In this document: in pieces, positions 1 through 64,000 of the stretch
Layout: each line of letters opens with the position of its first letter
Position numbering within the stretch: position 1 is the first letter of the stretch
Assembly: GCA_045543875.1 (NCBI GenBank)
Contig: JAZPXY010000070.1
Location: forward strand, 46,402-110,401
DNA from: Bulleidia sp.
GTDB lineage: Bacteria > Bacillota_I > Bacilli_A > Erysipelotrichales > Erysipelotrichaceae
Reading direction: 5' to 3'
DNA: 64,000 nucleotides
The notes under the pieces: model-generated
Databases searched by the model: none
What the model saw: only the letters and a program-made list of their open reading frames with translations
What the model was told of the DNA's origin: nothing
Position numbers and translations under genes: made by a program

Positions 1-435
1 GACGAGCACGCCCATACCGCCGATCCAGTGGGAAAAGGATCGCCAGAACAGAAGTCCGTGCGCCATCGACTCCACTTCCGGCAGGATCGATGATCCGGTG
101 GTCGTAAAGCCTGACACCATTTCGAACATGGCATCGACATAATTGGGGATGGCTTTCGACAGATAGAACGGAAGACAGCCCAGGGCACTCATCATGATCC
201 ATGACAGGCCTGTGGTCAGAAGACCTTCACGTGAATAGAATCTGCCCTTCCGGTAATGTCTTGTGATCAGTATCAATATTCCCGACACTGCCAGGATAAT
301 TGCAATAGATTTGAGGAACGCCGCCGATGCTGCTGTCTCATGCCGGGCCAGACTGATTCCCAGTCCCGGTGTCATCAGACCGGCTTCGATCAGAAGAATG
401 TAGGCGATGATCCTCCATACCAGTTTGAAATTCAT
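1..435 (-). CDS. trkH: TrkH-family potassium uptake permease (N-terminal part; runs off the window start)
   Basis: Not in the ORF track. Manual translation from ATG at 435: [21 protein letters not shown]...[22 protein letters not shown]...[18 protein letters not shown]...[18 protein letters not shown], showing the TrkH FE.vSGFTTTG and W.GGMG motifs. Directly downstream of trkA. Confidence 0.92.
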
Positions 436-439
436 AGGC

Positions 440-1801
440 CTACTCTTCGAAGATGTCATTGAGCTGCAGGATCATATTATCCTTGCTGGTCACAACAACA
501 ACGGTATCTCCTTTCTGGAATGATGAGTTTCCGTGCGGAATCTCAGGTGTCGATCCGTGAATGATGGATACAATCAGAACATCTTTCTTGGTTTTGATCG
601 TACGCAGTTCTTCACCGATATGACGGGTATCTTCATCCACCTCGAATTCAATTGCCTCAGCATAGCCGTCGGCAATTCTGTGAATGGTCTTGGCCGCGCC
701 CTTCTTGGCCTGCATGGCTCTGACATAGCGGACAATGTGCATCGTGCACAGATCCTTCGGGCAGACGACCGATCCGATCGGCATGCTGTCAAGAAGATCG
801 GATTCATCACCGCGTCCCAGCTTGGTTACGATCTGCGGCACATTGTGGGCATGGGCATACATTGATGTGACAATATTCAGTTCATCCATGCCGGTCAGGG
901 AAATCACGGCATCATAATCGCTGATGTCTTCGCTTTCCAGTACCGAACGGTCGGAAATATCAGCATTGATGATCGTTGCATACGGCAGCGAAGCAGAAAG
1001 CTGCTGACATTTGTCTTCATCCATTTCAATGATCGTTGAAGTGATGTGCGACTTATGCAGTTCTTCTGCCAGATAATAAGAAATACGGCCGCCGCCCATG
1101 ATCACGGCATGACTTACCGGCATGTTGATGACGCCGATATGTGTCAGCATGTCATGGAGCTGATCCGGGGCACCGGTCACAAAGATCCTGTCCCCTTCCT
1201 TCAGCACAAAGTTGCCGTCCGGCATGATGCTGCGGCCGTCACGGATAACGGCACACACCAGAACCTGACAGCGCGTCTTCTGCGACAGCCGGCTCAGCTG
1301 CACATCCGCCAGCTGCGAATGATGGCCGATCCGCAGTTCCACAATTTCTACCTTTGCCTTGGCAAAAGCTTCTCTCTTCAGAAAGCCCGGATATTTCAGC
1401 AGGCGGGCAATTTCATTGGCAGCCGACCGTTCCGGATTGACTACCAGTGACATCTCAAAAACATTCTGCATCGTATAGGCCTGTTCCACATATTCCGGAT
1501 CACGGATACGGGCAATCGTATGCAGCTGCGGATTCAGTGCCTTGGCTGTAATGCAGCTCAGCAGATTGACTTCATCCGCATTTGTTGCAGCAATAAAAAC
1601 ATCGATGTCTTCAATGCCTGCTTCCTTCAGGGTAAGCATTGAGGCACTGTTGCCATGCAGTGTGATTACATCATATTTTGACATGACGTCTTCCAGGACT
1701 TTCCTGTTCATGTCGATCAGTGTTATATCATGGCCTTCTTCCGTCAGCTCCCGCGTAACAGCTCTTCCGACTTTGCCGGCTCCGGCAACTAGTATCTTCA
1801 T
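440..1801 (-). CDS. trkA: Trk system potassium transporter gating subunit TrkA (two RCK units)
   Basis: [12 protein letters not shown] and a second GGGRISYY Rossmann motif, with duplicated RCK_N/RCK_C architecture. Start taken at MKILV (1801). Confidence 0.95.
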
Positions 1802-1848
1802 AAAAAACACCCCTGTATTTACGCGATATCATTTTATCACCGCAAAAT

Positions 1849-1872
1849 GAAAAGACAACCTCGCGGGCTGTC
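1849..1872 (-). terminator. Probable intrinsic terminator after the 1873-2394 gene
   Basis: Minus strand GACAGCCC-GCGA-GGTTGTC-TTTT immediately after the stop codon. Confidence 0.55.
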
Positions 1873-2394
1873 TCAGTGCTGTTCGAGCTTTTTGAAAAAC
1901 GGTTCCAGGACACGCATGTATCTGTCCCAGTATACCGGATAGGCATCCACACCGCTGTAGGTGTATTCTTCCTCCTCATTGACGATGATGCTGAATTCCC
2001 ATTCATTGTTGCCGCGGATCTCACGGCCGTCATTTACCGGGATGAAGTATTTGTCCCAGTCATAGATGAACAGGTTTTCAAACAGCTTCTTCTTCAGTTC
2101 TCCCCATTCTTCCAGGCTCAGCATGTCTGCATACTTGTCGATGCCGCCTTCATTGGCATCATAGACTTCATACAGGCAGTCTTCATCTTCCTGGGCAAAG
2201 CGCAGATGAACCGAACCGGAAATATAGTCACCGAAACGGAAACGCAGACCGGTTACGGCCTCAGTCATCGGCACACCGTCATCCGAATACGGCACACGGC
2301 CGAAATCAGTATGGCAGTCTTCGCAGCGGTAGAATTCTTCTACATTTGTCACATTTCTGCTTCCGCAGTGCGGGCATACAGGAATCTTTGGCAT
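1873..2394 (-). CDS. Hypothetical protein with N-terminal zinc ribbon (CPHC...CEDC)
   Basis: 173-aa ORF with an AAGGAG SD upstream and two CxxC pairs. C-terminus not assignable. Confidence 0.75.
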   Translation of the reverse strand: MPKIPVCPHCGSRNVTNVEEFYRCEDCHTDFGRVPYSDDGVPMTEAVTGLRFRFGDYISGSVHLRFAQEDEDCLYEVYDANEGGIDKYADMLSLEEWGELKKKLFENLFIYDWDKYFIPVNDGREIRGNNEWEFSIIVNEEEEYTYSGVDAYPVYWDRYMRVLEPFFKKLEQH

Positions 2395-2494
2395 ATTATC
2401 TCCTTATTTCAATTACAGCTATTTATATCTTACACTATTTTCCCGGCAGAATTGCATCTGCTTTTCTGATTCCGGCCCTCTGCCCGGGGAAATC

Positions 2495-3061
2495 TCAGCC
2501 GTTTCCGGCATGGAGAATGATGTCGGCCCGTTCATAGATGCGGTATGCCTGAAAGTACATTTCCTCCAGCGGAATCCAGCGGTCAATGAACATCTGCAGT
2601 TTCTGCGGATTTCTTTTTGCCAGCCGTTCCAGCTGCAGCTGCGGATCAATATCAATGACCGCACTGATGTCATAGTATTTTCTCAGATCATCCCGCTGGC
2701 TGTAGCTGCCTTCGATGACGGCAACCGGATTGTCCTTCACAAAGACACTGTGTTCTGACAGTTTCATGACATCACAGTCAAACGGCACATAGGAGAAATC
2801 CCGTCTCTCAGAGAGCGGAATCAGCACTTCCTCCAGGAACCGTTCATGATCCACATTCTCTCCCGGCATCTGATATCTCTCCGGGGTTCTCTGCTCCGGT
2901 CTTAAAAAGAAATCATCCATATGAAACAGATTTCCGTTCCACTCGTCGCTCAGCCTTTTGCCCAGCGTTGATTTTCCCGAGGCACAGCGGCCGTCAATCG
3001 AGATGATGCATCTTCCTTTTTTGTTCAGGACCTCTCGGATCCTTCTGTTCAGTTCTTCCAT
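2495..3061 (-). CDS. Uridine-kinase-like P-loop kinase
   Basis: IDGRCASGKST Walker A, FHMDDFF and VIEGSYS. Start placed at MEELNRR (3061), which has a GAGG SD 6 nt upstream; the ORF track start is 3079. Confidence 0.72.
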   Translation of the reverse strand: MEELNRRIREVLNKKGRCIISIDGRCASGKSTLGKRLSDEWNGNLFHMDDFFLRPEQRTPERYQMPGENVDHERFLEEVLIPLSERRDFSYVPFDCDVMKLSEHSVFVKDNPVAVIEGSYSQRDDLRKYYDISAVIDIDPQLQLERLAKRNPQKLQMFIDRWIPLEEMYFQAYRIYERADIILHAGNG

Positions 3062-3097
3062 AGTCAGCCTCGCTGCCATTCATCATATCATGCATAA

Positions 3098-3128
3098 AGA
3101 GAAAAGACCCCGTCGGGTCTTTTCTCTT
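3098..3128. terminator. Intrinsic terminator hairpin (probably minus strand, possibly bidirectional)
   Basis: GAGAAAAGACCC-CGTC-GGGTCTTTTCTC perfect inverted repeat with A and T tracts on both sides. Confidence 0.75.
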
Positions 3129-3273
3129 CTTTTCTAATTTATAAGGGGATAGAAATCACTGATTGACTGCTAAGGGGGAGCATTCACTCAGGCAGATCTT
3201 TTTCTCTGCACCCATAATGTACATTTTGACTGTCAGTCAAATATGTAATAAATATGTAAAATTATGTGAAGAA

Positions 3274-4023
3274 TCAGCCGTGTTTCACTTTATGAAGTTC
3301 CTGGGATACAACATCGTTGAACATCAGGAAAGAAAAGGTATCTGAAAGGGCTGTATTGGTGGTTCCTGCCAGCGGCAGCGTCGGCAGGCAGATTACTTCA
3401 TCAAAGTTATGACGCAGCGGATGCTTGGAATTCACTGTAATCAGAACCAGATACGGCTTTATGACATTCTCGCACCGGAATTTTTTCAGGAATTCCTGAT
3501 GGGATGTACCGCTGATGGCAGAGTAGATCATGATCATATCGTTTTCTGCATATTCAAACGGCATCAGATCGGTCTGCGGCATCATTGAACAGATACTGTC
3601 ATCCAGCGAGAGCGTTATCAGCATTTCTTCTGCCGGCAGGCGGGAAAGATTGGTTCCCATCAGAATTACCTTCCGGCTGCTTCTCATCCGCTTGATCAGC
3701 TCTCTGATTTTTTCCCGGTCGGCAGACTTTTCTGTCTGCAGGATCAGGGTGGCATATTTGCTGCCGTTGGAATCCCCGGCCGGATTCTCTTTCATGCTTT
3801 TCAGATCCTGGGCCAGCTGATACTGCAGTTCCGCAAATCCGCTGAAGCCGAGTTTTTTGGCAAAGCGGGTCAGGGCCGGCTTGGTTGCCGAGGCATTGCG
3901 GGAAAGCTCGGTAATGCTGCGGGAAGCGAACTCATCCGGAAACTTTTTAATCATTTCATATATATGCCGGTCGGTCTTGGAAAAGGAACTTACCGACGCA
4001 TCCATCAGTTCAAGTATGTTCAT
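3274..4023 (-). CDS. MurR/RpiR-family transcriptional regulator
   Basis: N-terminal HTH SITELSRNASATKPALTRFAKKLGFSGFAELQYQL and an SIS-like C-terminal domain. Divergent from a PTS IIC gene. Confidence 0.88.
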   Translation of the reverse strand: MNILELMDASVSSFSKTDRHIYEMIKKFPDEFASRSITELSRNASATKPALTRFAKKLGFSGFAELQYQLAQDLKSMKENPAGDSNGSKYATLILQTEKSADREKIRELIKRMRSSRKVILMGTNLSRLPAEEMLITLSLDDSICSMMPQTDLMPFEYAENDMIMIYSAISGTSHQEFLKKFRCENVIKPYLVLITVNSKHPLRHNFDEVICLPTLPLAGTTNTALSDTFSFLMFNDVVSQELHKVKHG

Positions 4024-4063
4024 AAATATCTCCTAACTGTTTTCATTATAGCGCAAACAGAAA

Positions 4064-4095
4064 TGAAATGCATTTCAGAAATAAAATATGTTTCA
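4064..4095. promoter_or_regulatory. Candidate RpiR operator pair
   Basis: Perfect 14-bp palindrome TGAAATGCATTTCA (4064-4077) and a degenerate copy TAAAATATGTTTCA (4082-4095) between the regulator and the PTS promoter. Confidence 0.55.
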
Positions 4096-4112
4096 TTTTC
4101 GTTATTTTGATA

Positions 4113-4141
4113 TTGACACATGTTTTGCGCAGGGATATATT
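4113..4141 (+). promoter_or_regulatory. SigA-type promoter of the PTS IIC-deacetylase operon
   Basis: TTGACA-17 nt-TATATT. Confidence 0.75.
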
Positions 4142-4152
4142 GTGGTTGTGAA

Positions 4153-4166
4153 CAAAAGCGCTTTCA
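4153..4166. promoter_or_regulatory. cre-like (CcpA) catabolite repression site
   Basis: Reverse complement TGAAAGCGCTTTTG resembles TGWAANCGNTNWCA and lies just downstream of the predicted +1 of a sugar operon. Confidence 0.6.
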
Positions 4167-4214
4167 CAAAGACGCCTGATCAGCGTCGTGAAAAAACAGA
4201 GGAGAAAGAGAGAA

Positions 4215-5483
4215 ATGGAAAAGTTCCTAGACAAGCTGATTGCAATTTCCAGTAAATTTGCTCAGAACAGTGTACTCAATATCATTCAGGGCGCATTCAT
4301 GATGCTGATGCCGATTACCATGATCGGCGGCTTCGTTGCCCTGTTCAACGGCATTGGCATTGATGCCTACCAGGCATTCATTGCTTCGGCCGGAATCAAA
4401 GGCATTCTCAATGTCATCTATCAGTGGACGATCGGCATGTTCGGTGTCTACGTATCCTTCCTTGTTGCTCTGCAGTTTGCCAGAGTCCACAAGTGCTCAA
4501 AGTCTGACATCGCTGTCGGTCTGGTATCCATGGTCTGCTTCCTGATTGTCACACCGTATGTCATTCCGGAAGAACCGTTCGCACCTGCATCCCTGCCGGT
4601 CAACTGGCTTGGTGCTTCCGGCATGTTCACCGGCATCATCATTGCCTTCATTGTCGGCTATATCTTCAAGTTCTGCCAGAAGTACAACATTGTCATCAAG
4701 CTGCCGGAACAGGTTCCGCCGATGGTATCTGCCCAGTTCACCAGCATCATTCCGGGTGCCATTGCCATGATTCTGTTTGGAATTCTCAACGCTGTATTTG
4801 CCGGAACTTCTCTCGGTTCCTTCCACCAGCTGATCTATACGATCGTATCCGCACCTCTGAATGCCATCGGCGCCAACGTCTTCGGCGGCTGGCTGCTGAT
4901 GATTGTCCTCTATGGCCTCTGGTTCTGCGGTATCCACGGCGGCATGACAGTCGGTCCGATCATCATGATGCTGTTCATGCAGCTGCAGATGGAAAACATG
5001 AGCGCCTTCCAGGCTGGTCAGCCGCTGCCGCACATGTATATCGGCGATGCCCTGAGCTATGGCACAGGTTCCATTCCGATGATCATTGCTGCCCTGATCT
5101 TCTGCAAGTCCGAATCCGGAAAGTCCATTTCCAGACTTGGCTTCCTGCCGGCTCTGTTCGGTGTTGACGAACCTGTCTACTTCGGCATGCCGATGATCTT
5201 GAATCCGATCTTCTTCGTACCGTGGGTACTCATTGCTCCGACCGTATCCGTATTCGGAACCCATCTTCTGAAGATGATCGGCCTGCTCAGCTATTCCAAC
5301 GGCACCGGCGGTCAGAATGCCGCAAACCTTCCGTTCTTTGTCGGCAACCTGATGAACTACGGAATCAGCGGCCTGATCTGGGGCTGTGTCCTGTTCGCAG
5401 TCATCGTTCTTGCCTATGTGCCTTTCGTCAAGGCCTATGACAGGCAGATGCTTGCCCAGGAAGCAAAAACAGAAGAAAACTGA
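4215..5483 (+). CDS. PTS IIC component, lactose/cellobiose/chitobiose family
   Basis: About 10 TM helices with LWFCGIHG and LFGVDEPVYFGMPMILNP motifs. Start MEKFLDKL at 4215. Confidence 0.9.
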   Translation: MEKFLDKLIAISSKFAQNSVLNIIQGAFMMLMPITMIGGFVALFNGIGIDAYQAFIASAGIKGILNVIYQWTIGMFGVYVSFLVALQFARVHKCSKSDIAVGLVSMVCFLIVTPYVIPEEPFAPASLPVNWLGASGMFTGIIIAFIVGYIFKFCQKYNIVIKLPEQVPPMVSAQFTSIIPGAIAMILFGILNAVFAGTSLGSFHQLIYTIVSAPLNAIGANVFGGWLLMIVLYGLWFCGIHGGMTVGPIIMMLFMQLQMENMSAFQAGQPLPHMYIGDALSYGTGSIPMIIAALIFCKSESGKSISRLGFLPALFGVDEPVYFGMPMILNPIFFVPWVLIAPTVSVFGTHLLKMIGLLSYSNGTGGQNAANLPFFVGNLMNYGISGLIWGCVLFAVIVLAYVPFVKAYDRQMLAQEAKTEEN

Positions 5484-5542
5484 TATCATGCGGAGGAGGC
5501 ATCAAACCTCCTCCGTTTCAAAAAAGAAAGAGAGAACGAGAT

Positions 5543-6334
5543 ATGAAATTATTAGTACAGAGCGATGACTACGGAATCACCAGAGCGGTTTCCCTCGGCT
5601 GCATTCACGGCATCCGCAATGGTGTTGTCAGAAACACCGGCATGTTTGCCAATATGCCGTGGATCGAAGAATGCACGGAATGGATCCGTCCGTATCTCGG
5701 TCAGATTGCCTTCGGCATCGATCTCAATGCATCTACCGGTCCTTCCATTCTCGGTCATGAAAAGCTTCCGGCTCTGACCCATGAAGACGGAACCTTCCTC
5801 GGTTCAAAAGAAAACAGAGCTCTGGATACAGATGAGAATGATCATGATCATCTGGCAGCTCACCGCGATGAACTCTACGCTGAATTCAAGGCGCAGATCG
5901 AACGCTATATCGAACTGGTCGGCCATAAGCCGGACTATATTCACAATCATGCCTACGGCACAAAGACAACTGATGAAGTCACAAGAACCCTGGCAAAGGA
6001 ATACGGTGTACTGTGCTCCGTAGCCTTCATGGACCGGCCGGAAGTCAAGGAAGCCGGCATGGGCTGGTATGTATGGGGCGGTCCGGAAGCCCAGCTGAAC
6101 GAAGATCCGGTATCCTATATTACCTCTGACAAGGGAGAAATCCTGAATCAGGAATACGGCTACATCGTATCCCACTGCGGCTATGCCGATGCTGATCTCT
6201 TCAAGCTGACAAGCTTCACGCTCTGCCGGCCAAAGGATCTTGAGGCAATGACAAGTGATGCCGTAAAGAACTGGATCAAAGAAAACAACATTGAACTTGC
6301 ATCATTCAAGGATCTGCCGAAAGAGTGGATCTGA
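5543..6334 (+). CDS. ChbG/YdjC/HpnK-family carbohydrate deacetylase
   Basis: QSDDYGIT, TGMFANMP and PDYIHNH motifs. Follows the PTS IIC gene. Confidence 0.85.
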   Translation: MKLLVQSDDYGITRAVSLGCIHGIRNGVVRNTGMFANMPWIEECTEWIRPYLGQIAFGIDLNASTGPSILGHEKLPALTHEDGTFLGSKENRALDTDENDHDHLAAHRDELYAEFKAQIERYIELVGHKPDYIHNHAYGTKTTDEVTRTLAKEYGVLCSVAFMDRPEVKEAGMGWYVWGGPEAQLNEDPVSYITSDKGEILNQEYGYIVSHCGYADADLFKLTSFTLCRPKDLEAMTSDAVKNWIKENNIELASFKDLPKEWI

Positions 6335-6356
6335 AACCGCATATAACCCCTTTCAG

Positions 6357-6380
6357 AAGCTTCTTCGGAAGCTTTTTCTT
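6357..6380 (+). terminator. Intrinsic terminator
   Basis: AAGCTTC-TTCG-GAAGCTT-TTT downstream of the deacetylase stop. Confidence 0.75.
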
Positions 6381-6470
6381 TATCCTGATTGCCGGTCCCG
6401 CCGGCATCCTGTTGCCGAGATTTCACATCTATATGCTATAATGCATAATTGTATTATTGGAGACAGTCAT

Positions 6471-7910
6471 ATGAGAAAACTTTTCGCTCCCATATTGAGT
6501 ATATGCATGGCCCTGAGCATTTTTCCGTTTCAGCCGGTTCTGGCGGAAGAACCGCCCTATTCCGACAAAGAATACTGGAAAAACAAATGCACATCCGGTG
6601 ATCTGAGTGATGAAGACTATGAAGCCTGCGAAGGCTACAATGAGTATCTGAAATCTTCCTCCAGTTCTCTGAACGAACAGCTGGAAGCCCTGAAGTCACA
6701 GGAAGAAGACATCAAGAAAAACATTGCCGACTATGGTCTGAAGATTCAGAACTATCAGGAAGAAATCGATGCCAAGCAGGTTGAAATCAACCAGACCATC
6801 AATGACATCACTGCCAAGCAGATCGAAATCGACAACAAGCAGATTGAAATTGACAACAAGCAGGCAGAAATTGATGCCACCCAGGCAGAGATCGACGCTG
6901 CCAATGAAAAGATCAAGACCCGTATGGAGATTTCCCAGTCTTCCATGCGTCTCAACAAGTTCACTGACATCCTGATGGGTGCCGACAGCTTTGAGGAATT
7001 CCTGCGCATCTCTAACGGACTGAGCGCCATTTCCCAGTATGATCAGAAGATCCTTGATGACATGAAGGTTCTCCGCGAAAAGCTGAATACCCAGCGTCAG
7101 GAAATGGAAACAGCCAAGGCGGAAATGGAAGCCCAGAAAGCAGAGCTGGAAGAAATCAAGCGCTGGCTGGAAGATCAGCAGAATGAAATCATTCTGAAGC
7201 AGACTGAAGTGGAAATGGTCCGCAAGGCAGCCATGGAAGAAGAAGCCAAGATCAGAAGCCAGTCCGATCAGGTTGCCAGCAACATTGCCGAACTGAATTC
7301 GATGATGATCGAGCTGGTCAGAGCCGGCAAGCTGGACAACGTGACAATCACGACCAACGGCTGGACCTATCCGGTTCCGGGTGCCTACCGCAGTGCCGGT
7401 ACCTGGTCCTATGACGGCTATGGTGCCTACCCGCACCTCGGCATGGACTTTGCGGCCGGTGTCGGAACGACGGTCGTAGCCATCGGCAACGGTGTCGTTC
7501 TTCACTCCGTCAACGGCTGTCCGACCTACGGCTACCTCGGCAACTGGTGCGGTTCTGCCCAGGGCGGCGCGGCCGGCGGCGGCAACCAGGTCTTTGAACT
7601 GACGGTTATCAACGGTTCCCTCTATGCCATCTCCTATTACCACATGATGCTGAATTCTCCGGTCGCACCCGGCACCATCCTCTCCGCCGGCGACTATGTC
7701 GGAAGAGTCGGATCGGCCGGCAACTCCACCGGACCTCACTGCCATGTGGAAATCATGTACCTGGGAGACGGCTCCAACTTCTCCTATTATGCCCAGCACT
7801 GGAACGGCGACTTCGCCTTCGGCTGCGGCTGGCAGGGATATGACAGAAAATGTGATGCCGGCTACGGTGCACCGTGCCGCATCCGTCCGGAATCTGTCTT
7901 CGGATACTGA
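6471..7910 (+). CDS. Secreted coiled-coil plus M23 peptidase (EnvC/PcsB-like peptidoglycan hydrolase)
   Basis: Signal peptide MRKLFAPILSICMALSIFPFQPVLA, a long coiled coil, and M23 motifs HLGMD and STGPHCH. Extended -10 TGcTATAAT at 6434-6442. Confidence 0.88.
   Translation: MRKLFAPILSICMALSIFPFQPVLAEEPPYSDKEYWKNKCTSGDLSDEDYEACEGYNEYLKSSSSSLNEQLEALKSQEEDIKKNIADYGLKIQNYQEEIDAKQVEINQTINDITAKQIEIDNKQIEIDNKQAEIDATQAEIDAANEKIKTRMEISQSSMRLNKFTDILMGADSFEEFLRISNGLSAISQYDQKILDDMKVLREKLNTQRQEMETAKAEMEAQKAELEEIKRWLEDQQNEIILKQTEVEMVRKAAMEEEAKIRSQSDQVASNIAELNSMMIELVRAGKLDNVTITTNGWTYPVPGAYRSAGTWSYDGYGAYPHLGMDFAAGVGTTVVAIGNGVVLHSVNGCPTYGYLGNWCGSAQGGAAGGGNQVFELTVINGSLYAISYYHMMLNSPVAPGTILSAGDYVGRVGSAGNSTGPHCHVEIMYLGDGSNFSYYAQHWNGDFAFGCGWQGYDRKCDAGYGAPCRIRPESVFGY
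6816..6899 (+). repeat. Four tandem 21-bp in-frame heptad repeats
   Basis: aagcagatcgaaatcgacaac / aagcagattgaaattgacaac / aagcaggcagaaattgatgcc / acccaggcagagatcgacgct, encoding KQIEIDN KQIEIDN KQAEIDA TQAEIDA. Confidence 0.8.
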
Positions 7911-7920
7911 GAAACAGCAA

Positions 7921-7950
7921 AGGCTGCAGTGATACTGCAGCCTCTTTTTT
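7921..7950. terminator. Terminator between convergent genes
   Basis: AGGCTGCAGT-GAT-ACTGCAGCCT followed by CTTTTTT. Confidence 0.8.
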
Positions 7951-7954
7951 CTCG

Positions 7955-8404
7955 CTATTTTTCTTCCGGCATCAGCCTCATAAACTGCTGATCCAGTTTT
8001 TCCTTCGCTTCTTTTGCCTTGGCTTCCGCCCGGGCATCGGCCATTTCATCTTCCGGCAGGATCTCCATGATTACCCGCATCGTATCCCTAAATTCCGGCA
8101 GGATCTTTGCCAGCTGGGTTCTGACCTTCTCAAGTTCGGTAAAATTCCAGCTTCCTTCCAGTTTCAGATAATTCTCCAGGATCGTATTCAGATACGGCAT
8201 GTAGCGGTCATACAGACGGTCCAGTTCCCTTTCGCCGCTGTCAAACCAGTACTGCAGGTCCCGCAGATCCCGCAGCTGCCGGATCAGCAGGGACACTTCT
8301 TCCTGAATATTCTTGTCATAGATTTTTTCTTTTGCGTCTTCCAGGTAGGAGATATAGCCACCAGCCTGTTTCATATGCAGTTCTTTCTTTTCTTCTGTGC
8401 TCAT
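7955..8404 (-). CDS. Helical protein, possibly XpaC-like (5-bromo-4-chloroindolyl phosphate hydrolysis family)
   Basis: DRLYDRYMPYLNTILENYLKLE resembles the XpaC F..YYLPT..KLL..Y pattern; judged by eye only. Confidence 0.5.
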   Translation of the reverse strand: MSTEEKKELHMKQAGGYISYLEDAKEKIYDKNIQEEVSLLIRQLRDLRDLQYWFDSGERELDRLYDRYMPYLNTILENYLKLEGSWNFTELEKVRTQLAKILPEFRDTMRVIMEILPEDEMADARAEAKAKEAKEKLDQQFMRLMPEEK

Positions 8405-8458
8405 TCCTGCAAACCATTCTTTCTCTGCAGCTTCATTATAGCAAAAGAAAAACAGGCA

Positions 8459-9106
8459 TTACGCCTGTCCGGAAGATTCCATGAAAAGGGAAATGATCCA
8501 GTCGCTGTTGATCAGCGGGAAGTCCTCTTCATTGATTTCAAAGCGGTCGCTCTCAGCCCGGATCTCCTCATCCAGAAGATTGACGGGAATCAGAAATGAC
8601 AGTCCCTTGTCATCGGTGCGGACATTGATCTTCATGACCCCGTCACTGACATTCTGGTATTCCACCGAAGTCACATCCTGGGGGTTGCCGTTGCGGCTGT
8701 CAATGAACTCAATGAAGCTGTCATACTTGGCCAGCTCCACGGCAATGTCGGAAACGCCGTCTTCGAAGATCTGGATCTTTTCGGTAAATTCCTTAATTTC
8801 CGCACACCGGCGCAGCCGGTATCCCTGCTTCAGCAGCGGTCTTGCGGAAGCCCGCATGGCCGCCTCTTCGCCGGTTCCCTGCGACAGCCACAGAACAAAC
8901 TTATGTGTCGGATCGGCATAGACCAGCGGATACTGGACCATGAAGTCAGTATGGCAGTGCGGGCAGGAATGGCGGAAGATGTCGCCGCTCAGGCAGGCAT
9001 CCCTGAGATCGGGATCCGTTTCCGTATTCACGCTTTCATAGACGGTGATATCAAATTCTCTGCCGCAGTACGGGCAGGTGTATTTCAGTTCTCTGGATTT
9101 GCTCAT
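8459..9106 (-). CDS. CpXC domain-containing protein
   Basis: CPYCG...YESVNTETDPDLRDACLSGDIF..SCPHC....V.YPLVY.DP, the typical CpXC pattern. Confidence 0.8.
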   Translation of the reverse strand: MSKSRELKYTCPYCGREFDITVYESVNTETDPDLRDACLSGDIFRHSCPHCHTDFMVQYPLVYADPTHKFVLWLSQGTGEEAAMRASARPLLKQGYRLRRCAEIKEFTEKIQIFEDGVSDIAVELAKYDSFIEFIDSRNGNPQDVTSVEYQNVSDGVMKINVRTDDKGLSFLIPVNLLDEEIRAESDRFEINEEDFPLINSDWIISLFMESSGQA

Positions 9107-9116
9107 AATACCTCAT

Positions 9117-9821
9117 TTAGCTGCGGATGGAAAAGCCGCTGAAGGATATGCCTGCCTTGCCCATCTCATGGATGATGCGGTCTCTGGCCGCTTTCTGGTC
9201 TTCGGAAAGATTCTCGCCGGCAAACAGGGCGAACAGCCGGCATTCGCCGTTGTTCAGATAGGGAAGTGCCCAGACCGGATCATCAAAGTGGATGCCGATA
9301 TCTTCTTCCGGTTCTTCTTCGATTGTGCCGGTCAGAAACGGTCCCTTGACGCCGGTGATGCGCATGTCATATTCATGCACGACATGATCGGCGACAATGC
9401 CGGTCAGAACAATATCGGGATAGTACACATCGCGCAGTCCGTCCAGGCGCGGATCCAGCCTGGTCTTAAGAAGATCTTCATCGATGCCGTAATCACGCCG
9501 TTCCAGCCACGGTTCATTCTTCTGCCGCATCTCCAGCGAGCTTTCGGCAATGCGGGCTTCCCGGCCGATCACCTGATCGATCGAGAAAATGCCCAGCATC
9601 TTTTCATCGTCCAGGCCGCGGGTGCAGTTCTCCCAGGAAGAACCGACGGAAAGAACATTGAATTCCAGCAGACCGTCTCTGGCGCAGTAGGATGAACAGA
9701 GCGCAAAGCAGTCATCGTCATGGATTTCGATCTGATCTTTCAGAAGATCAGTCAGATCATCTGCCTCGATGGTCATGTACTGGTGATAATAATCTGTAAA
9801 CCTGTATTCTTCGACTTTCAT
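9117..9821 (-). CDS. Acidic hypothetical protein
   Basis: Long ORF with normal codon usage inside a run of minus-strand genes. No family recognised; start uncertain (9821 or 9839). Confidence 0.7.
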   Translation of the reverse strand: MKVEEYRFTDYYHQYMTIEADDLTDLLKDQIEIHDDDCFALCSSYCARDGLLEFNVLSVGSSWENCTRGLDDEKMLGIFSIDQVIGREARIAESSLEMRQKNEPWLERRDYGIDEDLLKTRLDPRLDGLRDVYYPDIVLTGIVADHVVHEYDMRITGVKGPFLTGTIEEEPEEDIGIHFDDPVWALPYLNNGECRLFALFAGENLSEDQKAARDRIIHEMGKAGISFSGFSIRS

Positions 9822-9917
9822 AGCTGTCCCTGTGTGCATATTTTATAACATACATAAATTTCCGGCACAACCTATGCACCGAAAAGAAAAAGGCTCCCTG
9901 CGGAGCCCTGGTGTTTC

Positions 9918-10637
9918 TCAGTTTCTGGATCTGCTGTTGCCGAGAATTCGCAGAATGTACATCAGGATGTTGATGAAGTCCAGATACAGCTGGAATGCAC
10001 TGTAGACAGCCAGGTTGCCCTGGATCCGGTCATCCTGAATATAGTAGTACTGCTTGATTTTCTGCATATCGAAGGCTGTCAGTCCCAGGAAGATGATCAG
10101 TCCGGCATAGCCGAAGATCAGGCTTCCGCGCAGAGACGGGATAAAGATACTGACGGCGGATACAAGTACCAGCGAAATCAGGGCACCGAACAGCAGGCCG
10201 CTGAACTTTGTCAGATCAACGGATGTTGTATTGCCGATAATGGCACAGCTGATGAACAGCACGGCCGCAAACAGGAATGCTGTGCCGAATGTGCCGAGAC
10301 CGTAGGCGAACGGCAGAACCGAGAAAGTTACGCCGGTCAGAGCCGAGTAGACAAAGAACATGACATACAGTGTTGTTGTATTGAACCTTGTCAGGCCGGC
10401 ACCCATGGCCATGGCAATGCCAAGTTCAGCCAGCAGAATGACCAGGGAAATCCATGGTGTACCCATGATCAGGTTTGCCAGGAAACCTCCGTTCAGCATG
10501 GAACTATATCCGATAAAGGCAATGGCTGCCGTCAGGGCAACACCGATTCCCATGATCGTAAATACCTTTGCAATATAGGCGTTCAGAGAAACACCGCTTT
10601 GTGTATAAGCATTTTCAGGACGATTGAATTCACTCAT
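9918..10637 (-). CDS. Bax inhibitor-1/YccA family membrane protein
   Basis: 7 TM helices; LTAFDMQKIK and AFQLYLDFINIL..ILRI motifs. Confidence 0.9.
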   Translation of the reverse strand: MSEFNRPENAYTQSGVSLNAYIAKVFTIMGIGVALTAAIAFIGYSSMLNGGFLANLIMGTPWISLVILLAELGIAMAMGAGLTRFNTTTLYVMFFVYSALTGVTFSVLPFAYGLGTFGTAFLFAAVLFISCAIIGNTTSVDLTKFSGLLFGALISLVLVSAVSIFIPSLRGSLIFGYAGLIIFLGLTAFDMQKIKQYYYIQDDRIQGNLAVYSAFQLYLDFINILMYILRILGNSRSRN

Positions 10638-10699
10638 ATCAATTCACCTGCCTTTCTTTCAGAATATTATAATAGCGCGGTTTGACCAAAAGTCAAATA

Positions 10700-11236
10700 T
10701 TATACCGTGAGACTGTCATTCAGCCAGGCATTCAGGATCCTGCGCACTTTTTCAGCCGATGTGACCGGCAGCTGTTCGACGACCCGGTAGCCTTTGACAT
10801 GTACTTCCAGCATGCCTTTGTCGGAACTCTGCTTCTGCTGTCTGACTTCAATGCGGGAGATGATCTCCTTGGTCCAGAACCGGTAGTCATAGTCATGATG
10901 GCAGACCAGCCAGTCCCCGCCCAGCAGCACCTCATCGGAAACCTTGCGGAATGTTGTTTCCTCAAACGGCACCGATACCGTCTTTTCCAGCGAGGCAATG
11001 CGGCGTCTGACACCGCGGCTGCGGCTGGAGGCAATGAACAGACTGATCAGGATGGATGTGACCATGACCGATCCCCAGATGACCAGGGAAAGGGTCAGGA
11101 AGGAAGTATTGTCCCCCATCCAGAGCACAGCTGCCATCAGCACAATGCCGACAACACAGCCGATAATGATTCCGGTCAGAATTCCGTTCAGCCGGTTCAC
11201 GCTTTCTATTTTCTTCAGATAGGATTCCTTTTTCAT
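10700..11236 (-). CDS. Two-TM hypothetical membrane protein with a soluble C-terminal domain
   Basis: ATGA overlap with the miaA stop; two hydrophobic helices followed by a beta-rich domain. Confidence 0.7.
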   Translation of the reverse strand: MKKESYLKKIESVNRLNGILTGIIIGCVVGIVLMAAVLWMGDNTSFLTLSLVIWGSVMVTSILISLFIASSRSRGVRRRIASLEKTVSVPFEETTFRKVSDEVLLGGDWLVCHHDYDYRFWTKEIISRIEVRQQKQSSDKGMLEVHVKGYRVVEQLPVTSAEKVRRILNAWLNDSLTV

Positions 11237-12129
11237 CGCAGCCACCTTTCTGTATCCGCAAGGATGCGGTCTGTAATATGTTCTTCCCGCATGTCATACC
11301 AGTGCACCGGCATCTGATGGTTGAACCAGGTATACTGGCGCTTGGCAAACTGCCGGGAGTGTTTCTGGATTTCAGCCATGACTTCCGCTTCAGAGGCCTC
11401 GCCTTCAAAGTATGCCTGCCATTCCCGGTAGCCGATGCCTTTCATTGCAGGATGCACAAAGGTTACGCCTTCTTTCAGCAGGTTTTCAACTTCCTGTTTC
11501 AGGCCGGCCGCAAACATCAGTTCCACTCTCCGGTCGATGCGCCGGTACAGTTCTTCCCGGGGCATGGTGCAGCCGATGATATATGCATCGTAGATCATCT
11601 CATGTTTCTGGCTGCTTTCCAGTTCACTCTGGCTTCTGCCGCTGCGGCGGGCAATTGTCAGACTCCGCAGCAGCCGCCGGCGGTTGTTGACATGAATCTT
11701 TTCCGCCTGCACCGGATCCGTCTGCTTCAGCATCGCATACAGTTCTTCGTTGCTGCAGGCTTCCAGTTCCGGATCAGCTGACGGTCCTTCTTCTTCGGCA
11801 AATGCATAATCATACAGGCAGGCCTTGAGATACAGGCCGGTGCCGCCGCAGATGATCTTCAGTTCATCATCCCTGTCAATGATCTGTCTTGCCATCTTCT
11901 GAAAGTCGGCAGCGCTGTATTCCTGCAGGGGTGAAAGAATATCGATCAGATGATGACGGATTCCCTGTTTTTCTTCCTCCGTCACCTTGCCGGAACCGAT
12001 ATCCATGCCTTTATAGACCTGAATTGAATCACCGCTGATGATTTCACAGCCGTAGTTCTGCGCCAGTCTTACCGACAGGGCCGTCTTGCCGGAGGCTGTC
12101 GGACCAGCAATGACCAGCACTTTCTTCAT
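11233..12129 (-). CDS. miaA: tRNA dimethylallyltransferase
   Basis: GPTASGKT, DSIQVYKGMDIGSGK, GGTGLY and FAKRQYTWF. Overlaps the mutL stop. Confidence 0.97.
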   Translation of the reverse strand: MKKVLVIAGPTASGKTALSVRLAQNYGCEIISGDSIQVYKGMDIGSGKVTEEEKQGIRHHLIDILSPLQEYSAADFQKMARQIIDRDDELKIICGGTGLYLKACLYDYAFAEEEGPSADPELEACSNEELYAMLKQTDPVQAEKIHVNNRRRLLRSLTIARRSGRSQSELESSQKHEMIYDAYIIGCTMPREELYRRIDRRVELMFAAGLKQEVENLLKEGVTFVHPAMKGIGYREWQAYFEGEASEAEVMAEIQKHSRQFAKRQYTWFNHQMPVHWYDMREEHITDRILADTERWLR

Positions 12130-13964
12130 CGCAGGAACTCCTTTGTCAGTTCCTTTTCATCAAGGGTAATGAATGTCGGCCGGCCGTGCGGACAGTGATA
12201 GGGATTTTCGCACAGCGAAAGCTGGCGGACAACCTCTTTCATTTCATCCATGGTCAGGCTGCGGTTGAAGCGGATCGAATGATGGCAGGCCATCGTTGCG
12301 ATTTTCTTCTTTTCCATTCTTGTATATCTGCTTTCCCGGTCATTGCGGAACTGGTCAATGATATCTTCCAGGAACGGCTGTTCTTCAATTTCCTGCATCC
12401 AGGAGGGAACACTTCTGACGATCAGTGTATCGCGGCCGAATGGTTCAAACGTTACATGCAGATCAGAAGCGGCTTCGTTCAGTTCGTCAACGCGGCTGAC
12501 AATGTCACTGCCGGCATGAACGGTCAGCGGCACCAGGCAGTCGGTCATGACCGGGTTCCGGTTCAGCTTCTGACAGAATTCTTCATAATGGACACGTTCC
12601 TGGGCCGCATGCTGGTCGATGATGATCAGGCCTTCAGTGCAGGCACAGAGGATAAATTTTTCATGCAGCTGGCCGATGACATCCATATGCGGAAAGCTTC
12701 TTGTTTCCGGCACATACGGCGCTTCCGGCTCTCTGATTTCGGAAATGCTTTCCAGGACTTTCCGGTCTTCTTCCGCTTCCCGGACAATTTCACTTCGCTT
12801 TTCTTCGCTCAGAACTGTCACCGCTGCCGGCTTTTCTTCTTCAGCATCAAACAGGGCACTCTGCACCGGCTTCGGCTGGGCCTGTTTCCTCTCCGTCTCA
12901 CGGATCAGGGCATCGGTGTCAAAAGACAGCGGCTCATAATAGTCGGTGCGGGCAGCACGGATCTCAGCCGCCGGTGCCAGCAGCGAAGACTTCAGAGCCT
13001 TCCGTACTTCATCGCGGATCAGGTATTCCAGCTGGTTTTCCTTGGACAGGCGCACCTCCCACTTGGAAGGATGAACATTTACATCCAGCAGGTGCGGGTC
13101 CATTTCAATATTCAGCACACACATCGGATAGCGACCCTTGACGATAAAGTCTTCATAGCCGTCCTGAATTGCCTTGTACAGGCGGTAGGTGCGGACCATG
13201 CGGCCGTTGAGGAATACATGCATCATACTGCGGGATGCGCGGGTCAGGGACGGCTTGATCAGATATCCCGATACCTGATAGTCATAGTCGCCGAACTGCA
13301 CCGGAATCGCATTCTCGGATGCGGTTCTTCCGTATACCTGAAAAATGACTTCCAGGAGATTTCCCTGGCCGCTTGTCATGAATGTTTCCCGGCCGTCGCT
13401 GTACAGATGGAAGGAAATCTCAGGATGCGACAGGGCAAAGCTGCCGATCACATTCTGGATCAGGGAAGCTTCATAGGCGCCGCTGCGCATATGCTTGAGA
13501 CGGGCCGGCGTCTGATAGAACAGTCCTTCCACGGTGATTTCTGTTCCCTGGTTGCAGGGATAAGGTCCGGCCGAAACAATTTTTCCGTATTCAATGACCA
13601 TGCGGGTGGATTCATTTCCGTCCGAAGTTGTCAGTGTCAGTTTCGAAACGCTGGCAATCGAAGGCAGAGCTTCACCGCGGAAGCCGAGAGTATGAATCGA
13701 CCAGAGATCATTCTGGGAGCGGATCTTTGAAGTCGCATGGCGCTGAAATGCCATCTGGGCATCGCTGCTGTCCATGCCGGTGCCGTTGTCGGCAACACTC
13801 AGTTTCTGGATACCGCCTTCTTCCATACTGATATCGATTCTTGTGGCTTCGGCATCAATGGCATTTTCCACAAGTTCCTTGACGACGCCCATCGGTCTTT
13901 CGACGACCTCTCCGGCGGCGATCATATTCGCTGTCTGTGCATCAAGCTGTCTGATTTTTCCCAT
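12126..13964 (-). CDS. mutL: DNA mismatch repair endonuclease MutL
   Basis: IAAGEVVERP and GFRGEAL; endonuclease motifs DQHAAQERVHYE, ACH and CPHGRP. Start MGKIRQL at 13964. Confidence 0.97.
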   Translation of the reverse strand: MGKIRQLDAQTANMIAAGEVVERPMGVVKELVENAIDAEATRIDISMEEGGIQKLSVADNGTGMDSSDAQMAFQRHATSKIRSQNDLWSIHTLGFRGEALPSIASVSKLTLTTSDGNESTRMVIEYGKIVSAGPYPCNQGTEITVEGLFYQTPARLKHMRSGAYEASLIQNVIGSFALSHPEISFHLYSDGRETFMTSGQGNLLEVIFQVYGRTASENAIPVQFGDYDYQVSGYLIKPSLTRASRSMMHVFLNGRMVRTYRLYKAIQDGYEDFIVKGRYPMCVLNIEMDPHLLDVNVHPSKWEVRLSKENQLEYLIRDEVRKALKSSLLAPAAEIRAARTDYYEPLSFDTDALIRETERKQAQPKPVQSALFDAEEEKPAAVTVLSEEKRSEIVREAEEDRKVLESISEIREPEAPYVPETRSFPHMDVIGQLHEKFILCACTEGLIIIDQHAAQERVHYEEFCQKLNRNPVMTDCLVPLTVHAGSDIVSRVDELNEAASDLHVTFEPFGRDTLIVRSVPSWMQEIEEQPFLEDIIDQFRNDRESRYTRMEKKKIATMACHHSIRFNRSLTMDEMKEVVRQLSLCENPYHCPHGRPTFITLDEKELTKEFLR

Positions 13965-14028
13965 ATCGTTATACCTTGTCCCATTATACAACAGAAAACC
14001 GGCGATTGATTCCGCCGGCTTGCCGGTA

Positions 14029-14682
14029 TTAATCAGGTTCAAGAAACGCACGATAGGCCTTTTCTTCCAGATACAGCTGACGCCACTCTTCTTTTTCCTT
14101 TACTTCCTGTACGGCCTTCTCCAGACGTTCGCACAGTTCTCCTTCACATCTGCCTTCCCGCAGGTAATGAATGACCTTCCGGATTTCCGGATCCTCTGCC
14201 TCTGTTTCTTCGTGCAGGGAAACCAGCACCCCTTCAATGACCCAGTGTTCATCTTCGTCCGGACAGAGATCTTCTCCCCGCAGCACCAGCCGCATTACCG
14301 GCTGATCGCAGTGAAACGGATCGCTGCAGCATATGGTCAGGTTCAGGGTTCTGCCGTTCTTCCTGTCTTCAGCTGTCTGGCAGCCGGCCTGATAGCCGTC
14401 CTTTTTTTCTTCCTTCAGTTCGCGGATATAGTCCAGCCACAGCGTCACTTCGCCGTTTTCGGTTTCGGCCGATGCCCGGAAGGAAGGATCGGTGCGGGCA
14501 CCGTGCAGAACATCCGCCAGGCTGACCTTCATTTTCCGGATGCGGCAGATGCCGGCACCCGGAAAGAATACCTTCATCAGTTCTGACAGAAGCCAGGGAT
14601 GTTCATAGAACACCAGCGAAAAGATCATCGGGTCGCGGATATCTGCCATTTCCCATGACAGATCTGACTGCATTTTGTTCAT
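14029..14682 (-). CDS. Degenerate Rpn-family / PD-(D/E)XK nuclease-like protein
   Basis: N-terminal DIRDPMIFSLVF, middle LTICCSDPF and C-terminal IHYLREG...RLEKAVQEVKEKEEWRQLY resemble Firmicute Rpn-family proteins. No RLDV or IEMQ catalytic motif. AAGGAG SD 8 nt before 14682. Confidence 0.55.
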   Translation of the reverse strand: MNKMQSDLSWEMADIRDPMIFSLVFYEHPWLLSELMKVFFPGAGICRIRKMKVSLADVLHGARTDPSFRASAETENGEVTLWLDYIRELKEEKKDGYQAGCQTAEDRKNGRTLNLTICCSDPFHCDQPVMRLVLRGEDLCPDEDEHWVIEGVLVSLHEETEAEDPEIRKVIHYLREGRCEGELCERLEKAVQEVKEKEEWRQLYLEEKAYRAFLEPD

Positions 14683-14723
14683 TCCAGTCTCTCCTTTCAT
14701 TTTTTATATAGAGAGACAGATGG

Positions 14724-14746
14724 AAAAAGCCTCCCGTCCGGGAGGC
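14724..14746 (-). terminator. Terminator after pepD
   Basis: Minus strand GCCTCCC-GGAC-GGGAGGC-TTTTT. Confidence 0.75.
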
Positions 14747-14756
14747 TCACAGAACA

Positions 14757-16187
14757 TTATTTACTGCGGGCAAGTACTTCGCACAGTACCGCAAAGGCTC
14801 TGTCGAAGGATGCCAGATCCAGTTTTTCTTCCGGTGTATGGGCACCTTCGGCAACCGGTCCGTAGGTAATGATGTCGAGATCTTCATCCAGGCCCTTGAA
14901 GATGCCGCATTCCAGGCCGCCGTGAGCTGCTTCTTCCTTCAGCTCAATGCCGCGCTCCTGCAGCACTTCCCGCAGCAGCTTTCTCAGCTCGGATGTCTCG
15001 GTGAATCCCCAGCCGGCATAGCGGTCGGAGATTTCACATCTGACACCGGTCAGAGCAGCCAGTGCCTGCAGATGATTGATCATGTCATCGGTATGGGATG
15101 CCAGCGCACTGCGGATCAGATCTTCGATCAGGATCTCATCTTCCTTTGTCGTTACAACACCGGCATTCAGAGATGCGACGGTCAGGCCGTCAATGACGAC
15201 GGAACGATGCTGGAAGCCGTCGATCATCAGATACAGATAGTTCAGGAACCGGTCGCCGTCCTGCTGAGCGATGACCTTCGGGGCATCGGCGGTTTCAAAG
15301 ACAGCCCGGAAGTCCGGATCGCTGAATTCATATTCTCCCTGAATCTTCGCTTCGCTTTCGCGCATGGCCTTTTCAATTGTTTCCGGTGCAGTCTCACTGG
15401 CAAATACAGCATCTGCCTCTCTGGCAATGGCATTGAATTTCAGGCCGCCGTTAAAGCATGCCAGCTGCACATCGATACCCTGCATCTGCAGTTCCTTCAG
15501 GATTCTCGCCAGCAGGGTATTGGCATTGCCCAGTTCCTTATGGATCAGAGCGCCGGAATGGCCGCCTTTCAGTCCGCGGACACGGACGGCATAGGCCGGC
15601 TTTGTGTTGTCTTCAAAATGAATCGGGCAGTGAATGAATCCGGTTGCGCCGCCGGAAGAACTGACCGTCGTTCTGATTTCGCCGCCGCCGTCAAGATTGA
15701 TCAGCTTTTTGCCGTGCAGATCTTCCTTTTTCAGATTGGCAGCACCGAGCAGGCCGATTTCTTCCATGGAAGTAAACAGGCAGGAAATGGCCGGATGCCT
15801 GAGCTCGTCATTCTCCAGAATTGCCAGCATATAGGCAACGCCGTAGCCGTCATCGGCACCGAGCGTTGTTCCTCTGGCCTTCAGCCAGCCGTCTTCAACA
15901 TACAGATCGAGGGGATCCTTTTCAAAGTCATGTTCAACATCGTTGTTCTTCTCGCAGACCATATCGATGTGGGCCTGCATGATGACCGGCACACTGTCTT
16001 CATAGCTTTCACTGGCCGGCTTGTCGATAATGACATTCCAGACTTCGTCCTGCTTGTACGGCAGGCCGTGTTCCTTTGCGAAGGAAACCAGATAGTCACT
16101 GATTGCCTTTTCATTGCGGGAACCGCGCGGGATTTTTGAAATCTCATTGAAGTAGTAGCAGTGTCTCTTGTTCAGATCAAACTCCAT
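14757..16187 (-). CDS. pepD: Aminoacyl-histidine dipeptidase (M20C, PepD)
   Basis: QAHIDMVC, TTLGADDG, EEIGL, GLKGGHSG, HGGLECG and HTPEE motifs. Confidence 0.9.
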   Translation of the reverse strand: MEFDLNKRHCYYFNEISKIPRGSRNEKAISDYLVSFAKEHGLPYKQDEVWNVIIDKPASESYEDSVPVIMQAHIDMVCEKNNDVEHDFEKDPLDLYVEDGWLKARGTTLGADDGYGVAYMLAILENDELRHPAISCLFTSMEEIGLLGAANLKKEDLHGKKLINLDGGGEIRTTVSSSGGATGFIHCPIHFEDNTKPAYAVRVRGLKGGHSGALIHKELGNANTLLARILKELQMQGIDVQLACFNGGLKFNAIAREADAVFASETAPETIEKAMRESEAKIQGEYEFSDPDFRAVFETADAPKVIAQQDGDRFLNYLYLMIDGFQHRSVVIDGLTVASLNAGVVTTKEDEILIEDLIRSALASHTDDMINHLQALAALTGVRCEISDRYAGWGFTETSELRKLLREVLQERGIELKEEAAHGGLECGIFKGLDEDLDIITYGPVAEGAHTPEEKLDLASFDRAFAVLCEVLARSK

Positions 16188-16205
16188 TTGAAAGCCTCCT
16201 GATTT

Positions 16206-16748
16206 CTATAGTTTTGTCAGCCAGCCGATCAGCCGGTCCAGCCAGGTATTTCCGTTCTGTCTTTTCGCTGCGGCATACTCCATCCGCTGTGCCGTTATCC
16301 CGTCTTCACTGATATGCACCAGCATATAGCTGGGCGGGGTGCCGTCACGGTTATGCCGCAGGGATCCGGGATTCAGAAGCCTGACCCCGTCCACGACAAG
16401 ATCATCATAGGTATGGACATGGCCGAAGAAAACCGTATCACAGCCTTTTGCCCTGGCCCGCTGTACCATCGGTTCATAGTGGAAGTAGGACAGAAAGTCC
16501 ATGTGGCCGTGGCAGATATAGATCCTGTGGCCGCCGGCTTCGAGAATCTGCTGATCCGGGGCATTGTTTCCCAGGACAAAATCATTGTTGCCGCGGACAC
16601 ACAGAAATCCTTCCAGTTCATCGATTGCCATTTCCGAATCACCGCAGTGCACGAAATAATCATAATCGGCATACATTTCCCGAAGAGTTTTCAGCGCTTC
16701 GCGGTCGCCGTGATTGTCCGATACCAGCAGAATCCTTACCGTGTTCAT
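16206..16748 (-). CDS. YfcE/MJ0936-family metallophosphoesterase
   Basis: SDNH, HCGD, RGNND, HGH, GHVH and NPGS motifs. Confidence 0.9.
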   Translation of the reverse strand: MNTVRILLVSDNHGDREALKTLREMYADYDYFVHCGDSEMAIDELEGFLCVRGNNDFVLGNNAPDQQILEAGGHRIYICHGHMDFLSYFHYEPMVQRARAKGCDTVFFGHVHTYDDLVVDGVRLLNPGSLRHNRDGTPPSYMLVHISEDGITAQRMEYAAAKRQNGNTWLDRLIGWLTKL

Positions 16749-16814
16749 GCCTGAATTATAATCTCTTCTTGGGCCGGAAGAAATCTCACTGCCCGGAAAT
16801 CAGAATCTTTTTGC

Positions 16815-16840
16815 AAAAAGAGGTGATTCTTTCACCTCTT
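16815..16840 (-). terminator. Terminator after the malic enzyme gene
   Basis: GAGGTGA/TCACCTC stem with a T-tract on the minus strand. Confidence 0.7.
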
Positions 16841-16875
16841 CTGCATCTTTGTATCTGTGATGATGTCCTGTGTAT

Positions 16876-18048
16876 TTACTTTGCCTGGGCAATGCCTTCC
16901 CTGACGGCAACATCAGCTACTGCCTTTGCGACAGTCCTGGCGGCTTCGGGATGGAAGACGCTGACGATGATGTTTTCATCACTGAGTTCTTCTTCCTTTA
17001 CCAGTGACGCAATGGCTTCGGCCGCTGCCAGCTTCATGTCTTCGTTGATTTCCTTCGCTCTGACATCCAGGGCACCGCGGAAGATTCCCGGGAAGACGAG
17101 CAGGTTGTTGATCTGGTTCGGGAAGTCGCTGCGGCCGGTGCCGACAATTCTGGCACCTGCTTCCTTGGCAAGCTCAGGCATGATTTCCGGTGTCGGATTG
17201 GCCATCGGGAATACGCATGCGTCCTTGTTCATCGACTTCACCATTTCCGGTGTGACAACATTGCCGACCGATACACCGATGAAGACATCGGCTCCGTTCA
17301 TGGCATCTTTCAGTGTGCCTGTCAGATGTTCCGGATTGGTAATTCCGGCCAGATCCTTCTGGGCATCATTCAGGGCTGTTTCTTCGGTGAGAATGCCGTT
17401 TCTGTCACAGAATACGACATTCTTTGCGCCGTATTCCATCAGCAGCCGGCCGATGGCAGTTCCGGCTGAACCGGCACCGTTGATGACAATGCGGATATCG
17501 GCAATGTCCTTCTTTACGATCTTCAGGGCATTGATCAGAGCGGCCAGAAGAACGATGGCTGTACCGTGCTGGTCGTCATGGAAGACCGGAATGTTCAGGC
17601 GTTCCTTCAGCTTTCTTTCAATTTCAAAGCATCTCGGTGCGGCAATATCTTCCAGATTGATGCCGCCGAAGGTCGGGGCAATGCGGCATACCGTTTCAAC
17701 GATTTCATCGGTATCCTTGGTATCCAGGCAGATCGGGAAGGCATCGACATTGGCAAACTGCTTGAACAGGATCGCCTTGCCTTCCATGACCGGCAGACCA
17801 GCCTCCGGTCCGATATCACCGAGGCCCAGCACTGCCGTACCGTCGGTTACGACTGCCACCAGGTTTCCCTTGGCAGTATATTTATAGACATCTTCCTTGT
17901 TCTCGGCAATCTTCCGGCACGGAGCGGCAACGCCCGGTGTGTACTCGATGCTGAGGTCGTCTCTTGTCTTCAGTTCGGTTTTGGATGCTACTTCGATCTT
18001 TCCTTTATGTTCTTCATGAAACTTCAGGGACAGTTCATCATAGTTCAT
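16876..18048 (-). CDS. NAD(P)-dependent malic enzyme
   Basis: YTPGVA, TDGTAVLGLGDIG, EGKAILFK, NLEDI, DDQHGTA, GAGSAG and DFPNQINN. Start MNYDELSL at 18048. Confidence 0.95.
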   Translation of the reverse strand: MNYDELSLKFHEEHKGKIEVASKTELKTRDDLSIEYTPGVAAPCRKIAENKEDVYKYTAKGNLVAVVTDGTAVLGLGDIGPEAGLPVMEGKAILFKQFANVDAFPICLDTKDTDEIVETVCRIAPTFGGINLEDIAAPRCFEIERKLKERLNIPVFHDDQHGTAIVLLAALINALKIVKKDIADIRIVINGAGSAGTAIGRLLMEYGAKNVVFCDRNGILTEETALNDAQKDLAGITNPEHLTGTLKDAMNGADVFIGVSVGNVVTPEMVKSMNKDACVFPMANPTPEIMPELAKEAGARIVGTGRSDFPNQINNLLVFPGIFRGALDVRAKEINEDMKLAAAEAIASLVKEEELSDENIIVSVFHPEAARTVAKAVADVAVREGIAQAK

Positions 18049-18126
18049 TTTGTCTTCCTCGCTTTCCGCTGTAATTCCCCATAACAAATAACGCATATTA
18101 TAACTGCCGTCAAGAAAAGCTATACC

Positions 18127-18152
18127 AAAAAACTGCAGATTTCTCTGCAGTT
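18127..18152 (-). terminator. Terminator after the DUF4352 lipoprotein gene
   Basis: CTGCAGA-GAAA-TCTGCAG-TTTTTT on the minus strand. Confidence 0.75.
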
Positions 18153-18159
18153 CCGGTTA

Positions 18160-18750
18160 TCAGTTGCTGTTGTTTTCTGCGGCAGGTGCTTCGCCTTCGG
18201 CCGGTGTTTCACCTTCCGCCGGGGCAGCTTCTTCACCGATCTTGAACGATACGGTATAGATATCGCCTTCCACGGCTTCGGTGCTGTCGCCTTCAGTATA
18301 GTAGTCCTGTGTCTTCAGTCCGAATTCTGTCATTTCCGGCGGTACGGCAAAAATCAGTTCGCCTGATTTCGATGAAGCTTCGCCAAGGTCATACTGGGCC
18401 GGAAGCTGTCTGTCGCTCAGCTGCGTTGTCGTATACATCGAGATCGGATAGTCATAATCCTTCTCGCCTTCACCCCAGGAAATATAGAAATCAGAATCAG
18501 ACATCGTGATTGCATTCTTGCTGTTGTTTGTGACTGTCACATCGACAACAAGAAGCTTGTAGCCGTCATGGCCAAGCATGCCGTTCATCTCATCTTCGAG
18601 TCTGGCGGTTGTTACAGTGTAATCAAAGAACATTGTGGAAATGGTGTCTCCGATTCCGCCGTTCAAAGTTTTTGCACCATCTTTGCCGCTGCATCCGGCA
18701 ATTGAAATTGCCAGCAGTCCTGCCGCAGCAGCAGTCACTAATTTTTTCAT
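18160..18750 (-). CDS. DUF4352-like lipoprotein
   Basis: MKKLVTAAAAGLLAISIAG-C lipobox; YKLLVVDVTVTNNS, DFYI and SGELIFAVP match the DUF4352 Ig-like pattern. Confidence 0.78.
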   Translation of the reverse strand: MKKLVTAAAAGLLAISIAGCSGKDGAKTLNGGIGDTISTMFFDYTVTTARLEDEMNGMLGHDGYKLLVVDVTVTNNSKNAITMSDSDFYISWGEGEKDYDYPISMYTTTQLSDRQLPAQYDLGEASSKSGELIFAVPPEMTEFGLKTQDYYTEGDSTEAVEGDIYTVSFKIGEEAAPAEGETPAEGEAPAAENNSN

Positions 18751-18826
18751 ATGATTTTCCCTCACCAATAACTGTATGATATCAAATTTCATTCATAAAC
18801 TGAATGCCTGTTTTCCGGCCTTCCGT

Positions 18827-20236
18827 TCAGCGGCTGACCGTAAACAGATAGAGCCATCCGCTCTCCGGCACAAAGATGCCGGTGCCGATCTTTCTGTCAC
18901 TGCGGTCAAAGACTTCTGCTGAAACTGCCTCGCCGTATTCATTGCGTACAAATACAACCCTGGAATATCCGGCAAACGCTGCGGTGTCCTTTCCGTCATG
19001 TTCAACGATCATGGCAGTGACCCTGCCGCTTTCATCATATTCATAGACGGCATCATCCCTGGCATCGGTATAGGATACGGTCTGCACTGCCGGCAGATCG
19101 CCGCCCGGGATCCACCGCACATCATAGACGGTATGATCGCCATAGGAGAAGTCCGCATACTGCGATGTGCGGAGCGTGCCGCTCTTGCCGGCGGTCATCT
19201 TCTGCCATTGCGATGCCTCATCATAAACCATTTCCACGGTATAGAGCACCGTGCCTTTTTCATTCAGGCAGGCAGCCTTGACCAGGTGTCCGTACATGTC
19301 CCATACCTGGCCGTCTTCACTCTGCCAGGTGCCGCCTTCAGAAATGGCCTTCAGCCGGTATTCTGTAAAGATGCTCGGCTGCAGGGCATTGGCCCGGGTC
19401 AGTGCCTCTTCGGCTTTGCCGGTACTGCCGTTCTGCAGGTGACGGTCAGCCTGCTTTTTCAGACAGATGACCATCTGTTCGGCCGAGTATGCATCATCAC
19501 GGTATTTTTCGTGATAGTCTTCATAGAAGGTATAGGCATTGACATCATCTCCGGAAAGAAGATATGCATCTGCCATGCGCAGAACTGCCTGATCGCCTTC
19601 ACCCCAGGCTGCGGCTGTCCGGAATGCCTTCACAGCGCCTTCATAATCACCGCTTTCAATCAGTGCCTCACCTTTGGCAAACTGTGAATTGGAATAGGTG
19701 CGCACGGAAATGAACACACCGATGATCAGCACCACGGCGGCGGCAATGCCGATGATGGCCCTGAGCGAAAGCCGGAAGCCTTCTTTTTTCTGCGGCTGCG
19801 GCTGCGGCGGCAGGTCAATGGCTTCGGCAATGACGCCCTCTTCCTGTTTCTTTACCAGGGTATTTGCCTTCTGCAGCAGAGCCTTGACATGGTCTTCGCT
19901 GATGCCGAGCTCTTCGGCTATGGCAGCGTTGTTCAGGTGTTCGAACGTTTTCATCAGACTGACAATACGCTCTTCATGATCCAGTTCAGCCAGATCCTTC
20001 TGCAGATCGCGGATTTCCGGCAGTTCCTGGACATTTTCCTGCGGTTCCGGCACATCTTCAAAAAGCTCGCGGTCACGCTGCTGAATATACATGACACTCA
20101 GCCGTCTTGCCGTTTTCACAGGATCGCTGTCAGCGGCTGCCTCCCGGGCAATTTCCCGGGCCTTGGCGGCATTGCCGGTATAGCCTTCTGCCAGATCCTT
20201 CAGAAACTGTTCACTGTTTTTATTGAATTCCGTCAT
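18827..20236 (-). CDS. Membrane protein: ECF-sigma-like N-terminus, TM helix, TPR repeats and YD-like repeats
   Basis: LAELDHEERIVSLMKTFEHLNNAAIAEELGISEDHVKALLQKA resembles sigma region 4; TM AIIGIAAAVVLIIGVFISV; TPR-like GEALIESGDYEGAVKAFRTA; YD-like YEYDESGRVT. AAGGTG SD 6 nt before 20236. Confidence 0.65.
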   Translation of the reverse strand: MTEFNKNSEQFLKDLAEGYTGNAAKAREIAREAAADSDPVKTARRLSVMYIQQRDRELFEDVPEPQENVQELPEIRDLQKDLAELDHEERIVSLMKTFEHLNNAAIAEELGISEDHVKALLQKANTLVKKQEEGVIAEAIDLPPQPQPQKKEGFRLSLRAIIGIAAAVVLIIGVFISVRTYSNSQFAKGEALIESGDYEGAVKAFRTAAAWGEGDQAVLRMADAYLLSGDDVNAYTFYEDYHEKYRDDAYSAEQMVICLKKQADRHLQNGSTGKAEEALTRANALQPSIFTEYRLKAISEGGTWQSEDGQVWDMYGHLVKAACLNEKGTVLYTVEMVYDEASQWQKMTAGKSGTLRTSQYADFSYGDHTVYDVRWIPGGDLPAVQTVSYTDARDDAVYEYDESGRVTAMIVEHDGKDTAAFAGYSRVVFVRNEYGEAVSAEVFDRSDRKIGTGIFVPESGWLYLFTVSR

Positions 20237-20248
20237 TCCGTTCACCTT

Positions 20249-20283
20249 AAAAAAAGATGCTTTTCAGCATCTTCATTTTAGCA
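20249..20283 (-). promoter_or_regulatory. Terminator-like hairpin overlapped by an extended -10 element
   Basis: Minus strand TGCTAAAAT (20275-20283), then GAAGATGC-TGAAAA-GCATCTTTTTTT. Confidence 0.45.
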
Positions 20284-21195
20284 TTATTCTTCGCCGTACA
20301 GTACCTTAGTAACATCGATCGTTGCTCGGCCGAGGGTAATGCGGTCGCCGGCATGGAGAACAGCTCTGCCAAGCGGCGGCAGCTTCGTCGTGTTCAGGAA
20401 GGTTCCGTTATGTTCGGAAACATCCTCGATATACAGCTGGCTTCCGGAAGCAGTGATCTTGGCATGTCTTCTGGATACGGCCGGTTCGGCAATGACCAGG
20501 TCACAGGTTCCGGCATCTCTGCCCAGCATGCACGGCAGCTGGTTCAGGGAATATTCACGGACATTATTGCCGATGACAACGGCAACTTCCAGACCGGTCG
20601 GAATCGGACCGTCAGCAACAACCGGCTCCTCTGCCGGTGCTTCGGCAAAGACATCATCATCTGCCGGCATATCATCCGGACGTTCAATGACTCTTGTGAC
20701 AGCCGGTTCAGGCTCCTGTTCTTCGCTGATTGAAATCGGAATGCCGGCCAGTACATCTTCGTCGGCCGCATCGATATCTTCTTCCTCAGTCTCCGGTGCT
20801 GGCGCCGGTGCCGGTACATCTTCGGCCTCCGGGAGTTCTACCGGTGTTTCTTCGGCAGCTTCTTCAGGTCCTTCCGGGAAAACCGGCAGGGAGAATTCAT
20901 CACCGAAGGAATCTTCACTGACCGGAACATCAGCAGCTGTGGCAGATGTTGCCGTCACGATTGGCTCAGCAGCCGGAACTTCGGCCGGTGCTTCGGTTTC
21001 TTCTTTCTTGTTTTTGCTGAAGCTGAACAGCTTCTTCTTCGGCGGCGGCGGTACTTCAACACCGCTGTCGTCTACATAATAAACATTTCTTTTGACGGCC
21101 AGAAATATAACTGCAAGCAGCAGTACGGCACAGATGCCGACCAGTGCATAGATAATCAGCTTATCGATTTCCGGATCATTCAGCATATTAAGCAT
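20284..21195 (-). CDS. Membrane-anchored FHA-domain protein with a long acidic Pro/Ala/Glu linker
   Basis: N-terminal TM LIIYALVGICAVLLLAVIFLAV; C-terminal FHA motifs LGR, VSRRHA, NGTFLN and GDRITLG. GAGGTG SD 6 nt before 21195. Confidence 0.88.
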   Translation of the reverse strand: MLNMLNDPEIDKLIIYALVGICAVLLLAVIFLAVKRNVYYVDDSGVEVPPPPKKKLFSFSKNKKEETEAPAEVPAAEPIVTATSATAADVPVSEDSFGDEFSLPVFPEGPEEAAEETPVELPEAEDVPAPAPAPETEEEDIDAADEDVLAGIPISISEEQEPEPAVTRVIERPDDMPADDDVFAEAPAEEPVVADGPIPTGLEVAVVIGNNVREYSLNQLPCMLGRDAGTCDLVIAEPAVSRRHAKITASGSQLYIEDVSEHNGTFLNTTKLPPLGRAVLHAGDRITLGRATIDVTKVLYGEE

Positions 21196-21249
21196 AGTGT
21201 TCACCTCAAATCATATCCATTCTACACTGAAAAGCCTGTTTGTGCCATA

Positions 21250-21984
21250 TCAGTATATTCTGCGGTCATATTTTGATGCCCGGCGGATCGTAAAGATGAC
21301 CATGATGTCCATCACTGCGACAAATCCATAGAAGAATGCCAGGGAAGCCGGTGTTCCGACCATGATTGATCCGTCGTAAATGGCATGCAGGGCAGATGCC
21401 AGCACAAAGCCGGCCGTCTGCAGCAGATTCACTTTCGATTCATCACCGCGGTTTTCACAGCCTTTTGCCATACCGTACATCAGTCCCATATAGACGGCAA
21501 AGCTCATATGGGCAGGAATTGCCAGCAGGGCCCGCGGCACTGCCACTTCCAGACCGCCGTAATAAAAGACATACAGAATGTTCTCAAAGGCGGCAAAGCC
21601 CAGTGATACAAAGACGGCATATACGATTCCGTCAAAGCGGTAGTTGAAGGCTGGATGATTCCAGCTGAAGCGGCGCAGGAAGAAGAACTTCGTGATTTCC
21701 TCGATGACTGCCACCGATGCTGCTGTCAGCACCCCGAAGCCGGCAACCGAAAGGGTCGTATGCTCGGCATAGATGGTCAGCAGATAGTCGGAGCCGTATT
21801 CCAGAGCCATCGATGCCAGCGCCGCCAGCACACCGCCGAACAGCAGCTTTGCCAGCAGGCGTCCCGGTTCTCTTTCCACTTTGTCCTTGCGGTAGATATA
21901 GAACATCAGCACTGCGGCCGGCAGTACTGCCGCAGCCGTGTACAGAAGCAGATTGTTCGGGACAGGATAGCGCAGTATGTTCAT
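21250..21984 (-). CDS. prsW: PrsW-family glutamic intramembrane protease
   Basis: VIEEITKF, DGIVYA, GFAAFENILY, AHM and HAIYD motifs; about 7 TM helices. Starts 2 nt after the rsmI stop. Confidence 0.92.
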   Translation of the reverse strand: MNILRYPVPNNLLLYTAAAVLPAAVLMFYIYRKDKVEREPGRLLAKLLFGGVLAALASMALEYGSDYLLTIYAEHTTLSVAGFGVLTAASVAVIEEITKFFFLRRFSWNHPAFNYRFDGIVYAVFVSLGFAAFENILYVFYYGGLEVAVPRALLAIPAHMSFAVYMGLMYGMAKGCENRGDESKVNLLQTAGFVLASALHAIYDGSIMVGTPASLAFFYGFVAVMDIMVIFTIRRASKYDRRIY

Positions 21985-21986
21985 AT

Positions 21987-22856
21987 TCAGCAGGCTCCCT
22001 TCCAGGTTCCCTTTCCGTGAACCATATCATAGATCAGATTCTTGGCGACACCGGTACGGGCAGCAACTTCCTTGACAGCATCGCTCTTGGACATGCCGGC
22101 TTCCATGGCCTCATTGACCATCCGGAGAATATGCGACATATCGACATCCTTTTCATAGTCATCATGATTGCCGTCCATGACCACGACCATCTCGCCTTTC
22201 AGCTCTGACAGCACCGGCAGCAGCTCGCTGATCGTGCCGCGCAGGAATTCTTCGTGGCGCTTGGTCATTTCCCGGGCAATACAGCATTTGCGGTCACCCA
22301 GGACATCCAGACAGCTCTGCATCATCTTTTCGATGCGGTGCGGTGCTTCATAGAAGATCATCGTCATCGGATAGGCACGGTATTCCTGCAGCTTTTTGAC
22401 GCGGTCATGATTTGACGGCGGCAGAAAGCCGATAAACAGGAACGGCTGGGCAATCAGACCCGATGCCACCAGGGCATTGAGCATGGCGTTGCAGCCGGAA
22501 ATCGGCACGACATTAAAGCCGCATCCTACTGCCTCCATGACCACTCTCTGGCCGGGATCAGAAATCAGCGGATAGCCGGCATCCGAAATCAGGGCAACAT
22601 TGCTGCCCTGCTGGAGCAGATTCACAATTCCCCTTGCACTGCTGTCTTCATTGAAATTCTGATAGGCAATCAGTCTTTTGGAAATGCCGAAATGCTTGAG
22701 CAGCTGGCCGCTGGTCCGGGTATCCTCACAGGCAATCACATCAACGCTGTTGAGAATCTCAATGGCCCGCGGTGTCATTTCCGAAAGATTGCCGATCGGC
22801 GTCGGCACCAGATACAGGGTCGGCTTTTCGTTTTCAAATGATTTCTGACGGTTCAC
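21987..22856 (-). CDS. rsmI: 16S rRNA (cytidine1402-2'-O)-methyltransferase
   Basis: LYLVPTPIGNL, ACEDTR, SDAGYPLISDPG, FYEAPHR and REMTKRHEE. Confidence 0.97.
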   Translation of the reverse strand: MNRQKSFENEKPTLYLVPTPIGNLSEMTPRAIEILNSVDVIACEDTRTSGQLLKHFGISKRLIAYQNFNEDSSARGIVNLLQQGSNVALISDAGYPLISDPGQRVVMEAVGCGFNVVPISGCNAMLNALVASGLIAQPFLFIGFLPPSNHDRVKKLQEYRAYPMTMIFYEAPHRIEKMMQSCLDVLGDRKCCIAREMTKRHEEFLRGTISELLPVLSELKGEMVVVMDGNHDDYEKDVDMSHILRMVNEAMEAGMSKSDAVKEVAARTGVAKNLIYDMVHGKGTWKGAC

Positions 22857-24058
22857 CCTTGATTCTCCTGTGTCTTCTTTCTTCCGAAGGTACGGACAGT
22901 GACATTCCTTGTCTCTGTCTTCTTTTCCGGTGTTCTTTCACGTTCACGGCGGCTGTCATTGCGGCGGCGTGAACGATTGCTGTTGTCTTTGCCGGCAGCA
23001 CTGCTGCTGTTGTTGGCACGGCTGCGGTTCTGATTCTGGTTCTGGTTCCGGCTGGCGCTGTTCTCACGGCGGTCCGGCTTGACATTGACGGAAGGCAGTT
23101 CCATCGATACATGCGGTGTCGGCTTTTCGGAAGTGCGTGACACATTGCGGTGAATGACTTCCTTCTTTTCACCGTCACTGCGCTTCTGCATGACCACGCC
23201 CTTGCGCGGGATTGCCTTCTCCCGCAGATCCTGCAGGGAAATGAATATAACCTGCTCGTGGTTCTCGAGCTTGGCTTCTTCGTTCATGACATTCATGTTG
23301 GTAATGCGGTAGATGTTTCCTTCGTATTCCACCTGGGATCCCATCTTCGGCAGACCCGATGTCAGTTCCTTATAGTCATCGTCTTCATATTTCAGGCAGC
23401 ACATCAGCTTGCCGCACATGCCGGAAAGCTTTTCCGTATTCAGGGCCAGCAGCTGGTTCTTGGCCATATTGATGGAGATGATGTCAAAGCGGCTCTTGAA
23501 TCTGCGGCAGCAGCATTCCATGCCGCACATGCCGATGCCTCCGACCATCTTGGCCTTGTCTCTTTCCCCGATCTGACGCAGCTCAATGCGGCAGTGCAGA
23601 CGGGCACCCAGCTTTTTCAGCAGTTCACGGAAGTCAACGCGCTGATCTGCCAGATAGATGAACAGCACCTTGGAACGGTCCAGCGTATACTGGGCATTCA
23701 GCAGATTCATATCCAGGCCAAGGGCAGCGATTTCTTCGCTGCAGATGGCAAATGCCTCATCTTCATAGGCGCCGTTCTCGGCATAATTCTGCAGATCCCG
23801 GTGGGTTGCCAGACGGACGATCGGCTTCTGCGGCATCCGCAGGCTGTATTTCTTCAGGTCAACGGCATCCGCTTCCACTTCGCCCATTTCCAGCCCCTGG
23901 GCTGTTTCGACAACAACCCACTGTCCTTTCCTGATGTCACCGGTGAAGGAGCCGAACGAATACGGCTTTGCAGCATCCTTGAAGCGGACGGCAACAGAGT
24001 ACGGATATTCAACCTGTTCTTCAGGTGTCTGTGTCTTATTTTCCAATGTTTCGCTCAT
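22853..24058 (-). CDS. ricT: PSP1-domain protein RicT/YaaT with an extended basic C-terminal tail
   Basis: RVDFRELLK.L, RIELRQIG.RD, CGMECCC, SINMAKNQ and SGMCGKLMCCLKYE; canonical position between holB and rsmI. Confidence 0.9.
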   Translation of the reverse strand: MSETLENKTQTPEEQVEYPYSVAVRFKDAAKPYSFGSFTGDIRKGQWVVVETAQGLEMGEVEADAVDLKKYSLRMPQKPIVRLATHRDLQNYAENGAYEDEAFAICSEEIAALGLDMNLLNAQYTLDRSKVLFIYLADQRVDFRELLKKLGARLHCRIELRQIGERDKAKMVGGIGMCGMECCCRRFKSRFDIISINMAKNQLLALNTEKLSGMCGKLMCCLKYEDDDYKELTSGLPKMGSQVEYEGNIYRITNMNVMNEEAKLENHEQVIFISLQDLREKAIPRKGVVMQKRSDGEKKEVIHRNVSRTSEKPTPHVSMELPSVNVKPDRRENSASRNQNQNQNRSRANNSSSAAGKDNSNRSRRRNDSRRERERTPEKKTETRNVTVRTFGRKKTQENQG

Positions 24059-25052
24059 GGTTAAAAACCTCCAGTCTGCGGAACGTTTCAGCCATCAGCA
24101 GATTCAGATCATTGAATCTGTTGATCTTGTCTTTCTGTTCCGAAACGATCATGATCAGCTGAGCGCTGTCATGTTCGCTCATTTTAGCATTTTTCACGGC
24201 ATCATGATACCATTTCGGTCCGCGGGCGTCATGCCGTATGACGTCATGGCAGTAGAGAAGCAGCAGATCCATAAAGGCATTCAGCATTGCCATGTTTGAA
24301 CGCTTTGCCTTGTCCTTTTCGCCGCCGCTGAACTTCCAGGAGATATCATAATCGACCAGCAGTTCATCCCTCGGCATGCCGTCCAGATTCAGATACTGCC
24401 GGAACATGCCCAGGGCATGTTCATATTCCTCCCCTTCACTGAAGGGAACGATTTCATCAGCTTTGCGGACCAGATGTGAGATCAGATAGGCATCCTCGTC
24501 ACTGATTCCCGCTTCCCTTGCCATTTCTTCATAGGCTTCGGCCGGCTGCGGAACAAACGGCAGCATCGTGCAGCGGGAAATGATCGTCGGCAGAAGCCGG
24601 CTGACATTGTCGGCAGTCAGAATGGCAGTCACGCCTCTTCCCGGTTCTTCGAGAAATTTCAGCATGGAATTCTGGGCAGAGACACTGGCTGTTTCTGCAT
24701 TTTCTATAATATAGACCCGTTTGCCTTCGCTGTTTTCCAGCGCCGTGCGGCTGAACTTCTCCTGAATGCTGTCGACATCTTCCTTGGAAATGGCCTTCTT
24801 TGATCCGTCAAGAATGACAAGATCACCGTACAGTCCTTCCCTGACACGGCGGCAGGTATTGCATTCTTCACAGGCCAGACCATCCTTTTTTTCACAGAAA
24901 ATGCTCTCGGCCAGCAGTAATGCGGCTTCATTCTTGATCGTTCCGTAAGGCCCTGTAAACAGATAGGCATTGGATACCCTGTCATTCTTCAGGGCATTCT
25001 CAAGAGCCTGATAAACGACCGGCTGCTGTTTTTTCAGCAGGTCCTTAAGCAT
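24036..25052 (-). CDS. holB: DNA polymerase III delta-prime subunit
   Basis: AYLFTGP, CEECNTC, NSMLKFLEEP and LLPTIISRC; lies between tmk and ricT. Confidence 0.9.
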   Translation of the reverse strand: MLKDLLKKQQPVVYQALENALKNDRVSNAYLFTGPYGTIKNEAALLLAESIFCEKKDGLACEECNTCRRVREGLYGDLVILDGSKKAISKEDVDSIQEKFSRTALENSEGKRVYIIENAETASVSAQNSMLKFLEEPGRGVTAILTADNVSRLLPTIISRCTMLPFVPQPAEAYEEMAREAGISDEDAYLISHLVRKADEIVPFSEGEEYEHALGMFRQYLNLDGMPRDELLVDYDISWKFSGGEKDKAKRSNMAMLNAFMDLLLLYCHDVIRHDARGPKWYHDAVKNAKMSEHDSAQLIMIVSEQKDKINRFNDLNLLMAETFRRLEVFNHERNIGK

Positions 25053-25674
25053 CCAGCAGACCTTTCACTGCCTGATAGGCATCTTCAATGACCTCTTCCA
25101 CTGCCCGGTTGGCATCGATGATGATCATCCGGTCGGCATACTTCTCAATGACCTGACGGTAGCCGGCATAGACGCGCTCATGGAATTCCAGGCTTTCCTG
25201 ATCGAGACGGTCCAGCACTGCCCGCTGGGAGCGGATCCGCTTCAGGCCGACTTCGGCATCGACATCAAGGAAGATTGTCTTATACGGCATATGATCCTCG
25301 ATTGCAAACAGATTGATGTCATAGACTTCCTGTATGCCAAGCTGACGGCCGCATCCCTGATAGGCCAGGGAACTGTCCACAAAACGGTCGGACAGGATCG
25401 TGATGCCGGCATCCAGAGCCGGCAGAACCTTGTCGGTCAGATGCTGGCGGCGGCTGGCCGCATACAGCAGTGCCTCAGTTCTGGCATCCATATCGGTATT
25501 GGCCGGATCCAGGATAATGCTGCGGATCTCCTCGGCAATTTTGCTGCCGCCTGGCTCACGGGTATATCTGACTTTGTATCCTTCTTTTTCCAGACGTTCG
25601 CATACGGCAGTGCTGACAGTTGTCTTGCCGCTTCCGTCCGGACCTTCAAATGTAATAAATAATCCCTTTTTCAT
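25045..25674 (-). CDS. tmk: Thymidylate kinase
   Basis: FITFEGPDGSGKTT, TREPGG and DRFVDSSLAYQG. Start MKKGLF at 25674. Confidence 0.97.
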   Translation of the reverse strand: MKKGLFITFEGPDGSGKTTVSTAVCERLEKEGYKVRYTREPGGSKIAEEIRSIILDPANTDMDARTEALLYAASRRQHLTDKVLPALDAGITILSDRFVDSSLAYQGCGRQLGIQEVYDINLFAIEDHMPYKTIFLDVDAEVGLKRIRSQRAVLDRLDQESLEFHERVYAGYRQVIEKYADRMIIIDANRAVEEVIEDAYQAVKGLLDA

Positions 25675-25843
25675 AATATGGATATTATAGCATTCCCCCT
25701 GTCGCCAAAAAAGCCGCACTATCAGCCCTTTTTACAGTTTTTCCTCCTTTTGAACAATATATTCATCCAAAGAAAGAAACGATAAATCTGCATCCCTCCG
25801 GCAGTTTCCGACAGCTTCATCTTTACAGAGTCATCATGAATGA

Positions 25844-27439
<1,596 letters not shown>

Positions 27440-27447
27440 TCATGGTT

Positions 27448-27470
27448 AAGGCCGCAGAAAGCGGCCTTTT
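27448..27470 (+). terminator. Terminator after GH1
   Basis: AAGGCCGC-AGAAA-GCGGCCTTTT. Confidence 0.7.
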
Positions 27471-27485
27471 CTGAAAGGAGAGAAT

Positions 27486-28250
27486 ATGTTCCGGTTTCAG
27501 CAGATCCGCAATGCCTGCGTCAAATTGTATTTTGATGACTTCTGCTTTCTGATCGATCCCTGGCTGAAAGATCCCGCCGATGCGAAAGAAACAGAAGCCG
27601 CCGTCAGGGAAAAAAGATTTCTCACTACACCAACCGTACCGCTGCCATTTACACCCGAAACGATCCTGAAAGATGTCGGTGCCTGCCTTGTGACCCATAT
27701 GCATGCCGATCATTTTTCATCCGATTATCTGCCGCCAGATCTGCCGCTGTATTTCCAGAATGAAACTGATGCGGAAGAAGCGCGGTCACTCGGCTTTACC
27801 GATGTATCATATTTTGCCGGCAGTCCGCTGCCGTTCGCTGACATTCAGGTTTACAAAGTTCCGGCCCGCCATGGTGACACCGATGAACTGGCGGAAAAGG
27901 CCGGCCCGGCCTGCGGCTTTGTTTTCATCAGGGAAAATGAACCGGCAGTTTATCTTGCCGGCGATACGGTATGGTCAAAAGAACCGGAAAATGTCATTTC
28001 TTCCTTCCGGCCGCAGATCATCATCGTCAATGCCTGCGATGCCCATACCCGTTCCGGCCGGCTGATCATGAATGCCGATGATGTCATGCAAACCTGTGAA
28101 AAGGCGGCAGATGCCATTGTCATTGCCAGCCATATGGGCGCTGTTTCCCATGCCCATCTGAGCCGGGAAGAACTGCAGAAACGTCTGGCCGAAACGCCCT
28201 TCTGTTCCCGGGTTCTGATTCCCGCTGACGGAGAAACACTGACATTCTGA
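27486..28250 (+). CDS. MBL-fold metallo-hydrolase (YddR-like)
   Basis: QQIRNA, LIDP, THMHADH, YLAGDT and HMGAVSH. Confidence 0.85.
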   Translation: MFRFQQIRNACVKLYFDDFCFLIDPWLKDPADAKETEAAVREKRFLTTPTVPLPFTPETILKDVGACLVTHMHADHFSSDYLPPDLPLYFQNETDAEEARSLGFTDVSYFAGSPLPFADIQVYKVPARHGDTDELAEKAGPACGFVFIRENEPAVYLAGDTVWSKEPENVISSFRPQIIIVNACDAHTRSGRLIMNADDVMQTCEKAADAIVIASHMGAVSHAHLSREELQKRLAETPFCSRVLIPADGETLTF

Positions 28251-28251
28251 A

Positions 28252-28294
28252 AAAAGAGGGGCTGTAACAGTTGAAAAACTGTAACAGCCCCTTT
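28252..28294. terminator. Terminator hairpin after the MBL gene
   Basis: GGGGCTGTAACAGTT-GAAA-AACTGTAACAGCCCC (one mismatch), flanked by A and T runs. Confidence 0.65.
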
Positions 28295-28349
28295 GTTATG
28301 TTTTCTGTATAAATGTAACATTTCTCAGGCAGAACAGGGAGGGGAATCC

Positions 28350-28379
28350 TTGCCTGCAGGTCTTTCTGACAAGTATAAT
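28350..28379 (+). promoter_or_regulatory. SigA-type promoter for the large surface protein gene
   Basis: TTGCCT-18 nt-TATAAT. Confidence 0.6.
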
Positions 28380-28424
28380 TATTTTAATCAGCATATTTAT
28401 GGAACTGTACAGGGAAACGGGAAC

Positions 28425-31010
28425 ATGGAACCTTATGAAATCGATGACCGCTATCCTGAATATGCCGAACCGTACGAACCGGTAAGGGGAAGAAAGAAGC
28501 GGAAAGCACTGAAACTGAACAGTCCGCTCCTGGCAGTTGCGGGAGCGGTTTTGTTGCTGGCAACCCTGTTTCAGCATCCTGTTTCTGTTCCTTTGATGCC
28601 GGTGATTCCGCCGCAGGCTTCCGTCACACCGAAGCCGCAGCCCAAACCGGAACCGCAGCCAGTGAAGGAGCCCGAACCTGCACCCGAGCCGGAACCGGTG
28701 ATCGTGATACCGCCGGACGAGCCGTACATACCGCCTTTTATCCCGTATATTCCGCCGACCGAACCGGTCATCCCGCCGTTTGAACCTGATATACCGCCGG
28801 ATACACCGGATCCGCCGGTACCGGTGCCGGATCCGCCGACAGTCGAAGTGGACCCGGTTGTTGAAGGACCTGACGAAGAAGGAAGAGATTATCCGACCCT
28901 GTATTTCGATATGACACTGGTCGATCTCAAAGGCGGCAAGGCAACTGCCAGAATGTTTGCCGATACCGGCAGCGGTTTTACCGAAATTCCGTATCCTGAC
29001 GGATTTGACGCACCAGTCTATGATCCGGACATTGAAACAGGAGATGTCTGGAGCGATTATATGATCTGCTTCATCGATCCGCCGCCGGGCGGAGGTATTG
29101 CCGGAAAGGCGAAGATCGTCTTTGACATTACCTATCCCGACGGGACAACAGGTACTGTCGAAAGCGAAACACGGCCGGTACATAACGGTACTTATGCCAA
29201 AATCGATGAAACATATGACGACGACGGAAGGAAGGATGGCGTGAGCACCAACCCGGAAACCGGTGAAACGCAATACACGATGACATTCGACGTCATCATC
29301 GATGACACTTTGGTCAAGGCGGATGAAGTCACAGATGACGGTGACGAACTGTGGCATATGGATTCCTGGAATATATACCACGCTGACAGTATCGAACGGC
29401 ATACGGATCCTGACGGGACATATCACATGACCTATACCTATGTGTCAGACACTCCGTTCCCGGACGGTGAATATGATTTCTCGCCAAGACCGCTTTTCCT
29501 GGAAGACGATTACAATTACTGGACACCGTTCAATCTCTATTACTATTTCATCAAGGATGGTTCCGGTACACTGCACAGTCCGCTATTTACGGATGTTTCC
29601 CAGGAACACAACTACAGTGACACAAATGATGATTTCGTCTATCATTTCTCGATCGATCTCAAGGATGCCGATACTTCCCAGCCGATAACCGTGACGCTGA
29701 TGCGGGAAAGAACAAATGTCGGTCCATGGGATGAAGTAACCGGAACCACGCTGACATACAGCGGATCCGGAACGACATGGACAGGCGAGATCACATATGA
29801 CATGGATGCCGTGGATCTGGAAGGCAGCCGCGGCCTGCTCAACCGGATGCGGTTCGAATGCGAGTATTACCTGACCAACGGCATGCACGGATGGATATTC
29901 TCCGATGGAACCGCAAATCTCTGGTCTTACAAAGGTGATTATGTGACAGCCCAGTCGGCAAAACTGGAAGACGGCATAGTGACGGCTGAATTCAAAGTCG
30001 ATTCGGAGATTGTCAGAAACTACAGCGAAAGTGCCCTGAAGATCGAAGAACTCACACTCAACAGCGGCGGCAGCAGCTGGGATATCAGCGGCAAAGCCGA
30101 ACTCTCAGAACTGGATTATTTCAACGATACGCTGACAGTCACCTACAAACTGAACGGCGAAACACTCGGCACTGACGCGGATGTGTCGCTGCGGATGCTT
30201 TACAGCGATGAAAACGGAAAGATCGAATGGCGCTCCGGCGACAGTGCCGCGTTCAGTACGGTACTGACGGAACCGGATGTCAGTCTCGATCATGTCTGGT
30301 ACTGGGGCGAATTCAACGCGCCGATGGGACTGCAGAGAATTGAAGTGGCATATACCGTAACTGCCAATGATGCCCAGGATATCGTTTCCGATGTCAGCCT
30401 GACATCCGAGCTGGAACCGGAAAACGGTATTTCGAAGAACGGAATCAGCGGCAGTGGTGCCCTTGCCGCGAATATGGATACCGGCGGTGTCATCTTCTTC
30501 AACAGCGCCGATACCTGGGTGCCGAAGATCGTGCTGCACTACAGTCTCGGCGGCGTCGCTCAGGAAAAGACATTCACTTTCACCGGGCAGAAACCCGACA
30601 AGGCATTCACGCCGCAGATCGATATTACAGTTGAAAACCAGACCGCCACACTGCGGATCGGCAAGGATTCCGATGACCGTTATGAATACGACGTCACGCT
30701 CCTGAAAGCCGGCATCGAGTGGGCGAAGAAAGAAGGAAGCAATTACACCGTTCTTTCTGAAAGCGAATTATGGAACAGCTCAGAAACGGACAATCCGGCG
30801 CAATTGAGCGGACCGTATTCAGACGCCGGCGGAATCTACTACATACTGAACTATGAAAGCATCGATATCGGAGAACTCAGACCGGCGGAAGCTGACTGCA
30901 TGATGATCGCTGTCAGCGCCGAAGGTACGGGTACGGATCCGGATAACGGCACATCGTACGAACTGCTTGGCGGTGTGATGTCATGGAGTGAATTCTTCGA
31001 TCTTGACTGA
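28425..31010 (+). CDS. Large (about 861 aa) membrane-anchored protein with a Pro-rich stalk and acidic beta-rich ectodomains
   Basis: RGRKKRK followed by TM LLAVAGAVLLLATLF, then about 95 aa of PKPQPKPEP/IPP-rich sequence and Asp/Thr/Tyr-rich beta-like segments. No LPxTG seen. Start inferred at MEPYEID. Confidence 0.75.
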   Translation: MEPYEIDDRYPEYAEPYEPVRGRKKRKALKLNSPLLAVAGAVLLLATLFQHPVSVPLMPVIPPQASVTPKPQPKPEPQPVKEPEPAPEPEPVIVIPPDEPYIPPFIPYIPPTEPVIPPFEPDIPPDTPDPPVPVPDPPTVEVDPVVEGPDEEGRDYPTLYFDMTLVDLKGGKATARMFADTGSGFTEIPYPDGFDAPVYDPDIETGDVWSDYMICFIDPPPGGGIAGKAKIVFDITYPDGTTGTVESETRPVHNGTYAKIDETYDDDGRKDGVSTNPETGETQYTMTFDVIIDDTLVKADEVTDDGDELWHMDSWNIYHADSIERHTDPDGTYHMTYTYVSDTPFPDGEYDFSPRPLFLEDDYNYWTPFNLYYYFIKDGSGTLHSPLFTDVSQEHNYSDTNDDFVYHFSIDLKDADTSQPITVTLMRERTNVGPWDEVTGTTLTYSGSGTTWTGEITYDMDAVDLEGSRGLLNRMRFECEYYLTNGMHGWIFSDGTANLWSYKGDYVTAQSAKLEDGIVTAEFKVDSEIVRNYSESALKIEELTLNSGGSSWDISGKAELSELDYFNDTLTVTYKLNGETLGTDADVSLRMLYSDENGKIEWRSGDSAAFSTVLTEPDVSLDHVWYWGEFNAPMGLQRIEVAYTVTANDAQDIVSDVSLTSELEPENGISKNGISGSGALAANMDTGGVIFFNSADTWVPKIVLHYSLGGVAQEKTFTFTGQKPDKAFTPQIDITVENQTATLRIGKDSDDRYEYDVTLLKAGIEWAKKEGSNYTVLSESELWNSSETDNPAQLSGPYSDAGGIYYILNYESIDIGELRPAEADCMMIAVSAEGTGTDPDNGTSYELLGGVMSWSEFFDLD

Positions 31011-31031
31011 TGATGACTGGAGGGAATAATC

Positions 31032-31970
31032 ATGAGTGAAAACAAAAAAACAGCCGGCACCGGCACTTACATCGGACTGGCACTTGCACTGATCCTGATC
31101 ATCCTGCTGGCGAATCCGGCAATTCTGCCGCTTCCCGCTGAGATGAAGGAAAAACTGGCGGAACTGGAAAAGACCCATTTCCTGATCGAAAGAAGCGGCC
31201 GTATCACCATTGCCCACATCATCACCCTGGTGCTGGCCATGTGTGTGCTCTGGGTCTGCTATAACGTGATCAAACTGATCCTGAATGCCATCAGCAGAAA
31301 CAGCGAGCGGCTGCAGACCGTCATGTTCCTGATTCTCGGGGTATTGAAATACCTGTCGTTCATCATCGCCATCATCTGGGGCCTGAGCATTCTCGGTGTC
31401 AATTCCACCGCCGTACTGGCCGGAGCGGGTATCATCGGCCTGATTGTAGGCTTTGGTGCCCAGAGTCTGATCGAGGATGTCCTGACCGGTTTCTTCATCA
31501 TCTTCGAAGGCAAATACAAGATCGGCGACATTATCATTCTCGATGACTTCCGCGGCACGGTCAGGGATATCGGTGTCCGCACCACCACGATCGAGGATGC
31601 CGGCCACAACCTGAAGGTCGTCAACAATTCCGATATCCGCAACTTCCAGAACCGTTCGGCAAATTCCTCGATCGCGGCCTGCGAAGTCAGCGTGTCATAC
31701 GATACGGATCTGGCGGCACTGGAGAAGATGCTGGCGGAGAACCTGCCGAAGATGTACGCGGTCCATAAGGATCTCTACCTGTCACAGCCGAAGTATCTGG
31801 GTGTGACGGCACTCGCTGACAGCGGCGTCAATCTGAAATTCATCGTCGAAGCGACTGAGCAGAATGTCTTCAGTGCCCAGCGGACGCTGACAAGGGATAT
31901 CCGTATCCTGTTCGCCGACAAGAATGTCGAGATCCCGTTCCCCCAGGTCGTTGTCCATAACGCCGACTGA
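31032..31970 (+). CDS. Small-conductance mechanosensitive channel (MscS family)
   Basis: AGAGIIGLIVGFGAQSLIEDVLTG, YKIGDII, GTVRDIGVRTT and IEIPFPQ-like VEIPFPQ. Confidence 0.93.
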   Translation: MSENKKTAGTGTYIGLALALILIILLANPAILPLPAEMKEKLAELEKTHFLIERSGRITIAHIITLVLAMCVLWVCYNVIKLILNAISRNSERLQTVMFLILGVLKYLSFIIAIIWGLSILGVNSTAVLAGAGIIGLIVGFGAQSLIEDVLTGFFIIFEGKYKIGDIIILDDFRGTVRDIGVRTTTIEDAGHNLKVVNNSDIRNFQNRSANSSIAACEVSVSYDTDLAALEKMLAENLPKMYAVHKDLYLSQPKYLGVTALADSGVNLKFIVEATEQNVFSAQRTLTRDIRILFADKNVEIPFPQVVVHNAD

Positions 31971-31985
31971 GCACAAAACACGGAT

Positions 31986-32050
31986 AAAAAAAAAGAGGAC
32001 CTAACCTCATTGAATAGCTGTAAAACTACTCAACTGTTAGATCCTCTCTT
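31986..32050 (-). terminator. Long compound hairpin terminator between convergent genes
   Basis: Minus strand GAGGATCTAAC..TTGAGTAG..CTATTCAA..GTTAGGTCCTC followed by a T run. Confidence 0.7.
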
Positions 32051-32058
32051 ATTTCATT

Positions 32059-32907
32059 TCAGTTGTAGTCGCCGCCTTCAACCCCGAAGTATTCTTCAAA
32101 GGTATAGAATTCGTCAATGCTCCAGATGGCTGTCGCATAGTCTCTGCCGACATAGCGGAAATGCCATGGCTCATATGAATAGCCGGTGATTTCATCCTTG
32201 CCCTTGGGATAGCGCATGATGAATCCGTATTCATGGGCATGATCTTTCAGCCATACCCCTTCCGGTGTAAATTCCATTTCCTGCGTCAGGTAGGTGGCGC
32301 TGTCATGATCAGAAATATCTGCCGCCAGACCGGTCTGATGATCGGAATAGCCGGGTCGGGAACTGATCGTATCTGCCACTTCCCAGCCGTATTCTGCCGC
32401 ATAGCCGCTGTACAGCTGGTCCTGATATTCCTGTGAACGGTAGCCGGAGCCAAGGATCAGCGTGATCCCGTCATTTGCGGCAGCCGCAAACATTTCTTCC
32501 AGCGCTGCTGCTGCTTCATTTCGCAGCGGGGCACTTCCGAATACCATCGCAACATTCGGTTCCCGCAGATCATACGGTTCATATCCTTCCGGCAGCGGAT
32601 GCTTCTTGTTGGCAAGCAGCAGCAGACTGTCGGTATTGCTGAAGATTTCCCAGCCTTCCCGGCTTTCGCCATTGCTGGCGGAAAGGAATTCTTCACCGCT
32701 TTCTTCCGGTTCACTGACAGTTTCTTCAGGGGTTTCTGTCATCTCTTCACCTGCTGTCTCTTCCTGCGGCACAGCCGCTGCTTCCGGCTCCTGCTTTTCG
32801 GCAGGACGGATCAGAGAAGTGGCGGCCAGCCCGAGCAGGGCCAGGCCGGAAAAGATCAGAGTCAGCAGTACCCAGGGTCTCAGTTTTCTTTTTTTCTTAG
32901 TGGACAT
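32059..32907 (-). CDS. M15B-family (VanY/LdcB-like) carboxypeptidase, membrane-anchored, copy 2
   Basis: Start MSTKKKRK (32907) and a TM helix; SGYRS, SSRPGYSDHQTGLAAD and YEPWHFRYVG all intact. Confidence 0.9.
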   Translation of the reverse strand: MSTKKKRKLRPWVLLTLIFSGLALLGLAATSLIRPAEKQEPEAAAVPQEETAGEEMTETPEETVSEPEESGEEFLSASNGESREGWEIFSNTDSLLLLANKKHPLPEGYEPYDLREPNVAMVFGSAPLRNEAAAALEEMFAAAANDGITLILGSGYRSQEYQDQLYSGYAAEYGWEVADTISSRPGYSDHQTGLAADISDHDSATYLTQEMEFTPEGVWLKDHAHEYGFIMRYPKGKDEITGYSYEPWHFRYVGRDYATAIWSIDEFYTFEEYFGVEGGDYN

Positions 32908-33643
32908 ATGTGCCGCCTTCGACGTCACAGTATTCTTCCATTGCGTACCAGCTGCCGCCGTTGTAAATGTCTGCGGCTGCTTCCTGACCGACATAGCGGT
33001 AATGCCACGGCTCATAGGTGATGCCGGTGATTTCTTCCTTGCCTCTCGGATAGCGCATGATGAAGCCGTACTCATAGGCATGCTGGATCAGCCACTGTCC
33101 TTCCGGTGTGTTCTCGAATTCTTCGGTCAGATAGTTTCTGGCATCATGATCGGAAATATCAACGGCCAGACCGGTCTGATGATCGGAGAATCCGGGACGG
33201 GAACTGAACGAATCCGCTGCTTCCCGGCCATACTGCGTTACATATTTGTCATACAGCTGCCGCTGCAGAGTCTCGGCTCTGTAACCGGAGCCAAGGACAA
33301 GATGCACACCGTCGGCCTCAGCGGCGGCGAACATTTCTTCCAGTGCGCTTGCCGCCAGACTGCGGATGAAGCATTCATTCAGCATATCTACTTTCGGACG
33401 CACCAGGTCCGTCGGCTCATAGCCGGCCGGCAGGGCGTGCTTTTTGTTGGCAATGACAAGAATGCTGTCGGTGTCATAGAACTGTTCATCCGCTTCACCG
33501 CGGAAGGCAGATGCGTTTGTAATATTCCCGTTATCTGCAGTTCTTGTATTCTCATTGATCCGGTTGTGCTGATATACGGTAAAGCCGATACCAAGCAGAA
33601 TCAGACATACTGCTGCTATTAACAGTTTTTTTGTTGTATTCAT
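32897..33643 (-). CDS. M15B-family (VanY/LdcB-like) carboxypeptidase, membrane-anchored, copy 1
   Basis: N-terminal anchor; SGYRA, SSRPGFSDHQTGLAVD and YEPWHYRYVG intact. Overlaps copy 2 by 11 nt. Confidence 0.9.
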   Translation of the reverse strand: MNTTKKLLIAAVCLILLGIGFTVYQHNRINENTRTADNGNITNASAFRGEADEQFYDTDSILVIANKKHALPAGYEPTDLVRPKVDMLNECFIRSLAASALEEMFAAAEADGVHLVLGSGYRAETLQRQLYDKYVTQYGREAADSFSSRPGFSDHQTGLAVDISDHDARNYLTEEFENTPEGQWLIQHAYEYGFIMRYPRGKEEITGITYEPWHYRYVGQEAAADIYNGGSWYAMEEYCDVEGGTYVH

Positions 33644-33822
33644 AAAGGCTTTATCTCCATTACGTTTACCTATGTTAACACAAAGATAACGGAAAGAAAA
33701 ACTGCGAAACGTTATTTATGTGTTATTATTTTCGGCTTTTTGCCACTCTAGCATGCTTTCAGGCATACAAAAAGACGGCCGGGCCCATCTCATTTTCTGA
33801 GACAATGCCTGCCGTCTCTTGC

Positions 33823-34656
33823 TTAAAGTGTTTCGAAGCAGACGATCATTCCGCCCCGTTCAGCATAATAGCTGCACAGGCCGGTGCAGTTGTCGACAAC
33901 GATATCTGCACCCGGGAATTTCGCCAGCAGTTCCTCTTTCATCTTATGCGCCTGATCAGGATTCAGACAGTGCGAGAGCCGCAGCTTGCCGCCGTTGTAT
34001 CCCATCTTCAGGATCTCGTTATACAGGGCTGAGAATGCCTTTTTGGCACCTCTGGCAATCGATGCCTGCTGAATGGTTCCTTCTTCCGAAGCTTTGCCCA
34101 GGAAGCGGATTCCCAGCAGCGAAGCGACCTTAGCAACAGCCGGATTGACACGGCCGTTCTTGGACAGATTGCCGAGCGATTCCAGCAGGAACAGGATCTT
34201 TGTGTGGGCATAGTATTCATTTACCGCACTGACTGTTTCCTCAAAGCCCATGCCGGCTTCCTTGCATTCCTCGATCTTTTCAATGATCAGCTGCATGCTG
34301 CCGCCGGTAGCCCGGGAATCAAAGACATGTACCCTGGCATTCGGATACTCTGCTTCGTACTGTTCCCTGGCCATGACACAGGAAGCATAGCTGCCGGAAA
34401 GATTGGAACTGATCGTTACCGCATAGACTTCTTCAGAACCGGCAAATGCTTCCATCCATTCGCCGGCATTCGGACAGGATGTGCTGTCCTTGGTGCTGTG
34501 CTCGAAGGCATTGACCAGGGCACTGGTATCCAGTCCCTTTTCATCGACAAACTCAACACCGTCAACCATGATCTTTAACGGAACTGTTGTATAATGCTCA
34601 TTTCCTTTGTATTCCAGCAGGTTCGAGGATGAATCTGCCACGATCCGATAACTCAT
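33823..34656 (-). CDS. DegV-family fatty-acid-binding protein
   Basis: IVADSS, TSCPN, ISSNLSGSY, DSRATGG, LESLGNLSKNGR and RG.KKA. Confidence 0.92.
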   Translation of the reverse strand: MSYRIVADSSSNLLEYKGNEHYTTVPLKIMVDGVEFVDEKGLDTSALVNAFEHSTKDSTSCPNAGEWMEAFAGSEEVYAVTISSNLSGSYASCVMAREQYEAEYPNARVHVFDSRATGGSMQLIIEKIEECKEAGMGFEETVSAVNEYYAHTKILFLLESLGNLSKNGRVNPAVAKVASLLGIRFLGKASEEGTIQQASIARGAKKAFSALYNEILKMGYNGGKLRLSHCLNPDQAHKMKEELLAKFPGADIVVDNCTGLCSYYAERGGMIVCFETL

Positions 34657-34723
34657 ATGCTTTACCTCACGCATTTATGATAGTTTTCTTTCAAATACCC
34701 TGTCAAGGGATACCTGAAAACCG

Positions 34724-36685
34724 TTAGCGGAGGCCGGTATGCTTTTCAAACCAGTCGGTCATCTCCTGCAGTCTTCTGATCCGGTGCAGAGGCTTGCCGC
34801 TGCGGCTCAGTTCATGGTTTTCACCCTTGAAGATCACCATTCTTGTTTCCACATTCTGAACGGCCAGAGCCTGCATCATCTGCATGCCTTCGGGCAGCGG
34901 ACAGCGGTAGTCCTCTTCACTGTGAATGAACAGGGTCGGCGTCTTGCAGCCTTTGGCATAATGCAGCGGGGAATGATCCCACAGATGGTCAAAGCCGTCA
35001 AAGATATGCGGTGCTCCGTGCTGATCGGCATTGTGGTAATAGCCGATATCGGAAATCAGGGCCTTTGAGATCCAGTTCGAGATCGAGCGCTGCGATACGG
35101 CACAGCAGAATCTGTCGGTGTGGCCGATGATCCAGTTGGTCATGAAGCCGCCGTAGGATCCGCCGGTCACGCACAGTTTCTTTTCATCGATGTTCGGATA
35201 CTGCTTCAGGACGGCATCGGTGAAATCCATCAGGTTGTCATAGTCGACATAGCCGTACTGATCACGGATGTCGGCGAACTCATCGCCTCTTCCGTCCGAG
35301 CCTCTGATATTGCAGAACATCACCGCAAAGCCGCGCGATGCCCACATCTGCATTTCATGGAAGAAATTGGTTCCGTAGACAACTCTCGGTCCGCCGTGGA
35401 TATCCAGGATCGCCGGATATTTCTTTTTCTTGTCAAAGTCCTGCGGCAGCAGCACCCAGCCGTGCAGCTGGGTATCGCCGGAGGTGAAATCCACCCGCTC
35501 GGGTCTGGCAATATACCGGTCCTTCAGTGCTTCATCATTGAAGGATGTCAGTTTCTTCAGCTTTCCGTCTGCCAGTTCATATACTTCAAACAGGCTGGTT
35601 TCATCGGATGCGATGACTGCGATCCGGCCGTTCTTCACATCCAGGCACTTGACGGCCAGATTTTCATTCAGGACAGCGGTCTGTTCAAAGTTCGCATCAA
35701 ACTTCCAGACAGCGGTATGATCATCATCCGTCACCAGGGAATACAGTGCATCCTGATCGACCGTGTTCTGTTTTCCGCCGCCCATGGTCACATCGGAGCC
35801 GACACTGCTGTGCAGAGCCAGCACCGGATCCTTGACAAAGACCAGTTCATTTTTCATGACCTTTACGATCATGCCGGTCTCATTGGAGCCGTAGGCCTTC
35901 TTGTCAGTTGCCTGACAGTACAGCTGATGGTTCATGACAAACATGTTTGAGATGGCCATGTTCTTTTTGCCCCAGAGCGTTTCCTTCTTTCCTGTCTTCA
36001 GGGAATAGGCATAGATGCAGTCACGCATCTTCTTCTTTCCGGTCCAGGTTTCAGCTGTGTAATAGACGGTATCGCCGTCAATGACAAACTCATCGACATT
36101 GGTATCCGGTCCGGTCAGCCGCTTCAGCTTTCCGTCATCGAGCAGGAACAGGGCGGTTCTCTTGCCGTTGATGAATCCGACATTGTTGATCCAGTAGGGA
36201 ATTTCATCGACGACATGATAGTCATTGTCCTGCTTTTTCTTTTCCAGTTTTTCTTTTCTGACTTCGGCGCTGTCCTTATAGGCATCCGGATCATCACGTT
36301 CGATGGAAGCAGTCAGAACATAGCGCTTCTCTCCGACGGTCTTCAGTGCGGAAAGTGCCAGCGGCAGTGTCATGTACGGCAGTGCCTCACCGCCGTTGAC
36401 ATCAATGCGGAACACTTCCGAAGTACCGTCTTCATGATTGGTTCCGGTTCTTCTCAGAAGCAGATGGCTGTCATCTTCAAAGTCAAGGATGCCGGCATTC
36501 AGGGAGGCTGTCAGCTGGCTGACCTTTCCATCCTTTGCCATCCAGACATCACGGCTGTAGCCGCTCTTGTCTTTTTTGGTTCCGGCCACTTCAAAGACCA
36601 GGACATTCCCGTCCGGGCTGAAGCGCAGTCCGGACGGATACCTGTAAGTCAGAATATCTTCAATTTTGATCTGTTCTTTTTTCAT
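34724..36685 (-). CDS. S9-family (acylaminoacyl/dipeptidyl) peptidase, copy 2
   Basis: DIHGGP, nucleophile GGSYGG, HSEEDYRC (Asp) and GENHELSR (His); N-terminal beta-propeller region. Confidence 0.92.
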   Translation of the reverse strand: MKKEQIKIEDILTYRYPSGLRFSPDGNVLVFEVAGTKKDKSGYSRDVWMAKDGKVSQLTASLNAGILDFEDDSHLLLRRTGTNHEDGTSEVFRIDVNGGEALPYMTLPLALSALKTVGEKRYVLTASIERDDPDAYKDSAEVRKEKLEKKKQDNDYHVVDEIPYWINNVGFINGKRTALFLLDDGKLKRLTGPDTNVDEFVIDGDTVYYTAETWTGKKKMRDCIYAYSLKTGKKETLWGKKNMAISNMFVMNHQLYCQATDKKAYGSNETGMIVKVMKNELVFVKDPVLALHSSVGSDVTMGGGKQNTVDQDALYSLVTDDDHTAVWKFDANFEQTAVLNENLAVKCLDVKNGRIAVIASDETSLFEVYELADGKLKKLTSFNDEALKDRYIARPERVDFTSGDTQLHGWVLLPQDFDKKKKYPAILDIHGGPRVVYGTNFFHEMQMWASRGFAVMFCNIRGSDGRGDEFADIRDQYGYVDYDNLMDFTDAVLKQYPNIDEKKLCVTGGSYGGFMTNWIIGHTDRFCCAVSQRSISNWISKALISDIGYYHNADQHGAPHIFDGFDHLWDHSPLHYAKGCKTPTLFIHSEEDYRCPLPEGMQMMQALAVQNVETRMVIFKGENHELSRSGKPLHRIRRLQEMTDWFEKHTGLR

Positions 36686-36687
36686 AA

Positions 36688-38664
36688 TTATTTTGCGTGC
36701 TTTTCAAACCAGCCGGTGATTTCTTCCAGACGTCTGATTCTGTGCAGAGGCTTGCCGCTGCGGCTCAGTTCATGGTTCTCACCCTTGAAGATGACGAGAC
36801 GTGTTTCCACGTTTCTGACAGCCAGTGCCTGCATCATCTGCATGCCTTCCGGCAGCGGGCATCGGAAGTCTTCATCACTGTGAATGAACAGGGTCGGTGT
36901 CTTGCAGTTTTCGGCATACTTCAGCGGTGAATGATTCCACAGATATTCCGTGTTGGCTTCACCGAAGAGGCCCTTGGCACCGCACTGATCCGGTCCGAAA
37001 TAGAGACCGATGTCACTGATGAAGGAGAAGCTGACCCAGTTGGCAATGGAACGCTGGGAAGCAGCACAGCAGAATCTGTCGGTATGGGTAATGATCCAGT
37101 TGGTCATGAAGCCGCCGTAGGATCCGCCGGTCTCGCAGATTCTCTTCTCATCGATGTTCGGATATTTCTTCAGTACGGCATCGGTGAAATCCATCAGGTT
37201 GTCGAAGTCGACAGAACCGTACTGATCTCTGATGTCGGCAAATTCATCGCCGCGTCCGTCGGAGCCTCTGATGTTGGTAAAGAAGACAACATAGCCCTTG
37301 GAAGCCCAGACCTGCATCTCATGGAAGAAGTTGGTGCCGTAGACTGTGCGCGGACCGCCGTGGATATCCAGGATTGCCGGATATTTCTTTTTCTTGTCAA
37401 AATCCTGCGGCAGCAGTACCCAGCCGTGCAGCTGATCTTCACCGGAGGTGTAGTTGATCAGGTTCGGCTTGGCAATGTACTTGCCCTTGAGGGCATCGCC
37501 GTTCAGGTTTGTCACCTTGACGACATTCTTGCCGTTCAGATCCATCTCATAGATTTCCATGAGGCTTGTTTCCGATGCTCTGGCAAAGGCAATCTTTTTG
37601 CCGGCAATGTCGAAGAAATAGGTATTGCCGGTTTCGGCAAGCAGGACAGTCTTGTTGAAGCTGCTGTCATACTTCCACAGTTCGGTATGATCTTCCTCGG
37701 TTGCCAGGGTATAGAAGGCATCCTTGAAGACCTTGCTCTGACGGCCGCCGCCGAGGCTGATGTCGCCGCCGACAGTGTCATGGAGCTGACGTTCCGGCTT
37801 GAGAATGGTCTCCAGCTTCTGATCAGCGATCTTTGTGAAGGCGCCGGTTTCATTGATGCCGAATGTCTTCATATCGGAAGCCTGGGCATACAGTTCACCC
37901 TTCAGGAACATCAGGCCGTGAATGGCATGGGTATTTTTTCCGTAAACCGTCTCGGTCTTGCCGCTTTCGGTATCATAGGCATATACCTTGTCAGTCATCT
38001 GCCGTCTTCTGTCCTTGGTGTTGCCGACATAGTAGACCTTATTGCCTTCAACCAGGATTTCATCAGTATCAAACTTCGGTGCTGTCACTCTTCTGCATTC
38101 AACGACGGCGCCGGTCTTTACGATAAACAGAGCCGTTCTGCGCTTGTTGATGTAGCCGACATTGTTGAACCAGTACGGAACTTCGTCGACAACATGGTAG
38201 TCTTCTTCGGCTTTCTTTTCTTCCAGCTTTTTCTTTCTGGTTTCTTCGTTGTCCTTATAGGCATCCGGATCATTGGCATCGATCAGGCCGAGTGCAGCAT
38301 AGACACCATTGGATACCTTTTTGAATTCTCTGACCGGGAAAGGCAGAGTCAGCCACTTCTGGGCTTCGCCGCCGGTTACATCGAGCTTAAACAGATCTGT
38401 TGTGCCCGGAACATCATCTTCTGTGCTTCTGGTGACGATCAGGGTTGTATCATCTTCCCAGCCGACGATGGATGTATTCAGGGTTGCGGTCAGCTGCTTT
38501 GCCTTGCCGTCTTTTACAAGCCATACATCACGGTCGTAGCTGTTCTTCTTTTCGTTCGGACGGGCAACCTGGAAGGCCAGATATGTGCCCTTTGTGCTGT
38601 ACTGCAGATTCTCAGGAAATCTGAAGCTGAATAAATCTCTGATTTCAACCGGTGCTTTAGTCAT
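36688..38664 (-). CDS. S9-family (acylaminoacyl/dipeptidyl) peptidase, copy 1
   Basis: Same catalytic motifs (GGSYGG, HSDEDFRC, GENHELSR); tandem paralog of the downstream gene. Confidence 0.92.
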   Translation of the reverse strand: MTKAPVEIRDLFSFRFPENLQYSTKGTYLAFQVARPNEKKNSYDRDVWLVKDGKAKQLTATLNTSIVGWEDDTTLIVTRSTEDDVPGTTDLFKLDVTGGEAQKWLTLPFPVREFKKVSNGVYAALGLIDANDPDAYKDNEETRKKKLEEKKAEEDYHVVDEVPYWFNNVGYINKRRTALFIVKTGAVVECRRVTAPKFDTDEILVEGNKVYYVGNTKDRRRQMTDKVYAYDTESGKTETVYGKNTHAIHGLMFLKGELYAQASDMKTFGINETGAFTKIADQKLETILKPERQLHDTVGGDISLGGGRQSKVFKDAFYTLATEEDHTELWKYDSSFNKTVLLAETGNTYFFDIAGKKIAFARASETSLMEIYEMDLNGKNVVKVTNLNGDALKGKYIAKPNLINYTSGEDQLHGWVLLPQDFDKKKKYPAILDIHGGPRTVYGTNFFHEMQVWASKGYVVFFTNIRGSDGRGDEFADIRDQYGSVDFDNLMDFTDAVLKKYPNIDEKRICETGGSYGGFMTNWIITHTDRFCCAASQRSIANWVSFSFISDIGLYFGPDQCGAKGLFGEANTEYLWNHSPLKYAENCKTPTLFIHSDEDFRCPLPEGMQMMQALAVRNVETRLVIFKGENHELSRSGKPLHRIRRLEEITGWFEKHAK

Positions 38665-39202
38665 ATTTTCCCTCCTTATATGCTCTGACTAAGAATGTCA
38701 TGCCAATGGTCTTGGCATCGGTGATTTCTCCACTGATAATTTTGGCAGTGATTTCGTCCAATGTCATCTTTGATACATTCAGATCTTCATCCGCATCCAG
38801 GTGCTGGCCTTTGAACGCTCCCTGTTTTGCATAATACAGATAAATAATCTCGCTGTCGTAGGCCGGGGTCGGGGCCATCTGTCCAAGATAAAAGAAATCT
38901 TCTCCTTCATAGCCGGTTTCCTCAATGATCTCGCGCTTTGCCGTAAGCAGCGGCTCTTCGCCTGCTTCCCGCTTGCCGGCCGGATATTCGGTCATGACCT
39001 TTTCCTGGGCATAGCGGTACTGTGTCACCATGAAGAATCTGCCTTCTTCATCTTCCATGGCAATGCCGACTCCGCCGGGATGCTCAACAACTTCCCGCGG
39101 CACTCTCTGGCCGTCGGCTGTTTCCGCTTCATCTTTGCGGACATTGAGGATCAGTCCCTGATAGACATAGTCCTTTTTGATTGTTTTTTCTTTCAGATCC
39201 AT
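38657..39202 (-). CDS. Nudix hydrolase (ADP-ribose pyrophosphatase NudF-like)
   Basis: REVVEHPGGV, Nudix box GKREAGEEPLLTAKREIIEETG and I.DAKT. Confidence 0.9.
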   Translation of the reverse strand: MDLKEKTIKKDYVYQGLILNVRKDEAETADGQRVPREVVEHPGGVGIAMEDEEGRFFMVTQYRYAQEKVMTEYPAGKREAGEEPLLTAKREIIEETGYEGEDFFYLGQMAPTPAYDSEIIYLYYAKQGAFKGQHLDADEDLNVSKMTLDEITAKIISGEITDAKTIGMTFLVRAYKEGKYD

Positions 39203-39257
39203 ACCGTGATCTCCTGTATTTTTTCAATATTATATAATAGGTTTGCGAGGTGAGCTT

Positions 39258-39665
39258 ATGAAAATCTACTTTGCCGGATCCATCCGCGGCGGTCAGTCAG
39301 ATACCGCTCTCTATCATGACATGATCGAACACATCAAGGAGACAGATACGGTTCTGACCGAACAGGTCGGTGATCTTTCCCACTCTGCCAGAGAAGGCAG
39401 CTTCCGTGATGATGCAAAGATCTATGATAAGGATACTGCCTGGCTGCGAGAATGCGATATGGTCATTGCCGAATGCACGGTGCCGTCTCTTGGTGTCGGG
39501 TATGAACTGGCCTATGCCGAAAAGCTGAACAAGCCGGTGCACATCTTCTACCGTCCTTCGAAGACAAATCTTTCCGCCATGTTAAAGGGCGATCCCTACT
39601 TTCACATTCATCCCTATGAAACAAAAGAAGAACTTCTTGCCACGATCGATGCGATCAGGCAGTGA
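39258..39665 (+). CDS. Nucleoside 2-deoxyribosyltransferase-family protein, DNPH1/Rcl-like 5'-monophosphate N-hydrolase
   Basis: IYFAGSIRGG, TVLTE, DTAWL..CD.VIAE, PSLGVGYEL and LSAML, collinear with DNPH1-type motifs. Confidence 0.85.
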   Translation: MKIYFAGSIRGGQSDTALYHDMIEHIKETDTVLTEQVGDLSHSAREGSFRDDAKIYDKDTAWLRECDMVIAECTVPSLGVGYELAYAEKLNKPVHIFYRPSKTNLSAMLKGDPYFHIHPYETKEELLATIDAIRQ

Positions 39666-39675
39666 AGTTCTTTTT

Positions 39676-40989
39676 TTACTCTCTGACAGGTTCTCTGATG
39701 ACCTGTCCGTAATAGATGCGGGTCAGAATATCGACAGCCAGCAGCGGCAGCACTGCCCCGGCAGTCAGCAGCAGGATCTGGGAAAGACTTGCCTGGGCAC
39801 TGCGGTATAAAGACAGGAAGGCGGTGCCGGCATAGACAATAACTGTCAGCAGAACCAGCAGATAGAATCCGGATACTTCCCGGTGCATGATCTTTTTCCG
39901 CTCCTCTTCCGAGACACCGACCTGGGAAAGGATATGATACTCCTGACCGCGGCCGGCAAGATCGGTCTCAAGACGGAACATGATCGTCAGTGACTGCAGA
40001 ACGGCAATGCTGATATAGGAAACCATGACCAGCAGGTATTCCAGCGGTGAATTGTTTCTGGCAAACAGCATTGTCATGACAACCATCAGATCGCAGATCA
40101 GCAAGAATATCGTAATCTTTGCGAACTGAATGTCACGGCGCAGGAAGCCGGAGGATACCATGGCGGCCGTCTTTTTTGTGCCGCTTTTGCGGTTGATCCT
40201 GGTCAGCAGCGGCAGGAAGACATATTCCGCTGCCCGGTTCAGGCCGACACAGCCGATGACCATACTGACGGCAAGGGCACCGGAGCCGTTGAAGAAGTTA
40301 TACAGCGGCAGGACGGCAGCGATGATGGCGATGATATTGAGAATCATCTGCACCGCCGGTTTCGAGGCAAGACCATAGGAACTCCTGTCTTTCATGGCTC
40401 CCATATTGCCGCCGGCAAGCAGCACTGCCCCGCTCTTGTAGGCAAAGCTGCAGTTCAGCAGCACCGTCCAGAATACAACAAACAGAATGACGGCAAAGAA
40501 TTCAACCAGGGCATAGGATGATACGGTAACCGTCAGGGCTTCTCCCTGAGCTGCCAGCAGCGTATTCATCAGTCCGATCAGGCCGTATCCGGTCGCAATG
40601 CCGAGGGGAATCGAAATCACCATCAGCAGCACTGTCTGGATCAGCAGATACATGGCCAGCTGAATATAGGTGGCGCCGCAGATCATGCGGACTGCCAGTT
40701 CCTTGGCCTTGTTCTTGACAAAGAAATCATTGCAGAAAAGCAGATCAATGAAGCACATGATGACAATGAATACCATCATCAGATTGCCGGCATTGCCCTT
40801 CTCCATCATCTGGATCAGATCCGCAAGATTGCTGCCGGAGACATACACTTCAATTTCCCCGCCGGTTGCGGCATATGCCATATTGAAGTAGACAAACAGC
40901 AGGGCCGTTGTGATGTAGAAGGTCAGGGCAAAGAACAGTGCCTTGGAGCGGCTGTTCTTCAGTGAGCGGATCGCTTCCTTGAAGATCAT
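39676..40989 (-). CDS. FtsX-like / BceB-type ABC transporter permease (10 TM, no large extracellular loop)
   Basis: KELAVRMICGAT and EYHILSQVGVS coupling segments; 10 hydrophobic helices counted. Confidence 0.8.
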   Translation of the reverse strand: MIFKEAIRSLKNSRSKALFFALTFYITTALLFVYFNMAYAATGGEIEVYVSGSNLADLIQMMEKGNAGNLMMVFIVIMCFIDLLFCNDFFVKNKAKELAVRMICGATYIQLAMYLLIQTVLLMVISIPLGIATGYGLIGLMNTLLAAQGEALTVTVSSYALVEFFAVILFVVFWTVLLNCSFAYKSGAVLLAGGNMGAMKDRSSYGLASKPAVQMILNIIAIIAAVLPLYNFFNGSGALAVSMVIGCVGLNRAAEYVFLPLLTRINRKSGTKKTAAMVSSGFLRRDIQFAKITIFLLICDLMVVMTMLFARNNSPLEYLLVMVSYISIAVLQSLTIMFRLETDLAGRGQEYHILSQVGVSEEERKKIMHREVSGFYLLVLLTVIVYAGTAFLSLYRSAQASLSQILLLTAGAVLPLLAVDILTRIYYGQVIREPVRE

Positions 40990-41756
40990 GCCCGTTTTCT
41001 CCTGCTTCTGCCGGCGGAACTGATCGATACGATCTTCTGGAAGTATTCATCCTGATCCATACCTTCCCTGGAGATTTCAGTGCTGATGGCTCCGTCACGG
41101 ATAAAGATCAGTCTGGATGTAAAGGATGCGACATAGGAATCGTGCGTAACCATGACAATGGTTGCGCCGCTTTCCCGGTTCATCTTTTCAAACAGTTCCA
41201 TCAGTTCTTCCGAATTTTCAGAGTCCAGATTGCCGGTCGGCTCATCAGCGACAATGATGCCGGGATCATTGATCAGAGCTCTGGCAATGGCGGTTCTCTG
41301 TCTCTGACCGCCGGAACATTCCAGCGGCACCTTGTTCAGCAGCATCTCAATATTCAGCTTCTTTGCGATGGCTGTCACCTTGTCCTCGATCAGCTTCGGA
41401 TCAGCCTTGGCAAGGGTCAGCGGCAGAGCGATGTTTTCAAAGATGGTATGTGTATCCAGAAGATTGAAATTCTGGAAAATGAAGCCGAGGTTCTCATAGC
41501 GGAAGCGTCCGATTTCATTGGCACTCATATTCATGACATTTTTGCCCTGGATATAGACCTGGCCGTCGGTCGGATAATCCATTGTTGAAATCATATTGAT
41601 AAATGTGGATTTGCCCGATCCGGACGGTCCCATGACGCCGAGAAAATCTCCCCTGTGCACCTCGATGTTGATATCATGCAGTGCCGTAACGGCATTCAGG
41701 GAATCGGCATTGTAAACCTTCTTCAGTTTCTTTGTATAAAGTACGATATCGTCCAT
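40986..41756 (-). CDS. ABC transporter ATP-binding protein (BceA/LolD-like)
   Basis: GPSGSGKST, GFIFQNFNLL, SGGQRQR, ADEPTGNLD and VTHD. Confidence 0.95.
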   Translation of the reverse strand: MDDIVLYTKKLKKVYNADSLNAVTALHDINIEVHRGDFLGVMGPSGSGKSTFINMISTMDYPTDGQVYIQGKNVMNMSANEIGRFRYENLGFIFQNFNLLDTHTIFENIALPLTLAKADPKLIEDKVTAIAKKLNIEMLLNKVPLECSGGQRQRTAIARALINDPGIIVADEPTGNLDSENSEELMELFEKMNRESGATIVMVTHDSYVASFTSRLIFIRDGAISTEISREGMDQDEYFQKIVSISSAGRSRRKRA

Positions 41757-41779
41757 ACATGCCTCCTGATTACCTGCTT

Positions 41780-41816
41780 ATTTTAATTGAAAAAAAAGAA
41801 GCGGACAACGCTTCTC
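41780..41816 (-). promoter_or_regulatory. Terminator of the LytTR gene overlapping the ABC operon promoter
   Basis: Hairpin GAAGCG-TTGTC-CGCTTC-T8; the same bases give TTGTCC-17 nt-TAAAAT (41808-41780). Confidence 0.5.
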
Positions 41817-41862
41817 ATTCTTCCCGGTTCAGCAGTCTGCTGCAGACAGCTGCACACTCCTG

Positions 41863-42543
41863 TCAGATGATTTGTTTTTTCAGGGCAGTCCGGCATCCGC
41901 GGCTCATCAGAAATGGTTCCTGAACCCCTTCCAGATACAGTTTTCCGCGGCTGACTGACTGTATTTTTGACAGATTGACAAAACAGAAGCGGCTGATATA
42001 CACAAAACTGTTTTCCGGCATGAGCGCAAAAACTTCCTTCAGTGCTGCTCGCTTCAGACGATAGCTTTTGTCCCGGGTGTGGACAATGACATGCCGGCAG
42101 TAAAGATCGGCATAGATGATGTCGGAAACCCGCAGCCGGATGGTTCTTCTCTGGGATGTTTCCAGAACAACATGCTGTTTCCGGGCCAGTTCCGACCTCA
42201 GCTTTTTCACCAGTTCCCCGGCATGGGTATCAAGCTGCTTCTTGGTTATAAATGCCGCAACGTTGCTGCCGAATGCTTTCTGAATGATTTCCATATGATC
42301 GGTCACAAAAACAATCAGGCAGTTTTCGTCTGTTTCCCGCAGTTTCTCGGAAACGGCTAAACCGTCCTGATCAGGAATATCCTCATCCAGGAACACGAGG
42401 TCAAAATGACTGTATTTGAGTATCCGGAAAAACATTTCGGCAGTATAGAATGAACGGAAGTCAGCATGGAAGCAGTGCTGCCGCAGTTCTGACTGCAGAT
42501 GCCTGTGAAAGGCAGGCTCTCCGGCAACGATTGCCACATTCAT
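41863..42543 (-). CDS. LytTR-family response regulator (orphan, atypical receiver)
   Basis: Receiver LVFLDEDIP, IVFVT and FITK; LytTR SDIIYA and FVYISRFCFVNLSKI. Start uncertain (42543 or 42576). Confidence 0.85.
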   Translation of the reverse strand: MNVAIVAGEPAFHRHLQSELRQHCFHADFRSFYTAEMFFRILKYSHFDLVFLDEDIPDQDGLAVSEKLRETDENCLIVFVTDHMEIIQKAFGSNVAAFITKKQLDTHAGELVKKLRSELARKQHVVLETSQRRTIRLRVSDIIYADLYCRHVIVHTRDKSYRLKRAALKEVFALMPENSFVYISRFCFVNLSKIQSVSRGKLYLEGVQEPFLMSRGCRTALKKQII

Positions 42544-42640
42544 GATTTCATGATAATTCCGATTTTCTTTTTGCACGACCGTTTGTCACACTTCTGCACG
42601 AAAAAAGAACCCTGCATCAGCAGAGTTCTTTCCGTATTGC

Positions 42641-44227
42641 TTACTTGATGATTGATTCGAGCCAGTTCGGATCCGGTTCATAGCCGAGCAGCTTGACAAC
42701 AGTTGCGGCAACGTTTGCCAGTCCGAAGTCGCCTTCTTCCTTGACTTCCGTTCCTTCCGGTCCGTTATAGACAGCAAACGGTACGACTGCCAGAGTATGG
42801 CTTGTCTTTGCCTTCGGTGTGCCGTCTTCGTTGAAGCCCTTGTCATACATCTGGTCGGAGTTGCCGTGGTCAGCAGTAACGATCAGTGTATAATCCATCT
42901 TCTTGCAGGCATCCATGATTCTCTTCAGCATCAGGTCTACCGACTCGACACCGATCAGAGTAGCTTCATAGTTTCCGGTATGGCCGACCATGTCGCCGTT
43001 CGGATAGTTGCATCTCAGGAACTGATATTCACCGGATTCAATGGCTTCTACCATCTTGTCAGTGATTTCCGTAGCCTTCATCCACGGCTTCAGTTCAAAC
43101 GGAATGATATCGGACGGAATTTCCACCCATGTCTCCAGTTCATCGGAGAACTTTTCGGAACGGTTGCCGTTCCAGAAGTATGTAACATGACCGAACTTCT
43201 GTGTTTCCGAGCAGGCATAGCTCTTGACGCCCTTGTTTACCAGGAATTCAGACAGTGTATGTTCGATATGCGGCGGTTCTACCAGGAAGTTTGTCGGCAG
43301 ATGCAGGTCGCCGTCATACTGCAGCATGCCGGCATAGAATACATCCGGCTTCTTGACCTGATCAAATGCATCAAATCCCTTGTTCATGTAGTCAAATGCC
43401 TTGGAAATTTCAACTGCACGGTCGCCTCTGAAGTTGTAGAGGATGACAGAGTCGCCGTCATCGATTGTTCCGACCGGTGTCTCACCGTCCGCAATGACGA
43501 AGCCCGGCAGGAACTGGTCTGTATATCCGCCTTCTTCACGCAGCGTTTCGATTGCTTCTTTGGCGGAAGCGAACTTTCTGCCGTCGCCCATGACATGGAT
43601 ATGCCAGCCCTTTTCAACCATCGACCAGTCAGCTTCATAACGGTCCATCGTAATGACCATACGGCCGCCGCCGGAAGCGATTCTGCCGTTGAATGTGCCG
43701 TCATTCAGTTCTGCCAGTGTTTCTTCAAGCTGATCAACATACTTGAGAGCAGATGTTTCCGGAACATCACGTCCGTCGAGCAGGATATGAACTCTGACTT
43801 CGTTGATGCCTTCCTTCTTGCATTCCTTGATCATTGCCAGCAGGTGGGAAATATTTGAATGTACGTTTCTGTCGGAAAGCAGGCCGAGGAAATGCATTTT
43901 GCCGTTGTGGGATTTTACAAATTCAGCCGCACCCTTCCAGGCACCGGATTCATAGATGCTGCCGCTGTCAATGGACTCATTGACAAGCTTTGCACCCTGG
44001 GAATAAATCTGTCCGCAGCCAAGTGCGTTATGACCGACTTCGGAGTTGCCCATGTCAGTATCATCGGGCAGACCTACTGCCGTGCCGTGAGCCTTGATTG
44101 TCGTATGCGGCCATTCTGTCATTAATTCTTCGATCTGTGGCTTGTAGGCGTGAAGAACAGCATTGCCCATGTCTTTTTCTGTCCATCCGACACCATCCAT
44201 AACCACCAGTACTACTGGTTTTGCCAT
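42641..44227 (-). CDS. gpmI: 2,3-bisphosphoglycerate-independent phosphoglycerate mutase
   Basis: VVMDGVG, MGNSEVGH, LDGRD, FNFRGDR-like YNFRGDR, ETQKFGHVTYF, NGDMVGHTG and TADHGN. Confidence 0.97.
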   Translation of the reverse strand: MAKPVVLVVMDGVGWTEKDMGNAVLHAYKPQIEELMTEWPHTTIKAHGTAVGLPDDTDMGNSEVGHNALGCGQIYSQGAKLVNESIDSGSIYESGAWKGAAEFVKSHNGKMHFLGLLSDRNVHSNISHLLAMIKECKKEGINEVRVHILLDGRDVPETSALKYVDQLEETLAELNDGTFNGRIASGGGRMVITMDRYEADWSMVEKGWHIHVMGDGRKFASAKEAIETLREEGGYTDQFLPGFVIADGETPVGTIDDGDSVILYNFRGDRAVEISKAFDYMNKGFDAFDQVKKPDVFYAGMLQYDGDLHLPTNFLVEPPHIEHTLSEFLVNKGVKSYACSETQKFGHVTYFWNGNRSEKFSDELETWVEIPSDIIPFELKPWMKATEITDKMVEAIESGEYQFLRCNYPNGDMVGHTGNYEATLIGVESVDLMLKRIMDACKKMDYTLIVTADHGNSDQMYDKGFNEDGTPKAKTSHTLAVVPFAVYNGPEGTEVKEEGDFGLANVAATVVKLLGYEPDPNWLESIIK

Positions 44228-44352
44228 GATTTTTTTCTCCTTTATTCTCTCCTATAAATATATCATAGTTAAAAGAACTGTTATTTAATGAGTTTCGATT
44301 TCTCTTTCAAAAATATCTGCGGCTTTATTGAGCCGAAGATTCTTTCCTGCGT

Positions 44353-45486
44353 TCAGCTGTCGTATTCGCCGTATTCACAGCCGCAGTGGGTAACCGAGAT
44401 CCCGTCAATCAGCACTTTTCCTTCTGCACTCCTGGCATAGATCCTGACGGTGCCGATGCCGGTGCCGCCGTTGTAAAGATTGTTGTGCCTCTTGCTTCCG
44501 TCCGGGGCTTCATAATTGATCTTCAGCATTTCCCTTTTCAGGCAGGAAATATCGGTTTCCATGATATAGCCGCTGTTTTCCTGGACGACATGCCAGTAAA
44601 CCTTCTCATCATCTTCCCGGAAATCAAAGGATGTCTTCGGAAATGTCCAGAACTTTGAAAAGTTGAATTCAAATTCCCGTCCTTCATAATACAGGGCACC
44701 CAGAAGCTTTCTCTTCAGCGGTATGAAATATACCTTCGGGCATCCGCCGCCGATATCAAAGACACTGTTTTCCAGGAACCGGTTCTCCTTGGCCGAAAAC
44801 AGGGCGTTGGAAGACAGCCATACCCAGGGGCTGGTAAAGCCTCTGCCCCAGTTCTTGTCGGCATAGCCGTATGACTTTTCGGGAATGACAATATACTTGC
44901 GGCCGTTGAAGCGCACTTCACCTCTGTACTGTGTCTTCATGCCTTCCGCATGCCAGTACATTTCAAATGCCTTGATCATACGGAAGAAGGAAGAAGCACC
45001 ATAGCCGACATTGAAGGCAATCTGCTTGTCAAGCTGCAGCTCCCATTCCATCTCGCCGGCATCACTCATATATTCAGGATGTTCCTTTGCCTCCTCTTCA
45101 CTGACGCATACATGTCCCTTCAGCAGATTGTCGGAAGCGTAGCAGTCTGCGGCCGAAATGCTGTAGGGAGCCTTCTCGTGCATGATGACATCATTCCAGC
45201 CGAAGAACCGATGCAGCTGGCAGGCATCCTCACCCCAGCAGCCGGCCTTGACCATCAGATAGGACGGCTTTATATGCTTTTCCTGATTCTCCGGCAGCTG
45301 TCCGAAGACAGGCCTGTCAGAGCCCAGTGCCGGGTTGCATGTATAGAATTCAATAAAGAATGATTTTTCTTCACCGTTTTCGGCATCGATGCCGGTAAAG
45401 GAATGCCACCACCAGTCATATCCCTTCCTGGCAAAGGATCCCTTCAGCATGAATTCATTTCTTCTCAGATCACTGATATCAAACAC
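44353..45486 (-). CDS. Tocopherol cyclase-family (lipocalin-like beta-barrel) protein
   Basis: GYDWWWHSF, MYWHAEGM, YADKNWGRGF..PWVW and SVFDIGG; GTG start. Confidence 0.72.
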   Translation of the reverse strand: MFDISDLRRNEFMLKGSFARKGYDWWWHSFTGIDAENGEEKSFFIEFYTCNPALGSDRPVFGQLPENQEKHIKPSYLMVKAGCWGEDACQLHRFFGWNDVIMHEKAPYSISAADCYASDNLLKGHVCVSEEEAKEHPEYMSDAGEMEWELQLDKQIAFNVGYGASSFFRMIKAFEMYWHAEGMKTQYRGEVRFNGRKYIVIPEKSYGYADKNWGRGFTSPWVWLSSNALFSAKENRFLENSVFDIGGGCPKVYFIPLKRKLLGALYYEGREFEFNFSKFWTFPKTSFDFREDDEKVYWHVVQENSGYIMETDISCLKREMLKINYEAPDGSKRHNNLYNGGTGIGTVRIYARSAEGKVLIDGISVTHCGCEYGEYDS

Positions 45487-45529
45487 TGCAAATCACACTC
45501 CTCTGTTGAAAAAAAGCAGGTTTCCCTGC

Positions 45530-45838
45530 TCATTTGTCGGTATTTTCGGGCAGATAGAAGATCTGTTCCCCATCTTTTGTAAGCATGTAGTTGCCGCGGG
45601 CATAGCTCTGTACATAGTCGGGATCCTGCAGCTTTGTCTTTTCGTTTGTAAGATAGGTGTTTTCATCCTGCACTTCCTGCAGTTTTGCCTTAACTTCCGC
45701 CAGTTCCTGATGCAGGCGGAATGTCGTATATACTTCCATGCCTACGGAATAAAGCATGAAGCCGGACATCAGCACCAGAATCAGGCAGAGAAATTTGGTG
45801 ATCGGTGCAAGCTTTCTTTTTTTCTTTCTGACTGTCAT
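45530..45838 (-). CDS. divIC: Septum formation initiator DivIC/FtsB family
   Basis: Basic N-terminus, TM helix, coiled coil and DPDYVQSYAR..Y.L.K.GE; located after yabO and mfd. Confidence 0.85.
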   Translation of the reverse strand: MTVRKKKRKLAPITKFLCLILVLMSGFMLYSVGMEVYTTFRLHQELAEVKAKLQEVQDENTYLTNEKTKLQDPDYVQSYARGNYMLTKDGEQIFYLPENTDK

Positions 45839-45869
45839 GCATTCTCCTTCTCTCTTTTCATATCATATA

Positions 45870-46157
45870 TCACGGTTGTTCGTCTTCAGCAAGCGGCTTC
45901 GGTTCGATTCTGGTTTCGGAAATGATCTCATACATGTCTGCCGCATCCTGTTTTTTCTTTACTTCTGCGGTTGAGAGCACCCGGATTTCCAGTCTTCTTG
46001 TGCCGAAGGTAATGGCGACGATATCACCGGCATTTACCTCATGGGAGGGTTTGACAATACGGCCGTTGATTTCCACTCTTTCATTCTGCGCCAGTTCCTT
46101 GGAGACTGCCCGTCTCTTCAGAATTCTTGAAGCTTTCAGGTATTTGTCAATTCTCAC
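45870..46157 (-). CDS. yabO: S4 RNA-binding protein (YabO/RqcP, Hsp15-like)
   Basis: GTG start; RIDKYLKASRILKRRAVSKEL, V.INGR.VKPS.EV..GD. Confidence 0.9.
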   Translation of the reverse strand: MRIDKYLKASRILKRRAVSKELAQNERVEINGRIVKPSHEVNAGDIVAITFGTRRLEIRVLSTAEVKKKQDAADMYEIISETRIEPKPLAEDEQP

Positions 46158-49100
46158 TTTTCTTCGCCTTTCTTGCGGCATCGATTACTTTGATTGCCAG
46201 ACTTATATTATCCTTCATTGCCGGCAGTTCGGCAATGATCGTTCCGTTTTTATAGCGGATCGTGATATCCCGGGACAGCTTGGTGAAGCTTTCAAACAGC
46301 CTGACGCCGTCCACATGCTGGGAGAACAGCGGCGAAAAAGTGATTTCAAATCCGCCTTTTACATCCCGGCAGCTCTGGACATTGGGATCGTTCAGCTTCA
46401 GATCAAGCTTCTTCTTCAAAAAGAGCGTATTGACTTCCGGCGGCAGTTTTCCGTACTGGTCAATGACATCATTCTGATACAGTTCCAGTTCATCTTCGGT
46501 TTCCGCCGCATCGATCTTCTGATACATTTCCAGCTTGTCATAGTCATTGCTGGTAAAGCCGGCCGGAATATAGCTGGTCTTCTGGACATTGACCTTCGGC
46601 TCCGGCAGATCCAGAACCAGCGGCTTGCCGGTCCGCTTTGATTCGATTGCCTCTTCCAGCATTTCGATATACATGTCAATGCCGACCGTATCAATAAAGC
46701 CGGACTGATCCGGACCGAGCAGATCACCGGCACCGCGGATGGTCAGATCGCGCATGGCAATCTTGTAGCCGCTGCCGAGTCTGGCGAATTCCTTGACTGC
46801 CTGCAGGCGTTTCTGGGCAATTTCACTCAGCTGCCGGCGCGGCGGCACCAGCAGATAGGCATAGGCAATGCGGTCACTGCGGCCGACTCTGCCCTTGATC
46901 TGATAGATCTGAGCCAGACCAAAATCCTGGGCATTGTCGATCAGGATCGTATTGACATTGGGAATATCAATGCCGTTTTCGACAATTGTCGTGCATACCA
47001 GCACATCCAGTTCGTGTGCCGTTACCTTCAGCATTGTATCTTCGATATCATTGCGGTCCATCTTGCCGTGAACTATACCGATTCTTGCGTCCGGCAGTGA
47101 TGCCTGCAGGGTGCGGGCCACATTGTAGATCTGTTCAATATTGTTGTAGACATAGAATACCTGTCCGTCTCTGGCCAGCTCCTTCTGAATGGCATCGATG
47201 ACCAGTCCCGGCTTCTTTTCCACAACATAGGTCTGTACGCTGTAGCGGTTCATCGGCGGTGTTTCCAGCTGTGACAAAGAACGGATGCCGACCAGACTCA
47301 TCTGCAGGGTGCGGGGAATCGGGGTGGCACTCAGTGACAGAACGTCAATGCCGTTCTTCAGTTCCTTGATTCGTTCCTTATGCTCAACGCCGAACCGCTG
47401 TTCTTCATCGACGATCAGCAGACCGAGGTCTTTGAATTTCACATCTTTGGAAAGCAGACGGTGGGTTCCGATCAGGATATCCACCTTTCCTTCCTTTACC
47501 TGCTTCAGGATCTGTTTCTGTTCCGAAGGCGGCACAAAGCGGTTCATGACCCGGATATTGACGGCATAGCCTTTATATCGGTCACAGAATGTCTTGTAAT
47601 GCTGGGAAGACAGGATCGTTGTCGGACAGAGAACAGCAACCTGCTTGCCGTCGGACACGGCCTTGAATGAGGCAATGACCGATACTTCTGTCTTTCCGAA
47701 ACCGACATCACCGCAGACCAGACGGTCCATCGGCTTGTCGCTTTCCATATCCTTCTTGATGTCTTCAACTGCCTTTTTCTGATCTTCTGTCAGTTCATGC
47801 GGAAAGGCAGCTTCAAACCGGCGGGTCATTTCCGTATCCGGCGAATAGGCATGGCCGATGTGCTGTTCACGGCTGGCATACAGGGAAAGGAGTCTGTCAG
47901 CGATGTCGGCAACATTATCCTGCAGTTTCTTTCTGGTTTTTTCCCAGTCACCGGATCCGAGCTTGTTCAGTCTCGGAACAACCCCTTCCCGGGATACAAA
48001 CTTGCGCACCAGGCGGAACTGTTCAAGCGGAACAAGCAGTTCGGCATTGCCGCGGTATACGATCTTCAGAAAATCACGCCGGATCTGATTGATGGTTCTG
48101 GTTTCAATGCCGACATACTGGCCGACGCCGTACTGGGCATGAACGATATAGTCACCGGGTTCCAGTTCATTGAAACTGTGAATGATCTCGGCATTACGGA
48201 ATTTGTTTTCATAGCGGCCGCTGTGGCGTCTGATTTCAAACAGTTCAGCAGCAGTATAGACATGAAAGTTCCGGGCCGGAATATGAAAGCCCTGCATCAG
48301 TTCGCCGTAGTACAGGCTGATGCCTTCCTTCACTTCATCTTCTTCGGAAAGAATTGTATATTCAATTCTGTTTTCAATGCAGGCATCGATGGTTCTGAGC
48401 ATTTCCTTTTCCGGCAGAACCAGGACATTGCGTTCACTTCTGTCGATCAGCTTCAGCCGCATGTCAAGGGTATCGGAGGGCAGATGGACTTCCTCAATGC
48501 CGGAGGTATTGTCGGCAAACGGATCTTCCTTCACCTGCTTAAATGGCTGCAGGACTCTTTCAAAATCATGCCAGAGCGTATATCTCGGCAGCATCTTTCC
48601 TTCCTGCACCATTTCCTGCACATAGGAAATCGTTTCTTCAGTAAAGGATCTGACTGCTTCCCTGATCAGCTGTTCATCGGAAAGGATGATCTGGGGATGA
48701 TCCATGTAATCCCAGATGCCGGCACTGCTTTCCGTCAGTGCCATGTACGGATACATGCGCTTTTCAAAGATATGGCTTTCCATCAGTGTCAGATCGCTTT
48801 CCGTATTTTCGGAAAGGATGGAATTGTTTTCTTTCTCCAGGATCGCTTCTGCCTTTGTGCGGATCTCGGCGATCTGTTCATCGCTGAAGAGCACATCACT
48901 GGCCGGAACGATTTCTGCTTTTTCAATGGTTTCAATCGTCTTCTGGGTGGCAACATCAAAGAAACGGATCGATTCGATCTCGGTATCAAAGAATTCAATG
49001 CGGACCGGATGCGGATAATTGATGGAAAAGACATCAACAATGCCGCCGCGGCTGGCATAGCAGAGCGGCTGATCAATATGTGCCGTTTCCTGATATCCGC

Positions 49101-49536
49101 CTGCCTGCAGCATTTTCCGCAGTTCGTACATGTCCATTTCCGCACCTGTCTGCAGTGAGATGCAGCCCTTCTGGAAATCAGCCGGGAACGGCAGAAAGCG
49201 CAGCAGTGCCGAAGGACATGTCACAATGACCTGGTGCGGATTCCTGAGCAGAGACGAAAGTGTCTCTACCTTGACGGCTGTCATCTGCGGAGACGAGGCA
49301 ATAGCCTCGACGCGCAGTGACTCATCCGCGCCGAAAAGCGCACATTCACTTTCCGGCAGGAGGGTCGACAGCCTGTCGTATAGGCGCTGTGCGTTATAAA
49401 GGTTCTGTTTGATGACCAGCATGGAACGCGGTTTCTGACGGTAGGATTCGGCAATGATCAGAGCTTCCGAAATCAGTGAAGACAGGCCGATATTCCGGTT
49501 TCCTGTCAGTGCTCTGACGGCCGGATTTTCCCGCAC
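46147..49536 (-). CDS. mfd: Transcription-repair coupling factor (true start may be 49581)
   Basis: RGGIVDVF, CarD-like PGDYIVHAQYGVG, DRLVCGDVGFGKTE, DEEQRFG, SATPIPRTL, QIKGRVGRS and RDLTIRGAG. Confidence 0.97.
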   Translation of the reverse strand: MRENPAVRALTGNRNIGLSSLISEALIIAESYRQKPRSMLVIKQNLYNAQRLYDRLSTLLPESECALFGADESLRVEAIASSPQMTAVKVETLSSLLRNPHQVIVTCPSALLRFLPFPADFQKGCISLQTGAEMDMYELRKMLQAGGYQETAHIDQPLCYASRGGIVDVFSINYPHPVRIEFFDTEIESIRFFDVATQKTIETIEKAEIVPASDVLFSDEQIAEIRTKAEAILEKENNSILSENTESDLTLMESHIFEKRMYPYMALTESSAGIWDYMDHPQIILSDEQLIREAVRSFTEETISYVQEMVQEGKMLPRYTLWHDFERVLQPFKQVKEDPFADNTSGIEEVHLPSDTLDMRLKLIDRSERNVLVLPEKEMLRTIDACIENRIEYTILSEEDEVKEGISLYYGELMQGFHIPARNFHVYTAAELFEIRRHSGRYENKFRNAEIIHSFNELEPGDYIVHAQYGVGQYVGIETRTINQIRRDFLKIVYRGNAELLVPLEQFRLVRKFVSREGVVPRLNKLGSGDWEKTRKKLQDNVADIADRLLSLYASREQHIGHAYSPDTEMTRRFEAAFPHELTEDQKKAVEDIKKDMESDKPMDRLVCGDVGFGKTEVSVIASFKAVSDGKQVAVLCPTTILSSQHYKTFCDRYKGYAVNIRVMNRFVPPSEQKQILKQVKEGKVDILIGTHRLLSKDVKFKDLGLLIVDEEQRFGVEHKERIKELKNGIDVLSLSATPIPRTLQMSLVGIRSLSQLETPPMNRYSVQTYVVEKKPGLVIDAIQKELARDGQVFYVYNNIEQIYNVARTLQASLPDARIGIVHGKMDRNDIEDTMLKVTAHELDVLVCTTIVENGIDIPNVNTILIDNAQDFGLAQIYQIKGRVGRSDRIAYAYLLVPPRRQLSEIAQKRLQAVKEFARLGSGYKIAMRDLTIRGAGDLLGPDQSGFIDTVGIDMYIEMLEEAIESKRTGKPLVLDLPEPKVNVQKTSYIPAGFTSNDYDKLEMYQKIDAAETEDELELYQNDVIDQYGKLPPEVNTLFLKKKLDLKLNDPNVQSCRDVKGGFEITFSPLFSQHVDGVRLFESFTKLSRDITIRYKNGTIIAELPAMKDNISLAIKVIDAARKAKKSEN

Positions 49537-49571
49537 TTCATTCTGCAGCCATGCCGGTATGCCTGTGCTGC

Positions 49572-50165
49572 TCAGAGTGATGGTTTTTCCTCCTTGATCT
49601 TGATGTTGTATTTTGACATGACATTGCTCATATCATCATAGACCCATGCGTATGCGGCTTCAGCCGCATCGGCAATGGCTTCCTCAAAGATCTGTTTTTC
49701 TGCTTTCGGAATCGGGGAAAGGACCCAGTCCGGAACCAGATCATGTTCACCGTGCCGGGAATGACCGACACCGATGCGGATCCTGGCAATGTCATCTGTG
49801 CCGAGGCACTGCAGGATCGACTTCATTCCCTTCTGGCCGCCGCTGCTCCCCTTTTTGCGGATGCGCACCGAGCCGGTGGGAAGATCCATGTCATCATGCA
49901 GGATCAGAATGTCTTCCGGTTCAATCTTATAGAAGCTGACAGCCTGTGATACGGCACTGCCGGAATTGTTCATATAGGTCAGCGGCTTCATCAGCAGCAC
50001 TGCCTGCCCTTCGATCCGGCATACCGCCGTCAGGGCATTCCATTTTTCGGTTGTGATGGAAACACCGGCTTTCCGGGCCAGACGATCAATGGCCATATAG
50101 CCGCTGTTGTGTCTGGTTTCGGCATATTCCCTGCCGGGATTTCCAAGTCCTGCAATCAGCTTCAT
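49572..50165 (-). CDS. pth: Peptidyl-tRNA hydrolase
   Basis: GLGNPG..Y.ETRHN.G, KPLTYMNNSG, HDDMDL and RIRIGVG. Confidence 0.97.
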   Translation of the reverse strand: MKLIAGLGNPGREYAETRHNSGYMAIDRLARKAGVSITTEKWNALTAVCRIEGQAVLLMKPLTYMNNSGSAVSQAVSFYKIEPEDILILHDDMDLPTGSVRIRKKGSSGGQKGMKSILQCLGTDDIARIRIGVGHSRHGEHDLVPDWVLSPIPKAEKQIFEEAIADAAEAAYAWVYDDMSNVMSKYNIKIKEEKPSL

Positions 50166-51019
50166 TCCTTCTCTTCTTCCTTTGTCTCTTCAGCTGCAGT
50201 TTCTTCATCAGCTGTTTCTTCAGCCGGTGCCGCTTCATTCATGTCGATGACTTCAGCATCTTCATCTTCCGGTTCTTCTGTTTCTGTTTCGACCTTCAGA
50301 TCAATGGCCTTGAGCCATCTCTGGCCAAGACCGGTATTGGCAAACTGCTGCAGCAGATCATTCAGTTCTTCATGTTCTGCCAGTGTGCCTTCTTCTTCAT
50401 AGTATTTTGCCAGCATGGCATTGGAAATCATCTTGTACAGGCCGATCAGACTCTTGGAGTATCTGAATTCACCGTAGTCTCCGTCCAGAAGCTTCTGGAA
50501 GAATCCGATTCCCCTGTCATTCTTTCTTTCGCAGAAATCCGTGCAGGCGGCACCAAGCCGGCAGACGATCTGATCTGCCAGTTTTTCATTATACGGGGCA
50601 GCTTTTTCCTGCAGGACCTTTACGCAGTCCAGGGCATCATTGCCGTAAAGCAGATTCGGAATGCCCATATAAATATAGAAGAAGGAATCTTCGTTTTCAC
50701 TGATGCTTACGCTGCCGTCACGATTGGGTCTGGTCAGATTGTCAATGTTCAGTTCGGCTGCAGTCTGGGCAAAGTCATCATATTCATGATGATAGGCTTT
50801 TCCCCACAGCTTGATGACTCTGGCCTTGTTTTCATAGACCGGATCACCGCAGGTTCTGATCATTTCATCGATCTGTTCAAAGAATTCATCACGGTGATTG
50901 ACATTGCTTACAATATTCACCAGCTGCTTGCCCTTGCCGTTCTGACGGGAAGCGCTGAACAGTCTGAAAAAGCTGTAGAACATAATCATAAAAAGTACAA
51001 TATTCAGAATATTACTCAT
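50162..51019 (-). CDS. Membrane-anchored helical hypothetical protein with an acidic tail
   Basis: N-terminal TM helix; ATGA overlap with pth. No family recognised. Confidence 0.75.
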   Translation of the reverse strand: MSNILNIVLFMIMFYSFFRLFSASRQNGKGKQLVNIVSNVNHRDEFFEQIDEMIRTCGDPVYENKARVIKLWGKAYHHEYDDFAQTAAELNIDNLTRPNRDGSVSISENEDSFFYIYMGIPNLLYGNDALDCVKVLQEKAAPYNEKLADQIVCRLGAACTDFCERKNDRGIGFFQKLLDGDYGEFRYSKSLIGLYKMISNAMLAKYYEEEGTLAEHEELNDLLQQFANTGLGQRWLKAIDLKVETETEEPEDEDAEVIDMNEAAPAEETADEETAAEETKEEEKE

Positions 51020-51125
51020 AGGATTCTCCTTTTCATGGCAATGGTATTATACATTACTTCCGATGTGATCATTGTTCATAATTTACATGTTTGTGATAGA
51101 ATGTTTGAAGTATCAGGTATTGAAT

Positions 51126-51989
51126 ATGGCGAACGATAAGACGAGAAATACAACAACAGATTATGATCCGATGCTCGATCTGACCGCAACCGGTGAAAGA
51201 ATCGATGTCAATCTGCTTAATACGGCAGCCCAGAGAAAGCTGCAGCCTTCAGGAAAGTTTTCCCTGAACAGCATCCTTCTTGCCCTGCTGGCTTTCAACT
51301 GTGTGCTTCTGGCCTTTGCCCTGCTTGTTCATGCCAATCCGCAGTGGGCAGCAGCCGCAGCTCCGACACCGGAGGTTACGGAAACGGTGACTACCGATCC
51401 GCTTCCGGCTGAACTGACGGATATCAACAGCATTACCTTCTTTGTTGATCCGACCCATTCGGTACCGGCTGACTATGTGCCGGCTGACCTTGAATCACCG
51501 TATGTCAGCAGCACCGGTGAAGTCATTCAGGTCCGCTCTGTTGTGGCAGCTGATCTCAAGGAAATGATCAATGCCGCAAATAATGCCGGTGCGCCGCTGA
51601 TTCTGACTGCCGGCTATATCTCCTTTGATACCCAGGGTGACTATTATTCCGACCGTGTTGCCATGGTTGGTGAAACCGAAGCTCTGAAGACAACGCCGAA
51701 GCCGGGATACAGTGAACATCAGACCGGTCTGGCAGTGGACTTCAGTGAATGGGATGACGGCACTTCGACAACAACTGCATTTGCCGAATCACCGGCCGGT
51801 CAGTGGCTGAAGCAGCATGCCCATGAATACGGCTTCATCATGAGATATCCGGAAGGAAAGGAAGAAATCACTTCCTACAGCTACCAGCCCTGGCATTACC
51901 GCTATGTCGGCAGAGATACGGCCAATGCCATGTATGCCATTGATCCGAATCTCACCTTTGAAGAGTATTTCAATACCAACAGACAGTAA
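51126..51989 (+). CDS. M15B-family carboxypeptidase-like protein, probably catalytically impaired
   Basis: PGYSEHQTGLAVD retained, but AGYIS replaces SGYRS and YQPWH replaces YEPWH. TM helix near the N-terminus. Confidence 0.85.
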   Translation: MANDKTRNTTTDYDPMLDLTATGERIDVNLLNTAAQRKLQPSGKFSLNSILLALLAFNCVLLAFALLVHANPQWAAAAAPTPEVTETVTTDPLPAELTDINSITFFVDPTHSVPADYVPADLESPYVSSTGEVIQVRSVVAADLKEMINAANNAGAPLILTAGYISFDTQGDYYSDRVAMVGETEALKTTPKPGYSEHQTGLAVDFSEWDDGTSTTTAFAESPAGQWLKQHAHEYGFIMRYPEGKEEITSYSYQPWHYRYVGRDTANAMYAIDPNLTFEEYFNTNRQ

Positions 51990-51991
51990 TT

Positions 51992-52024
51992 AAAAATCAG
52001 GAATGGTGATTCCTGATTTTTTTT
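51992..52024. terminator. Bidirectional terminator
   Basis: AAAAATCAGGAAT-GGTG-ATTCCTGATTTTTTTT between convergent genes. Confidence 0.85.
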
Positions 52025-53249
52025 ACTTTGCAAGCCGGGAAAGACGAATAGTGCTCAATACGGCAATGACCTGCATGGTGATGCACATCAGCAGCACTGT
52101 TGCATAGGTGCCGGTCAGGTCATACATGAATCCGAGCAGACCGACACTGAAGGCATTGGCACTGGAGCCGGCAAAGGACATCAGCGGATAGATGCGGGTA
52201 TACTGTTCCATTCCGAAGACCTTGCGGACAATGATCGATATTGCCGTTGAACTGTTGGCAAAGGTAAATCCGAAGACAAAGGATGAAACAGCCATGACCA
52301 GCGGCTGATGCACCGTCAGCATGACAATCATGGCAGCGGCACTGATCAGGGCGTAGGCACTGGTTGTTTTGAACGGCCCTGCCTTTTCACTGACAGCACC
52401 GTAGATCAGCTTGGAAACAATATTGGCAGCACTGGCAAAGGATACCATCAGGGCTCCGGATGCGGCTGACAGTCCGGCATCAGCTGCCAGCAGCGGCAGA
52501 TGCTGCATCAGGCCGGCAATGATATAGACCATAACCGTTACCAGCAGGGTCAGCACGACTTCTTCGCTGTGATGATCTATGTGCTCATTGCTCTGAACGA
52601 TGACTGCCTTGTCCGGATGTTCTTCCTTATATTTAATATAGGAATCATAGCCGTACGGCTTCATCTGAACCATGGCCGGCTTCAGCTTGATCGGATACAG
52701 CAGTGACGGCAGACAGAACACCAGCATGACAGCGGCAACGGCCAGATAGCCGAAGCGCCATCCTCTGGCATCAATGATATCTGTAAACATGCCGGAAAGC
52801 AGAACACCGGGCAGGCCGCTGAAGGACATGGCAATACTGACCATGACGCCGTTTTTTTCCAGGAACCACTGGTTGATGACGGCAGTTGCCAGTACGAAGC
52901 TGAGCAGTCCTGCCCCTGCCCCTCTGATGATGCTGCAGATATACAGCATGATCAGGTGACTGGCCGATGCCATCAGAACAGTGCCGCCGATACAGAGGGA
53001 AACACCGGCAATAATCAGCAGTTTCAGATTCTTTTCATTGCGCAGGATCCGGCTGATGAACAGTCCGGAAATGGCCGAAGCCATGGCCGCGATTGTATAG
53101 GTTGAAGATACCGACCCTTTTGATATTCCCAGATCGGAACTGATTGCATTGTAGAACAGTCCGGAAGTTCCCAGACAGATGCCTATGGAACATCCCACCA
53201 GACCGCAGACGGCAATCATTGTCATGACATAACGGAAATTCTTTTTCAT
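52023..53249 (-). CDS. MFS transporter
   Basis: 12 hydrophobic helices; INQWF..KNG and GAVSEKAG motif-A-like loops. Confidence 0.88.
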   Translation of the reverse strand: MKKNFRYVMTMIAVCGLVGCSIGICLGTSGLFYNAISSDLGISKGSVSSTYTIAAMASAISGLFISRILRNEKNLKLLIIAGVSLCIGGTVLMASASHLIMLYICSIIRGAGAGLLSFVLATAVINQWFLEKNGVMVSIAMSFSGLPGVLLSGMFTDIIDARGWRFGYLAVAAVMLVFCLPSLLYPIKLKPAMVQMKPYGYDSYIKYKEEHPDKAVIVQSNEHIDHHSEEVVLTLLVTVMVYIIAGLMQHLPLLAADAGLSAASGALMVSFASAANIVSKLIYGAVSEKAGPFKTTSAYALISAAAMIVMLTVHQPLVMAVSSFVFGFTFANSSTAISIIVRKVFGMEQYTRIYPLMSFAGSSANAFSVGLLGFMYDLTGTYATVLLMCITMQVIAVLSTIRLSRLAK

Positions 53250-53321
53250 ACGCTGTCCTTCCGTAAACAACAAACTATGTTATCACAAAAGTATTTCATT
53301 ATCCCTTTTTTGCTTTATTTA

Positions 53322-53350
53322 TTGACTTTTTCAGTGATTCCCTTTACTAT
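53322..53350 (+). promoter_or_regulatory. SigA promoter of rpmH
   Basis: TTGACT-17 nt-TACTAT. Confidence 0.75.
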
Positions 53351-53395
53351 TAACACGCGTTGTTTTCTTAATGTATAAATGTGGAGGTGGTAGTA

Positions 53396-53530
53396 ATGAA
53401 GAGAACATACCAGCCAAGCAAGAAAAAGACCAAGTCTACTCATGGCTTCAGAGCCCGTATGGCTACTGTGGGCGGACGCAAGGTCCTGGCCAGACGCCGT
53501 GCCAAGGGCAGAAAGGTATTATCTGCTTAA
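53396..53530 (+). CDS. rpmH: 50S ribosomal protein L34
   Basis: Not in the ORF track (44 aa). Manual translation [44 protein letters not shown]; GGAGGT SD. Confidence 0.97.
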
Positions 53531-53531
53531 G

Positions 53532-53554
53532 AGCCACCGACAGGTGGTTTTTTT
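53532..53554 (+). terminator. Terminator/attenuator between rpmH and rnpA
   Basis: AGCCACC-GACA-GGTGGTT-TTTTT. Confidence 0.65.
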
Positions 53555-53561
53555 AAATCCT

Positions 53562-53891
53562 ATGAAAAAGAAGAACCGTATAAAAAAGAAACAGGAATTC
53601 CAGAAACTGATCAATACCGGAAAAAAAGCAGCAAATCATTCCTTTGTGATGTATTTTCTGCCCAAGGCAGAAGCTGAGCCGAGAGTCGGTATTACCCTTT
53701 CCAGGAAGATCGGCAATGCCGTTGAAAGAAATCTGATCAAGCGTCAGGTCCGGATGATGTGTCAGGATCTGATTGATTTTGATCATTTTGCTTATGACTG
53801 CATTTTGATTGTCCGTTTCGGCTTTAAGGAACATGACTTTGAATCCAATAAAAATAACTTGGAAAAACTGCTCCGTAAAGCTACAATGTAA
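53562..53891 (+). CDS. rnpA: Ribonuclease P protein component
   Basis: RIKKKQEF, RVGITLSRKIGNAVERNLIKRQVR. Confidence 0.95.
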   Translation: MKKKNRIKKKQEFQKLINTGKKAANHSFVMYFLPKAEAEPRVGITLSRKIGNAVERNLIKRQVRMMCQDLIDFDHFAYDCILIVRFGFKEHDFESNKNNLEKLLRKATM

Positions 53892-53918
53892 TAGTTATTA
53901 TTAAAATAAGGAGACTTT

Positions 53919-54863
53919 ATGAAGCTTACCCCGCGCACAAAGAAACTGCTGACGTTATCGGCACTGGTTCTCGTTGTGGTATTTCTGACAGGCTGCCGTG
54001 TCCCGATGGATGAAAACAACCATGTCATCTATATCGCAAATGAGGCAGTTCCCGGTTCTGGATATACCTTCCGCACCAGTTTCAGTGAAGTATTCGCAAA
54101 TGAAAACTGGTTCATGGCTCTGTTTGTCTATCCGCTGTCATGGCTGATCAACCACCTGGCTCCGACAATCTCTGTCGGCGGCGCAATTGCTGTTGTTACC
54201 ATCACTGTCAACGGTCTTCTGGCTGCTCTGACACTGAAGTCTTCCATTGCCACCCAACAGATGCAGCTGATCCAGCCGGAAATGGAACGGATTCAGAGAA
54301 AATATGAAGGCCGTGAAGATGAAGCATCCAAGATGCGCATGGCACAGGAAACACAGGCTCTGTACAAGAAGTATGACATCAATCCGCTCAGTACCATCCT
54401 GGTAACATTCCTGCAGTTCCCGATCATCATGGCAATGTACATGTCCGTACATCGTTCCTGGGCTGTTCAGTCCGGTACATTCCTGGGCATGAACCTGCAG
54501 ACAACACCGCTGGACGGCATGAAAGTGCTTCTCAACGGCGATATGAGCGGTATTTCATATCTGCTGCTGTTCATCTTCATGGGCGCATGCCAGTTCCTGT
54601 CGATGAAGCTGCCGCAGATGATCCAGAAGAAGAAAGCTGAAGAGGAAGCCGCAAAGCATCACCGCAAGCCGGCTGAACCAAGCAACCAGAACCAGATGAT
54701 GCAGTTCTATATGGTCGGCATGATTCTTATCTTCGGTCTGATGTGGCCGGCTGCCATGTCCCTTTACTGGGCAATCAACTCTCTCGTCACCATTGCCAAA
54801 ACTCTGATTGTTCAGAATATTATTGACAAAAAACAGGCCGCAAGCGGTAAAGGAAGAAGGTAA
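53919..54863 (+). CDS. yidC: Membrane protein insertase YidC/SpoIIIJ
   Basis: Lipobox-like LTGC; IQPEMERIQRKY, LQFPIIMAMY and AAMSLYW. Confidence 0.93.
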   Translation: MKLTPRTKKLLTLSALVLVVVFLTGCRVPMDENNHVIYIANEAVPGSGYTFRTSFSEVFANENWFMALFVYPLSWLINHLAPTISVGGAIAVVTITVNGLLAALTLKSSIATQQMQLIQPEMERIQRKYEGREDEASKMRMAQETQALYKKYDINPLSTILVTFLQFPIIMAMYMSVHRSWAVQSGTFLGMNLQTTPLDGMKVLLNGDMSGISYLLLFIFMGACQFLSMKLPQMIQKKKAEEEAAKHHRKPAEPSNQNQMMQFYMVGMILIFGLMWPAAMSLYWAINSLVTIAKTLIVQNIIDKKQAASGKGRR

Positions 54864-54869
54864 TCACAG

Positions 54870-55499
54870 ATGAAAAACTATACAGCTAAAACACTGGAAG
54901 AACTGCTGGCCAATGCCGCTGCTGACAAGGGCGTTGCCGTAGAAGATCTGCAGTATACCGTTACAGAAGAAAAAGAAGGACTGCTGGGTATCGGCAAGTC
55001 TGTCAGCGCTGATGTCTTCTGCATGGATGATGTCAAAGAATTCCTGTTTGATTATCTCGGAAATTTCTTTACCAGCATTGATCAGGATATCGAAGTTGCC
55101 ATTGAAGAAAAGAGAGACAGCTTCATCGTCAATCTCAATGCCGACAACAATGCCGTGCTGATCGGCAAGATGGGCAAGACTCTGGCTGCCTTCAATACTG
55201 TTGTCAGAGCTGCTGTCAATTCTGAATTCAAGAAGAGAATTGATGTTCTTATCGACATCAACCACTATAAGGAAGACCGCTATGCCAAGCTGCGTTCCAT
55301 GGCAAAGAGAATTGCCAAGCAGGTCCAGAGATCAAAGATCGATGTTGAACTCGATCCGATGCCGAATGATGAAAGAAAGATCATTCACAAGACGCTGAAT
55401 GAATGGCATAACATCCGCACTGAATCGGAAGGCGAAGCAGCAAACCGTCATGTATGCATCCGCTATGTCAATGACAGCCCGGCGGAAGCTGCTGAATAA
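54870..55499 (+). CDS. jag: Jag/EloR/KhpB RNA-binding protein
   Basis: Jag N-terminus, KH LIGKMGKTL and R3H PMPNDERKIIH...SEG. Confidence 0.92.
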   Translation: MKNYTAKTLEELLANAAADKGVAVEDLQYTVTEEKEGLLGIGKSVSADVFCMDDVKEFLFDYLGNFFTSIDQDIEVAIEEKRDSFIVNLNADNNAVLIGKMGKTLAAFNTVVRAAVNSEFKKRIDVLIDINHYKEDRYAKLRSMAKRIAKQVQRSKIDVELDPMPNDERKIIHKTLNEWHNIRTESEGEAANRHVCIRYVNDSPAEAAE

Positions 55500-55512
55500 T
55501 CTGCATATTCTT

Positions 55513-55543
55513 AACTGCATATGAAACAATATGCAGTTTTTTT
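55513..55543 (+). terminator. Terminator after jag
   Basis: AACTGCATAT-GAAACA-ATATGCAGTT-TTTTT. Confidence 0.8.
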
Positions 55544-55619
55544 ATCTGTGCAGACTGCCGGATGAGACATCTGAAAACACGGAAGAAAGAATCAGATACA
55601 TCTATTCAGATCATATGTA

Positions 55620-56012
55620 TGTGGAAAATCATCTGTTCATTTTTTTTGTTGAAAAAGTGACCTGTTTCACATGCTAATTTTTCACATGCATGATTCTTTT
55701 TTCCACTTATTATTCACAATAAAAAAATATATGTTTTCCACAATTGTTGAAAACTGTTGAAAATTAAAAATATCCTTTAAATTAAAGGATTTTCGGATGT
55801 TTATAAGATGTTTGTTACATCTTTTCATTTTCTTGTTTTCAACATTTTCCAGACTTTTCAACAGTGGATTACTATTTCCACATTTTATCCACTTCCGAAA
55901 GTTGTTGATAATTGTGGAAAACTGATATAAGCCTTTATTTTTCGGCATTTTAGAAAGATATATAGTATGTGGATAAAAAAGTTATCAACATTTTACCTAT
56001 AGATTTTCCACT
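55620..56012. other. oriC, upstream DnaA-box cluster / dnaA regulatory region
   Basis: AT-rich. TTWTNCACA boxes at 55620(rc), 55710, 55734, 55913(rc) and 55968(rc, perfect TGTGGATAA), plus seven TTWTCAACA variants. Confidence 0.85.
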
Positions 56013-56070
56013 GTTACCTCTTTAAAATTAGATTTGCATCAATGTGTATTAGTTAGGAGTTTTGCGTAAC

Positions 56071-57438
56071 ATGTCTCAGGGAAGAGAACAATACCTGGTT
56101 GAAGTGTGGAACAAAGTTCTGCAGTATCTTTACAGCAACCGAAATATAGAACCCGAGATCCTGGATAACTTCTATTCCCCGTGTTCACTGTATGAACTGA
56201 CGGATGAGAAGGCGATCCTGCTGGTCCCGAATATTGTATCAAAGCAGATCATCCAGAGTCAGTCTGATATTATCAGCACTGCCTTTATTGATGTTCTGCA
56301 TACCGATGTGCCGATGATCGTGGAAATCTATCAGGAAAACAACATTCCGAAAGTGATTGATCCGGTGCCTCAGTTTGATGAAAAAGAATTTCAGTCAATG
56401 CCGATCCAGAAGGAGAGGACCTTTGATAATTTTGTCGTGGGTGACTGCAACCGTGAAAGTCAGGCGGCAGCTCTGGCATGTGCCATCAACCCCGGCAAGT
56501 TTTTCAATCCTCTCTTTATTTACGGCAATTCCGGCCTTGGCAAAACCCATCTTCTGATGGCAATTGCCAATTATGTCCAGAAAGCTGACCCGACAAAGAA
56601 AATCTACTATACAGAATCTCTGAAATTTGTCGAAAACGTAGTCAATGCCATTCATGAAGGCAAGATCGATGCCTTCAAGCAGTATCTGTATACGATTGAT
56701 CTGTTCCTGGTTGATGATATTCAGTTCCTTGCCGGCAAGGAGAAATCACATGAGATCTTCTTTACCATCTACAATGAACTGGTCAACAACCGCAAGCAGA
56801 TCTGTATTGCCTCAGACCGTCAGCCAAAGGAAATCAAGGGTCTGGAAGACAGACTGATCAGCCGTTTCTCCAGCGGTCTGTCAGTCGGCATTGATTCACC
56901 GGAGTTTGAAACATCGATGGCAATTCTGAAAATGAAGATCAAGCAGAACAGCTATGGCATGGATGATGTTGAACAGGAAGCTCTGGCATATATCGCCAGC
57001 AACTTCTCAGGCAATGTCAGAGATCTGGAAGGGGCATGGAACCGGGTACTTTTCTATGCCATTCAGTTCCAGCAGGACGGCGGTGTCATCAAGTTTGAAA
57101 CGGTCATGAATGCATTAAAGAATCAGGCTGTCGTATCTGACAAGACCGGACTGTCTCCGAAGAAGATCATCAAGACGGTTGCCGATTATTACGGACTGAC
57201 CCGCCAGCAGATCACTTCCAAGACCAGGACAAAGAATATTGCCAATGCCCGGCATATTTCCATCTATCTGTGCCGCAAGCTTCTTGATTTGCCTTACATC
57301 AAGATTGGTGATGAATTCGGCGGCAGGGATCATTCCACAATCATCAGTGCCTGTACCAAAGTCGAGACCCAGATCCATAAGGACAAGGTCTTTGCGGCTG
57401 CTGTCCAGGACATTGAAAAACAGATCGGCGTATCTTAA
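56071..57438 (+). CDS. dnaA: Chromosomal replication initiator
   Basis: TFDNFVVG, NPLFIYGNSGLGKTHL, DDIQFL, RLISRF, NVRDLEGA and IG.EFGGRDHST. Confidence 0.98.
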   Translation: MSQGREQYLVEVWNKVLQYLYSNRNIEPEILDNFYSPCSLYELTDEKAILLVPNIVSKQIIQSQSDIISTAFIDVLHTDVPMIVEIYQENNIPKVIDPVPQFDEKEFQSMPIQKERTFDNFVVGDCNRESQAAALACAINPGKFFNPLFIYGNSGLGKTHLLMAIANYVQKADPTKKIYYTESLKFVENVVNAIHEGKIDAFKQYLYTIDLFLVDDIQFLAGKEKSHEIFFTIYNELVNNRKQICIASDRQPKEIKGLEDRLISRFSSGLSVGIDSPEFETSMAILKMKIKQNSYGMDDVEQEALAYIASNFSGNVRDLEGAWNRVLFYAIQFQQDGGVIKFETVMNALKNQAVVSDKTGLSPKKIIKTVADYYGLTRQQITSKTRTKNIANARHISIYLCRKLLDLPYIKIGDEFGGRDHSTIISACTKVETQIHKDKVFAAAVQDIEKQIGVS

Positions 57439-57572
57439 TCCACAGTTTTATCCACTTCAGATTCACAGTCTGAAATGCTAAAATAGGCAGGGAAATAAAG
57501 GAAATCAGAAGGTTTTCCACATTATCCACAGTCTTAATAAGAATAATACTTAGAAATACTTAATATATATTT
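57436..57572. other. oriC, downstream DnaA boxes with DnaA-trio-like array and AT-rich unwinding region
   Basis: TTTTCCACA (57513) and TTATCCACA (57522) in tandem, then GTC-TTA-ATA-AGA-ATA-ATA-CTT and an AT-rich run, as in the Bacillus-type bipartite origin. Confidence 0.8.
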
Positions 57573-57587
57573 GGGAGGCTCACAGCT

Positions 57588-58706
57588 ATGAAATTCACGG
57601 TATCCAAAAACGAACTGAATACAGCACTGCAGAACGTCAGTCATGCGATTTCTCCGAATTCGCCGCAGCCGGCACTTCGCGGAATTCGTCTGGAAGCTGT
57701 CAATGACAGTCTGATGCTTACAGGCAGTGATGCGGATGTATCGATTTTCTATACAATGAAAAAAGATGAAAACAACAATCTCAACATTATGGAAGAGGGA
57801 GCGATCCTGGTTGAATCCAGATATCTCAATGAAATCGTCAAGAAGATCGATTCTGATGAAATCACGGTAGAAATCATTGACGGTGCACTGACACGTTTCT
57901 CCGGCAGTTCTGCCCAGTTCAAGATCAACGGCATGAGACCGGATGATTATCCTTCCATTGATTTCTCAAAGCCGGCTTCTTCGGTCACAATGAACGCTTC
58001 TGATCTGAATCTGATCATTGAACAGACAGCCTTTGCGGCATCTGCCAAGGAAACACGTCCGGTTCTGACCGGTGTCAACTTCAAGACAGCAGATCATATG
58101 CTGTATGTGACAGCGACCGATTCCTATCGTCTGGCCAAGAAGAACATTCCTCTGGATACCGATGCTGAATTCAATGTCACAATTCCGGCCAAGAGCCTGA
58201 ATGAAGTCAAGACAACGATGCTGAACAGAGACGAGACAATCGAGATTGCCGTCAGTGACAAGAAGGCTCAGTTCATTTCCGAACGTATGATCCTGCAGAC
58301 CAGACTGCTGGACGGCGGCTATCCGGAAACAGACCGTCTGATTCCGAAGGAATTTGCCTATACAATGGATATCAACCGCTATGATCTGATCCGTGCCATT
58401 GACCGTACAACCTTCATCAAGAATGAAAACATGACGATCAACCGTCTGCAGATGTCCAGGGAAGAAGTCATCCTGACCAACAAGAGCCAGGAAATCGGCG
58501 AGTCTCATGAAAACCTGGCAGCTGTCTTTGAAGGTGAACCGCTGGATATCAGTTTTGCCGGCAATTATGTCATGGATGCGGCCAAGGCTCTGAAGGGTGA
58601 AAACGTCAGAATCAGCTTCACCGGAGACATGAAACCGTTCATTCTGACATCACCGGATGATGACAGCGTCATGCAGCTGGTACTGCCGGTAAGAACCTAT
58701 AACTGA
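57588..58706 (+). CDS. dnaN: DNA polymerase III beta sliding clamp
   Basis: SAKETRPVLTGV, ATDSYRLA, SRLL-like TRLLDGGYP and QLVLPVRT. Confidence 0.98.
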   Translation: MKFTVSKNELNTALQNVSHAISPNSPQPALRGIRLEAVNDSLMLTGSDADVSIFYTMKKDENNNLNIMEEGAILVESRYLNEIVKKIDSDEITVEIIDGALTRFSGSSAQFKINGMRPDDYPSIDFSKPASSVTMNASDLNLIIEQTAFAASAKETRPVLTGVNFKTADHMLYVTATDSYRLAKKNIPLDTDAEFNVTIPAKSLNEVKTTMLNRDETIEIAVSDKKAQFISERMILQTRLLDGGYPETDRLIPKEFAYTMDINRYDLIRAIDRTTFIKNENMTINRLQMSREEVILTNKSQEIGESHENLAAVFEGEPLDISFAGNYVMDAAKALKGENVRISFTGDMKPFILTSPDDDSVMQLVLPVRTYN

Positions 58707-58880
58707 GAAAAAAATACGGCTTTTGGGAGCCTGGAAAACAGGCTTCGAAAAAAATAAAAAAAAGTGCGAAAAATGGCTTATTTAAGCCATTTTTTGATTG
58801 TCTGAAAAGTTGAGAAAAAGGCTCTTTTATAATATAATAAGGAAGGTATTTCACCGTTATGAAAAAGGGAGTTTTTTTTA

Positions 58881-59084
58881 ATGAGCAATGAACAGAAAAA
58901 ATACATTACTCTGCAGCAGTTTCTGAAACTGAATGATATTGTGTCTTCCGGCGGGGAGGCAAAATATTTTATTGCTGAAAATGAAATTCTTGTCAACGGC
59001 GAGACCGAAAAGAGACGGGGAAGAAAACTGTATTCCGGCGATATCGTGACAGTCTGCGGCAGAAAGTATGAGATATCCGAATGA
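58881..59084 (+). CDS. yaaA: S4-domain RNA-binding protein YaaA
   Basis: YITLQQFLK...SGGEAK...VNGETE.RRGRKLY.GD; position between dnaN and recF. Confidence 0.92.
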   Translation: MSNEQKKYITLQQFLKLNDIVSSGGEAKYFIAENEILVNGETEKRRGRKLYSGDIVTVCGRKYEISE

Positions 59085-60169
59085 GGATCGAAACACTGAA
59101 GCTGCGCAATTTCCGGAACTATGAAAATCTTGAAATTGCCTTTGATCCGAAACTGAATGTGATCAGCGGCAGAAATGCCCAGGGAAAGACCAATCTTCTG
59201 GAAAGCATTGTCTATCTCTCCCTGACCCGGTCGCACCGCATTCTCAATGAAAAGAAGCTGATCCGGGAAGAAATGCCGTTTGCGGAAATCAGATGCACAT
59301 TTCAGAGCGGCGAAGAAAACAAAGAACTCGGGGCAGTGATTCATCCCCACGGCAAGACACTGCTTGTGAACCGCTATCCGGTAAAGAAGTCATCTGACTT
59401 TATCGGTCTTCTCAATGTAGTCATCTTTTCACCCGATGATCTGTATCTGTTCAATGACATGCCGAAGGAGAGAAGAAAGGTGATGAATCAGGAAATCACC
59501 AAGATTTCTTCCAGATATCTTCTGTCCCTGAACAGATATCAGAATTTTCTGCGGGAAAGAAACAGTCTGCTGAAGAATCATTCTGTTGATGAAACCTATC
59601 TGGATATTCTTGATGAACAGATGGCAGCGGAACAGATGATGATCATCGAGATGAGAAGAGCTTTCATTCAGAAAATCAATCATCAGATCGGTGATCTGTA
59701 CCGGCAGCTGGCGGAAGATGACATCAATGTCAGTATCCACTACAAATGCTGCATCGATGAAGAAGAATGCACGATGGAAACGCTGCAGAACATGTACCGG
59801 ATGTGCCGCAGCCGTGATCTTGAAAATCATGTGTCAACATCAGGAATTCACCGTGAAGACATGATCTTCCGCATTGATGACAAGGATCTGACCCAGACTG
59901 CCAGCCAGGGTCAGAAGCGCATGGTCATGCTGGCATTTAAAATGGCTTTGCTGAAATATATCCGTTCGGAAACAGGAAAGAGTCCGGTGCTTCTGCTGGA
60001 CGATGTCCTTTCGGAACTGGATCTGAGCCGTCAGAAGAAACTTCTGGAAATGGTCAATGATACCTATCAGTGCATCATTACGGCAACAGAAATCCCGGAA
60101 CATATGAAAAATGTGACGTATAAAGAGTTTTATATCCATCAAGGCAGACTGGAAACTGCCCGGAGGTAA
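59081..60169 (+). CDS. recF: DNA replication/repair protein RecF
   Basis: FRNY, GRNAQGKTNLLE, SQGQKR and LLLDDVLSELD. Confidence 0.97.
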   Translation: MRIETLKLRNFRNYENLEIAFDPKLNVISGRNAQGKTNLLESIVYLSLTRSHRILNEKKLIREEMPFAEIRCTFQSGEENKELGAVIHPHGKTLLVNRYPVKKSSDFIGLLNVVIFSPDDLYLFNDMPKERRKVMNQEITKISSRYLLSLNRYQNFLRERNSLLKNHSVDETYLDILDEQMAAEQMMIIEMRRAFIQKINHQIGDLYRQLAEDDINVSIHYKCCIDEEECTMETLQNMYRMCRSRDLENHVSTSGIHREDMIFRIDDKDLTQTASQGQKRMVMLAFKMALLKYIRSETGKSPVLLLDDVLSELDLSRQKKLLEMVNDTYQCIITATEIPEHMKNVTYKEFYIHQGRLETARR

Positions 60170-60172
60170 TGA

Positions 60173-62158
<1,986 letters not shown>

Positions 62159-62175
62159 GAAAGGAGGAGCGAACA

Positions 62176-64000
62176 ATGGGTCTTGATGATTTTATGGAAT
62201 TTGACGAGACAAAATTTGATCCGGGTCATATTTCCGAAACAAATCTGACAGAGGAAATGAAGAGAGACTTCATTGACTATTCCATGTCAGTAATTGTAGC
62301 CAGAGCTCTTCCTGATGTAAGAGACGGCCTGAAACCGGTACAGAGAAGAATTCTCTTTGCCATGCATGAGATGAACAACGGTCCTGACAAGCCGCACCGC
62401 AAGTGTGCACGTATTGTCGGTGACACGATGGGTAAATATCACCCGCATGGTGACAGTTCCATCTATGGTGCCCTGGTATACATGGCCCAGAACTGGAATA
62501 TGAGAGAAACACTTGTCGACGGCCACGGCAACTTCGGTTCCATGGACGGTGACGGTGCTGCTGCCATGCGTTATACGGAAGCCAGAATGTCCAAGATCGC
62601 AGTGGAAATGCTGAGGGATCTGGATAAGGAAACCGTGGATATGGAGCCAAACTATGACAACGAGGAAATGGAACCGACTGTACTGCCGGCCCGTTTCCCG
62701 AATCTGATTGTCAATGGTTCCACCGGCATCGCTGTCGGTATGGCAACCAATGTTGCTCCGCACAATCTCGGCGAGACGATCGACGGTGTCATTGCCGTCA
62801 TGAACAATCCGGAAATTACCACTACCGAACTGATGGAATACATCAAGGGTCCGGATTTCCCGACCGGAGGCTATATTCTTGGCAGAAGCGGCATCCGTCA
62901 GGCCTTTGAAACCGGCCGCGGAACCGTCATCATGAGGGCCAAGACAAATATTGAAGAAATGCCCAACGGCAAGAAGAGAATCGTTGTCTATGAGATTCCA
63001 TATATGGTCAACAAGGCCAGCATGGTGGAACGCATTGCCTCTCTTGCCAGAGACAAGGTTATTGAAGGCATTACCGACCTGCGTGATGAATCCAGCAATA
63101 TGAACGGTGTCCGCGTGGTCATGGAACTGCGCAAGGATGTCCAGCCGGAAGTGCTGCTCAACCAGCTGTACAAGCTGACCCCGCTGCAGTCCAACTTCGG
63201 CGTCAACAACGTTGTTCTGTTCAACGGCATTCCCCGTCAGGCAAGCATGATCGACATGATCAAGGGATATCTTGCCCACCAGGAAGATGTCATTGTCAGA
63301 AGAACCAGATATGACCTGAAAAAGGCTGAAGACAGAGCTCACATCCTGGAAGGTCTGCGCATTGCCGTTGACAATCTGGATGCGATCATTCATACGATCC
63401 GTGATTCCCGTGATGCCAATGAAGCCATGCCGCGTCTGATGGAAGGCTTCGGACTTGATGAAATTCAGGCCAAGGCAATTCTCGACATGCAGTTCCGCCG
63501 TCTGACCGGTCTGGAACGGCAGAAGATTGAAAATGAATATCAGGATCTGCTGGTAAAGATTGCCGATTACAAGGATATCCTGGCAAATCATTACCGAGTT
63601 CTTGAAATCATCAAGGAAGAACTGCTTGCCATCAAGGACAGATACAGCAATCCGCGCCGCTCTGAAATCATCGATGCTCCGGCAGATATGGAAGATGAAG
63701 ATCTGATTCCGGTTGAGAAGATCATGATCAGCCTGTCCGCAAACGGCTATATCAAGCGTATTACAACTGATTCCTACCGTGTGCAGAACCGCGGCGGCAA
63801 GGGAATCAAGGGCATGGAACTGAACAAGGACGATGTGACTGATCAGGTCATCTCCATGTCTACCCATGATTTCCTGCTGGTATTCACTGACACCGGCAGA
63901 GTATTCCGCATGAAGGGATACAATGTGCCGGAATTCAGCCGCACTAGCAAGGGCATCCCGGTCATCAACCTGCTGCAGATGAACAGAAACGAAAAGATCC
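62176..64000 (+). CDS. gyrA: DNA gyrase subunit A (truncated by the window end)
   Basis: Not in the ORF track. AAGGAGG SD; RALPDVRDGLKPVQRR, KYHPHGDS and active-site AAMRYTE; follows gyrB. Confidence 0.97.
   Translation, partial: MGLDDFMEFDETKFDPGHISETNLTEEMKRDFIDYSMSVIVARALPDVRDGLKPVQRRILFAMHEMNNGPDKPHRKCARIVGDTMGKYHPHGDSSIYGALVYMAQNWNMRETLVDGHGNFGSMDGDGAAAMRYTEARMSKIAVEMLRDLDKETVDMEPNYDNEEMEPTVLPARFPNLIVNGSTGIAVGMATNVAPHNLGETIDGVIAVMNNPEITTTELMEYIKGPDFPTGGYILGRSGIRQAFETGRGTVIMRAKTNIEEMPNGKKRIVVYEIPYMVNKASMVERIASLARDKVIEGITDLRDESSNMNGVRVVMELRKDVQPEVLLNQLYKLTPLQSNFGVNNVVLFNGIPRQASMIDMIKGYLAHQEDVIVRRTRYDLKKAEDRAHILEGLRIAVDNLDAIIHTIRDSRDANEAMPRLMEGFGLDEIQAKAILDMQFRRLTGLERQKIENEYQDLLVKIADYKDILANHYRVLEIIKEELLAIKDRYSNPRRSEIIDAPADMEDEDLIPVEKIMISLSANGYIKRITTDSYRVQNRGGKGIKGMELNKDDVTDQVISMSTHDFLLVFTDTGRVFRMKGYNVPEFSRTSKGIPVINLLQMNRNEKI

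Follow-up and report, generated by a model that had tools for sequence, protein, structure and literature searches.

A membrane-anchored protein with a degenerate ECF sigma-like domain and a TPR/YD ectodomain in Erysipelotrichaceae

The target gene in the window (the whole 64,000-nt stretch of DNA analysed) encodes a membrane protein whose compact cytoplasmic module descends from an ECF sigma factor, has diverged strongly from it and consists of a truncated sigma-2 and a sigma-4. Our preferred reading, to which we give a probability of about 0.5 on the basis of sequence comparison and structure models, is that the protein is a membrane-anchored pseudo-sigma that would dock a partner by protein–protein contact and would not act as a working or releasable sigma factor. 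It is probably such a docking protein, and not a transcription factor, because the residues that grip RNAP and read the promoter have been lost. The module would then be a putative protein-docking domain comparable to the PhyR sigma-like domain, and the binding state of the ectodomain would decide whether the module holds or releases a cytoplasmic partner. ECF sigmas fused to membrane sensors are already known, as is one soluble sigma mimic, PhyR; new here is a conserved ECF fold lacking the polymerase- and promoter-binding residues and linked across the membrane with a TPR/YD ectodomain.

The target gene starts at an ATG at position 20236, preceded by an AAGGTGA Shine-Dalgarno sequence, and the position of this start is common to all homologues (Table 1). 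A hydropathy scan revealed one transmembrane segment in all 21 members examined, and the 15 residues before this segment contain on average 5.0 Lys and Arg residues compared with 2.1 after it; therefore, the N-terminus lies inside, which settles the topology check proposed with an earlier reading made from the sequence alone (the sequence-only reading). The Pro/Gln linker, the basic KKEGFR patch and the one transmembrane helix described in that reading are likewise all present. The target is accordingly a type-II (N-in) single-pass membrane protein with a cytoplasmic sigma-like part and an envelope-facing TPR and YD part. In a full-length AF2 model built from eight close sequences, in which the sigma-like part has low confidence, one long helix crosses the membrane and is followed by seven TPR-like helices (residues 181–299) and by beta hairpins (residues 303–465).

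Table 1 Features of the target gene, its protein and its neighbours, in positions of the window
Feature	Residues	Position	Strand	Evidence or remark
Target gene, 469-aa single-pass membrane protein		18827..20236	(-)	stop codon 18827-18829
ECF sigma-2 remnant, three helices	9-54	20075..20212	(-)	hhalign, column counts, AF2, Foldseek
Ordered non-helical linker	55-77	20006..20074	(-)	AF2 model: packed with confidence
Sigma region-4-like HTH	78-131	19844..20005	(-)	Pfam, NCBIfam, charge comparison
Pro/Gln linker and basic juxtamembrane patch (KKEGFRLSLR)	132-157	19766..19843	(-)	
Single transmembrane helix	158-180	19697..19765	(-)	N-terminus inside
TPR-like array, extracytoplasmic, seven helices	181-299	19340..19696	(-)	Pfam, PDB profiles, AF2, Foldseek
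YD/Rhs-repeat-type beta-hairpin domain, extracytoplasmic	300-469	18830..19339	(-)	Pfam, AF2, Foldseek
Upstream neighbour, membrane-anchored, C-terminal FHA domain (FhaB/FipA-like)		20284..21204	(-)	Pfam, NCBIfam
PrsW-family intramembrane protease, two genes upstream		21250..21984	(-)	Pfam, NCBIfam
Downstream neighbour, DUF4352 lipoprotein		18160..18792	(-)	Pfam; lipobox IAGC
Terminator-like hairpin AAGAUGCU-GNAA-AGCAUCUU and U-tract		20247..20274	(-)	between FHA gene and target
Shine-Dalgarno AAGGTGA of target		20242-20248	(-)	after hairpin

Several Pfam TPR models match residues 184–250, with TPR_14 above its cut-off, and both PDB profile matches and Foldseek (TM ~0.65 to TPR structures) describe an array of about 3.5 helix pairs, slightly more than the two to three pairs that had been read from the sequence. 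The YD-like beta repeats seen at the same time are also present: RHS_repeat matches the window protein weakly (residues 386–409, E 0.01) and 7 of 21 relatives with a best E of 2.2e-6. Foldseek comparison of the beta part with Rhs shells gave weak matches (E ~1e-3, probability 0.4–0.5). The hairpins span only ~170 residues, and the target contained no match to an Rhs core or a C-terminal toxin domain. Within the YD domain, a C-terminal G-x-G-x-x-V-P-x-x-G-W-L-Y motif is conserved.

The cytoplasmic module matches sigma factor profiles mainly through its second half. Residues 82–124 match Pfam Sigma70_r4_2 with an E of 5e-5 and 23.3 bits, slightly below the cut-off of 25.7, and this model matches 19 of 21 relatives (best E 1.3e-7), in agreement with the region-4 pattern noticed earlier at residues ~80–125. 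The NCBIfam ECF model TIGR02937 scored 33.8 bits against a cut-off of 42.9 and aligned over positions 85–162 of 165 only, so that the segment matched in the target is the linker and region 4, corresponding to the C-terminal half of the model; in a genome scan, the target reached 37.2 bits over the same model positions, 85–162. No HMM match to Sigma70_r2 was obtained in the target or in 21 relatives. We then compared two profiles, one covering the N-terminal regions of 31 family members and the other 20 ECF sigmas, local sequences encoded within the same genus and order. The resulting hhalign alignment placed residues 10–129 collinear with ECF positions 15–157 (probability 98.2%, E 3.7e-14), its sigma 2.3/2.4 part being of low confidence. 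When residues 1–62 were aligned alone, residues 10–33 fell at the same place, on the sigma 2.1/2.2 helix pair, with a P of 0.002, compared with a P of 0.02 for the reversed control.

Structure prediction pointed in the same direction. The AF2 model of residues 1–135, made with a 12-sequence N-terminal alignment, reached a pLDDT of 91.9 and a pTM of 0.85 and shows a compact domain in which three helices are joined by an ordered linker to a four-helix sigma-4. Submitted to Foldseek, this model retrieved full-length ECF sigmas, and its best PDB matches comprised ECF sigmas and PhyR sigma-like domains and nothing else. Compact partner-bound forms had the highest TM-scores (EcfG–NepR 0.61, SigG1 0.59, SigW–RsiW 0.57 and PhyR-SL–NepR 0.53), whereas RNAP-bound open sigma forms gave a TM of ~0.4; the sigma-4 domains superpose on the model at an rmsd of 1.1–1.8 Å. 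The proposal of a shrunken region 2 at residues ~12–50 is thus supported by the collinear hhalign alignment, the confident AF2 model and the ECF and PhyR structural matches taken together. The sigma-2 remnant keeps the invariant A16, the Y19-T20-G21-N22 turn, A26 and I29, and the structural positions N22, A26, I29 and E32 are common to the family and the ECFs. Family-wide, A16 and E88-E89-R90-I91 are invariant and T20, L58-F59 and L121-Q122 nearly so; the YEERI-type motif of region 4 reads HEERI in the window protein. Compared with five orthologues, the module gave dN/dS values of 0.13–0.30, rough figures because dS is saturated, and the ectodomain gave similar ones. The sigma-like module is therefore under purifying selection and is not decaying.

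What this conserved fold has lost are the hallmarks by which a sigma factor works. The acidic motif of region 2.2 is required for contact with β′ (PMC8999054). At the corresponding DAED columns, 20 of 20 ECFs carry two or three acidic residues and none carries a basic one, whereas no more than one acidic residue occurs in 27 of 31 family members, and Lys or Arg occurs at least once in 23 of 31; the equivalent residues of the window protein are K25-A26-R27-E28. According to the hhalign alignment, sigma-2 also lacks its first helix and ~12 residues between the second and third helices. In ECF sigmas of known structure, the flipped −10 base is accommodated in a pocket formed by this segment. Similar losses were found in the recognition helix of sigma-4, where an Arg present in 17 of 20 ECFs is replaced in the family by S/N/Q/D, a second R/K (15 of 20 ECFs) by Y/F and a terminal K/R (20 of 20 ECFs) by H/P/Y/N, so that the helix contains on average 2.0 Lys and Arg residues in the family compared with 4.7 in the ECFs. 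The sigma-4 segment carries a net charge of −3.6 in the family (−7 to 0) and +3.1 in the ECFs (1 to 6), and the two ranges do not overlap (Mann–Whitney p 2e-9). The stretch between sigma-4 and the transmembrane helix is a Pro/Gln/Lys linker of ~25 aa, in which no anti-sigma domain was found in the target or the 21 members (no zf-HC2, FecR or RsgI match). Judged by its residues, the module lacks both the acidic patch for the β′ clamp helices and the conserved basic −35 residues. Classification of the target as a sigma factor is not warranted because its ECF score falls short of the threshold and both the DAED patch and the −35 residues are missing. Alignment and model together suggest a degenerate sigma-like domain of the kind found in PhyR-type mimics.

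The family is rare and essentially confined to one genus of Erysipelotrichaceae. A word-indexed search returned only eight clusters of 54–82% identity, none with a name, and a profile search run exhaustively against 1.84 billion representatives returned 19 proteins at E <= 1e-30; a homologue search with a wide alignment was dominated by TPR proteins and brought almost no additions. Strong matches occurred in 14 of the 401 genomes sampled from the order, all from one genus, and two further genera in this sample gave marginal, partial matches only. Four named loci were reached through a close alignment, with records from uncultured rumen or gut Erysipelotrichaceae and a Solobacterium sp. MAG. 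Most relatives are longer than the window protein (510–625 aa) and have more YD repeats, and 13 of 21 members carry an N-terminal zinc ribbon (Zn_Ribbon_1) that is absent from the window subfamily. The cytoplasmic part thus varies, from the sigma-like module alone in the window clade to a zinc ribbon followed by the sigma-like module in most relatives. One relative (G342) has only the zinc ribbon in the cytoplasm and no sigma-like module, and another (G080) has no cytoplasmic domain and begins at the transmembrane helix, and both keep the TM–TPR–YD part, which is the constant core of the family. Because these two relatives keep the ectodomain without the sigma-like part, the ectodomain probably has a role of its own. 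Three of 21 members weakly match the Pfam model PhyR_sigma-like, and no receiver domain was found in any of the 21 members examined.

The target is embedded in a conserved gene order, holB–PSP1–rsmI–(PrsW)–FHA–target–(DUF4352), found in 11 of 12 loci down to a target identity of ~25%; all 12 loci are from one genus, and one has the target elsewhere. The FHA gene lies directly upstream in 11 of the 12, and PrsW is found two genes upstream in 7 and is missing from 5. Examination of eight same-genus genomes without the target revealed the FHA gene at the same place in six and PrsW in five, with an M16 peptidase gene directly after the FHA gene. The rsmI–(PrsW)–FHA backbone is therefore older than the target gene, and because it is present without the target and all loci come from one genus, adjacency to PrsW and FHA is weak evidence of joint function. 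A regulated-proteolysis module made of PrsW, the FHA protein and the target was considered and rejected as a line of evidence, since the backbone occurs without the target, PrsW is lacking in 5 of the 12 loci and one locus has the target elsewhere. The FHA gene and the target are separated by a terminator-like hairpin with a GNRA-type loop (−13 kcal/mol, z −3.2), ~10 nt before the Shine-Dalgarno sequence. The hairpin shows no variation among six orthologues in whose coding DNA the silent sites have reached saturation. As the target starts directly after this conserved hairpin, there is no room for an ECF-type autoregulated promoter. Elsewhere in the genome are genes for an M50 site-2 protease and for a single Hanks kinase, as in most Bacillota. 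No resident ECF close to the module was found in its own genome, where the best score was 22.5 bits, through sigma-4 only; the idea that the module mimics a resident ECF was rejected on this ground.

These observations have to be weighed against an alternative, close to the sequence-only reading, in which the protein is a functional one-piece regulator: the ectodomain would sense a signal, and the sigma-like domain, working as an atypical sigma or as an activator that binds the −35 box, would switch on transcription once released by site-1/site-2 proteolysis (the IutY and ECF52 model) or while bound to the membrane (the ToxR-type model). We consider this unlikely, although the retention of the ECF fold and the region-4 HTH under purifying selection is what it would predict, tethered ECF sigmas released by proteolysis are already known (PMC8999054) and the same genome has an apparently complete tethered ECF. 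Release is mechanistically possible because the genome encodes the M50 site-2 protease, and PrsW, where present in the seven loci, offers a second protease; however, PrsW and FHA are equally placed in genomes without the target, and five loci have no PrsW. The recognition helix, with Q122 and a retained K/R, could speak for DNA contact, but it has lost the −35 arginines, and in all members the HTH segment is acidic or at best neutral. The loss of the DAED core-binding patch, the shortened sigma-2, the two relatives without the module and the hairpin that leaves no space for an autoregulated promoter weigh against a sigma output as well. The expectation that the output acts after proteolytic release is consequently not supported by the sequence. 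The more general claim that sensor and sigma-like output are combined in one polypeptide holds for the architecture, which includes no anti-sigma domain, but not for a working sigma output, and the evidence leaves more room for the fallback offered with it, a −35-binding regulator or an RNAP decoy, than for a released sigma. Loss of canonical residues is in itself no proof of loss of function, because ECF43 sigmas also lack DAED and yet are activated by phosphorylation (PMC8999054).

A rather improbable alternative places the function on the other side of the membrane, with the ectodomain as the working core, an envelope TPR/YD scaffold or ligand binder, and the sigma-like piece as an accessory that might contact the FHA protein and the Hanks kinase, for example through phospho-Thr20 in the YTGN turn, or might be a leftover of a fusion. 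This would fit the swapping or absence of the cytoplasmic module among relatives that always keep TM–TPR–YD, the FHA gene adjoining in 11 of 12 loci with its pThr-binding residues intact (GR...SRRH...NG), the single Hanks kinase of the genome and the presence of T20 in 28 of 31 members. A leftover is contradicted by the module itself, which evolves as slowly as the ectodomain. Docking of the FHA neighbour at Thr20 is not supported either: the residue sits at a helix cap in the confident AF2 model, not in a disordered segment, and is missing from 3 of 31 members, while the FHA gene is also there in genomes without the target, all loci are from one genus, and the adjacency is perhaps historical. 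The docking pseudo-sigma accounts for the lost hallmarks, the purifying selection, the compact partner-bound structural matches and the dispensability of the module in the two relatives. Against it stand the recognition helix, which retains one or two Lys/Arg together with Q122 and possibly touches DNA, and the absence from the genome of an ECF closely similar to the module; in addition, the juxtamembrane linker of the long relatives, which is rich in Lys, could contribute DNA affinity without specificity.

Docking of a partner by the module, if it occurs, would represent a new path by which envelope signals reach the transcription machinery in Bacillota. In its most specific form, which we regard as speculative and improbable, the protein would be a membrane-spanning analogue of PhyR: an ectodomain ligand would alter the exposure of the pseudo-sigma, which would capture or release either a protein resembling an anti-sigma or a part of RNAP, for instance the beta-flap, and an outside signal would thereby reach a true sigma without phosphorylation or proteolysis. 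The finding has limited practical reach, as the family has few members and belongs to one genus of mostly uncultured rumen and gut Erysipelotrichaceae. For annotation, the case is a caution that a 'sigma-70 region 4' match in a membrane protein need not denote a transcription factor.

Among the known systems nearest to the target are the tethered ECF sigmas, the sigma/anti-sigma hybrids IutY (ECF243) and SCO4117 (ECF52) (PMC8999054, PMC7826278), which share with the target an N-terminal cytoplasmic ECF-fold module, a single membrane-crossing polypeptide and a sensor-like outer domain. IutY and SCO4117 have a complete sigma-2 and sigma-4 and, before the membrane, an anti-sigma domain (FecR-like or zinc-finger), whereas the target has a truncated sigma-2, neither DAED nor the −35 arginines, no anti-sigma domain, and TPR and YD repeats as its ectodomain. 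The ToxR/TcpP/CadC regulators (PMC10269533) similarly combine an N-terminal cytoplasmic HTH, one transmembrane helix and an outer domain, but their DNA-binding domains are of the winged-helix OmpR type or otherwise basic (PMC10269533), in contrast to the sigma-4-derived HTH of the target with its acidic surface and few basic residues; ToxR-like DNA binding by the target is disfavoured by the predicted charge of sigma-4. With ECF43 sigmas such as EcfP (PMC8999054), the target shares the absence of the DAED acidic patch of sigma 2.2. ECF43 sigmas are inactive until phosphorylated, EcfP having Ser/Thr at the DAED positions that are phosphorylated by an adjacent kinase (PMC8999054), whereas the target family has A/K/E/R at these columns and no adjacent kinase gene; an EcfP-like phospho-switch was rejected, as the family has no Ser/Thr there. 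A likeness in fold is seen with the SL domain of PhyR from the alphaproteobacterial general stress response (PDB 2lfw, 4qic; TM 0.47–0.53), a degenerate ECF fold that is no longer a sigma and has become a protein-binding mimic. PhyR is soluble, is controlled by a fused receiver domain and has NepR as its partner, whereas the target has no receiver and its module is tethered through the membrane to an ectodomain.

A second membrane-tethered sigma is encoded elsewhere in the source genome of the window. This protein matched positions 3–162 of the ECF model TIGR02937 at 44.5 bits, above the model's cut-off, and because the match runs over almost the whole length of the model, the protein appears to be a complete ECF; Sigma70_r4_2 is matched too. 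The remainder comprises a long Pro/Glu-rich linker, a single TM helix and, on the outside, an SH3_3 domain. The protein has the look of a true tethered ECF in a single piece, lacking an anti-sigma domain.

Two relatives of the target retain TM-TPR-YD and have no sigma-like part: the cytoplasmic part of one (genome G342) is a zinc ribbon only, and the cytoplasmic domain of the other (genome G080) is wholly absent. The next gene in G080 encodes a zinc-ribbon, acidic-linker, multi-TM protein.

The 35-nt intergenic stretch upstream of the target carries a hairpin and is invariant across six orthologous loci, despite saturated silent sites in the flanking genes, except for the second loop base (A/C/U), so that a GNRA-type loop is kept. 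The long relatives with a zinc ribbon lack this hairpin. It may serve as a conserved terminator or attenuator; alternatively, a protein or an RNA may bind there. Elsewhere in the window, a 223-aa ORF overlaps the mutL start region.

Coordinates of the features
Feature	Position	Strand	Remarks
Hairpin AAGAUGCU-GNAA-AGCAUCUU plus U-tract	window 20247-20274	-	within the intergenic stretch
PrsW and FHA genes	window 20284-21984	-	backbone also at loci L085-L092
ORF between mutL and pepD	window 14029-14700	-	223 aa
Second tethered sigma	L002:1116-2525 (G000:C40:25115-26524)	-	469 aa; outside window; TIGR02937, Sigma70_r4_2
Relatives without sigma-like part	L029:7871-9241; L030:7734-8870	- (both)	TM-TPR-YD kept

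The zinc ribbon in the N-terminal 25 residues of the long relatives P0010–P0030 has its closest PDB match in the ribbon of ArnA (5a8i) from Sulfolobus, in which a zinc ribbon is combined with FHA; the likeness probably reflects only a common ribbon type. The rsmI-(PrsW)-FHA-membrane-protein backbone is common to the genus, including genomes lacking the target. The FHA protein, with an N-terminal TM helix, a long acidic/Pro linker and a C-terminal FHA domain with intact pThr-binding residues, resembles mycobacterial FhaB/FipA.
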